The notes beneath the pieces were generated by a model, which was given only the letters and a program-made list of their open reading frames with translations, was not told the origin of the DNA and did not search any database. A stretch of DNA of 64,000 bases, taken from assembly GCA_951406725.2 (NCBI GenBank), contig OX597823.1:3038001-3102000 (forward strand), written 5' to 3'. Each line of letters starts with the position of its first letter. Positions within the stretch are counted from its first letter, which is position 1. Both the position numbers and the translations under genes were made by a program. This document shows, piece after piece, positions 1 through 64,000 of the stretch. This DNA is from Octopus vulgaris. Its lineage: Eukaryota.

Positions 1-329
1 ATTTCCCTAATACCATAAAAATCAAATCTCATTTTATAATTGTTGTTTATCGCAAAACTTTCTCAAATTATTCCTTTAACGATCTCTTTTCAAAGTGCTC
101 AGTCTCCTGTGACGAATCGGTAGTCGCTGGCATCTAGGGTACCAAAACAAACTGTGGCGTTATAATCCCCTTTCTGGCGCTGGACAATCACACAAAGTTT
201 CGCCTTGTTTATACTAAAACATATTTGTTTTAGACATAATCGCTTTATTACTGAAACGTGAAATTAATGAATGCTGGGGATAATTTGGTATATTGCGCCT
301 AATCGAATATTTCAGGTAATGTGAAAGAA

Positions 330-612
330 GTGGAGGCGCAATGGCCCAGTGGTTAGGGTAGCGGAATCGCAAGCGTTGTGTATGATTATTGAGCGAAAAC
401 ACCTAAAGCTCCACGAGTCTCCGGCAGGGGCTGGTGGTGACCCCTGTTGTACTCTTTCGCCCCAACTTTCTCTCAGTCTTTCTTCCTGTTTCTTGAGTAA
501 CTCTGCGATGGATTGGTGTCCCATCCAGCTGGGGGGGGGACACATACGCCACAGAAACCGGGAAACTGGGCCCATGAGCCTGGCTAGGCTTGAAAAGGGC
601 GCATAAATAAAA
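330..612 (+). mobile_element. tRNA-derived SINE (family A head, internally deleted) with alternative 3' module and A-rich tail
   Basis: Head GGAGGCGCAATGGCCCAGTGGTTAGGG and body shared with 1274-1667 and 23153-23543; the 3' part (CTGCGATGGATTGGTGTCCCATCCAG...) differs. Confidence 0.8.
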
Positions 613-939
613 AATGTGAAAGAAATAAAGCCAGAGAACTTGCCTGACAACAGCGCCACCTGAAGCCGCTGCTTCAAGCAAGAACGGTTTCTCAACGCCT
701 TCCATTTGGAAACCAACTAAACCATTCAAGTAGTCGCCTATAAGATTCTGACCTGCACTCAAGCATCCATTTTTTTACAACTACTCCAACAGCAATGTCT
801 TCGCATGTCAGACTAAAGAATCTCGAATGATCGGCTGTAATAGGGGCAGATCGCAGGTAAGAGCGCACAAGGCTGGCTCCATCTTTATTTCAAAGCTAAC
901 TATTAGAGAAGCATAAAATCACTGAACCTGTATATTCTT

Positions 940-1050
940 TTCTACTCTGGGCACAAGGCCCGAAATTTTAGGGGAGAGAGCCAGTCGACTAGATCGATCC
1001 CAGTACGCAACTGGTACTTAATTTATCGTCCCCGAAAGGATGAAAGGTGA
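940..1050 (-). mobile_element. SINE fragment (family C)
   Basis: GATCGATCCCAGTACGCAACTGGTACTTAATTTATCGTCCCCGAAAGGATGAAAGG is homologous to 31130-31200. Confidence 0.7.
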
Positions 1051-1273
1051 CTGAACATGTATTCTGAAAAGTAACTGGATATGGGGGTTGATTGCTCTCG
1101 CTGGAGGTGAGAACTAAAATGGGGTCTCAAAAGAAAAAGGAGCAAGCTGATATTTGCTGAAAAAGAAAAAGGGCATTCGAGGGGAAAAAAAGGCAGCACC
1201 AATAGCAGACAGTACCTTCAAAGGCGGCCGCGGCATTCGGGGCTTTAATTCTGCATGGGTCTACAATCGCAAC

Positions 1274-1667
1274 TGTGGGGGCGCAATGGCCCAGTGGTTA
1301 GGGCAGCGGACTCGCGGTCGTAGGATCGCGGTTTCGATTCCCAGACCGGGCGTTGTGAGTGTTTATTGAGCGAAAACACTTAAAGCGCCATGAGGCTCAG
1401 GCAAGGGATGGTGGTGAACCCTGCTGTACTCTTTCATCACAACTTTCTCTCACTCTTTTTTCCTGTTTCTGTTGTACCTGTAATTCAAGGGGCCAGCCTT
1501 GTCACACTCTGTGTTACACTGAATCTCCCTGAGAACTACGTTAAGGGTACACGTGTCTGTGGAGTGCTCAGCCACTTACACGTTAATTTCACGAGCAGGC
1601 TGTTCCGTTGATTCGGATCAACCGGAACCCTCGTCGTCGTAACCGACGGAGTGCTTCCATCCCATCC
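1274..1667 (+). mobile_element. Full-length tRNA-derived SINE (family A)
   Basis: A-box TGGCCCAGTGG and B-box-like GTTTCGATTCC; 11-bp TSD ACAATCGCAAC at 1263-1273 and 1668-1678; paralogues at 23153 and 41925. Confidence 0.92.
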
Positions 1668-1826
1668 ACAATCGCAACAGGTGTGACTCTAGTAACAGAA
1701 ACGAATAAAGGTATTTCTGATGCACATCTCATGGGATCACGACACTGATACCACGCACGCTCGCACACACACACACACACATACACACACACACACACAC
1801 ATACACACACACACACACGCTTGCAT

Positions 1827-1884
<58 letters not shown>

Positions 1885-2059
1885 CCGTACAGAGAACGGA
1901 TGTATAAACATTAAAAGATAAATTCAGGGAAATTAAGAAGTCTAATTCATAACAGGTCGTTAAACTGCAAAAACACACGACAATACATCGGGGCCGGACC
2001 GACTTGCATCTAGATACAGAATCGGATTTAGCGATCTTTAAGAGCAACATATTTAACAC

Positions 2060-2385
2060 AAGCTGAAAAAACATTTTTACTGTTCCACTCACAGATTGCA
2101 CTTGTAATGTACGAATTGGCCGGACGATTTCTCTTTCTGAAAATCCCAGTTTATCCAGATTCTCGTTTAAGCATTTACTAACAAAACCTAGTACTCCAAT
2201 TATTATTGGTATGGATATGAATTCATAGTCCGGATATAGAAGCTGGAGGTTTCGAAGCAGTTGTCCATAGATATCGTCTCTTTTTCTTAGATTTTCAAAG
2301 AGTTATTTATATCTGCAGGGCGGCTGACCTCTATGATGGTACATACCTTTGCCCCTCTGTCCCAAACAACAATATTCGGCATGTT
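2060..2385 (-). pseudogene. 3' remnant of an RLE-type non-LTR retrotransposon (restriction-like endonuclease)
   Basis: Minus strand reads PNIVVWDRGAKVCTIIEVSRPAD...IPIIIGVLG...QSVSGTVK, a degenerate PD-(D/E)xK RLE C-terminus. Confidence 0.7.
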
Positions 2386-2647
2386 ATGCATGTATATGTA
2401 TGTATGTGTGTATGTATGTATGTATGTATGTATGTATGTATGTATGTATTTGTGTATGTGTGTATGTAGAGAGAGAGGGAGAAAGAGGAGGGAGAGACAG
2501 ACAGACAAACAGACTTGCCAACTTCAGGAAGTACTCAATATGTGGAGTAGATTTAATTGTAATATCAAGTGAAAGAACTGGGGTTTTCAGTTGTTTACTT
2601 CGAGGTTTCCGTTGACAAAGAAGAGTGGCAACGCGAAATTCGGTATC

Positions 2648-2685
<38 letters not shown>

Positions 2686-2715
2686 TACACACCCACACAT
2701 ACGCACGCATATATC

Positions 2716-4230
2716 TCTATATATATAAAACTGAGAATGTGTGTCTGTCTGTCTGTGTGAATCCCTAAAACTTGAGAACTACACAACCAATTTCATTCAA
2801 ATTTTACACATGCCTTACTTAGTGTCATCGGCAAAAGAAAATTTTTACTTTTTGCCTAGGGCGAGCCCACAGCAATATCATATCTTCTCCACTACGATTC
2901 CCTAAAACTTGAGAACTACACAACCAATTTCGTTCAAATTTTACACATACCTTACTTAGGGTCCATGTAGTTTCATGGGCAAAAAAATGTTCAACTTCTT
3001 GCCTAGAGCGAGCCCATAGCAATATCATATCTTCTCCACTATTTCAGTATTATGTGTTAAAAGTGAAACAAAAACATTTCTCTATTTTATGTCAGATACT
3101 TTCACTTTAACAATAAAAATAATAACAATTGAATTATATGTAGTAAGTAATAATTAAAATCAAACTAAAGTATAATATAATCGTAACATAACAAAAGTAA
3201 AAATAGCAATTAGTATAAAATTGCATCAATGACTTGAACTTGAATAAGTGGTTTCACATGAATGGGAATAAATTAAAGTAAATCAACTGCGTACTGCTTT
3301 TTGATTCACCGTAAGGTTTGTTGTTATTATTATTACTATTTAACTATTGTTATCACGTTTGTTGGCAAGGGAAATGTTGTTGTGTTGCATTTGTTAAATA
3401 ATTGTAAACTGTAACCCTTCCCCTTTGGGAGAAGGAGCTTTGGTTATTATTTAAAAATTGTGTCCCTCTTTGGGGAAATTGACAATATTTTCACTGTTTA
3501 TACGGAAGCATTTTTGTTAGAATGCCTTCGATAGAAGAAAGTCCAAAAATCAATTTCGCTGCAGCCGTCGGCGGGCGCGAACTCATTAAAATTAAAATGG
3601 AAGAAATACAAACCTATTTCGGATTCATCACCGACAAAGACGGTGAATCTAGGATAACATCACCAAACGAAATAAAAAATTAAAGAAAAGAAAAGACTAT
3701 TGTCTATAAAGTATACGATGTAGAGAAAAAAAAAGATTTGAACACCTGGAGGAAAGCACCATCGAAAAGTGTCTTGCTGCGACTATGAAAGATATCTAAC
3801 CAGAGGCGGTAAATTCGCCACAATAGAAGCAAGGTTCGAGACAACGGAGCGTGCAAGGGAGTACTCGACTCGAACCTTGCAAAGTGGAAATATTTTATTT
3901 TTACCTTTATATCTGGGACGTAGGACATCCCGGATAAAAATTTAAAATGTCCCCCCAGAAGTAGAGGTAGGATGGATTGTAGCAACACTTCTATACAAGA
4001 GGGAGGACAAGATACAATTGATCGAAATTACAAGAGACAGGCCAACAATTCCAGTCTGTTATATATTTTGAGTATTGTTATCACTAGCGATATCAAGATA
4101 TAACTTTGTATTTTGTATTTTATGTGTAGATGTATATATATAGATGTACATGTAATATGTACACATATATATATACACATATATACATGCACTAGCACTA
4201 TGACCCGGCAACGACGGCTCATAATGCTAG
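2716..4230 (+). mobile_element. Non-autonomous Helitron
   Basis: Starts TCTATATATATAAAACTG; ends with hairpin CCGGCAACGACGG then CTAG (4227-4230)/T; internal direct repeats; homologous to 6405-6850 and, inverted, to 48190-48710. Confidence 0.8.
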
Positions 4231-4233
4231 TCT

Positions 4234-4690
4234 TCTATCTCTTATTATAAAAGGTAGATTTTATCTGCCTCCCTTTGGGAGTTATACAAATCTACAATAT
4301 AGGATTTCTTCAATTACAATTTACCTACCATTTTTAAGAGTACAATGCATCGCGTCATGCCAGGTCCAGTTTTTAAAATTTAAACTCCAATTAAGCAAAA
4401 TTTACAGAAAACTCACATTCTGGTGTGTGTGTCAAATGCTTTTCTTAGTCTGGTTTACACCACACGCAAACGCACACACACAGTGGGCAACGAATAAAGT
4501 GAAACTAGATGTAATATTTGTTTCTGTCTATGACGCTGATAGATAAATGAGTAAAATGTATGGGAAGCTAACACATAAGAGTGAGTGAAAATGTTCTTGG
4601 AAGAGAGTAAATTAGCGACAGAGAGTGATTTGAGGAGGACTTTACATTAAATAACCGTAGTGGCTTGTGTTAGTAATAAAGTAAACATAC
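4234..4690 (+). mobile_element. Helitron 5' fragment
   Basis: Starts TCTATCTTATTATAAAAGGTAGATTTTATCTGCCTCC directly after the previous CTAG; inverted homologue at ~48980-49152; 4520-4660 is similar to 44210-44345. Confidence 0.6.
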
Positions 4691-4990
4691 GCTCATACAT
4701 ACATACATACATACATACATACATACATACATACATACATACATACATACACACACATACATACACACACACACACATACATACACACACACATACATAC
4801 ATACACACATACATACATACATATACATACATACATACATATACATACATACATACACACACACACACATACACACACACACAGTATTGAAGCTTGAGAA
4901 CAATCAGATACATTTGCAACACATCTGTTGAAAATATTATTGTTCACACACATACATATACATATATACATACAGACAGACAGACAGATA

Positions 4991-5024
<34 letters not shown>

Positions 5025-5159
5025 ATCCAGCATGGCCACAACCTCAAGGCTGAAACATATAAAAGAATAACAGAATATAAATGTGTGCATGTGTGTGAGA
5101 GAGAGAGTGTGTGTGTATATGTATGTATGTATGTATGTATGTAATGTATATATATATAA

Positions 5160-5750
5160 TAATGCGGTTTTTTCAACAGCTTGAACTAAAAGTCAGAGGG
5201 GAATGGGATAAACCACTTATATTAACTTGCTATAAAAGCAGGTAGTAATTTTATCTTGTCCTTATTCATAGTGCAAGTTTTGAAGAGTGCATTTCGATTT
5301 TAACAGCTATTTTTTTCAAAGCTATATTGGAAGTAACAAAGGAGCATATTTGGCATATTTTGCTTTATGAGTTCAATAAAGACAACAACGCAACGGAAAG
5401 TACAAGAAATATTAATGCAGTATATGGGGATTGGACAATAAGCGTAAGGCAGTGTCAATGGTGGTTCCAGAAATTCCGAGCCATAAACTACAGCCTAGAA
5501 GACAAGCCTCATCCTGAAAGATCTGTAGAACTCGACAAGGACATCCTGAAAACCCTGGTGGAACAAAATCTCATCGTAACTGTTGAGGAACTAGCAGAGA
5601 AGCTTGGATTTGGTCATTCAACCATTCATTGAGACCTGTGTGCTATCGGAAAAGTCAGCAAATTGGGTCAATGGGTTCCTCACGAACTTTCCGAGTCTAA
5701 TTGCATGCAGAGAGTGAATGTATGCTTTTCTTTGCTGTCACATCTCACCA
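5160..5750 (+). mobile_element. Mariner transposon 5' fragment (HTH DNA-binding region, pseudogenised)
   Basis: ORF 5327-5632 (HILLYEF...NINAVYG...QWWFQKFR) followed by the mariner WVPHEL motif near 5671; truncated at a Helitron insertion. Confidence 0.88.
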
Positions 5751-5767
5751 CTACTGCGCTATGTATA

Positions 5768-6404
5768 TCTATATATATAAAACTGTAGTTGTGTGAGTGT
5801 CTGTCCCCTTCGATTTAGATTCCTAACTACTCCCACATTTTGCGGTGCAGTTTAACCAAATTCGGGTAGCTTATAGTCGTGATTCATATCGAGCCCGTCT
5901 GAGTATTAGCGCGCGTCTACGATGAGTCTACGATTTTAAAAATAATTTAACATAATTTTTTATTCCATTTTAATGCATAATTTTTCGTGTGTCGATGGCG
6001 GCGGAGTTGGCGTCCACGCTCACACCTGCACCTGTGGGGAAGGGAGTGTAAGGAAATCAACGTCGTAATGCGTTGTCAAGGAGACCAGCGTTCTTTTAGA
6101 ATAACGACGTCATGGCTTGAAGACACCAAAACAGAAATGGCTAAGAAAGCGTCTACATGAGTCTACGATTTAAAAAAAAAATTGCCATCGTTTTTTTTCC
6201 ATTTTAATGCATTTTTTCGCTATTATATAAGGGAAGTAACTCTCTAAAAATGTCTACGATGAGTCAACGATTTAAAAAAAAATTTACCATCATATTATTT
6301 CCATTTTTAATGCATTTTTGGCTATTTTTTGGCTATAACTCTCTAAAAATGCCTATATAGTTATTTCCCTTACAAACCCGAGCAACGCCGGGCGATACTG
6401 CTAG
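5768..6404 (+). mobile_element. Complete short non-autonomous Helitron
   Basis: A|TCTATATATATAAAACTG start; subterminal hairpin CCCGAGCAACGCCGGG; CTAG|T end. Confidence 0.88.
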
Positions 6405-7230
6405 TATATATATAAAACTGAGAATGTGTGTCTGTCCGTCTGTCTGTCTGTCTGTCTGTCTGTCTGTGTGAATCCCTAAAACTTGAGAACTACAAAACCA
6501 ATTTCATTCAAATTTTACACATGCCTTACTTAGGGTCCAGGGAGTGTCATGGGCAAAAATGTTTTAAACTTTTTACCTAGGGCGAGCCCACAGCAATATC
6601 ATATTTTCTCCACTATGAATCCCTAAAACTTGAGAACTACACAACCAATTTCATTCAAATTTTACACATGCCTTACTTAGGGTCCATGTACTGTCATGGG
6701 CAAAAAAAACTTCTAACTTCTTGCCTAGGGCGAGCCTACAACAATATCATATCTTCTCCACTATTTCAGTATTACGTGTTAAAAGTGAAACAAAAACATC
6801 TCTCTATTGCAATGTCAGATACTTTCACTTTAATACTGAAACTTTTAAAGTCAAACTATTATATAAGAGGGATGAACCATTAACAGTGGACATCCATTTT
6901 GCTAGAAGATCCGCTATGGTTTTGTATGCTACACCACTGGTTTTCAATTCATATTAATCAAATTAATATTCAATTTCTCATCCTTATTATTTTAAATTTA
7001 ATTTTAAACCCAGGACCATGTGTTTTGGAACGAAGTTTGTTACCACACAGCCACACCTGCACCTATGTATGTGTGTGTGTATATAGCTGTGTATGTGTGT
7101 ATAGCTGTATATGTATACATTTATTTCTATACATATAGATGTATATCTATACATGTATATGAGTAGCTGTATATATATATAGATGTACATGTAATATGTA
7201 CACATATATATTTACATATATACATGCATA
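6405..7230 (+). mobile_element. Helitron (same family as 2716-4230), 3' end not seen
   Basis: Near-identical first ~430 bp with (TCTG)n and the repeated AATCCCTAAAACTTGAGAACTAC unit. Confidence 0.75.
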
Positions 7231-7270
7231 CATATATACACCCATACACACATACACACACACACACACA

Positions 7271-7590
7271 GGTGCAGGTGTGGCTGTGTGGTAACAAACT
7301 TCGTTCCAAAACACATGGTCCTCAGTTCAGTCCCACTGTGTGGTAACTTGGCATGTGTCTTCTGTTATAGCCTCAGACCAACCAAAGCCTTGTCAGTGGA
7401 TTTTGTAGACAGAAACTGAAATAAATAAATCGTATATATATGTATGTATATATGTAAGTCTGTGTGTGTGTCTTTGTGTTTCTCCCTCATCACTGCCTCA
7501 AAACTTGTGTTGGTTTATTTACATCCCCATAACTTACTGGTTTCACAAGAAGAAACTGATAGAATAAATACCAGGCTTATCAAAAAAACA
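7271..7590 (+). mobile_element. tRNA-derived SINE family B (diverged)
   Basis: GCAGGTGTGGCTGTGTGGTAA head with internal (TA/TG)n; homologous to 18083-18467. Confidence 0.8.
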
Positions 7591-7639
7591 CTAGGCATTA
7601 TCTCATATTTTTTTGCCCACAATTTATCTTTGTGTGTGT

Positions 7640-7920
7640 GTGTGCACATATATACATACATACATACATATATATATATACATATATATATACATATACA
7701 TACATATACATATATATGCATATATACATATATATACGTATATACATATATATACATATATACATATATATATGCATATATATATACATACATATACATA
7801 TATATATATACGTATATACATATATATACATATATACATATATATATGCATATATATATACATACATATACATATATATATATACATATATACATATATA
7901 TACATATATATACATATATA
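7640..7920. repeat. Compound (TA/CA)n microsatellite
   Basis: Direct inspection. Confidence 0.95.
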
Positions 7921-8126
7921 AATTGTGAAGCATGACTGTCAACACTACTACATGAACCCGAAGATTGCAGAATTCAATGCATGAAAGTACTAGTTCAATC
8001 AGAATGAATATTTAACATTCTACTATTTCATTTTATTTTATTCAATTATAATATATTATCTTATAATATATCATTATAAGATTGTAAATAAAACGTGAAA
8101 ATCAGACAAGGTTGGAATTCTTTTTA

Positions 8127-8184
<58 letters not shown>

Positions 8185-8217
8185 GATTTCGTAGAGAGAA
8201 ACTTAAAGAAATCAATC

Positions 8218-8259
<42 letters not shown>

Positions 8260-8382
8260 GAATTAAGGAACGGCCATAATAGCTCGTTCAACCCACTAGA
8301 AATAACAGCCAAAGGCTTCAACCGCAAATTAGTAGTAATTCCGTAAATCAAGAGAAAATTAAAAAAACATTTACCCTTTTCC

Positions 8383-8485
8383 ACTTTATACAATGCATCG
8401 TTTCATCGTTTTTTAATGGTAAAATCAGCCTGATTAAATTAAATCAAGCTAATCTTCCATAGGCCAACAGATTCATCAGTAAAGT
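8383..8485 (-). ncRNA. Type I hammerhead ribozyme, extended stem II
   Basis: Reverse complement of the 9309-9411 motif. Confidence 0.8.
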
Positions 8486-9308
8486 AAGCCAGGAGAGAGA
8501 TATATTTACACGAGGCGGCACCACTACCGCTTCGGCAATATCTAACCTAAAATTTTCAAAATCATCGTACTCGCGCCAATTTATCGGCAGCAAATATAAG
8601 CTGCCGATTCCATTTCGGAATTAAACAGAAAATTCATAATTAATCAATATAGGGTAGCAAAAAATTCAGCAGAAATTATTTTGCTACCAGCGTCTAGTGA
8701 GAAAAAAGGAAATAGTCAGAGACTATTTATAAATTCAACAGTAAAATTAAGGAACGGCCATAATAGGTCGTTCAACCCACTAGAAATAACAGCCAAAGGC
8801 TTCAACCGCAAATTAGTAGTAATTCCGTAAATCAAGAGAAAATTTTTAAAAATTAATTAAAAAAATTTAATTTAATCAGGCTGATTTTACCATTAAAAAA
8901 CGATGAAATGATGCATTGTATAAAGTGGAAAAGGGTAAATGTTTTTTTAATTTTCTCTTGATTTACGTAATTACTACTAATTTGCGGTTGAAGCCTTTGG
9001 CTGTTATTTCTAGTGGGTTGAACGACCTATTATGGCCGTTCCTTAATTTTACTGTTGAATTTATAAATAGTCTCTGACTATTTCCTTTTTTCTCACTAGA
9101 CCGCTGGTAGCAAAATAATTTCTGCTGAATTTTTTGCTACCCTATATTGATTAATTATGAATTTTCTGTTTAATTCCGAAATGGAATCGGCAGCTTATAT
9201 TTGCTGCCGATAAATTGGCGCGAGTACGATGATTTTGAAAATTTTAGGTTAGATATTGCCGAAGCGGTAGTGGTGCCGCCTCGTGTAAATATCTCTCCCT
9301 CCTGGCTT

Positions 9309-9411
9309 ACTTTACTGATGAATCTGTTGGCCTATGGAAGATTAGCTTGATTTAATTTAATCAGGCTGATTTTACCATTAAAAAACGATGAAACGATGCA
9401 TTGTATAAAGT
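9309..9411 (+). ncRNA. Type I hammerhead ribozyme, extended stem II
   Basis: Stem I ACTTTA/TAAAGT; core CTGATGA (9315-9321); stem II closed by ATC/GAT; GAAA (9390-9393); stem III ACGA-TGCA-TTGT; GUA cleavage triplet. Confidence 0.8.
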
Positions 9412-9635
9412 GGAAAAGGGTAAATGTTTTTTTAATTTTCTCTTGATTTACGGAATTACTACTAATTTGCGGTTGAAGCCTTTGGCTGTTATTTCTAGTG
9501 GGTTGAACGACCTATTATGGCCGTTCCTTAATTTTACTGTTGAATTTATAAATAGTCTCTGACTATTTCCTTTTTTCTCACTAGACCGCTGGTAGCAAAA
9601 TAATTTCTGCTGAATTTTTTGCTTCCCTATATTGA

Positions 9636-9697
<62 letters not shown>

Positions 9698-9729
9698 CAC
9701 ACACTCACACACACACACACGCACGCACA

Positions 9730-9946
9730 TATATAGACGCACGCCATGATAGATCGTTAGCTACTACACGCATTTTTTTCTCTCCTTGTTTCTCTCCTTG
9801 TTTTTTTCTGTGTATCTTTCTGTCGAAGAGCGTAGGCTCGAAACGTAAAAGACTTCTATTTCTATTCCTGAGCGCTATACTAATACATTTGTTTGTTTGT
9901 ACTCCACCTGCCCTCGTCTTTTGTTTATTTTCGTAAACATTCCCTT
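9730..9946 (+). mobile_element. Solo Penelope-like pLTR with minimal hammerhead variant (9815-9852)
   Basis: Homologous to 61385-61592, which lies downstream of a GIY-YIG ORF; ends in (TA)n. Confidence 0.75.
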
Positions 9947-9994
9947 TATATATATATATAATATTATTAGTGAATTGAAGAAATGGATATTTCA

Positions 9995-10040
<46 letters not shown>

Positions 10041-10052
10041 ATATGTGTACAT

Positions 10053-11729
10053 TCATATTTATTATATCAAAGACAATGTCTTTATGTGTTGCTCTATTAC
10101 TTATACATTCGAAAAATGCTGCACCGATCATAATGAAATTTGGAACACAAAATCGAAGCCCAGGGAGAAGGGTAATGCTGTGTGTTTCGTGGACCAAAAT
10201 TTCTGAATGGATCCTTATGATATTTGAAACTTAGATTCAATGCATAAGGGCGGTTATAATGCTATATGTTTGGTTTGAATTTCGGATGGCTTAAAGGGGG
10301 CAGAACCACCCCATGAAAATTCATAAATTTTCGATGTTGATGAAATTTCAACCATGGGTAATTGACACACTTCAAGAAGTATTCTCAAATTTTCCACTTC
10401 ACATGAAGATTCTAAGACACCCTAATGGGGGCCTTAACTCCCAAATTTTAGTCATTTCTTTCATGATCCAAAACTAAGTCAAAAGCACTGAATGGATCTT
10501 TAGGAAATTTGGAAATTGTAATTTATGCATAAGGGCCACAACCCCCATGACAATTCATATATTTTTGCTGTTGAGGAAATTTTAACCATAGATATTAGAT
10601 ACAAATGAAGAAATATTTATAAAATTTCATCTTCTTACAAGTTAGAAAGACCCATTCATGAGGACTTAACACCCACAATTTTGTCATTTTATCTAAGCAA
10701 AAACGAATAGTTGTACTCTTGGAAGCTGTGGGGTCATCCGAGCATAGAAGATTAACATTATTTGTAATTCAATGGTACAACAGTGTAAGAGTTTGCCTTG
10801 ACATACACTTACATTGTGATTTCTGCAATGTGCTGCATAAATTGTTAAGTAAATGAGAGGCATCTTTGCCTCCACTGATTCAGTTGCAAAGTGTTGAGTG
10901 AAGTTATTTGATTGCAAAACTCCTTTCAGTCTTTTTATTATCACTGGGTCACACATAGTCCCCAGATGGTAACATTGATTTCAAGGCCTTCCCAGATGAG
11001 TGACTGGTTATTCAAAGACATTTATAGATTGTAAATGTATTCTGCCTAGTTACGTATCAGTATAGTGGTCATTTGCAAACTCCAAAGGTGACACTTTCAT
11101 TTCTCCTTAGCCCTCACGTCACACAGTTGTTAATGTTTATTCAGCTGGGTCACGCCCTTCTAATTGCTATAGATTCGTAATGCATCTTATTGCTGTGCCT
11201 GTCACCTGGATGGTGAGGAATCCTACATTGGGAGTGGTTACGACTAGGGGAGGGTAACTGACTGCTTATTGTGATCATTCGTCTTTTGGTTTCCTGTAGC
11301 TTTGCTCTCTTATACAAACCCAGTGAACATATATTTCCTATTTCTAAGAAATTCAAACAATAGATATAAGACCCAAGTTAAAAAGAATCTCAACAGTTCA
11401 AATTCTCTGGCTGACATTAAGATGCCCATCCCCAATAGGGGCGTTAACTCTCACATTTTAGAGCTCCATAACCTCCATTTTTCAGAAGCAAAATCCTTTT
11501 AACAGGCTCTATGAGACTGGAATTTTAGAATATGCGCATAAAAATCAGCAGTATGGATAGATGTGGCACGATTACAATTTTATTTGGGTGTGTTAAGAGG
11601 GAAATAACCCTCATCTGCAATTTTGATGAAATTCGAAACATAGATATTCCAGTTCATTAGAGAAAATATAACAAAAAAGTCTAATTCTTCAAGTGTATGT
11701 AACACGGGTAACGCCGGGTATCTCTGCTA

Positions 11730-11730
<1 letters not shown>
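10053..11730 (+). mobile_element. Non-autonomous Helitron
   Basis: 3' hairpin CACGGGTAACGCCGGG then CTAG (11727-11730)/T; 5' end approximate; internal imperfect direct repeats. Confidence 0.65.
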
Positions 11731-11780
<50 letters not shown>

Positions 11781-11781
<1 letters not shown>

Positions 11782-12198
11782 TCTTTACTCTTTTACTCTT
11801 TTACTCTTTTACTTGTTTCAGTCATTTGACTGCGGCCATGCTGGAGCACCGCCTTTAGTCGAGCAAATCGACCCCGGGACTTATTCTTTGTAAGCCCAGT
11901 ACTTATTCTATCGGTCTCTTTTGCCGAACTGCTAAGTGACGGGGACGTAAACACACAGCATCGGTTGTCAAGCAATGCTAGAGGGACAAACACAGACACA
12001 CAAACATATACATACACATACATACATATATATATACATATATACGACAGGCTTCTTTCAGTTTCCGTCTACCAAATCCACTCACAAGGCATTGGTCGGT
12101 CCGAGGCTATAGCAGAAGACACTTGCCCAAGATGCCACGCAGTGGGACTGAACTCTGAACCATGTGGTTGGTAAGCAAACCACACACCCACTCCTGCG

Positions 12199-12200
<2 letters not shown>
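11781..12200 (-). mobile_element. Full-length SINE family B
   Basis: Reverse complement of 18083-18467, with (GAGTAAAA)n tail. Confidence 0.92.
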
Positions 12201-12268
<68 letters not shown>

Positions 12269-12273
12269 CACAC

Positions 12274-12313
<40 letters not shown>

Positions 12314-12682
12314 CATATACATATACACACACACATATATATATATATATATAATTGTTCCTTTTTGCGTTTTCCCATTCTAATATCCAAATAGTTTTGC
12401 CATCACTCTCCTGATCTCCCTCTAATTATTTCACTCCCTTTTTCTCTCCCTCACTCTTTCAGTCTGCCCCTATCCCCGCCCCTTAACCCTTCCCTTTCTC
12501 TCTTTTTCATTTTTAAGTTTATTTTTTTTCTCTTTTTGTTTGTTGGTTTGTTTGTTTGTTTTCTCAGCCTTCTGCAGTTTCTGGCACGCTCTAAAATGAG
12601 GCATGCTGGGAAGATTTACACCCAATTTCCGTACATTTGCACTTGTATTCCGTCGCTGTACAGGATGTACAAGGCAGATCCC

Positions 12683-12713
<31 letters not shown>

Positions 12714-12878
12714 ATGTATTCTACGCTTCATTATGAGCGTCTGCCTGTCGTTATGTGTGCGTTGGCATGACATGTGTGTATGTGCGGTTTTCTTTATTAC
12801 AATCATCTGCACCATTTAGATAATATATAGGCACACACACACACATACAAACACACACACACACACATACACACACAC

Positions 12879-12930
<52 letters not shown>

Positions 12931-13012
12931 AATCGTAGGCGTTCTTAAGGAAAAAACGTACATGTGTACCTATTTATATTCGCACGCGTGCATATGTTTT
13001 GCGCGCGCTCGC

Positions 13013-13045
<33 letters not shown>

Positions 13046-13754
13046 GACGGGGAAAATGGTGATGCGAAATCAACAATATCATTGAAAAGAGCGGCGGTGG
13101 TGGGGTGGGGTGGAAGTATGGCAGAGGAAGGTTCTGCATAAAAAGTAACAAGCAGAGAAAAAGTTGGTTGGAGAGATGGATCTGTGTAAACATAACTTGA
13201 CATTGTAAGGACTGGCGTAGGAGGGAGAACGAGTATAGCAACCGGTGCTACGGGTTGGAGGGGGGGGGGGCGGAGGGTGGAGCGGGGCGACTCGTAACCT
13301 AGAATCACGGAAGCGCACACACATACACACACACGCACACACGCACGCATGCACACACGCACACACGCGCACGCACACGCTGTCCCTCTTTCTCTCTTTA
13401 ATGCTGCGTAATTAATGTACTTTTACGAAAATCGATCAGTCGTTGGCTTCGTGGAAAAGTCGAGTGCTTGAGATATTTATCAACCTGTATGCGTAGATAT
13501 ATATATATGTGTGTGTGTGTGTCTGTGTGTGTGTGTCCGCACGCGTTCTCACACGTATGCGTATGCATGTACCTTTGTGTCGCACGCGTATCTGTATCCG
13601 TATATATTTCTATATCTGTTGTTGTGTGTTTCTATGAGGAGCGAAGAGACGCATGCAATTGTGAATGCAAGTGTTTGTACAAGTCAATGCCCTGCAATCA
13701 ATACACGCATGCGTGGACGCGCGCAGCACTGTTAGCGGTAAAACACCCTATATG

Positions 13755-14088
13755 TTCTTCTTCTTTTTCTCCTTCCTTTTTTCATTTCTTTTCCTACTTT
13801 CCCTTTTCTTCTTTCCCTTCTTCTTCTTTTCCTTCTTTCCCTCCTCATCCTTCTTCTTCTTCTTCTCCTTCTTTCTTCTTCTTCTTCTTCTTCTTCTTCT
13901 TCTTCTCCTCCTCCTTCTCCTTCTTCTTCTTCTTCTCCTTCTTCTCCTTCTTCTTCTTCTTCTTCTTCTTCTTCTTCTTCTTCTTCTTCTTCTTCTTCTT
14001 CTTCTTCTTCTTCTCCTTCTTCTTCTTCTCCTTCTTCTTCTTCTTCTTCTTCTTCTTCTTCTTCTTCTTCTTCTTCTTCTTCTTCTTC
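13755..14088. repeat. (TTC)n polypyrimidine microsatellite
   Basis: Direct inspection. Confidence 0.95.
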
Positions 14089-14590
14089 ATTAGCCTCGGG
14101 CCAACTTTCATTGTACAAATCTACAATAAAAGAAAACATTCCATTTATGACCATCCAATCTTATTTTATTTATTTATTTATTGAGGCACAGTGTAGCTAT
14201 CTGGTTGAATAAAAATGGAAGCAATGTTTTGAACCATGGAGAATTTGTACTGGATTTTTGCAGAGTTTTGAATCTTTTTTTAAACATTTTTTTTTTTTTA
14301 CAATTGTCTGATAATACAGACATAGACTTGACCAAATACATCAATAAATTAACATTGTTATATTTTTCACCGTTGTTACAATCATCTCTGACCGAGTTGG
14401 TTGTGAATTTTGTTCGAAAGATTAGTGAAGGATTGTTGAATCGGAATTATATTGGTTATTAATCGCTGTGCCTTGAGACACTTGTTTCTGTTGTCTTACG
14501 GCAGTTTTGTTAACGCTGTCCCCATCTTTGTTGGAAGAGGGAAGCTTTTTATTTGTGTCGTCAAGATGAATGAACATTTGAATTATTCAG

Positions 14591-15294
14591 GGATCTTTTC
14601 CTTTTGAACGGCAGTTTTCAACACAATTTCTAGTTAACTAAACACTTTTAAACTTCGTATACTGGTAGAATGTGTCAAAATAAAACATTTTTTTCTCTTG
14701 GCTTTCTTGTGAAAATTGTGATTTGTAAGTTTAACGTAGTTCAATTTTTCAGATTTTAACCAATCCTATCGCCTCTATTGAGCTAAAATCATTTGCTGCG
14801 TCTAAAACTGAGACAACATCCTGTCACTAACCCTAACTCTAACCCTAATCCTCACCCTAAGCCTAAATTTTAGCCTTTCGTTGCTTTTTTTTCTTAATTG
14901 TTAAATTAATCTGTTACGCGTGTATCTAAAATTATTCGTTTTGGTTTTGTTTTGAGTTTTTGCTTTCGTTTTAGCCTTCCGTTATCCTTAAATTAATTTA
15001 ACAATTAAGAAAAAAGAACGAAAGGCTAAAATTTAGAGTTAGGGTGAGGGTTAGGGTTAGTGACGGGATGTTGTCTCAGTTTTAGACGCAGCAAATGATT
15101 TTAGCTCAATAGAGGCGATAGGATTGATTAAAATTCGAAAACTTAGACTACGTTAAACTTACAAATTACAATTTTCTCAAGAAAGCCAAGAGAAAAAAAT
15201 GTATTATTTTGACACATTCTACCAGTATACGAAGTTTAAAAGTGTTTAGTTAACTAGAAATTGTTAAAAACTGCCGTTCAAAAGGAAAAGATCC
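14591..15294. mobile_element. MITE / foldback DNA transposon with ~300-bp TIRs and 8-bp TSD (Merlin-like by GG termini)
   Basis: Termini GGATCTTTTCCTTTTGAACGGCAG...CTGCCGTTCAAAAGGAAAAGATCC; TSD TTATTCAG at 14583-14590 and 15295-15302; superfamily is an inference. Confidence 0.9.
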
Positions 15295-15309
15295 TTATTC
15301 AGACGTAAC

Positions 15310-16055
15310 AACGTCTGAGGAGGAATCGCTGGAAGGTTTGGAAGTTGCAGACCAGAAGATTGAAAAAAATGAAGGTGGAAAAAAATGAACTTTGCAGCTG
15401 CGGCTGACGAAAAAAGTGAAGAAATTTATTTCAAGAAGGCGGACTTAAAAAAAGGACAAGGAAATCCTACAAAGGGAGAGGCAAGCGGTAAAAGTGAGCC
15501 CTCCTAGTGAAGTTGCAAGGAACACACAAAGAAAGCCAGTAATATACAGAACGTATAGTCTGGAGACAAAGAAAATAGAAATGGTGACAAAAATACAAGT
15601 AGAGAAGTCTCTGAGACCTATCTGGCATGATGTCACCTACCTTGCCAGAGGGAGAAAATACGCTACGGTGGAGGTGCGATTTGCATCCGAGGAGAAGGTC
15701 AGGCAACTTTCAGTAGCCTCCCTGAAAACGGACGAGGAAATACTTCTGCCTACTTACCTTGGAAGACGTGCTTCCAGGGTAAGGGTGGAAAAGATTCTCC
15801 CAGAGGTAGAAGTCGCCTGGCTGGTGGATGCAATTTTGTTGGATGTTGAAGTGAAGATAGCGGTCTTCCGAATAATGAGAACTCCACCAAAGAATTGGCA
15901 AGGGCAGACCCTGGAAATAATCATTCAGGCTGCACCGGAGGACCTCGAATGGAAGACACTATAGCGGTGAGAGACGAGGTGGTTTTGAGAGTCATAGTGG
16001 CGGATAGGAAACCCCGCTGCTATAAATTTGGCCAGAAAGGCCACATAATCGAGAG
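15310..16055 (+). pseudogene. Gag-like LINE ORF1 remnant (RRM-like region plus degenerate zinc knuckle)
   Basis: ORF 15494-15964 (VEVRFASEE...RVRVEKI) then KPRCYKFGQKGH, a decayed CX2CX4H. Confidence 0.6.
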
Positions 16056-16937
16056 AACATTTGAATATGTGTGCCTATTATCCCAATATAAATGTGGTTG
16101 TTTTCATCTTATATAAAATATGTATCGTTGCTATTATGCAAAAGTGTCGTAAGTCCAAAACGTTGCTTTTTCAGAAAACGAAAAAATAGTTTCACCATTC
16201 CATATTTTTTCTTACATTAGCAACAGTTTCAGCTTAACGATAATACTTTGTTGGGTGCATAAAATCGTAACTCCATGCATGTATGATATTTTCAGTCAGA
16301 AATATTTTTGCAAAACTGTTGTATGTGGGACTTACTACACTTTCGAAAAATGTTAAACCGTTTTGCTACACTTTGAGAATTTTTATCAGAAGCAGCTGGA
16401 GATACGATAGTTTGACCAAAAGGACCGGCTATTGCAAACAAAATGAAATATTGAACAAAACGCATTAGGCCAAATTTGGACATACGACAGTTTAACATAA
16501 TAGCAACGATATACAGTTTTCGTCTCATTAAATATATGAACAGTTTTCATCTTATATAAAATGTATATACGTTCTTTACATTGGTTATATTACATAGATT
16601 GCTTATATGGAATTATCGGATTTCATTATCGTCACTTCCGGTCAATTTACTTTCATTTTTAAAACCCCTAAACTGTTAATTGATTTGTGCAATCAAACCT
16701 GACCTGCGGCTAAACAACATCAACGTAAAAGACCCGAAGACCTGCCACGTGTTTTACCTTTCATTCTAAGGTATCAACGCACGCATTGATTACAGGTGAT
16801 TGACAGGCACAAATCAATGTATATGGAGGCATTTGACCTGCAAATATATTCAACATATAACGATATACATTTACACGTAGACGTACAAGTCTATGCCAAC
16901 ACACACACACACACATACACACACACACACATACACA

Positions 16938-16991
<54 letters not shown>

Positions 16992-18082
16992 CACCAGAAC
17001 ATAAATGATATAAACTACGCATTAACTTATGTTTCAGTAAAATTAATAATACGTTATTTTTCTTAGAACAGAAGCGCCCCGACAATATCTTATGCTCAAA
17101 GTACCGGCAACTCGGGCAATCGCCCGGGGTGCCATGTGCTAGGGGACGCCAAACAGGGTGTAACAAAGACAAAGTAATTTCCACGACCTTCAGCTTGTAC
17201 ACGCCCAAGTTCTGCTGTCCCGGGGTGCCAGCAAGGCTAGGGAAGGCCTTGCTTATACACTTACAATTAACTCTCTCCTACTTACTATAGGAGCTCCGCC
17301 ACCCCATTTGCTCCACACCTACGTGTATTTGCATGTGTGTAAGCTTGTGTTCCTGCTTCAGTGTGCATTTATCGGCATTTCACCATAAATCATGAACGAA
17401 CGTTTTGACGCCCATTGCAAGTATTCATTTGCCCTGAACCTGTGATACTGTGTCACAGTTTAAGTTCAAATTATTTTAGATTACAAACTGGAGATTTCAG
17501 TGGGCGGCAGAATCGTCACCTTGTGTTTTTATTCGTTTAAATTCCGCCAAGATCGATATTACTTCCGTTTGAGGGGAAAAGTTTGGAATGTGAGTAATTA
17601 GGTCATTGGATTGCCTGCCAGTAATATGTTATTGATGCAAATTGGGTTTTCCGGTTTGATGAAGTCCTAATAATGGTGACAGTAAATTCGATGTTTCCGT
17701 GATGAAACAACAGAAGGATGCGCGAACCCTAATGAGACTGAAACAATTGGATAGATCTCTTTTTCTTATTTTTGTAATGAGAAATAGTTTTATTCAGCTA
17801 AACCATGCAACTTTAGCACACAAAGCACGAAGTGCATACGTTGAGACTTTTTGCAAATGGCTGTCGGCTCGCTTTCACTTGACGCGTACATAATGCATAA
17901 CAGACGCCATAACAGGAAACGTCGATTCGTAGCATTCGCCACCGATTTAACATTTTAGTTTTCCAGTCTTTCCTGATATTTTGTTGAGCCACAAAGAATT
18001 TCTAGAGACAGAGTCTGGAATTCTTCTTCCATAACTGGACCGACGTTGGTTTCCTTCACTTCTTTTACTTGTTCAGCTCAAT

Positions 18083-18467
18083 AGGAGTGGCTGTGTGGTA
18101 AGTAGCTTGCTTACCAACCACATGGTTCCGGGTTCAGTCCCACTGCGTGGCACCTTGTGCAAGTGTCTTCTACTATAGCTTCAGGCCGATCAAAGCCTTG
18201 TGAGTGAATTTGGTAGACGGAAACTGAAAGAAGCCCGTCGTATATATGTATATATATATATATGTGTTTGTATATGTTTGAGCCCCTAGCATTGCTTGAC
18301 AACCGATGCTGGTGTGTTTATGTCCCCGTCACTTCGGCAAAAGAGACCGATAGAATAAGTACAGGGCTTACAAAGAATAAGTCCCGGGGTCGAGTTGCTC
18401 GACTAAAGGCGGTGCTCCAGCATGGCCGCAGTCAAATGACTGAAACAAGTAAAGGAGTAAAGAGAGT
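18083..18467 (+). mobile_element. Full-length SINE family B
   Basis: tRNA-like head GGAGTGGCTGTGTGGTAAG...GGTTCAGTCCC; internal (TA)n; tail GGCGGTGCTCCAGCATGGCCGCAGTCAAATGACTGAAAC. Confidence 0.92.
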
Positions 18468-19627
18468 ATGTCCCGCTACAATCATCAATTGATCAAAAAC
18501 CTGTTTGAGGCGGATCCTTCGACAGGTTAACATCGCGGTAATTACCAATGGAACTCTCTGGTAAAATCAGTCTTTGATCGATTCCTTGTAGAGTTCGATC
18601 TTCTCTATGGAGCCATACCTTTTGATGAGATAGAGTCATTTCAACCGTTTGGCTAATTTGATATAAGCGTCCACTTGTTTTACGCGACTAAAATGTAGCT
18701 TTCGTTTATTGTTAGGAGTAAGCAAAACTTGTGAAGACTGTTCCTTTGTCAAGAGACGCTCAAAGTGAAACAGTCTTTCACGGAAGTTAGAGTCAATCAC
18801 AATACAAAGAAAAGATCTAATCACACGGAGTGATTACACTAAAATATCTCTTTTTGGTGGAGGGACGAAAACCAAGTATTACTGACCGCCATAGTGTCCC
18901 ATTCAGACATTCCACTTCACTGTTTCCAGCTGGACGGTCGTTGAGTAGCTTTAGTTTAAGGGATATAACTGTTCTCCAAAAAAGACAGGAAAGCATCACA
19001 AGTCATAAACTGAGAGTCTCGTCCTAAAGTAGATTTGAGACTGAAACCTGAAAACAGCGGCTTGCTGTCGGATTTGTCGTGTCTCAACACGCAAGCGCGA
19101 AAGGGAACTTCCTAATCAATGTTTTATAGCAATTAAATGCCATACTTGTCGTTTTACTAATCACAATTATTTCAGTGATGCCTTCTGTCATCGAAGAAGA
19201 TTACGTTGTAACTTCGTCAATAGTCGGAAATCTTCGTGGAATCACGTGGCCTTAAAAAAAAAAACAGGACTTATTAAAGTTACCCTTTGCACAAATTTTC
19301 AGTCTTCTTTTTCTTTCCCTTCCGAGTTCTCGTTTTTGTGTCGTTGATTCTAAGCCAACCCATCCAAGACCTTCACTTTACAAGTATCAATGATTTTCAT
19401 ACAAATAACTGTTGTCGTTTTTATTGATGTATAATTAACTGAAATAACAGGATTTCCTTGGTCAGTAATATATTCATGACATATTAATTCCATTCGTGTT
19501 TGCCTTAATATTTGTACAACAAAAAAAAACTCATAGAGTGCCAAAGGCTATCTCTATTCATTATATATCTTTGTAATAACGAAGATGAATGAGTCTTGTT
19601 TTAGTATCTGAGTATAAATATGTGTAT

Positions 19628-19677
<50 letters not shown>

Positions 19678-19690
19678 ACAGGCACACACA

Positions 19691-19735
<45 letters not shown>

Positions 19736-19783
19736 ATACATATATTTTATATATATATATATATATATACATACATACATACA

Positions 19784-19842
<59 letters not shown>

Positions 19843-20064
19843 TCAATATAGGGTGGCAAAAAAAATTTTGTAGAATTCTTTTGCCACCAGCGGCCTAGTA
19901 GGAAAAAATTAAAATAGTCATAGACCATTTTTAAGTTCAACATCAACAATAAAGGAACGGCCATAATAGGCCATTCACCCACTAGAAATAACAGCCAAAG
20001 CTTCAACCGCAAATAAAAGTTAATTCAGTAAACCAGGAGAAAATTTAAAAACATTTACCCTGTA

Positions 20065-20171
20065 ATTTCTTATACGATATACCGTTTCATCTGCTGATTA
20101 ATGGTAAACTAACCTGATTAAATTAAATCAAGCCAATCTTCCACAGGCCCTCAGATTCATCAGTAAGAAAT
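20065..20171 (-). ncRNA. Type I hammerhead ribozyme, extended stem II
   Basis: Reverse complement of 20719-20825. Confidence 0.85.
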
Positions 20172-20718
20172 AGCCCAAGACGGAACAGATATTTTCACGA
20201 GGCATTTCCGACGTTGCCAAGTTAATATCTGACCTAAAATTTTCAAATCGTCGCACTCGCGCCAAATTTATCGGCAGCAAATAAATATAAGCCGTCGATT
20301 CCATTACGGAATTAACCAGAAAATTCATAATTAATCAATATAGGGTTTTTAAATTTTCTCCTGGTTTACTGAATTAACTTTTATTTGCGGTTGAAGCTTT
20401 GGCTGTTATTTCTAGTGGGTGAATGGCCTATTATGGCCGCTCCTTTATTGTTGATGTTGAACTTAAAAATGGTCTATGACTATTTTAATTTTTTTCCCTA
20501 CTAGGCCGCTGGTGGCAAAAGAATTCTACAAAATTTTTTTGCCACCCTATATTAATTAATTATGAATTTTCTGGTTAATTCCGTAATGGAATCGACGGCT
20601 TATATTTATTTGCTGCCGATAAATTTGGCGCGAGTGCGACGATTTGAAAATTTTAGGTCAGATATTAACTTGGCAACGTCGGAAATGCCTCGTGAAAATA
20701 TCTGTTCCGTCTTGGGCT

Positions 20719-20825
20719 ATTTCTTACTGATGAATCTGAGGGCCTGTGGAAGATTGGCTTGATTTAATTTAATCAGGTTAGTTTACCATTAATCAGCAGA
20801 TGAAACGGTATATCGTATAAGAAAT
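20719..20825 (+). ncRNA. Type I hammerhead ribozyme, extended stem II
   Basis: Stem I ATTTCTTA/TAAGAAAT; CTGATGA (20727-20733); stem II ATCTG/CAGAT; GAAA (20802-20805); stem III ACGG-TATA-TCGT; GUA triplet. Confidence 0.85.
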
Positions 20826-20934
20826 TACAGGGTAAATTTTCTCCTGGTTTACTGAATTAACTTTTATTTGCGGTTGAAGCTTTGGCTGTTATTTCTAGTG
20901 GGTGAATGGCCTATTATGGCCGTTCCTTTATTGT

Positions 20935-21046
<112 letters not shown>

Positions 21047-21202
21047 TTTGTTGCTGAAAATGCACCACCTAAATTTGAAAAACTTGTAATTGTTTTAATA
21101 TAAATTTATTTAAAAACAATTACAAGTTTTTCAAATTTAGGTGCATTTTCAACAACAAATTTTACCTATATTTTTTCCTGCATGAAAATACACCTCCTTT
21201 TG

Positions 21203-21246
<44 letters not shown>

Positions 21247-21249
<3 letters not shown>

Positions 21250-22838
21250 TGATTGATTGATTGATTGATTCTAGTTTCAGCTTATGAGCTGTGGCCATGC
21301 TGGGGCACCGCCATTTGGTGTTGCTACTTGGTTTCACTTCATGGAGGCTTTCTAGCAACTGCTATTTGGTGCATGAGAGAGTTCGATGCAGCTGCCCTCA
21401 TCTGCCCCTCCTGCCGTGAAGTTGGTTCATCTGGGACACCTGACAGGAAGAGATCCAGCTTCATTTTAAAGACATCTGTATCCACCCCATGCAGGTCTCT
21501 CAGGTTCTTCGGGAGGATATTGAAGAGCTGTGGGCCTCGGAAGCCCAGGCTATCACAGAATCTTGTCCTACATCTTGATGGCAGGTTTGGAGTCCTAGGC
21601 ACCACGCAGTGGCGCCCAGTTCTGGCATTTGCGTAACTCTCGATGCCAAAGTTCAGGACACTTCCCTCCAGGATCTTCCAGATGTATATTATGGCATATC
21701 TTTCCCGCCTACGCTCCAGGGAATATAATTTTAATCTCTTGAGTCTTTCCCAGTAGCTTACATTCTGCATAGAGGCTATCTTCTTTGTGTAGCTTCGTTG
21801 GATCGCCTCAAGTTCTGTGATCAACTTGACGCTGGATGGTGACCATAGCTGAGAGCAATAGTCAAAGTGGCTTAGGACAAGTGTCTTCCAGAGGACCATC
21901 ATGGTTTCTTGTTCTCTTGTTCTAAAGGTTCTAAGAATCCAGCCAGCCAGCCGTCTACATTTCATTGTCAGTTTAGCAACATGTACATGAAAGGTCGCGT
22001 CATCACTCATGTGAATACCCAGGTCACGCACTGATTGTGCCTCTGGGATTGCAATCCCTCCGGGTCCAGTGTATTCATTGGGTATTGCATTCAGTTTTGC
22101 ATGCTGATAGTATAAAGCTTGAAACTTTCCAGCATTGAACTGCATGCTATTCTTTTCAGCCCACTTGTATATTTCGTCCAGCTCACATTGCAGGTGTTTA
22201 GTGTCCTCAGGGTTCTGTATTGCCTGTGAAACTTTTGTATCATCTGCATAACTTGTGATCGTGGCTCTCTGCGTGGCTGAGGGCATGTCTGAGAGGGCCA
22301 TTATGAACAGTAGTGGTCCCAGAACAGTGCCCTGCGGAACACCGCTCACTATTTGTGTGTTAATGGAGGTGGCCCCATTGGCTACTACCACCTGACTTCT
22401 ATCCTTCAGAAAGTCATGAAGCCATTCTCCCAGTTTTCCAACTATGTTGAGATCACGCAGTTTGTGACATATCATTCCATGATCGACTTTATCAAAGGCC
22501 TTTGCAAAGTCGAGATATATCACTTCCACATTTGAGTGGTTGAGCAGCCGTTTCAGCACCCAGTCATAGTGTTGTAGGAGCTGCGTTAAACAGCTTCTTC
22601 CTGGTCGGAAACCATGTTGGGTGTCGGGCAGCAAGTCATTCTCTTCAAGGAAGGTGATCAGCTTCCTTCTGACTATTCGTTCCATGACCTTGCTGATGTG
22701 TGAGGTCAGAGAGATAGGTCTATAGTTCTTGGCTTCCGCTCTGCTACCTCCTTTATGAATGGGGCATATTTTACCTTCCTTCAGTTTTCCTGGAAGTTTG
22801 CCAGCTGCAAGGAAGCTCTGAAAGAGGACCTGCAGTGG
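21247..22838 (-). mobile_element. 5'-truncated CR1-group LINE with (AATC)n tail
   Basis: Intact RT frame, short 3' UTR and (GATT)n on the + strand; same family as 61632-64000. Confidence 0.92.
21339..22838 (-). CDS. Reverse transcriptase (LINE ORF2 C-terminal part)
   Basis: Motifs YRPISL, QHGFRPGRS, YLDFAKAFDKV, GVPQGTVLGPLLF, YADDTK, RDLG. Confidence 0.92.
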   Translation of the reverse strand, partial: PLQVLFQSFLAAGKLPGKLKEGKICPIHKGGSRAEAKNYRPISLTSHISKVMERIVRRKLITFLEENDLLPDTQHGFRPGRSCLTQLLQHYDWVLKRLLNHSNVEVIYLDFAKAFDKVDHGMICHKLRDLNIVGKLGEWLHDFLKDRSQVVVANGATSINTQIVSGVPQGTVLGPLLFIMALSDMPSATQRATITSYADDTKVSQAIQNPEDTKHLQCELDEIYKWAEKNSMQFNAGKFQALYYQHAKLNAIPNEYTGPGGIAIPEAQSVRDLGIHMSDDATFHVHVAKLTMKCRRLAGWILRTFRTREQETMMVLWKTLVLSHFDYCSQLWSPSSVKLITELEAIQRSYTKKIASMQNVSYWERLKRLKLYSLERRRERYAIIYIWKILEGSVLNFGIESYANARTGRHCVVPRTPNLPSRCRTRFCDSLGFRGPQLFNILPKNLRDLHGVDTDVFKMKLDLFLSGVPDEPTSRQEGQMRAAASNSLMHQIAVARKPP

Positions 22839-22929
22839 TATATATATATATATGCAAATGAAAAATAAGAAAATGGAGATATTGAAGTTAATAAGAGTTT
22901 ATTATCAGCAAAATAAAATCGATCATTAT

Positions 22930-23009
22930 CCCTTACAGCTGTTTCAATTAAGCTCAGTGAAGTTAAAAAATATTAAAATCAAATTTCTGAGTATAATCCC
23001 TTCAGAGGG
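22930..23009 (-). ncRNA. Degenerate type I hammerhead in a probable Penelope pLTR remnant
   Basis: CCCT-CTGAAGG-GATTA...TAATT-GAAA-CAGCTG-TA-AGGG; A9 replaced by G. Confidence 0.55.
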
Positions 23010-23152
23010 GGACAAAGTAGACCCTTAGATATTTTGTGTGTTAGTTTTTTGAATCATCAGGGCAGACTGAATAATGCTGTTTATGATTAGTAGTGCTATA
23101 TGTCTAGGCGAGGGGATTGCAGGTTTGTTGTGGGTAAGATATAGTATGCAAA

Positions 23153-23543
23153 TGTGGAGGCGCAATGGCCCAGTGGTTAGGGCAGGGGACTCGCGGTCAT
23201 AGGATCGCGGTTTCGAATCCCAGACCGGGCGTTGTGAGTGTTTATTGAGCGAAAACACCTAAAGCTCCACGAGGCTCCGGCAGGGGATGGTGGTGATCCC
23301 TGCTGTACTCTTTCACCACAACTTTCTGTCACTCTTACTTCCTGTTTCTGTTGTACCTGTATTTCAAAGGGCCGGCCTTGTCACTCTCTATGTCACGCTG
23401 AATATCCCCGAGAACTACGTTAAGGGTAATCGTGTCTGTGGAGTGCTCAGCCACTTACACGTTAATTTCACGAGCAGGCTGTTCCGTTGATTCGGATCAA
23501 CCGGAACCCTCGTCGTCGTAACCGACGGAGTGCTTCCAATCCA
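23153..23543 (+). mobile_element. Full-length SINE family A
   Basis: Homologous to 1274-1667; TSD AGTATGCAAA at 23143-23152 and 23544-23553. Confidence 0.92.
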
Positions 23544-23744
23544 AGTATGCAAATATGATTAGGATAATGAAGAGTAAATGAATAGAGATCAAAGAGTAAA
23601 TTACAATGTAAATAAAGTACAACATGAATGAGGAGAGGAATTAAATTACATTTGTAGGTTTTATACAAAATTGAGAAAACATATCTATTGATAAAAATAC
23701 ACTCGCACTCGCTATCGCGCGATCATACGTTCTTCTGTTAATTC

Positions 23745-24065
23745 AGTATATTTGCACCTCTTGCCGTGGGGTAGATACATCTGGGACTCTCGACAGGAAG
23801 AGGTCCAATTTTGATTTTAAAGCATCTACGTCCACTTAGTGTCGGTCCCTCAGGCTCTTTGGGAGAATATTAAAAAGATGTAGGCCCCTGAAACCCAGTC
23901 TGTTGCAGTAACTGGTCCTGAAGCGCGATGGCATTGTTGGGATCTTTGGTACTGTGCGGGTCTGGCATTTGTACCCGTTCCGGCATTTGGCACAATTCCT
24001 TCCAGGATCTTCCAAATGTATATTACTGCATACCTTTCCTGCCTTCGCTCCAGGGAGTAGAGTCT
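23745..24065 (-). pseudogene. Fragment of the same CR1-group LINE RT C-terminus
   Basis: LRLYSLERRQERYAVIYIWKILEG matches the 21339-22685 protein. Confidence 0.85.
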
Positions 24066-24320
24066 TAGCTCACGATCGTAAGGTCGTGAGTTCGATTCCC
24101 GGTGGCCAGTTGTATCTTTCAGCAAGACACTTTATTTCATGTTGCTCCAGTCCACTCACCTTGCAAGAATAAGTTTTATGCGTAGCACACTGATTCTCTC
24201 TGAGAACTACGTTAAAGGTACGCATGTCTGTGGATGGACGAACCGTTTGCACGAGCAGTCGGTTCCATTGAGAGAATCAAATGGAACGCTCGTCTTCGTA
24301 ACCGACGGAGGACCCGCAAC
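24063..24320 (+). mobile_element. tRNA-derived SINE (family A-related 3' module)
   Basis: B-box GAGTTCGATTCCC; tail GAGAACTACGTTAAAGGTAC...GTAACCGACGG. Confidence 0.8.
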
Positions 24321-24398
24321 AAGGCGAAAATGAATGAGTCTGGTCTTAATATTTATACCTAATTTATGCACACACACACAAAGAAACACACTCTCACC

Positions 24399-24452
<54 letters not shown>

Positions 24453-24587
24453 GAGAGACACAGAGAGAGAGAGAGAGACCACGGTGATCGCCATGGCAGA
24501 AACGTTTAAGCTTATATAAAATACCATTATTATTATTTACAGGATTGTAAAAACGGCGCCTTATAAAAAAACATTCGCACCGAAAGC

Positions 24588-24657
<70 letters not shown>

Positions 24658-24684
24658 ATATATATATATGATATATATATATAT

Positions 24685-24757
<73 letters not shown>

Positions 24758-24905
24758 CAGTAGACTAAAAAAATAGAAAGACCTTGGTACAGTATTATAT
24801 ATTTGAAAACATGAATAAAAATGGCTTTTCTGATAATAATTTTTCCACTTTCATAATTAAATGTTTATAAGTTTTTTACCATCAATAATACGAACGATGT
24901 GAACG

Positions 24906-25185
24906 TGGGTAGCTTATCGGTTAGAGTACTTGGCTCGCGATCGTAAGGTCGTGAGTTCGATTCCCGGTGGCCAGTTGTATCTTTCAGCAAGACACTTTAT
25001 TTCATGTTGCTCCAGTCCACTCACCTTGCAAAAATAAGTTTTATGCGTAGCACACTGATTTTCTCTGAGAACTACGTTAAAGGTACGCATGTCTGTGGAT
25101 TGACGAACCATTTGCACGAGCAGTCGGTTCCATTGAGAGAATCAAATGGAACGCTCGTCTTCGTAACCGACGGAGGACCCGCAAC
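24906..25185 (+). mobile_element. Second copy of the same SINE, with head
   Basis: TAGCTTATCGGTTAGAG A-box; near-identical to 24069-24320. Confidence 0.8.
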
Positions 25186-25232
25186 AGTGCGAAAATGAAT
25201 GAGTCTGGTCTTAATATTTATACCTAATTTAT

Positions 25233-25270
<38 letters not shown>

Positions 25271-27034
25271 CTACTACTTATAGTATAGAATTGTGCTTTC
25301 TGTCATTCGAAATTGTCTTCCTTTCCTTCCCCTGCATTTTTAACAACGGACATTTCGGAAAGAGAAACAGAATTTCAAAATTTTCATTTTCACTCCACCC
25401 ATTTTTTTTTTAAAACATTTTCCGATTTTTTCAATGAAATTTTTTGAAATGAAATTTCCCGTTTAAAAATACGACTGTGTTCCTGTCCTAATAGGTCCGA
25501 ATTAACTGGAACCTACTGCGTGTGGGTGTGGCAGGGTATTTAACTCACAAACGTCTCCAATTCTCCCATCTCATACCCCACCAGTGAGCTTCGTTCTGGT
25601 CGCCAAAAGTAACAACCGAATCTCCCTCAAATCCCATCCAACCATTGGTGTCTGCAGTTAAATAACAATAAAATACTGTGGAATATTCGTTAATGGTTTT
25701 GTTGTGAGGTTTGGAGTTGGGGGAGAATGAAAATGTCTTTCTGGAAGTAATTACCAACACAAACAAACAACAGAAGCTTTATTTACTTTATTTACTTTAT
25801 TTACTGCACATGGTTTTTTTTCTTTTTCTGTGTTGGTCTTTGGATGAAAACTTACAGCGACAATTACCCACCGAGAGAGAGAGAGAGAGAGAGAGAGACA
25901 TGCATACTGGGATCTAGGACAATTGAAGTGGTTTACAGCAATCTGTGACTGGCCCCTTCCCCACTGCAACGTAATTGCGCTACTTTCACGACGACAGAAT
26001 CTCTTGTCGTCTGCCATTTGAATGGAGATGTCTAGTGGCTGCTGCCTCACTATTCTGGAGCTGCCACTAAAAACCACCTATATATAGGGTTAAATGGAGG
26101 AAGTCCTACAAAATCGAATCACGCAATGGCTTCACGCTGATTGGTCGGTTAGTAAACAGTGGTCTCGTTGTGGTATCTGTTCGGCTATCAAGCGATTCGG
26201 TTTCGAATCCACTACAGCTTCACTATACAAATAACAAGTTGTCAACCTTCCGAACAGACCCGGAGAAAACGTCTCCTCAATCCACCTTGCCATTGCATTG
26301 ATTCCAGACAGGAACTGGGAAATACTGTGTAAAATTCTGAAGTCCAAAGTTGGATATCATAAGATGGTCTTATATCATCGACAGCCATAATTCCAGTAAG
26401 AATAAAAACATAAGCAGAGAAAAGGGACCAGTTGCACAAAGAAAGAATAAACAGGGAAGAGTCTTGGAATATCTCTCGGCATTTCACGAGAAAAGGGAAT
26501 TGGCAACGAATCGGTTCTTCGTATTTTAATGTTCTTGTTTGTACAATGGGAATTACAATTATGAAAAAAATCTCCCTTTTTTTTTCCAAAATTTCCGTTG
26601 TTTTAAATGTCCCCTAACCACTTAATTCCGGGAACCTTTGCCTTCCCAAGTTTAGGAGCGCCAAATGAGACTGAAACCTTATTGCTACCTGCCACCTGAC
26701 GAAGAACCACACTTGAGAATTCGATTCCACAATCTGACAGGCATTGAGAGAGACATAGCATTATATAACAACTTAGTTTAAACCCTGCACACACACACAC
26801 ACAAACGCACACACGCACAAACGCACACACGCACGGACGCACGCACTTTACTGACACTAGTTGTTTGCAAACAACGAAATACAAAACAACGTGCTTTGGT
26901 GGATGGCAGTAGCCAAGCTATCTAGGTCAGTGTGTTATTCTGACCTAGATCTTATTACATTGTTCATTCAGGTTATCAAATTAAAGAGTGACATGAGGAG
27001 TGTGTGGAAGGGAGAGAGGGGGATGGAAGAGAGC

Positions 27035-27068
<34 letters not shown>

Positions 27069-28126
27069 CCAAACAAATATTCTCATAATGCGAATTTAGC
27101 CCTCAATTATATTTGTTAAAGAAACTCGGCCAGTAACATTCTGTTGTCTTCTTCTTCGCCCACCACTTCACGCTAACACCAACCATCACCACCACCACCA
27201 CCACTATTACCACTACCACCACAACCACCACCATTACCACTACCATCAACACCATCAGCTTTTCGTGACGATCATCATCTTCGTAAGCAAACCCTCGAGC
27301 CACATAGTAAGGTCCCAACCTCAGGGCTGGTGGGGAATCCCTCGGTCACTTTGAAGCTTTGCTCACACGGAAATTTGAAACCACGAACAGAAGCCCGTCA
27401 TGCTAAAATTAGCAGCCAAATCTCTTTCGAATCATACAGAAAACACGGTACGTTTATACAGTGTTGTTCTTGACAAACAAGAGTAAATAGCAGCTTCTGG
27501 AACCCGTTGATAACAAATCTATTCCGGGTGGGCTGAGCTGGGGTAGAACAACAGAACATAAACCTACCCCGATATTCCACCAACTATAGAGTAAGCCTCC
27601 AAGTAATTGTCTCAACATGCAAAAATAGCAGCCAGATCGCCCTCAAATCCTATCGTACCATTGGATGTGTATTGCTGGCTACCCCTATCGAGACATGATA
27701 GGCCTGATTGGAACGTCTTTCAATATAGGTCATAGCTAACTAAGTAGGAGTTAGATAACAACAACAACAACGAGTCAATGGGGGGGGGGGTCTTTACGCC
27801 CTCACTCCCGCCTTTATCCCTCCTCTCCTGCACACGCATCAATCTCATAGTACCTGGTTCCTAGCCGCAACCTAATTTCGCAGGCAATGACCCTTCACAC
27901 TGTGAAGACATTCCAACTTATATGCAAGGGACATAGCTCAGGATGAATTCTGACCTTCTCAAGAAGGTTTTCCGTTCCGGTCTCTCGCAACACACACTAA
28001 TCGGATATGACACTTTCTGAGCTCCGTCGCCATACTTTTCATACCTGCTCCTCTGATCAGCGCCAGTTTGGATTCTCCCCTAACTCGTGTGCGAAACCGA
28101 TTAGTAAAATCAGCGACTGAAATGAA

Positions 28127-28229
<103 letters not shown>

Positions 28230-29131
28230 TGTGTGTGTGTGTGTGAAGGAAAAATAAAGTGGAATTCACGAGATTCTTTATTAATCACTACGATCGTTTC
28301 GACCCATCGTACATCGGTCCTACGTGGGTGAGACGGTGTACAAATAGTTGTCGTGCATCATTTGGTGCAGATAGTAATAGGTAAGTGTGATCTAGGTTCC
28401 AAGTGTAGGAAGTTAATAAGCTTCAAGTATTTATGCGGTTAGTACAGCTCACAAAAAGTGGAAAATATATAATAGAATATGTTCATTAGCATCGTAAGTT
28501 AGAGACTTCTTCTCCCTTTATCGAAATTAAAAGGAATTTTGATAATTTGACAGTCACCATAAAAACTCATAGTTTAGTAACTAAAGCTTCTTAGAATGCA
28601 AATCCAAAACAATGTAAAGAATGGAACCGGTAAAATATGGCCTAAGAACCTTCAAGAACAAAGTGATACTTGGTAGTTGGAGTTTAGTAAGATAACAGAG
28701 TAACCCTTAATAGGATCTCATTTACTCTACATTTGACGTGTCACCTGGAGTGAGCCTTGTTACTGGGTGTCGAAGTTTATTCGGTTAACCCTAAAACCTT
28801 TATATCCACGGACCTTTAAAGCTTTTATATCTGTGATCCATAAGAAGACCTTTTTATATCCACGAACCTTTAAAGCCTTTAAATATGTGGTCCTTTAATC
28901 CGTGATCCTTTATATCTGTGATCCTTTATATGCCCCAACCTATTACTGAAAATTAAACCTCCTTCCACTCTACTCACTCTCGTTGTACTCCAAATCGTTT
29001 CCCTTTATTTTCTTTCATTTCATTTCTCCCCTAAATCGTATCTTATCCTGTCTTGTTTCATTTTATTTCTTCTCAGCTTCCTCCCTACCAATCCGACGAA
29101 CAGCATTACACTATTATCATACAAATACATA

Positions 29132-30740
29132 CAGTGGGGGAAATAAATATTCGTACATGTCAAAATTCTTTATTTATCTAATTTCTTATGAACAGAAATG
29201 GGATATACCAATACTATATTTGTATACACATGCTTAAACTAAAAATATGCAAAAGAAACTTATAAATTATAGTAACTAAAGAATTTATATACAATCATAA
29301 ATATTAAGGGGTGAAAAAAGTATTCGTAAAGAATAAATTTATGATTTTCTATGCCACAAAATACTGTTAGAATAATATTTTTTTACTAAAACTTTCTCAT
29401 TTGTTCCAATAATCTTATCAGTTGTCATTTTTAAGTGTCAAAACGCTAACTTCTTCATTCAGCACTGAGACAACATAAAGTAGTATCGTAATAATGGTGG
29501 AAAGTAAAGAACTCACAAATACAGTGAAAAACTTAATTATTGAACAGTGGCAAGCAGGTAAAAGTTACAGGAAAATATCAGAGACCCTCTGTATTCCATT
29601 TTCTACCATATCTTCATTTATTCAAAGATATAAAAAAAATCAGGAACTGTTGAAAACAGAATATGATCCAGTGCACCATGCAAGATTTCCCCTAGATCTT
29701 TAAGAAAAAGGAAGTGAAGAATCGAAAAAAACGCAATGATCACCAGAAAGGAGTTGCAAGAAGATTTGTTAGCTTCAGAGACTAGTGTTACACTATGAAC
29801 AATCAGCAATGAACTTCATAGGAATGAACTGTCACACTCTCCTAGAAAAACTCCGCTGTTGACTAAAAGGCATAGAGATGCCCGTTTAAAATTTGTTTAT
29901 GAACATAAAGATAAACTGATACATTCTGGGAAAATGTTCTATGGACAGACGACTCGAAAATTGAATTGATTGGAAGAAATTCGCGTAGCCATGTTTGGAG
30001 GAAAGATGGTACTGCCTATTCGGCGAAAAACACAATTCCTACCATAAAGTTTGGAGGTGGCAACATCATGGTGTGGGGGTGTTTCTCTGCAAATGGTACT
30101 GACAATTTACATGTGATAGATGGTAGAATGAATGCAGAGATGTACCAAAATATTTATAACAATAATTTATGGGACTCTGTAGAAAAGCTCCAGCTTTGTG
30201 AAGGGTGGGTTTTAAAACAGGATAACAACCCTAAGAACACGGCAAAGTCTACCAACAAATGGATTGTCGATCACAATATAAAATTATCAGAAAGGCCAAG
30301 CCAGTCACCAGAATTGAACCCCGTTGAAAATTTGTGGCGTTATTTGAAAATTAAAAGTCATTCAAGAGCCCCAACGTGCATTGCAGATTTGAAGAAAATT
30401 TGTCAAGAAGAATGGGAAAAAATTCCTAAAGAAACATGCGAGTCATTGATTAAGAACTACAAGAAGAGATTGGTTGAAGTGGAACTGAATAATGGTTATG
30501 CTACGAAGTATTAAATCAGAATTATCAGTTATTTATGTTCTGTACGAATACTTTTTTCACCCCTAAATATTTATAATTGTATATAAAGTCCTTAGTAACT
30601 ATAATTTATTAGTTTCTTTTGCATGTTCTTAGTTTATGCATGTGTATGCAAATATAGTATTGGTATATCCCATTTATGTTCATTAGAAATTAGATAAATA
30701 AAGAATTTTGACATGTACGAATACTTATTTCCCCCCACTG
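29132..30740 (+). mobile_element. Full-length Tc1 transposon (DD34E), ~200-bp IR-DR-type TIRs, TA TSD
   Basis: TA|CAGTGGGGGAAATAAATATTCGTACATG...CATGTACGAATACTTATTTCCCCCCACTG|TA. Confidence 0.95.
29494..30514 (+). pseudogene. Tc1 transposase, frameshifted
   Basis: HTH N-terminus (GKSYRKIS), WTDDSKIEL, GGGNIMVWGCF, QDN-34 aa-E (SQSPELNPVENLW). Confidence 0.93.
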
Positions 30741-31059
30741 TATATATGAAACAAGAACCAGATTCTGAATGAAGAGAGGCGAGTGCTATAACCCTTACAC
30801 AAAACACAAAACACACCACAAACACTACTTTCTATTGAAAATCATCGTAAGGTTTACTGTGTGACTTGGCTTTGCCAGCTGCGGGGATTAGAGCGTGATT
30901 GTCTCACAATTACGACTTTCGCACAGGTAAAACAACTGGCTAATTAGTAAATATTTAAATATACCATAACAACCACCTATACTTATCTACGACTGGTGAC
31001 TAACAAGGCGGGGTGAATAATAAAAATTATTGTTTTTCATTCCACAATATTCCAGAATA

Positions 31060-31430
31060 CCTATTTCTTTACTGCCCACAACGGGCTAAACACAGAGAGG
31101 ACAAACAAGGACAGACAAACGGATTAAGTCGATTATATGGACCCAAGTGTTTCACTGGAACTTAATTTATCGATCCCGAAGGATGAAAGGCAAAGTCGAC
31201 CTCGGCGGAATGCAATATTCCAGAATAGCATTAAGGCGGCGAGCTGCCAGAATCGTTAGCACACCGGTCCAAATTCTTATGCATTTCGTCCGTTCAGAGT
31301 TCAAATTCCGCCCAGGTCGACTTTGCTTTTCATCGCTTTGGGGTCGACAAAATAGTTACCAGTTGATCACGAGGATCGATCTGATCGACTTGCTCCGAAC
31401 TTGCTGTCCTTGTGCCAAAATTTAAAACCA
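31060..31430. mobile_element. Two SINE family C pieces in opposite orientation
   Basis: GGATGAAAGGCAAAGTCGACCTCGGCGGAA (minus copy) and GGCGGCGAGCTGCCAGAATCGTTAGC...GTTCAAATTCCGCC (plus copy). Confidence 0.75.
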
Positions 31431-31768
31431 ATATTACAGAATAAAATTGTTCAACAATGAAAACATTAAATATATTATTTCACTGATTAAAAATTTGAAA
31501 TGTATTTTTAAGGATGAAAATGTTGATGGAAATAGAAACAAAATTTATTTATCCTAGACTGTTACCCGTCGTATGACGCTAACCTTGGAAGTATACTTTT
31601 ACCATTGTGGGTAATATCAGGAAATACGGTTATACATATTGTTGCGCAGAAAAGAACATCCTGGCGCTTCAACACAACTCTTGTTTCGCCTTTGTTTACT
31701 TCAAGTTATCTCCTACTATTACTTGTAAATACGTGTTATACCTTTTCTCTGCTGAAGAGCGACATAGA

Positions 31769-32285
31769 CATCATCATCATCATCATTGTTCGACCGTGGT
31801 CGAGACAATGGAATTTACCATGCTACGCCAGACCTCACGGTCCATCATGGCATTACGGAGGTCCTGTTGCTGGATGCCTGTATCCCTGGAGATTACATCA
31901 GGGTAGGAGAGTGTGCGCCCTCTGGTATTGCGAGTAGATGGCTTCCAGAGGAGAAGAGTAGAAATTACCTCTTTTTCAGCTCTACAACAATGTCCAGCAA
32001 ACTGGACTCTCCTACCTTTCACAAGAGATGACACAGGTGGTAGTTTCCCATATATTTGCATTTTGGTTGGATGACGCCTCCATGAGAGATTTTGAGCTCT
32101 CATAAGGAGGCGAGTGTAGGTTCCATCCAACCGCATCTCAAGCTTCTTTGATAACGTCCAGGTTTCTGAGCCATATAGTAGAATTGGTCCGACTGTGGCT
32201 TTGAAGATTTCAAGTTTGAAGTCTCTACTTAGATTTGATGACCAGATCTTATGCATGTCATTACAGGCTGACCAGGCCATACCCA
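31769..32285 (-). mobile_element. RTE-clade LINE 3' end with (GAT)n tail
   Basis: AWSACNDMHKIW...ILLYGSETWTL...RVQFAGH...DREVWR, a typical RTE C-terminus. Confidence 0.9.
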
Positions 32286-32493
32286 GCGACATAGACAACC
32301 AGGCAATCAACACGGGAGTTATTTTCTCTGTTCTATTTTCTTGACGACGACGACACAACATCTCTGACCATTTGTATTCTTTGGTGTGTTTGCAAAAAAC
32401 ATGATACAAAAAATACAAAAAAAAAACGTGCTTTAGTGGGTGGCAGTAGTCAAGCTATCTAGGTCAGTATGTTATTCTACACCATATGCCCAC

Positions 32494-32570
32494 GGGCATA
32501 TGGTGTAGAATAATGGTTAAGAGTTTACCCCCAAGACTCCGAGTTCGAATCCAGGCAATGACCTGAATAA
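32494..32570 (+). mobile_element. Short tRNA-like SINE head running into (AAT)n
   Basis: TGGTGTAG...TGGTTAAG and GAGTTCGAATCC boxes. Confidence 0.5.
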
Positions 32571-32581
32571 TAATGATGATG

Positions 32582-32719
<138 letters not shown>

Positions 32720-32736
32720 TGATGATGATGATGATG

Positions 32737-32797
<61 letters not shown>

Positions 32798-32813
32798 TAA
32801 TAATAATATGATG

Positions 32814-33946
<1,133 letters not shown>

Positions 33947-33984
33947 TAATAATAATAATAGTAATAATAATAATAATGATGATG

Positions 33985-34096
<112 letters not shown>

Positions 34097-34112
34097 TAAT
34101 AATAAAAATAAA

Positions 34113-34174
<62 letters not shown>

Positions 34175-34212
34175 TAATAATAATAATAGTAATAATAATA
34201 ATAATGATGATG

Positions 34213-34312
<100 letters not shown>

Positions 34313-34328
34313 TAATAATAAAAATAAA

Positions 34329-34387
<59 letters not shown>

Positions 34388-34392
34388 TAAAA

Positions 34393-34457
<65 letters not shown>

Positions 34458-34495
34458 TAATAATAATAATAGTAATAATAATAATAATGATGATG

Positions 34496-34530
<35 letters not shown>

Positions 34531-34531
34531 C

Positions 34532-34602
<71 letters not shown>

Positions 34603-34605
34603 TAT

Positions 34606-34916
34606 TACAAAGACCTGGAAATAGAGGTAACTAGAATGTGGAATCTGAAAACAGAAACAATTCCTATCATAGTAGGTGCATTAGGCATGATAAAAAAATA
34701 TTCAGACAAATACATAACAAAAACACCAGGACTTACAAACACATATAACATACAGAAAATTGCACTACTGGGCACTGCACACATCCTACGCAGAACACTT
34801 TCCATACAATAACCATCAGAGCATCACAACAAATCACAGCACATACCCAAGGCACACAGAGCTGTGCTCGGTAGTGAAGTGAAAGCACGCTATAAAAATA
34901 AAAATAAAACTACTGA
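34606..34916 (+). mobile_element. R4/Dong-type LINE 3' end, copy 3
   Basis: Near-identical with a shorter 5' end. Confidence 0.9.
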
Positions 34917-34945
34917 ATAATAATAATAATAATAATAAAAATAAA

Positions 34946-35037
<92 letters not shown>

Positions 35038-35080
35038 TAATAATAATAATAGTAATAATAATAATAATGATGATGATAAA

Positions 35081-35150
<70 letters not shown>

Positions 35151-35197
35151 TCGAAAAATACCTTAGGAATGAGAACCCAGGTTCGAAATTTCTCCAA

Positions 35198-35243
35198 GAC
35201 ACCTGATGAAGGCTGGAGTGTATATCAGCCGAAACGTTATGTT
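35198..35243 (+). ncRNA. Minimal type I hammerhead (Penelope pLTR-type)
   Basis: GACAC-CTGATGA-A-GGCTG...CAGCC-GAAA-CG-TT-ATGTT. Confidence 0.7.
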
Positions 35244-35769
35244 AACAACAAACAAGATGAGGACAAATATCTGTCAAATATAAATAATGTAAATAATGTA
35301 CATAATTCCTCATTTCTTAAATATAGAACTGGAGCGTGGTTGACGTCTGCAACTTGACCTACGAACTTCAGGATCAGCCGATGCGTCCGACGTACTAGGA
35401 GAGACAATAGTATCTCACAGCAGAGAATCGACAGTAGTCAATGCCTCAAGTGATTCAGGAACTTTATCAGCCAATTTCAGCAAATTCACAAACTTCAGGA
35501 ATTCCAGAAATAACACAAACCTCGGCTGCTGTAACAATAAAAGTATAAGGAAGTAACTCTTCAACTGACAGCAGGTTGGAAGCTTCAGAAGTTGATCGAA
35601 ATATCATTCTGAAATGCCTCCAAAATTCCTACTCTTACTTCAAAATGTACGGCTCCCAACTATCGGCTTCTACTGCCTTCCACCCAACCTTCATCAACTC
35701 CAAAATTCCATATAAGAACACTCTTGTTGTATGAAAACTCGCAGTATATTTTGCTGAGTATGATGGAAA

Positions 35770-37620
35770 GAGTCAGCAGACTATGATGTCTACTGGTCAT
35801 GCTTCAAGAACCCTGCTAAGAATTCTTGCAGTTCCAAGCAATGCTGATTTTTGTAGGTGTTCTACCTTCACACATGGATCCATCTCAGCTTCTTCAGCCA
35901 TCCAGTTCCAGGCTCTTCTAATTTGGGAATTTTTGAAACTCCTATTTTATTATTTCTGCTGTTATCTTTATGTCTTCTTGGACTTCTATATTTCTTAACC
36001 TATCTTGGATTCCATGCAGCCACTCTGCCTCATCATTATGCTCTACAGGTTGGTCCCAGATCCCTCTCCAGAATGCCTTGCTTTCCTTTGCATCTGGTAC
36101 CATTGTTACATGTATTTGCCCATCATGTTCCTGAAACAATTTCTTCTGTTTTGCCTGAACTGTCATTTTCCTCTTTTCATTTCTTCCCAGTTTTGCTTTG
36201 ATTTCTCCTACTCTTTGTTTCAATTCTTCCAATATCACATCATAACCTTTATCTCTTATTCCATATGTTCTTTCCAGCATTATTCTTACGCTTCTTTCCT
36301 TCTACAATTTCCCCTCTTCTCAATCTATCAACTTGTCCTAAACGTCTTTTGAACTTTGCTTCTCACTAATTCGTCAACGCCAGAATGGTTCTTTACGTTG
36401 TTTGTTCTCTTCTTTTGTATCCAAATCTCTATGATGCAACAATAACTGCAACCCAAGTAATCTTGTTGGTTTCAGTTATATTTCTCGTCTGGAGCAGCCT
36501 AAGGACAGAATCTATCTTTTCAGTTTCAACTTTGAGCTTACGTCGATCAATGTACCTTAGATTGAGGGGTCCTTGATCCTGGTCTTCTCTAATATATCAG
36601 CACAGCATCCTCACTATATCTTGTCAGTCATCATCGTATCCTTGTGCTAGAGCTCTTCCTATTATTTCTGCTTCGTTTATTGAGAATGCATTTACATTTA
36701 CACTTTGTTCTATGTCTTCGCTGCCCTTATTTATTTCTCTGTTCTCGCCGGGAACGTTATCCGTCGAGAAGTATAATTTCTATTTTCTACTTTCCTTTTT
36801 ATCTCTTCAATTTCCATGTCCGTTAACCACCCTTTTGCTCTTATTTCTCTTGCCTGGTCGTCTAACCATTTCTCCTTTGTTTCGAAGAGTCTTATTTCAT
36901 TCCATTTTGCTTTCACACGTTGTCGGAATCCCCTCCGACTGGGTTCACTCCTGATCCAGCATTCTGTTATTGTTCGGTTTGTATCCTTATCCCGCCGTCT
37001 GCTCTGCCTCTGGCTTTCAGTAAAAGCAGTCTCTGGATGACGACCGGGCCTGCGCTGCTCAACCACACTCTTATTTCATACATTCGTTCTCTCACCATTG
37101 ATGTTTGCGTTTTGAGGTTAGCCACCAAGAGGTATTTTTATCGAGACACCATCTCTCGTAAGATAGTCAACCAAGACTGCAGAGCTCTTACTACCACTAA
37201 GTTGGGCCTGTTCCCTTCGCATTTCTCTGTGTTGGGGACCATGATCATAATTCTCACTAGGAGATAGGTGAACGTCAGTTGGTCCCGTATATTCATCCAA
37301 ATATTGCTCCGAAGTTAAGTCCCGACTCGCGGTTCATTCGTCTTCATCTCAGGCATGGAGCCGTTGGACACTGACTGGTTTTCGCCATTGTGACTAAGGA
37401 GTCCTATCTACCCCAGTTTTTAATCAGAGTGTTCCTTCTCCTAGACGGACTGCCAACTAAGGCTCACGAATTTCGTCTTACCGTTTTCGGAATGGCCATT
37501 GACTCTTCTGAGTTTCTCTGTCTTTTGCCGGGTTTTGTTTTTAATCCCACACTGTCGAAAATCCACTTTCCTCACCAAGAAAGCTTAATGGGGTTGGCGG
37601 CTTAGTCGCCGACGACCCGA
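35770..37620 (-). mobile_element. Decayed, internally deleted R4-type LINE (5' UTR, N-terminal domain, extreme C-terminus)
   Basis: TITECWIRSEPSRRGFRQRVKAKWNE...WLTDMEIEEI; FWRGIW; LQKSALLGTARIL near 35800-35860. Confidence 0.75.
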
Positions 37621-37912
37621 CGGTTTCACAACGCCACATGTTAATCGTTCTGGGTAATTATCAATCTGGGTAATTATTTCACGGTTATAATTTCACTATT
37701 ACTACTATAATCCCAATCTTATTATTTCCTAGTCCAATACAATAGTTTCACAATTATTACTATAATTATATTATTACTGTAAGGCGGAAAGGTACTTATA
37801 TTGTCTCCCCTGATTTCTTTAAACAACAAATAATGGCAGATTTATGGCTGTTGGATTAGCTACTGCTGATACTGCGGCGGTAAATAAAGAAGCGGGCTTG
37901 TTATTATTCACA

Positions 37913-38025
37913 GTACTGGGCTTACAAAAGAATAAGTCCCGGGATCGAGTTGCTCGATTAAAGGCGGTGCTCCAGCATGGCTGCAGTCAAATGACTGAAG
38001 CAAGTAAAAGAGTAAAGAGTAAAGA
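37913..38025 (+). mobile_element. SINE family B 3' fragment
   Basis: Tail GGCGGTGCTCCAGCATGG...GAAGCAAGTAAAAGAG. Confidence 0.8.
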
Positions 38026-38149
38026 AAATAAAGGGGAAAAGGGAAAGAATATTCACAGCGACTCTGCTCTTCTCAGTACGTGTGGCCAGTTACCAGTTAA
38101 GACAATCTTTTGCACTTCCGGCATGGATGGTAAGCAAGGAATCATTCTT

Positions 38150-39240
38150 AAATAATTTTCAGTTCCTTTTTGAACATTCCAAGTGATCCTATAATCACTG
38201 GTATTGTAACTGCTTTGAGATTTCACATATTTTCGATTTCGATTAGCAGATCTTTATATTTTCTGAGCTTATCAAATTTTTTTGCCTTGATATTATGATC
38301 TCAGAGTCTACTCATGTCAATCAATAAACATACTTTATTGTTTTGGTCTTTCACAACAATATCTGGTTTATTTGCTTTGATGGTCAGGTCTGTACACACT
38401 GGAAAGTCCCAAAGAATAGTTACATTTTCCCCCTCAGGGTGGTGCTGGTACCATTTGTCAGCAGTTTTGATTTTGTAATGCCGACACATTATCCAACTCT
38501 GTCATGTCTTGATTTGTACTCTACAGGTGCTAAAACCTTACACCCAAAGATTAAGCGGTCCACTGTTTCAATCTCCTTCTTGCAGTATCGGCACTTTGGG
38601 TCTACACCATTTTTCATCACATTGGCTGTGATCTTGAGCAACCAAGATAAAGCCTTCACTTTCTGTCTTAGCTCCATAACCACTGGTGGGTGTGCTTCTG
38701 GTCTACACCAACTTGTTCGCTACGGGTCACATATTTGCCATGCAGAGACTTTTGTTCCCACTTATCGGCCAATTGTTCAAACGCATTTTGCTCTGCTACT
38801 GATATCGCTTTTTTTGCAACTGCACTTGCTGCACTTCCCTCATGCTGTTCAACCTGGCTGTTATGCATGAACTCACTAGCAACTCCTTCGTAACAGAATG
38901 AAGCTTCTTACGTCTCTCAAGTTTTAACATCCAGTCATTGATTGTTTCATGATAATTTGCCAGTCCAATTGTGGTGGTTTTGTAAGAGATTTCAAAATTG
39001 ATCAAGCCTCGACCTCCATGAGTTCTGGGCAGGTAAAGACGATCTGCATCTGCTGTTGGTTATTGCATCTTATTGCAAGTCAGCAGCTCGCGGATTTTCC
39101 TGTCAATCTTCCTTATTTCGCTCATTTTCCAGTTCAACGCAATGAAACTGTAAATAACAACGGGAATTGCGAAGGAATTTAAAGCTAATACCTTGTTGCG
39201 TGCGTTTAACTCGGATTTTAGGACTAGAGTCAATTATCTG
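38150..39240 (-). mobile_element. Decayed R4-type LINE (zinc knuckle plus RLE)
   Basis: LHGKY, CRYCKKEIETVD...C, ILWDFPV, KANKPDIVV...LLIDM. Confidence 0.85.
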
Positions 39241-39320
39241 ACACTTTCTATTCTCTTTATCTACTATTAAATCAGGTCTTCTAACTTCTATTAATCTGTC
39301 AGTCTGAATTTATCATTATT

Positions 39321-39354
<34 letters not shown>

Positions 39355-39419
39355 TTGTTGCTGTTGTTGCTGCTGCTGCTGTTGTTGTTGTTGTTATTAT
39401 CATCATCATCATCATTATT

Positions 39420-40065
39420 ATTATCATTGCCTTTGCACAGCTTCTAACGCTGGAGATGTACTGCGGTGTCAGCTGTTCACTACCAGTGAACTAAGGTAAT
39501 ACCTCTTATTTTTCGAGCACCTTCCGGAGTATTCGAAGAGTTCCAAGCTGTGCTTTTTTCTGCAAGTGCTCCACCCTTATTGCACCCCTATTTGTTCAAC
39601 GTACTTCTCGAGGTTTTTGCTCACTGTTCCAGGGCTCCGACAATTACTGGTACTACTACCACCTTTTTTATCGACCAAAACTGCTTAACTTCCCAAGCTA
39701 ACCTGTCATATCTCTCGACTTTTCTTTCTTCCCTATCGCATACCTTGTTGTCAGCTGGGCATGCTATATCTATGATCCAGCATAGTTTGTTTTCTTTCTC
39801 AATTAAGTCTATATCCGGCTTCCTAATCTCTATCTTATGGTCGTACTGAATCATAAAACCCCATAGGATATTTGCATTTCTATTTTCGACGATGCCTTCA
39901 GGTTTGTGGTCGCACCAATTTTTTGCTTTGTCAAGTCCATACTTGTTGCAAAGTGTCCAATGGAGAAGCCTGGCTATATTGTCGTGGCGTCTCTTATATT
40001 CCTTCTGGGCTAGTAGCCTACATTGGCTGGTAATATGCCATACTGTTTCACCGTTTTGACCCACG
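39420..40065 (-). mobile_element. Decayed R4-type LINE 3' end with (TAA/CAA)n tail
   Basis: ETVWHITSQC...YKRRHD...KPDI...IIDIACP...PVIVGAL. Confidence 0.85.
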
Positions 40066-40280
40066 AGAAGACCAGAGTTCGTGTGTCGCCATCTGACGGA
40101 GGAATGGAATGCTTTCAGATACTAGCTGGAGTACTACAAGGAGATACGCATGCGCCTTACCTGTTTACAATTGTACTGGATTATTCAATATGGCAGGCTA
40201 CGGACGTCAGAGACGAAGATCTTAGTCTTACCATTGACCGGCAAAGATCGTGGAAGGGCATCAGTAGTAACCATCATTGA
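40066..40280 (+). pseudogene. RTE reverse transcriptase fragment
   Basis: FQILAGVLQGDTHAPYLFTIVLDY. Confidence 0.8.
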
Positions 40281-41099
40281 CTCCAAATAATATTTGTTTA
40301 AGTAAAGTCAACACATTTGTGTGTTTAAATGTGTCTTAATATGTGTCTTCCAGGCTGTAATTGTTTTAGTTTCAACACAGCCTCAGATCAAACCATTTGT
40401 TAGGCAAGAACACCCCACAAAATTATTGTAATTAGTTTTAAATCATTTTACAAATTATAATCACTAATATAACAAAAAAGTTACTGCGTTAATTCATTTA
40501 ATTCAGATTCAATAGAAATCAAAAACCAAATTAGGATTATTTTCACATTTTAGAGATTAATTTTCTTAATCGTTCATATACGCTACAGGCTAGGAGCAAA
40601 AGGGTTAAGCTCTGGTTAATATATAATTATGTAAATTATTGAATGGTTTCTGGCAAAATGACGTGTTTTATTTCGGAAATTCTGCTTCATAAGATTTCAG
40701 TTTGAAATGTGTCGAACGATAGCAACCAACAAATGATGCTAATTCTTCTCTTTCCACCCAAAACGTATTAATTCTATGTGGTTTGTTTTTATCGTCTGCC
40801 GAAACACACCGTACTCCACACACACACACACACACACACACACGCAATTACAACTTCGACTGACACAGTCGTTTCTCATGCATTTGTTTCAGCTTCGTTT
40901 CCTCAAACAACATCAGCACAATCAGCCGACGACCACCAACGGAATTCGGTTGAAAAATGCTTCTATTTTCCCAAATCAACCGAAGAATTTTAATTTTCCC
41001 GAGCGTTCATTTGGCAACCAGAAACGTTCTTTTCAATCAATTCGAGTCACTGCTTTTGATTGCAATCATTATTACAAAACCGAGAATCGTGCATTTATT

Positions 41100-41124
41100 A
41101 TCATCATCATCATCATCGTCGTCA

Positions 41125-41192
<68 letters not shown>

Positions 41193-41214
41193 GTCGTCAT
41201 CATCATCGTCGTCG

Positions 41215-41249
<35 letters not shown>

Positions 41250-41316
41250 GTCGTCATCATCATCGTCGTCATCATCATCGTCGTCATCATCATCGTCGTC
41301 ATCATCATCGTCGTCG

Positions 41317-41354
<38 letters not shown>

Positions 41355-41391
41355 GTCGTCATCATCATCGTCGTCATCATCATCGTCGTCG

Positions 41392-41446
<55 letters not shown>
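41100..41446. repeat. Compound (ATC/GTC)n microsatellite
   Basis: Direct inspection. Confidence 0.95.
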
Positions 41447-41736
41447 TATTAATACTATTGTTATTATTGTTATTATTTGTGCGAAGTATAATGAAGACTC
41501 AAAGCTACAGAATGTTAGAGGTTATAGAAAACGTGGGGAGTTTTTTTCTCATTTTTTAACAGAATTCTTTTGGGATTGAAAAAGTCCTCGCCTTGGGAAG
41601 AACATCGATTTCCTAAACATCCCCCACGCTGTTGTGAAACTGGAGACGCCGATCACTGAGTATAAACACGTTTGGGAATTGGCGCCTTAAACTACAAAAA
41701 CAAAATTTTAAGTGCAAAATATAAATTATTATAGAT

Positions 41737-42406
<670 letters not shown>

Positions 42407-42473
42407 TAGCTGAAGGTGACCCGCTCTACGCGCGGGTAAGCGTGTGGTTGTTACTTTCTGTTGCTTCCTTTCA

Positions 42474-42778
42474 GCACGTAAAAAGCACCATCCGAACGTG
42501 GCGGATTGCAGCGCCGCCTTGACTGGCTTCTGTGCTGGTGGCACGTAAAAAGCACCAACCGATCGTGGCCGCTGCCAGCCCCCTGGCACCTGTGCAGGCG
42601 GCACGAAAAAAGCACCCACTACGCTCACAGAGTGGTTGGCGTTAGGAAGGGCATCGAAACACTGCCAGATCAGACTGGAGCCTGGTGCAGCCTCCTGGCT
42701 TCCCAGACCCCTGTCAAACTGTCCAACCCGTGCTAGCACGGAAAACGGACGTTAAACGATGATGATGATGATGATGAT
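42474..42778 (+). mobile_element. SINE/RTE-related 3' module with (GAT)n tail
   Basis: Repeated GCACGTAAAAAGCACC; GTGGTTGGCGTTAGGAAGGGCATC; GGACGTTAAACGATGATG. Confidence 0.7.
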
Positions 42779-43466
42779 TCTCCCTCTTTGTTTCTTTCTC
42801 CTTTCTCTCTCACTTTCCCACTCTCTTACTCTTCCTTTCTGTCGGACTCTCCCTCGCTTTCTCTTACTATCTATCTTTATGTATCTCTTTCCCATTTATA
42901 AACAACAAAAGATCTTGAGTAAGTTGAGAAATAAAATATTTAGAAAGATCAATCATAAATATCAGGCAGTTACAAAGGAAAGGTCTGCTTCAAGACAGAC
43001 AGCAAAACACTAACATTTAAAAGGGACAGACGAACTTGCGAGCTGAATAAAAATAATAAAATATTGGAAACCAAAGTTTGAAGGGATAGAATTTGAGGAT
43101 AGTAGAGTCACCATGGCTGGCATTTCTTAACGACGGACAGCAACGTATTGACAGTTCAACGGCTGGCGTAAAATTTTGAACTTGATGTAAAAGAAAATCC
43201 CTAAAAACCAAGTTTTGACTTGATTCTTTCTCACGACAGTAGACTCACGATGGCAAGCATTCAAAACTTCTTCATCATGGACGGCAACACATTGACGATT
43301 AAAAGGCTGGAGCAAATTTTTTAGCTTGATGTAACAGAGAATTGCTAAACACCCGCTCCTTTAAATTTTAATCCCCTTCCAACCCCATTTATACCCCTTT
43401 TCACCTTTTGGTTAATATAACCCGATTTCATTTGGGTCTACTGGGGCCACATTTTATAAGATGAGG

Positions 43467-43663
43467 ACTCAACCAAGTTTCCCAAGTTCTGGTCATAGAC
43501 CATAGAACACTCAACCAAGTTTCCCGATTTCTGGTCATAGACCATAGAACAGTCAAGCAAGTTTCCCGAGTTCTGGTCATAGACCATAGAACACTCAACC
43601 AAGTTTCCCGAGTTCTGGTCATAGACCATAGAACACTAAACTAAGTTTCCCGAGTTCTGGTCA
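43467..43663. repeat. 42-bp minisatellite, ~4.7 copies
   Basis: Unit ACTCAACCAAGTTTCCCGAGTTCTGGTCATAGACCATAGAAC at 43467, 43509, 43551, 43593, 43635. Confidence 0.92.
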
Positions 43664-43910
43664 TTTGCAGAATAAATAGAGACGGCGGAGGTGGCAGACG
43701 TCGTTGCAATGTAAACATGATTTGTTATAAGAGAAAGATTGTCCAGATTGTGTGTTGGTGGTGTTGGTGGTGGCGATGATAATTATCATTAGGAAAAAGA
43801 GTGAGTGAGTGAGGAAGACATACATAAGTTGTTGCGATGATAATTGTAGACCCCTTTTCACATTTTGATGAAGAGAACCCGATTTCATTCGGGTGTACTG
43901 GGGCTACATA

Positions 43911-43994
<84 letters not shown>

Positions 43995-44098
43995 ACGCTG
44001 TAGAAATTAGATTAGAGATAAAACCACTAATAGGGAAATGAAACAGTAAAAAACCAAAAACAAAAACAGAAAAATAAAAATATAATATTAGAAATATG

Positions 44099-44158
<60 letters not shown>

Positions 44159-44571
44159 GACAGGTAGACAATAGAATGCGATGGCGATGGGGATGGCGAT
44201 GTAATATTTGTTACTGTCCATGAACGCTGATAGATACATGAGTAAAATGTATAGGAAGGTAAGAGATAGAGTGAGTGAAAATGTTCTTGGAAGAGAGTAA
44301 ATAGCTACAGAGTGATTTGAGGAAGACTTTACATTAAATAACGGTAGTTGCATTGTCAAATGAAGAGGAGTGACAGAGTACTGGAGGAAATAGGGTGAGG
44401 TAGGAAGATGGCCCCTAGCAACCACACCTTTTAAGATAGGGATTTCTAAGGTAGCCCACGCGCATCGTCACCTCATTCGACATGTCCCTGTAAATTTTGG
44501 AGCGAATCGGACGGGATGTAGTGGCATTGAAAGCGAACCAAGCGGTAAAAACGCATTTCAGTTTTATATAT

Positions 44572-45770
<1,199 letters not shown>

Positions 45771-45789
45771 ATAACCAAAACACATATAT

Positions 45790-46104
<315 letters not shown>

Positions 46105-46744
46105 TTTATATGATTAAGACGTTTATTTTCTATTCTGGTTTTTATATATTTCTATACATTATATTTGTATCTATAATTTATTTTAAGCCGAATCATAATA
46201 CGATCCTTGTACAAACGAAAGAACAAGAATCTCCTCTGGAACTTTTATCTTCCACCGGTGTTTGTAATCGATGGTGAGATGTGCAATGATTTTGCGACTA
46301 TCTTATATTTTACAGAGAAATTGGAGGCCCCGAATGTAAGCCACCACATTATGCATAATATAGTTCCCTATTTCTAACTCAAATTCTGTCCTCAATAATT
46401 ATAGATCTCTATTTCCAAATGTAATTCTTTTTCTTCTCGTTCAGTATATAACTATAACACGCATTCTTGTCTGTCTCTTGACAAGGCTTCTTTTCTCCAG
46501 CGTTCACCACTTCACCTCGTTAGGGTTAAACAGCCCTTACCGAATGTTTTCACTGTCCTGTTTTTGTTAGCAGCTTTGACGTTCCACGTATCTCAATTTT
46601 TATTTAATTTGCTTTGGGGAGCAATTGCTTTGACGAAGACGCATCTTGTTGCACTACTCGCAATGCGGAGTAGGTAAATCTGCCAACAATTGAGGAAGGG
46701 TTGTTTTTTATGCTGCCTTGGCGCTATAGTTCTCAATATATAAT

Positions 46745-47307
46745 GGTCGCCATAGCGTCGGCTGAGGGCTGGTAGCTGTGTACAGTCGCCCCAATGCCGC
46801 CCAGAGCGAGCTCTGGTCGCCATAGTGTCGGCTGCGGGCCGGTAGCTGTGTACAGTCACCCCAATGCCGCCCAGAGCCGAGCTCTGGTCGCCATAGCGTC
46901 GGCTGCGGGCCGGTAGCTGTGTACAGTCGCCCCAACGCCGCCCAGAGTGAGCTCTGGTCGCCATAGCGTCGACTGTGGGCCGGTAGCTGTGTACAGTCGC
47001 CCCAACGCCGCCCAGAGTGAGCTCTGGTCGCCATAGCGTCGACTGTGGGCCGGTAGCTGTGTACAGTCGCCCAAACGCCGCCCAGAGGGAGCTCTGGTAA
47101 CCATAGTGTCGACTGTGGGTCGGTAGCTGTGTACAGTCACCCCAATGCCGCCCAGAGTGAGCTCTGGTCGCCATAGCGTCGACTGTGGGCCGGTAGCTGT
47201 GTACAGTCGCCCCAATGCCGCCCAGAGCGAGCTCTGGTAACCATAGTGTCGACTGTGGGCCGGTAGCTGTGTACAGTCGCCCCAACACCGCCCAGAGCGA
47301 GCTCTGG
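46745..47307. repeat. GC-rich 70-bp minisatellite, 8 copies
   Basis: Unit starts at 46745, 46815, 46886, 46956, 47026, 47096, 47166, 47236. Confidence 0.95.
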
Positions 47308-47643
47308 CTGGTATGATGCTATAGCAGAAGACACATGCCAAGTCACCACACAGTGGGACTGAACTGAGGATCAAGTGTTTTGGAACCAAGTTTGTTACCA
47401 CACAGTCACACATGCGCCTGTGTGTGTGGGGGGTATCGGTATGTGTGTATGGGTGTATATATGTATGCATGTATATATATGTATATATATATATATGTGT
47501 ACATATTACATGTACATCTATATATAGATCTAGACATACATGTTTACATATACATGTATATCTATAGAAATACATCTATGCATATACAGCTATACATATA
47601 CATCAGTATATATACATGTATTTATATATATATATATATATAC

Positions 47644-47706
<63 letters not shown>

Positions 47707-47720
47707 CATATATATATATA

Positions 47721-47752
<32 letters not shown>

Positions 47753-47965
47753 GCAATAATAAATCTCTGAACGAGATATAAACAGTAACCGCTCGACAAC
47801 GTAAGGTGTACTAGCTATCTGAATGTGGCTAGCCACTGGGGTGGGGTGTTACTGATGCTTTTAGCCCCAGGCAATCAACGTCACCAGATGGACTTTAGAC
47901 ACTATCTCAGTGCCCTTGTGTTATTTGCAAAGGGAGATTATCCTCCCTCGAAGACCTAAGTACTA

Positions 47966-48010
47966 CATACGGACTATAGTTTCAAGGTAATTGCCTCTCG
48001 TCAACGCATG
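47966..48010 (-). ncRNA. Type I hammerhead (U3 variant)
   Basis: CATGCG-TTGACGA-GAGG-CAATTA-CCTT-GAAA-CTATAG-TC-CGTATG. Confidence 0.7.
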
Positions 48011-48139
48011 GTAAGCACCGGTCTTCGATGAAGGAGTCCCCTTGCAAATAAATATATAACGTTTTTCACAGCAACCACTGTCACTGATTTTTCTAAATCA
48101 GTGACAGTGGTTGCTGTGAAAAACGTTATATATTATTTA

Positions 48140-48197
48140 TATATTATGCATGTATATATGTGCATATATATATATGTGTGTACATATTACATGTACA

Positions 48198-48237
<40 letters not shown>

Positions 48238-49152
48238 TACACATAAAATACAAAATAGAAAGTAATATCTTGATATCGCTAGTGATAACAATACTCAAAA
48301 TATATAACAGACTGGAATTGTAGGCCCGTCTCTTGCAATTTCGATCAATTGGATCTTGTATAGAAGTGTACGGCTGCAGCGAAATTCATTTTTGTACTTT
48401 CTTCTATCGAAGACATTTTAACAAAAATGCTTCCGTAAAGACGGTGAAAATATTGTCAATTTCCCCAAACAGGGACACAATTCAATTTTAAAACAATAAC
48501 CAAAGCCCCTTCTCCGAAAGGGGGAGGGTTACGATTTACAATTATTTAACAAATGCAACACAACAACGTTTCCCTGACGAGGAACCAACAAACGTGATTA
48601 CAATAGTCAAACAGTAATAATAATAACAACAAACCTTTTTAATGTATCCCCATTTATGTGAAACCACTTATTCAAGTTCAAGTCATTGATGCAATTTTAT
48701 ACGAATTGCTAATACACACACACACATAATAAGGGTGAAAAATTGAATACTAATTTGATTAATATGAATTGAAAACCAGTGGTGTAGCATATAAGACCAC
48801 AGCGGATCTTCTTCTAGCAAAAAGGATGACCAGTATTAATTGCTCATCCCTTTTATATAAATACTTTCACTTTAATCGTTGCATACTTGCAAAGAGAAAG
48901 GAGGAGAAAGTGTAGTGGTAATGGTAGGAGTGAAGCACTTGAAATGAAAGAGGGAAATGGTAAAATATTTACTTTTCTCGAATTTTTGCTTAATTGGGGG
49001 TGAAATTGAAAAAACTTTACATGCCACGACCCGATGGAATCTACTTGTAAAAATGATAGGTAAATTCCAATTGAAGAAATTCCATATTGTAGAATTGTAT
49101 AAAAAAACAAACGGTTTGGGAGGCAGATAAAATCTGCCTTTTATCATAAGAG
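48140..49152 (-). mobile_element. Mosaic Helitron (minus strand)
   Basis: Inverted homology to 4234-4400, 6850-6975 and 3200-4180. Confidence 0.7.
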
Positions 49153-49239
49153 ATATATATATGTGGATATGTATGTATATATATATGTATATATATGTGT
49201 GTGTATATATGTATATATATATATGTGTGTGTTGTTGTT

Positions 49240-51035
49240 GTTATGCCTAGTGTGCCATATATTTGGTTTTGCATTTAGTGTTGTACTAGTCAATGTCTAA
49301 AAAAATAGATAAATAAAAATACGAGAATTATGTTTGTTTTAAAACTTGAGCTTACATTGAAAGTATTTTGCGTAGGATATGAGCAATTCCCATGAGCACT
49401 ATCTTTTGAATTTCTGCCATTTTAGGGTTTCCTGGTATCTGAGTTAGGTAGCAATCAGCCCCTTTTGCTATCATTCCCAGGGCACCTATGACAACAGGTA
49501 TTGTTTTAGTTTTCAGGTTCCACATTTTGCTGATTTCTATTTCAAGATCTTTATATTTGCTCAGTTTTTGGTAGGTCTTGACAGATACGTTTATATCGAT
49601 TGGGGCAGTCATATCAATGAGGAGGCACTTTCTTTGTCTGAAGTCTTTCAATATGATGTCTGGCCTATTTGCATCTATCTTCCTGTCAGTTTGAATGGTG
49701 AAGTTCCAGAGGAGTGAGATGTGGTCATTTTCAAGCACAGGAGGTGGATTGTGTTCCCACCAGTTTTTTTCATGGGGCAAATCCAGGTTTTTGCAAATTA
49801 CCCAGTGAATATATTGTGCTGCCCTATCATGCCTGTTGAGATACTCTGTAGGCGCTAGAAGACTGCACTTGGAGACAACATGATCAATGGTTTCATTTTG
49901 TTGTTGACATACACGACATGTTGGGCTACTGCCGTTCTTTAATATGTTGGCCTGGTAGTTCCTTGTTGGTAGCCATTGATCTTGAGCTGCTATGATAAAC
50001 CCTTCTGTTTCAGATTTTAAGCCAGAGGCCATTAGCCATTGATGGGTCAGGGCTTTGTCAATACCTGCATTATTCGCTCTCTTTGGGTATTTGCCATAGA
50101 GAGGTGTTTCTTGCCATTTATAATTCAGAATATCTAAGGCAGCAGTTTTAGCACGGGTTTTCATGCGCTTAGCTTTTTCTGTGCTTGTTTCTTGTATGTC
50201 TAATTCCGAAATTTGTTGTATTCGGAATTCACTTAGATATTCCTTTGCCTGTTTTGTTACTAAGTATGATGCTTTCTTGTTTAACATCCAGTCCTCAGAG
50301 TTTTTCAGGTAGGTGTCTAGGCCAATTGTAGCAATCTTCATTGTTATTGCCAGTTGTAAAAGTCCACGGCCTCCTTCGTTTCTTGGCAGATAAAGTCGTT
50401 CTATATCTGCCTTAGGGTGGTGCATTCTATGCATTGTCAACAGTTTCCTTATTTTTCTGTCGAGCTGACATATTTCAGTAATTGACCAGGTAACGATATT
50501 GAAACTGTAAATCACGACTGGTATGGCTAATGCATTGATCGCTTCGATCCTGTTTCTCGCATTCAGCTCTGTCTTGAATATTGCTCTTACTCTACGATAA
50601 CATTCTCTCCTGATCCTTTCCTTCATCACTGAATGCCTTATTCCATCCCCTTCAATTACCCCTAGGTACTTGTAGCTCTCCGCTGGGTCTAATTCTTTTA
50701 TGACATTCTGCTGGTCAAGGTTAACGTTAGATGTTTCTGTCATTTTTCCTTTGATAAAGGTAACTTTTGCACATTTATCGAGGCCTAATTGCATTCTGAT
50801 GTCATCACTGAATTGTTTAACAATCGCTAGTCAGCCCTTGAGTTGTTGGTCATTTTTTGCCACGAGCTTTAAATCATCCATGTAAATGAGATGATTTATA
50901 TTTTTATCAAACATTTTATAGCCGTACTGCGCGTCATTGAGCAGTTTTGAGAGAGGTATTAAGGATAAACAGAAGAGGAGTGGTGACAGTGAGTCGCCCT
51001 GGAAAATGCCACATGAAATTTTTACATCACCAGCA
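49240..51035 (-). mobile_element. 5'-truncated R4/Dong-type LINE between (CAA/TAA)n tracts
   Basis: GIFQGDSLSPLLF, HLIYMDDLKL, long ORF 49352-50794. Confidence 0.92.
49352..50794 (-). CDS. RT C-terminus, CCHC knuckle and RLE endonuclease
   Basis: YKYLG, GGRGL, AAQDQ, CRVC...ETIDHVVSKC, RHD, NRPDIIL...LIDM, KY.DL, PVVIGALG; an in-frame stop just upstream shows a pseudogenised copy. Confidence 0.9.
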   Translation of the reverse strand: MQLGLDKCAKVTFIKGKMTETSNVNLDQQNVIKELDPAESYKYLGVIEGDGIRHSVMKERIRRECYRRVRAIFKTELNARNRIEAINALAIPVVIYSFNIVTWSITEICQLDRKIRKLLTMHRMHHPKADIERLYLPRNEGGRGLLQLAITMKIATIGLDTYLKNSEDWMLNKKASYLVTKQAKEYLSEFRIQQISELDIQETSTEKAKRMKTRAKTAALDILNYKWQETPLYGKYPKRANNAGIDKALTHQWLMASGLKSETEGFIIAAQDQWLPTRNYQANILKNGSSPTCRVCQQQNETIDHVVSKCSLLAPTEYLNRHDRAAQYIHWVICKNLDLPHEKNWWEHNPPPVLENDHISLLWNFTIQTDRKIDANRPDIILKDFRQRKCLLIDMTAPIDINVSVKTYQKLSKYKDLEIEISKMWNLKTKTIPVVIGALGMIAKGADCYLTQIPGNPKMAEIQKIVLMGIAHILRKILSM

Positions 51036-51072
51036 TTTAGAGATTCATTGTCATTATTATTATTGTTGTTGC

Positions 51073-51127
<55 letters not shown>

Positions 51128-52251
51128 AACGGATTTTGAAATGAAACTATCACTTAGAAGTGGGTTTGTGACAAATCCGATCTTTTACTCACATCTTTCA
51201 CCACACGATTGATGTGATTGACGGATTGTTATTTATTACATCATTCAAAAAGATACGCATCTCATCATCAACCTTTACATTCCTCCGCCCACCCGCCAGC
51301 TATTTGCAATGAGTGGATGACAGCAAACCCACAGCGGTGCTGCAACACCCTGCAAGACGATCGCGATCACTCAAACCATCAGAGATTCGAGTACGGGATT
51401 TACGTCCTGTATGGCCAGTTTGTGGTCAACTTAATGTTGTCAACTTAATGTGAAGAATACTACTGCTATTTTTAGCCCTAGGAAGCACCACTTCCTCTCA
51501 GCCTTGACACATTTCCTGTGTCCTTATGTTCACAAAGGGATAGATAAGCACCTCTACCCAGCAAAGCCAGCATCCAGGGGCTAGTTTCTGAGTCATTGCT
51601 CGTCATCAGTTACTTCTAACAATGCAGTTTATCAGAAAGAAGGTAAAGTTGTAAAACGGTTCTCGTATAACGTAATTTATTTATGACAGACACATTTATG
51701 CTTTCCTGCTTTATTCCAGTAAACGGTTACAGAATTGCATTAGCTCAAACTCGTCGATTGACCCCTACAAAACCAATTTAAGATATATCTCAACAGATTT
51801 ATGACGAAACGTAACTTAGTTTTTCTGCAAAATACATTTGCCAAATGGAGATGCGTCTTATGCGTGAGTGCGCCATACACGCTGGCAATTGCTGTAACGA
51901 AATATAGGAAAGGTGGATGGGCGGGATCGGAAACTCCGCCGAAATACTTTTACACATCAACACATTTGCATATAGATGCATACCTGTTCCTTTACACACA
52001 ACTATATACGTGTGCGTATTGTTATTCTCACACACACACACACACACACACACCCTACTGTTCACAAACACTCCTCTACACAGTCACATATAGACGCACA
52101 CATAGGTACATACACACGCATACATAAACGTGAACACTTTTAATCCATGTACGACGTGCACTTTTACGTAGATAAAAAACACCACCGCCACCACCACCAC
52201 CACCACCACCACCACCTTACAATCATCACCTCCAGAACGAACCTTATTAAC

Positions 52252-52309
<58 letters not shown>

Positions 52310-52599
52310 CAGTACATCTGACCTCATTTTTAAAACCCCTTCTTTCTACTTCATTCCTATCAACACCCTCTCCTCCCCAACGATGTTACACTCACAACAA
52401 CAACAGCAACAACGACTACACGCCATGCCCTCCACCTCCATCTCCCCTCTTACAAAACAGCTTCTGACCTGGTTTATTTACTTTTCCTCCTCCTCCTCCT
52501 CCCCTCAAACACCGACCTACTTACAAACGTGTTTTCCCCACACTTGCTCGACTTTGCTTGTTGTTGCTCTTGTTCTTAATTGTTCTCGGTTGCTATTAG

Positions 52600-52830
52600 T
52601 GATGATGATGATGATGATGAGGATGATGGTGGTGGTGGTGGTGATCGTGGTGGTAGTGGTGATGGTGGTCGTCGTGGTCGTGGTGGTAATGTTGGTGGTA
52701 GTGGTGGTGGCGGTGGTGGTGGTGGTGATATTGGTGGTGGTAGTGTTGGTGGTGGTCGTGGTCGTGGTGGTCGTTGTGGTGGCGGTGGTGGTGGTGGTGG
52801 TAGTGTAGTTGCTGCTGTTGTTGTAATGTT
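52600..52830. repeat. (GAT)n/(GGT)n compound microsatellite
   Basis: Direct inspection. Confidence 0.9.
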
Positions 52831-54819
52831 GGTGCTGAAGTGTGGGGGTTGTTCGTTTTGGCTGCTTTTTTTGGTTGTTGTTGTTCAAGTGGCTATCGTT
52901 GTTTAGCCCCAGGCCAGCATTAACTGAGCAGACCTATAATCAACGACCTGCAAACCATGACCACCTTTAACTTTAGATCAGGGACAATATTATCAGGGGC
53001 CAATTTTCAGACTAGACATCAGACTTTCTTTGGAAATGAAAAGGGTTAGAGAGGCAAAAATGTTTTAAAACTTGAAATTTTGGGACGAAAAATTCCTTCA
53101 GAGTCATAAATCCAGTTTGTTGCCCTTTTCCTCCCCCATTTGTGGTAGTGGTAGTTATTCTGAAAATCCACATTAAAGGCAGTGATAGTGTGATACGATT
53201 TTAGGAAAATTAGCTGCTATTTCTTCTGGGTCGTGTGGCCAAATAGAGTAGTTGTTTCACAGAAGAATTAAACCGCCCCTAATAGAGGGGTGTTAAAAGC
53301 CATGAAGTGACCGGTGAATAAAATTATATTAAAGAGTCTCCTTTAAGTTGTGTTCTTAAATCATTATTGTCATTTCCGGTACATCTTGGTTATATCGGAA
53401 GTGACAATAACGCATGCGCCCAAATACTAAAATCGACATCTGAGAGGAAGAGAAACGACTTGACTCTCAGCCGTTGTTTTTCGTTGTGACTGTTATTTTC
53501 CCAAGTTTTGCCAGAAAGTACTCCGAGCCAATGTCTTTCAGGGTTGAAATACGACAACAGCACCAAGAAGAACAAGGTAAAAATACCTTCGGCCATTACT
53601 ATTTTCGACAGCTCATTTAAAACAAGCGCAGGGGGAACCCAATAAAAAACTATATTCCTGGATTTTCTTTAAGGTACGATTAAAATAGGAAGAATCAAAT
53701 TGGCGTCGTATTTAATGTGATCCCTGTTAGCGATGATTTTCCTAAAATCGTATCACACAATCACTGCCTTTAATGTAGATTTTCAGAATAACTACCACTA
53801 CCACAAATGGGGGAGGAAAAGGGCAACAAACTGGATTTATGACTCTGAAGGAATTTGCAATAGTTGGTTCCGTCTTCGATCAAAGAAGTTGTTACTCTTA
53901 CACGACCCAACTCTCATTCTTGACCAAAATTTGGGTTCCTGCGATAAAAGTTTTCTCCGGCAGAAGGGAAGATAAAAAGAACAATGAAATATAGCTCGGC
54001 TTCATTCCACAATAAAAGAAACCCCATGATGCAGATTTCATGTAAACCTTCATTTTCAAAAATCATTTTTACTCAGTCATTTTGTAAATCAATGAAACAC
54101 TTCTGCTGTTCAATTTCTTTTTTTCTCGATAATTAGGCATCTTCAGTTTAATCAACTCATTAACTCTAATCTTAGAATCACCCATTAATTGTTGTAGTAA
54201 TTAGCAGTAGGTCCCAAGATTATACTTTGGGTGGGTCATTCTGCCAATTATAACGCACGCACTGGTTCAATATAGAAAAACGAAATAAAATCTGTAAATA
54301 ATTCTGAAATGCTTTCCATTGATGAAAACGAGAGAATCGTATAATTTGGTTTGATTTCTAAAACCTTTGATTGCTTTCTTTGTGCGTCAGATTTATGTTG
54401 TTCCGTTGTTGTTACAAATTGATTAGTCATAAATATTTGATAAATAAAAGAAATCTCCAGGATTGAAGCCAATGTCTTTTACAAGTTGGTTGTGATGATT
54501 TATGAACAAAAATTCAATAAATATCATAAAACTAGAAGAATCATTTCAAACAAGTCTCTTTTGACAGACAACGAACTTCAGAGCGAAGCAGAATGTTTGT
54601 AAATGTTTGAGGACTTCAAAGTGAGAGAACAGTGATTTCAAAGTGATTGCTTGAACAAAAACTTAAAATCACTTGCATTAATCAACCACGAATATATAAT
54701 TTATCTTCACACATTAAAAGAGAAAACAGTCGGAGAATATGATGATATGGAATTAGAAACAAAACAAAAGCAACAAACACAGTATCGCAGTCGTAGTAAG
54801 TTATTTCACGTTACGCATG

Positions 54820-55060
54820 CGCCAACAACTTTTTACTTATGGTGCAGTTTTTAACCATTTAAGAGTGAAATTGTTTTGTTCTGTTTTCTCTAAGCATTGC
54901 ACAATTACATTGTGGAAGAACTACTTTAGCAATCTTTAAAAACAAAGCAAAATCTCTATTTCTTGAGGTGTCGATCGTTAATGCTTCGACAAGCAACATC
55001 AAATGGACGAAGAACAAGGAAAAAAACCAGCGCCTAATGTTATTTGCCGTCAACTCATAG
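54820..55060 (-). pseudogene. Putative Erv1/Alr-family FAD thiol oxidase remnant
   Basis: By-eye match: WFFSLFFVHL...RDFALFLKIAKVVLPQCNCAMLR vs ALR-type W..LH...[32 protein letters not shown] follows after a frameshift; CxxC is altered to CxC. Confidence 0.45.
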
Positions 55061-55399
55061 TTTAATCGTGGATCGAACTACAAGGAGGATCTTACGTAAT
55101 CCATAGGCATTGAGTTGAAGATAGTAAACGGATTAATTTTAAGCTTTGCGAAGACAGCAAAACTTATTTAAAGATGGCGGATGTGATGGAAAGATTGATG
55201 AGATTTTTGAATGAGTCAATACATAATCCCTCGATTACATCAATCATCTGGCGATGTGGATAAGAGATCGAATTTTCCACAAAACCACCTCTAAGTAATA
55301 GTTGCATTTCAAAATCCGTAAATGGCTGATAACAAAGAAAAGCTGGATTTAGAGGCTAAGAGTAGAAACAGAATGGATCAGATCTTTGCTGGACATAAA

Positions 55400-56860
55400 T
55401 TTACCGGTTGGTGTTTGGCAACGGTTATTCTCATTGGAAAATCGATAATTTTTGTGGATGAACATAGCCTACCCATCATATAACCAGTATCTGTAGCCCC
55501 CTTAAGGGACCAGTCCTCAGACAGATAATGATCTCAATATTATTACTGATATATTAAAGATTGCGGAAATGGTTTTCTCAATATTTTATAATTCTATGCA
55601 TAAAACAGTGTGGAAACTTTCTTGACCATTTTTCTGGACATTTTGAATACTTGGGATATATTCCCATTTTCGATCAGGCTTGGGATATATTTCCATTTTC
55701 GATCGGGCACCTGTTCACCATGGGGTCAAAGTTTCCATTTAAGATGTTTACAATCGTAGTTTGAAACGTCTGACGATGTCGTCCCTCGTACTTTATTCCA
55801 TAAAAGAATGCTTCCCGGGTATTCGCACAGAAATAACAAACAATCCTGCAGGTGTTACAAAAGCCACAAAGATATTCTCGGAAAAATGATATTGGGTACC
55901 AAAACTCTGAAGAAAAGCTGGATAATATTATAACCTTATTAGGAACATTTGACTTCGTTGTTTGGTTCATTAGATCCCCCAATGAACCAGACAAGTTCTC
56001 ATTGTTGAAATTACAAATGGTCTTATAATGTGTTTGTATGTATGGGCGACTGCTGCTTTCTATAAACAACTTTTCCCGGACTCGTGCCTCGGAGGGGAAC
56101 TCCCTCGGTACAATCTCATGGTCATTCATGACCGAAGGGGGTCTTCGTAATATGGGGAAGATCTTTTTTTTCTTACATAAATCTTTTTCTGGTGGACGCA
56201 TTTCTAAATGGCTTTTCTCATTTTGAAGTGGCAGTTTTATTTTGAAATTATTAGTCTCACTTTGAAATGACATGTTCTCACTTTCATAAAAGCTGTAATT
56301 TTTCCACGTTTTCACTGTTGTTGTTCACGTAACTAACTGAGTAGCCAAGCGCTTTAGGCTCCAACTATTTTCTATACATTTTGTTAGCGAGAAAAGCAAA
56401 CTGAGGCTTGACTCCGAGACTGCTGCTCAGTAAACAATCACTTAATAACAAAGTATTGACGATGATACAGTGAATTGTGAATAGATTAAATATTTCCTTT
56501 CTCCTGTAAGATAGTGGACGACCTGAGCGATTAGTCATAGACACTGCTCCACCAGTCACACACAATCAAGGAAATATTGTTCTTTTCAATAGAAATTTCT
56601 GATATTTGAAAAATTGCCTGTCCTTCTAAATCTCTTTTCAATGATTTACAGAAAAGCATTTCTTGATAGATTTTCCTTCCTTTGAAATAAAAACCATGAA
56701 CAATTCACGGTTTTTATTTTAAAGAAAGCCTCGTTACTTCATTGATTGATTGAGCTGTATATCTTCCTCGTCTTTTCGACTTCCATAAACAATTGATTTT
56801 TCTTTAATTTCGTTAAGATGAGGTATTTTATTATTGAAAGAAGACCATTTTATATCTATT
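55400..56860 (-). pseudogene. Decayed long ORF of unknown (possibly viral) origin
   Basis: 213-aa ORF 55674-56315 is ended by a 29-bp tandem duplication (~55650-55708); the frame continues on both sides with stops; no intron signatures. Confidence 0.4.
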
Positions 56861-57278
56861 AATAATTATCGCCAAGCTAATATGGCAGTCCAGAAATGCT
56901 GCCGTTGATTAGTTCCAAGAGGCCATCGCCACAAGCTAGCTATGTGACACACTAACCTGTGTCCATTACAACCTTCGAACAGGGGAGGTCAGCCGCTTCC
57001 CCTTGCTGGTCAGGCATCTGCAGACTAGTAATCTTTCGAACAGACGGTTAGTAGCGACGCCTGCTCTGCATTGATAAGGGGCAAATACCCTGAAACTAGT
57101 CTGCAGATGCCTGACCAGCAAGGGGAAGCGGCTGACCTCCCCTGTTCCAAGGTTATAATGGACACAGGTTTGTGTGTCACATAGCTAGCTAGAGGCGATG
57201 GCCTCTTGGAACTAATCAACGGCAGCATTCGTACTATATTTCTGGACTGCTATGTTAGCTTGGCGATAACTATTAATA
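56857..57278. mobile_element. ~170-bp inverted repeat (Penelope pLTR-like) with a hammerhead in the spacer/right arm
   Basis: 56857-57029 is the reverse complement of 57095-57278. Confidence 0.8.
57065..57107 (+). ncRNA. Minimal type I hammerhead, U3-A8 core variant
   Basis: TCTGCA-TTGATAA-GGGG-CAAATA-CCCT-GAAA-CTAG-TC-TGCAGA. Confidence 0.7.
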
Positions 57279-58037
57279 TCCAGCACCGCTGCCGTAGTCT
57301 CCTTTAGAGAGACTTAGAAATATTAATATTTCCATTTTATATCTTTTTTAACTTAACTAATTTAAGGACCGCGCAGTAAATATTTCGGAAACTGCGTTTC
57401 ATTAGTGTCCCTCCAGTTGTGTTATTAGCTATTAGTTACACCTTGTAAGAGACAGATACCAAGTATTGGTTTGTCCCTTTTTTGACACCAACCTAACCGA
57501 GACCAACCCTGCTTCTCTGATACAAACTTCCTGTTTTAAGGTCATTCAAATTTAAACACCAGCTCAGCAATGACAAGCTTATTTCATTAAATTCTTCATT
57601 TTTTTCAAAATTAATTGAAACTAAGGTAATTTACTGACATAACAAGGAATATGGTAACACAAGGATTAAATATAGAGAGTCTAAGACGCCTTTCAAAAGC
57701 CCGTGGTGGGTGGAGGCGCTTCCTTTTTTAGATGTACTCTTTTAGACGCGATGGTTTTATGGCATCATTGGAGATTTTCACAGACAAGACTCTCAGATCA
57801 CCAATGATCTGAACAAGTGAGATCAATAAATCTATATTGAAAGTATTTTTGGTGGATGGGGGGAGGGGTCAATGGTTTTCTTGTTAGGACTATTTCAACA
57901 GTTTTCGCTCTTGGCTGATTGATCAAAACGGCAAGAAACAACGGAAAATGTTGAAAGAAACGACTTTAAACGATATTAAAATAGCATTGAATAAAAAAAA
58001 ATCGCTTAAACATCATACATTCATACATGTGTGTCTA

Positions 58038-58070
<33 letters not shown>

Positions 58071-58117
58071 ATGTATGTATGTATGTATGTATGTATGTAT
58101 GTATGTATGTATGTATG

Positions 58118-58160
<43 letters not shown>

Positions 58161-58167
58161 ATGAATG

Positions 58168-58510
58168 CGCAGGAGTGGATGTGTGGTAAGTAGCTTGCTT
58201 ACCAACCACATGGTTCCGGGTTCACTACCACTGCGTGGCACCTTGGGCAAGTGACTTCTCCTATAGCCTCAAACCGACCAAAGCCGTGTGAGTGGATTTG
58301 TCCCCCGTGTGCCTGTATTTGTCCCCCCCCATCATCGCTTGACAGCCGATATTGGTGTGTTTACGTCCTCGTAACTTAGCGATTCGGCAAAAGTGACCGA
58401 TAGAATAAGTACTAGGCTTACAAAGAATAAGTCCTGGGGTCGATTTGTTTGAGTAAAGGCGGTGCTCCAGCATGGCCACAGTCTGAAACAAATAAAAGAA
58501 TAAAAGAAAG
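58168..58510 (+). mobile_element. SINE family B (internally deleted)
   Basis: Head and tail as in 18083-18467. Confidence 0.88.
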
Positions 58511-58513
58511 TAT

Positions 58514-59908
<1,395 letters not shown>

Positions 59909-59940
59909 GTTTCAGCTACGATATATGCTGGGGCACCGCC

Positions 59941-59979
<39 letters not shown>

Positions 59980-60209
59980 ACTATATATGCATATATGTAT
60001 GTATGTATAATATATATAAATAGATGAGTGTATTTTTCCCTTGTTAACAATTAACACGAAAAAATATATAAAATAGTTACCAGGGTAGCAAAAAATCACA
60101 CAAGTAAAGAGGTTGTAACTCCTGGTTTTTAAAGGTAGGAACTTCTGGTTTACGTGGAATTTTTTGTATAATATATAAATAGATAAATGGAGTTTATACA
60201 TAATATATG

Positions 60210-60270
<61 letters not shown>

Positions 60271-60272
<2 letters not shown>

Positions 60273-61591
60273 TCTGCAATTCCTTGTACATCGGCCAAAC
60301 GGGACGCCGCTTGGCTGACCGGTTCGCGGAACACCTTCGTGACATCCACCTTGCGAACGACACACCGGTCTCACGCCATTTCCGCTCCACCGGTCACTCC
60401 TTGCAACACCTATCTGTGTTCGGTTTGTCCTTACACAGAGGCCATCCGGATTCCCGTTTGCGCCGTGAACAGGAATTAATCTTCTCTCTTCGCTCTTATA
60501 CGCCATTTGGTCTCAACTCTCCCCCCTCCTCATCTAACCCCCTCTCCCCCTCCTCACCTATCCTTTCCCCCCCCGACCCCTACTTCTTCAGTCCTTCATC
60601 CTTTCACCCCTACTCCCCTTCCCTTCTTCCCTCTTTCTCCCTCCCTCCTTCCCTCTTCCCTTCCCTCTGCTCCCTCACTCCCTCACTCCCCTTCTCTCTC
60701 CCCCTCTCCCTCTTTCCTCCTTCCTCCCCCCTCCTCCCCTTCCTTCTCCCCCTCCTCTCTCTCCCCCATCCTCTCCCCTTCCCCCTCTCCTCCCTCCTCT
60801 CATCCCCCTCTCATCCCCCTCTCATCCCCTCTTCTTCCCCTCCCCTTCTCTCCCCTCCCCTTCTCCCCTTCTCCCCCTCTTCTCCTCACTACACCACACG
60901 ACTTTACACATCACATCATATAAGATGTGCCATACTAATACATACACCAACTAATACATACTAATACGTACTAATACATACTAATACATACACCAACCCT
61001 ATACATACACACGTCCAGACCCCTCATACGCACTTATACTCTCTCATACACACACACACACACACACTTATACATACTAATACGTACTAATACATACTAA
61101 TACATACTAATACATACACCAACCCCATACTTACGCACGTCCAGACCATCCTACGCACTAATACTCTCTCATACACACACACACACACACACACACCCTT
61201 ATACATACTAATACATACACCAACCCTATACATACACACGTCCAGACCCCTCCTACGCACTATTAGCTGGTCCTTCGACCTATTATCAACCCTATTATCA
61301 ACCCTATTATCAATCCTATTATCTCCCCTTATTTCGCTCTCGCGTCTCATGTTTGATCTTTGACCTCTGGCCGAAATCAGATCGCCATGTTGATTCGTTA
61401 GCTACTGCACGCATTTTTTTCTCTCCTTCTTTCTGTGTTTTTTTTCTCTCTGTGTATCTTTCTGTTGAAGAGCGTAGGCTCGAAACGTTAAAGACTTGTT
61501 TTATTTATATTTCCTGAGCGCCATACTAATACAATTGTTCGTTTGTTTTCCACCTGCCTTCGTCTTTTGTCTATTTTCATAAAGCTTCCCG

Positions 61592-61592
<1 letters not shown>
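60271..61592 (+). mobile_element. 5'-truncated Penelope-like element: GIY-YIG C-terminus, polypyrimidine tract, pLTR with hammerhead variant (61457-61494)
   Basis: [18 protein letters not shown]...PVSRHF...RREQELIFSL...P.GLN (60271-60520); (TA)n on both flanks. Confidence 0.88.
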
Positions 61593-61631
<39 letters not shown>

Positions 61632-61635
<4 letters not shown>

Positions 61636-64000
61636 ACAACGAACAAAGTAAAGATGGCAAGGATGGAGGCGCGGGTGCTGATGAAAGATGTCACCCCCAC
61701 TTGGTAAACACACAGGACAGCAACAAAGAAGATTCAGGTGAGAAGTAAACCCAAGTGCAAGTGCTCCTACCAGCACCAAAAGCCAAAGTCAGAACCATGG
61801 AGATGAAAGAGCCAAAAAAGAAATAAAAGAAGGAAAAACTAAAAGAAAAACAAAAGATGAAACAGCCAAAGAAGGAAAAACTAAAACTCAAGCAAAACCA
61901 AAAGATGAAACAGCCAAGGATAGAAGCAAACCTGACTATCCATGTACCAAAAAGGATAGAAAGAGACAGCGCACATGAATGTGTAAATTCTACCTGAAAG
62001 GTGTCTGCTGGCATGGAGAGGAAGGTGCAGGCTGCCGTTTTGCACATCAAAGACCCTGCCACATAAACACGAAACAGGTCAGAAACCAACTACCAAAAGG
62101 AAAACGGAATGGGCCACGCACCACCTGCCCCAAAACGGAGGTACGCAGATGTGGTGCGTGCTACAAACCGCCAACATGTTATTGAAATGGCAGCTGCTGA
62201 ACAAGAATCTTTTTTGTGCATGGCACAAAAGATTGTACAGCAGCTAACCTGGCTCCATCAAACTCAAACTCGCAGATGGGACTATCCACAATACACAAGA
62301 CCGCCACAGCAAATAGACCCAAGGTGGACACCGCCGGCAACAGCATACACATCACCTCGATGCTCCTACTGAACATCAGAGGACTGCTAACACTCAGTAA
62401 TAGGACAAAATCCCGTTCTTGAGAGACTTTGTTGCATGCAATCAAGCCTTATGCATAGCACTTACGGAAACACACCTGAAACCAGACATAGCAGATGCGG
62501 AAATACACATACCACAGTATGTTGTACTACGGACCGACAGAAAAGAAAGGAGTCATGGAGGAGTTGCTATGTACATCCTCAGGACCTCACACCCCAGGTC
62601 CTTTTGTCATACTCAAATTCGGTGTGTGACACACTAATTGTACATATAAGGCAACTTGGTGTAGTTATATGTGCTACATATCGCCCTCCAGATGCCCCAA
62701 GCCATGTAGGCAAGTTTGAAGACTGCCTTATAAAAATAGAAGTTCTAGTCACATTAGAACAACACATAAGTGTACTTCTTATGGGAGACTTCAATCTACC
62801 CAATGTCAGATGGCCCGAGGGCCTTTCTCTCCCAGGAATGACACGATGTGAACGAGGACAGGCGAGGTCCCTCCTGAACCTCATCAACACTCTGTACATG
62901 GAGCAAGTAATACTCCAACCAACCAGGGCAGGTAACATACTGGATCTCTGCTTCACAAATAATATGGATCTCATCCATAATGTGAAAGTGACACCGACAC
63001 TACTCTCGGATCACAACATGGTAGAGCTGACCATGTACGGGCCAAAGGAAAGCATGGACATGCAGCCTACAAGAAACTCTCAGAATCTTTCCAGCTTGAA
63101 CTTCCATAAGGCAAACTGGAAACAAATTGAGAAAGAGATCCTCAAACAAAACTGGCCTGAATGTCTCTCCTCACCAGACATCGACATGAAACTTCAACAA
63201 TTCATGTCTGTAATGCAAGCCATATGCTACAAATGTGTCCCAGAGAGAAAGGCCACTGTACACAAGAGCAAAATCCCCAGAGAGAGGAAAATTCTAATGA
63301 GACGGCGTACAAAAGTTTCAAATCGCCTAAACAAACAAATTGAAAGCAGTGAAAAGTCCCGCCTGAAAATAAAACTGTTGGAAATTGAAAAATGTCTGCA
63401 ACTCTCCCATGAAAAAGAAAGAGCAGACAAAGAAGCCTGGGCTATAGACAACATAAAATCTAACCCCAGAGCTTTCTACAGGTATGCCAAAGAAACAGCT
63501 ACGGTGCACTGTAGGATAGGGCCACTCCTTGAAAAGGATGGCACACTCACAGGAAATCCAATGAGGGTAAGTGAAATACTAAATGAGCAATTCAAGAGTA
63601 TTTTCACTCCACCCCTAGGGCATTTTCAAGTCAGCAATCCAACTGACTTCTTTACCACTGCAGATATAAAATCAGAGGCAGCGATGATTGATTACATCAA
63701 TATAAAGGAAGACGATGTAATAAAGGCTATTGATGAAATGAAAACAAACTCAGCTACTGGCCCCGATGGATTCCCAGCAATCCTTCTAAAAGTATGTAAG
63801 AGAGTCCTAGCAAGACCACTGCAGTTCCTCTTTCAGAGCTTCCTTGCAACTGGCAAACTTCCAAGAAAACTGAAGGAAGGTAAAATATGCCCTATTCATA
63901 AAGGAGGTAGCAGAGCGGAGGCCAAGAACTACAGACCTATCTCTCTGACCTCACACATCAGCAAGGTCATGGAACGAATAGTCAGAAGGAAACTAATCAC
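61632..64000 (+). mobile_element. CR1-group LINE 5' part: ORF1 with CCCH zinc finger; ORF2 APE endonuclease to start of RT (runs off window)
   Basis: CKFYLKGVCWHGEEGAGCRFAH; LLNIRGL, ALTETHL, GGVAMY, YRPP, MGDFN, LDL, SDHN; GPDG, YRPISLTSHISKVMERIV; frameshifts near 62420 and 62578. Confidence 0.92.

Follow-up and report, generated by a model that had tools for sequence, protein, structure and literature searches.

A long insert in helix II of four octopus hammerheads

Hammerhead ribozymes in the Octopus vulgaris DNA that we analysed (a stretch of 64 kb, referred to here as the window) hold about 68 nt in stem II in place of a short hairpin, which raises the question of what this insert is and how it relates to cleavage. 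The original prediction was that the insert is a multibranched accessory domain that tunes or switches the ribozyme. Cores with paired helices I and II occur four times in the window, at 9315 and 20727 on the plus strand and at 8479 and 20163 on the minus strand, each with an insert of 68 nt. Indeed, the inserts of the two families, A (9322-9389) and B (20734-20801), lie between CTGATGA and GAAA where they were first placed, the minus-strand cores carry identical copies of them, and the hairpins, GGCCTRTGGAAGAT, TTTACCATTAA and GGGTAAA (9418-9424 and 20830-20836) quoted at that time are all present in the sequence. These are type I hammerheads, with the core CUGANGA, GAAA and NUH around three helices and with helix I open; helices I, IIa and III all show pairs that have changed on both sides. 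The features are given below.

8256..9643, both strands: retrozyme insertion A, 485-nt unit; two head-to-head arms, minus 8256-8851 and plus 8865-9643; (TA)n outer ends
8370..8490 (ends approximate), minus strand: second complete family A hammerhead, core 8479, same insert
9304..9307, plus strand: loop I 5' strand GGCT, predicted pseudoknot partner of 9329-9332
9308..9314, plus strand: helix I 5' strand, pairs with 9406-9412; two-sided change in 3 of 7 pairs
9315..9321, plus strand: core CUGAUGA, from the hammerhead core scan
9322..9328, plus strand: helix IIa 5' strand, pairs with 9384-9389; T9325 bulged in family A; two-sided change in 3 of 5 pairs
9329..9333, plus strand: internal loop II 5' strand GGCCT, faces TAAAA at 9379-9383; predicted pseudoknot partner of loop I
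9334-9352 with 9359-9378, plus strand: helix IIb, ~19 bp, A/U-rich; apical loop TAATTT at 9353-9358; contains TTTACC
9390..9405, plus strand: GAAA core, 4-bp helix III with palindromic TGCA loop, and GUA triplet, from the core scan
3' of 9405, plus strand: predicted cleavage site, placed by the hammerhead consensus
9417..9439 (end approximate), plus strand: downstream hairpin containing GGGTAAA, from fold prediction
19835..20938, both strands: retrozyme insertion B; two head-to-head arms, minus 19835-20346 and plus 20346-20938; (TA)n outer ends
20054..20176 (ends approximate), minus strand: second complete family B hammerhead, core 20163, same insert
20714..20836, plus strand: family B hammerhead; loop I GGCT 20715-20718, core 20727, insert 20734-20801, GGCC 20741-20744, predicted cleavage 3' of 20817, GGGTAAA 20830-20836

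No Rfam family matched the 64-kb window at the gathering score, and a search of 9250-9480 at E values up to 10 returned no hammerhead, just chance matches to snoRNAs and miRNAs (E at least 0.14); a limit of the models is the likely reason for this miss. In family B, about 11 nt right after GGGTAAA (~20833-20843) are missing from the plus-arm copy but present in the minus-arm copy and in most others. Elsewhere in the window, a minimal hammerhead motif at 35203 (plus strand), with CTGATGA and a 5-6 bp helix II and without helix III, adjoins AAT repeats and short 3' ends of LINE-like type; at locus L172, a motif of this kind comes after a Penelope-like ORF.

The insert varies in length across many related families

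We searched the genome (2.8 Gb in 227 contigs) for the hammerhead core with an insert of 58-78 nt and obtained 1,781 matches, compared to 26 for the reversed pattern, which served as the control; insert-bearing hammerheads are not due to chance. Similarly, two further core patterns gave 929 matches versus 15 and 456 versus 4, although the match sets partly overlap. No excess was found for longer inserts of 70-100 nt (12 matches versus 11 in the control). The distant families E, G, H, I, J, K, M and F were recovered with core-anchored patterns, some of which were also anchored on the downstream GGTAAA. After filtering for an intact core, at least 4 pairs in helix I and GGTAAA downstream, 138 distinct copies remained. 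From these families we took 24 representatives, each a real copy and one per subfamily, leaving out family F, the short-stem families and obvious deletion copies.

The insert is the same length in both families within the window, as the original prediction stated, but this length is not fixed. Most copies of family A have an insert of 67 nt, and the 138 distinct copies range from 40 to 77 nt, growing through short A/U-rich repeat units. Families A and B are 81% identical, so that the original prediction had compared close relatives, and their equal insert length is explained by this kinship.

Several other repeats bear on the limits of the group. Family F (L131, L141, L142, L148, L155, L160, L173-L185) and L111-L117 are related repeats with a 63-nt A/U-rich helix II and a 2x2 internal loop, and they also include copies with 16-35 nt inserts; 16 of 29 rows (family F plus unclassed long-insert rows) matched at a profile E <1, while reversed controls gave 0. 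Several hammerhead repeat families among L091-L110 have an ordinary stem II of 13-19 nt. In some of these, CTCTTATTTCTAG lies 90-105 nt past the cleavage site and resembles a motif upstream of the first 3' end of the long-arm elements. Comparison of the short-stem repeats with the long-arm families gave no BLAST match and a best profile E of 0.66, and on this result they were dropped as relatives; a CTYWTTTCTAG-like motif is shared, and any kinship is at best putative. The first pair of helix II is non-standard (A.A or A.C) in E3, H, J (L253, L208, L301), E1, E2, C2 and A2, in the case of E3 despite the formation of tandem arrays.

The insert is predicted to fold as a single unbranched arm

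That the stem II extension is large, conserved and structured was correctly recognised at the outset. The A and B inserts each fold as a single hairpin (z of -5.4 and -4.5), and none of 200 shuffled sequences folded as well. The order of elements is helix IIa, an internal loop, an A/U-rich helix IIb of about 19 bp and a UAAUUU loop, and there are no branches. All 24 representatives have this same order of helix IIa, internal loop and A/U-rich helix IIb, with 13-25 pairs in total, and 20 of the 24 folds have UAAUUU or UAUUUU as their apical loop. The hairpin singled out in the original prediction is present, but it is just the top of the ~19-bp helix, the base of which pairs TGGAAGA with TTTACCA; thus, the motifs described as conserved are mostly the two strands of helix IIb. 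The multibranched domain, in contrast, finds no counterpart, as unconstrained minimum-energy folds contain a multiloop in 0 of 24 representatives and the sampled frequency is at most 1.5%.

We scored the full model on 15 copies of families A-E and found that 93% of cells are paired and that 9 pairs have two-sided changes. None of 500 shuffles reached this score in a control that ignores kinship, and controls in which the model was slid gave 29-48% paired. Helix IIb alone is 95% paired in the 15 copies, with one-sided changes, mostly to G-U, in 8 of 19 pairs and a two-sided change in 1, and its covariation by itself is weak (21 of 500 shuffles match it). Helix IIb re-forms from different sequences in distant families, and the sequence of this helix turns over freely. 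Families G, I and K have GTAAAT...ATTTAC at the base of helix IIb, which resembles the downstream GGTAAA hairpin, a likeness that could stem from an old duplication or from a shared binding motif. This downstream hairpin, a small one formed by an invariant GGTAAA and then NGTTTTT, lies 3' of helix I in all long-arm families.

What might such an arm do? The most probable role of helix IIb is that of a structural cap, flexible in length, over the internal loop, which it would close; a switch is less likely. One could suppose instead that helix IIb is a functional module that docks a Penelope-like protein or a host double-stranded-RNA-binding protein and thereby gates cleavage or circularisation. 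The arm is indeed kept in 24 of 24 representatives with ~67% column identity across families, the apical loop recurs in 20 of the 24 folds, and family F retains its long arm without the motifs of the loop contact described below; moreover, the available text on the anole Penelope-like hammerhead reports that this ribozyme needs its protein to cleave (PMC11167929). We nonetheless regard docking as rather unlikely, given an insert that ranges over 40-77 nt and grows by short A/U-rich units, and a helix IIb sequence that turns over freely.

A predicted contact between loop I and the internal loop of helix II

The original prediction also suggested that loop II might make a tertiary contact with stem I, and such a contact probably exists, but through GGCC and GGCT rather than through TTTACC and GGGTAAA. 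GGCC (9329-9332), which is the 5' strand of internal loop II, is unpaired and complements the GGCT just 5' of helix I (9304-9307). The positions of these two motifs agree with the spacing of the canonical hammerhead contact, which according to the accessible part of its description has a 6-bp helix I and a 4-bp helix II (PMC4209133). In every one of the 24 representatives a GG precedes the core by 9-12 nt, and in 23 of them a CC follows it by 6-9 nt; in the one exception, A1, CT stands in place of CC and loop I is changed to GGCC. Among the 138 distinct copies, loop I has the GG in 127, loop II has the CC in 130 and both are found in 121.

The third pair in the 121 copies is C-G in 92, U-A in 15, U-G in 5 and a mismatch in 9, and the corresponding counts among the 24 representatives are 17, 4, 1 and 2. 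In family E, both sides have switched (GGT and ACC), and one E copy is a U-G intermediate. The pair on the other flank is more varied, with 7 U-A, 3 A-U, 1 G-U, 9 U.U and 4 other mismatches among the 24 representatives. We shuffled loop I against loop II over three variable positions and found 36 of 72 Watson-Crick pairs for the 24 representatives (27.0 expected, p 0.0004) and 16 of 33 for the 11 major families (11.1 expected, p 0.006). A four-position version of this test was not significant (p 0.06-0.11), nor were single flanking positions (p 0.12-0.9). The GG-to-core and CC-to-core distances vary together (rho 0.67 for the 24 representatives; 0.58, p 0.06, for 11 families). GG and CC were located by searching fixed windows, and the pseudoknot was scored by core anchoring because MAFFT misplaced loop I in distant families.

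The complementary loop I and loop II strands covary, with the covariation coming from few independent events. The two G-C pairs are nearly invariant and therefore yield no covariation, the shuffle and distance tests ignore kinship, and the switch from C-G to U-A is one evolutionary event in one lineage, so that support for the pseudoknot is moderate. Opening the loop I and loop II strands would cost 1.9-3.7 kcal/mol. In families H-M, the CC is often predicted to be paired inside the arm and is unpaired in 14-76% of samples, and the related family F, with its 63-nt arm, has neither the GG nor the CC motif. GGCC was considered as a palindromic kissing site and rejected, since other families have GACC, AACC, CGCC or TGCC. 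With these points taken together, the contact between loop I GGCT and internal loop GGCC is likely on comparative grounds.

The alternative first put forward is a multibranched accessory domain in which a TTTACC/GGGTAAA pseudoknot and an alternative ATCT/AGAT pairing switch cleavage. The 6-bp complement is perfect in families A-D and E2, 98.9% of TTTACC/GGTAAA cells are paired among the 15 close copies, and the looser motif TTTRCY is kept in 15 of the 24 representatives. However, none of the 6 pairs shows a two-sided change, and the score was matched by 500 of 500 shuffles. TTTACC is absent from 16 of 24 representatives, including the array-forming E3, while GGTAAA is unchanged there, although this count tests loss of the insert strand only, since GGTAAA was used as a search anchor. 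It is replaced by TCTATC in E1, TTAATC in E3 and CTGTAT in H. Each of the two strands pairs more strongly nearby: TTTACC forms the 3' side of the helix IIb base, facing TGGAAGA, GGGUAAA lies in its own downstream hairpin in 3 of 3 circular folds, and freeing both strands would take ~14 kcal/mol compared to 4.1 kcal/mol for the duplex. The ATCT/AGAT pairing has a probability of 0.000 in both window copies and is possible in only six of the 14 representatives listed, all six in families A-D. With no multiloop in addition, we find this alternative very improbable.

We propose, as the account that we hold to be fairly probable, that the insert is an unbranched helix II extension of a type I hammerhead in a tandem non-LTR retrozyme, with a predicted pseudoknot of 3-5 bp between its internal loop and loop I. 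The internal loop would serve as loop II, its GCC/ACC strand being kept open by helix IIa below and helix IIb above, with helix IIb as the cap. This strand would pair with the GGC/GGU just 5' of helix I, replacing the usual non-Watson-Crick loop contacts, and the pseudoknot would align helices I and II in parallel for cleavage.

With the pseudoknot uncounted, the active fold is less stable than the local minimum by 5.2 (A) and 7.7 (B) kcal/mol, and 127 of 138 copies have a palindrome at the centre of helix III, so that help from a dimer or a protein is possible. The palindrome also bears on the suggestion that the arm is a by-product of selection for a self-paired circular RNA, without a loop-loop contact and with a weak or dimeric hammerhead. 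Folds of the circular monomer contain helix IIb in 3 of 3 and the complete active hammerhead fold in none, which speaks for this suggestion, as does the palindromic centre; in addition, mussel retrozyme hammerheads are reported to cleave without most canonical loop nucleotides (PMC7229834). This suggestion leaves unexplained why GG and CC are retained together at matching distances from the core and why the third pair is compensated, and we judge it improbable.

The hammerheads lie in a non-LTR retrozyme with Penelope-like insertion signatures

Both insertions in the window consist of plain tandem units without LTR organisation, and no stop-free frame of 120 aa or more overlaps either of them. 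Units are 463-494 nt (~490) with one type I hammerhead each, and arms with at least 7 hammerheads occur; the unit of insertion B is 483 nt in the window and 492 nt in most copies. Arms end at two fixed sites, ~131 and 233-238 nt past the predicted cleavage site. We considered 47 two-armed insertions in which both ends matched the end patterns (one locus gives two rows), and in 42 of the 47 there is one end at each site, with both ends at (TA)n, which has a probability of ~1e-8 under an even split (binomial sum). This suggests two priming sites that are each used once per insertion, as a ~105-nt version of the Penelope 'tail'.

Penelope-like elements are described, in the parts of the sources available, as having inverted and tandem arms, microsatellite targets and a one-sided 'tail' (PMC8557442), and as using two internal priming sites in vitro with cleavage of both strands (PMC11167929). 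The insertions here bear the same signature of an inverted 5'-truncated copy, partial tandems, (TA)n targets and two fixed 3' ends. Unlike the Penelope-like insertions described there, they have no ORF, their ends are ~105 nt apart rather than 30-40, and their hammerhead is full rather than minimal. The element that hosts the hammerheads is thus a non-LTR retrozyme bearing insertion signatures of the Penelope-like kind.

The life cycle would begin with tandem transcripts that self-cleave 3' of GUA into unit-length RNAs, which would then form circles, as proposed for other animal retrozymes; a Penelope-like RT-endonuclease would nick (TA)n, prime at the two sites and copy the RNA back. The genome contains a young Penelope-like family with an RT and a weak GIY-YIG match, in which 150 of 150 scored matches are identical over the query and 25 of the 26 copies with an end read terminate at TA-rich repeats. 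This one active RT/GIY-YIG family shares no sequence with the retrozyme units, the matches being low-complexity, and it is no more than a candidate mobiliser; an autonomous partner was not found. Pieces of Penelope-like ORFs also occur beside L172 and L247, with TA repeats or other repeats between them and the elements.

A 5'-truncated copy of the young family, with RT, zinc-finger-like linker and GIY-YIG, is found at 60269-61593 of the window, and open frames of up to 1,200 aa occur elsewhere in the genome. A lone terminal repeat of the family lies beside element A (9740-9945), and the terminal repeat holds a minimal hammerhead-like motif with U for the usual A6 (61467 and 9825). Near a family H copy, with other repeats between them, an open frame at L247:2233-3094 resembles the C-terminal region of a Penelope-like RT; by its motifs, this frame is putatively Naiad-like.

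At the RNA level, none of the records that carry the unit is listed as RNA. Contigs from 8 of 24 listed runs included closed-unit contigs in two runs, which fit tandem DNA as well as circles. These contigs are uninformative on ends, strand and level, and A-to-G differences in them are inseparable from genomic subfamilies.

Relation to known retrozymes and hammerheads

Tandem repeats that carry type I hammerheads are known as non-LTR retrozymes; circles are expressed from them in coral, mussel and axolotl (PMC7229834), and they have been proposed to derive from Penelope-like elements (10.64898/2026.07.22.740005, as far as its text was available). As in the accessible parts of these descriptions of metazoan non-LTR retrozymes (Cervera and de la Pena 2020, PMC7229834; Li, Clavereau and Pollet 2026), the octopus elements are non-coding, tandem and low in GC, have one type I hammerhead per unit with a short helix III and palindromic centre, and reach thousands of copies alongside co-occurring Penelope-like elements. 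The unit of 463-494 nt is longer than the 150-450 nt given in PMC7229834 and lies inside the 51-972 range of 10.64898/2026.07.22.740005. The main difference from the retrozymes described in these texts is in helix II, which has 40-77 nt compared to 4 bp and a small loop, and in the predicted Watson-Crick loop contact; also, the octopus elements are known from DNA, whereas circular RNA is reported there.

There is precedent for a loop I-loop II pseudoknot (PMC7936874). In the accessible text of Perreault et al. (2011, PMC3088659), a stem I-stem II pseudoknot is predicted in ~40% of hammerhead representatives, among all three types, with stem lengths constrained by the pairing and with a compensation test in a type II example. 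There, as is predicted here, base pairing between stems I and II replaces the non-canonical contacts; a long hairpin capping loop II, as found here, is not described in that main text (figures and supplementary alignments aside). A closer likeness is to the YGGC/GCCR hammerhead, in which a short helix is likewise followed by an internal loop with a 5' GCCR strand and an extra hairpin cap, and the GCCR strand is predicted to pair with YGGC on the other arm. In that precedent, a type III motif, helix I carries the internal loop with its hairpin and loop II carries YGGC. In octopus, the arms are swapped in a type I motif, and the extra hairpin reaches ~45 nt compared to ~20. By its sequence motifs, the octopus arrangement is the mirror image of the YGGC/GCCR precedent in type I topology. 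A more speculative and rather doubtful extension is that, in this swapped-arm HDV-like YGGC/GCCR pseudoknot, the UAWUUU-looped helix IIb docks a protein and so couples cleavage to loading of the RT-endonuclease and to two-site priming.

The octopus hammerheads are not a new ribozyme class, nor are they a demonstrated switch. They are a large set that is missed by Rfam in this search, with a helix II of 40-77 nt compared to the 4-8 bp reported for type I in the texts compared; among viral type I motifs, helix II is called long at 6-8 bp (PMC13725137). The open-access main texts searched, among them PMC6962438, PMC7761336 and PMC6155905, describe neither a retrozyme from a cephalopod nor a type I hammerhead with an arm of this kind. 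A dozen natural subfamilies provide ready compensatory and length variants for examining how a pseudoknot can replace the canonical loop contact, and they suggest that the YGGC/GCCR solution has been reached on either arm. Similarly, the near-strict rule of one end per site lets Penelope-type double priming of a non-autonomous RNA be read cleanly from the genome.

The remainder of the window holds ordinary transposon remnants, with matches to RVT_1, zf-RVT, Transposase_1 and DDE_3 at 21339-22898 (minus strand), 49352-50830 (minus strand), 58808-59500 (plus strand) and 29915-30514 (plus strand), and a GC-rich minisatellite of 70 nt at 46744-47307, with 8 copies and 93% matches.
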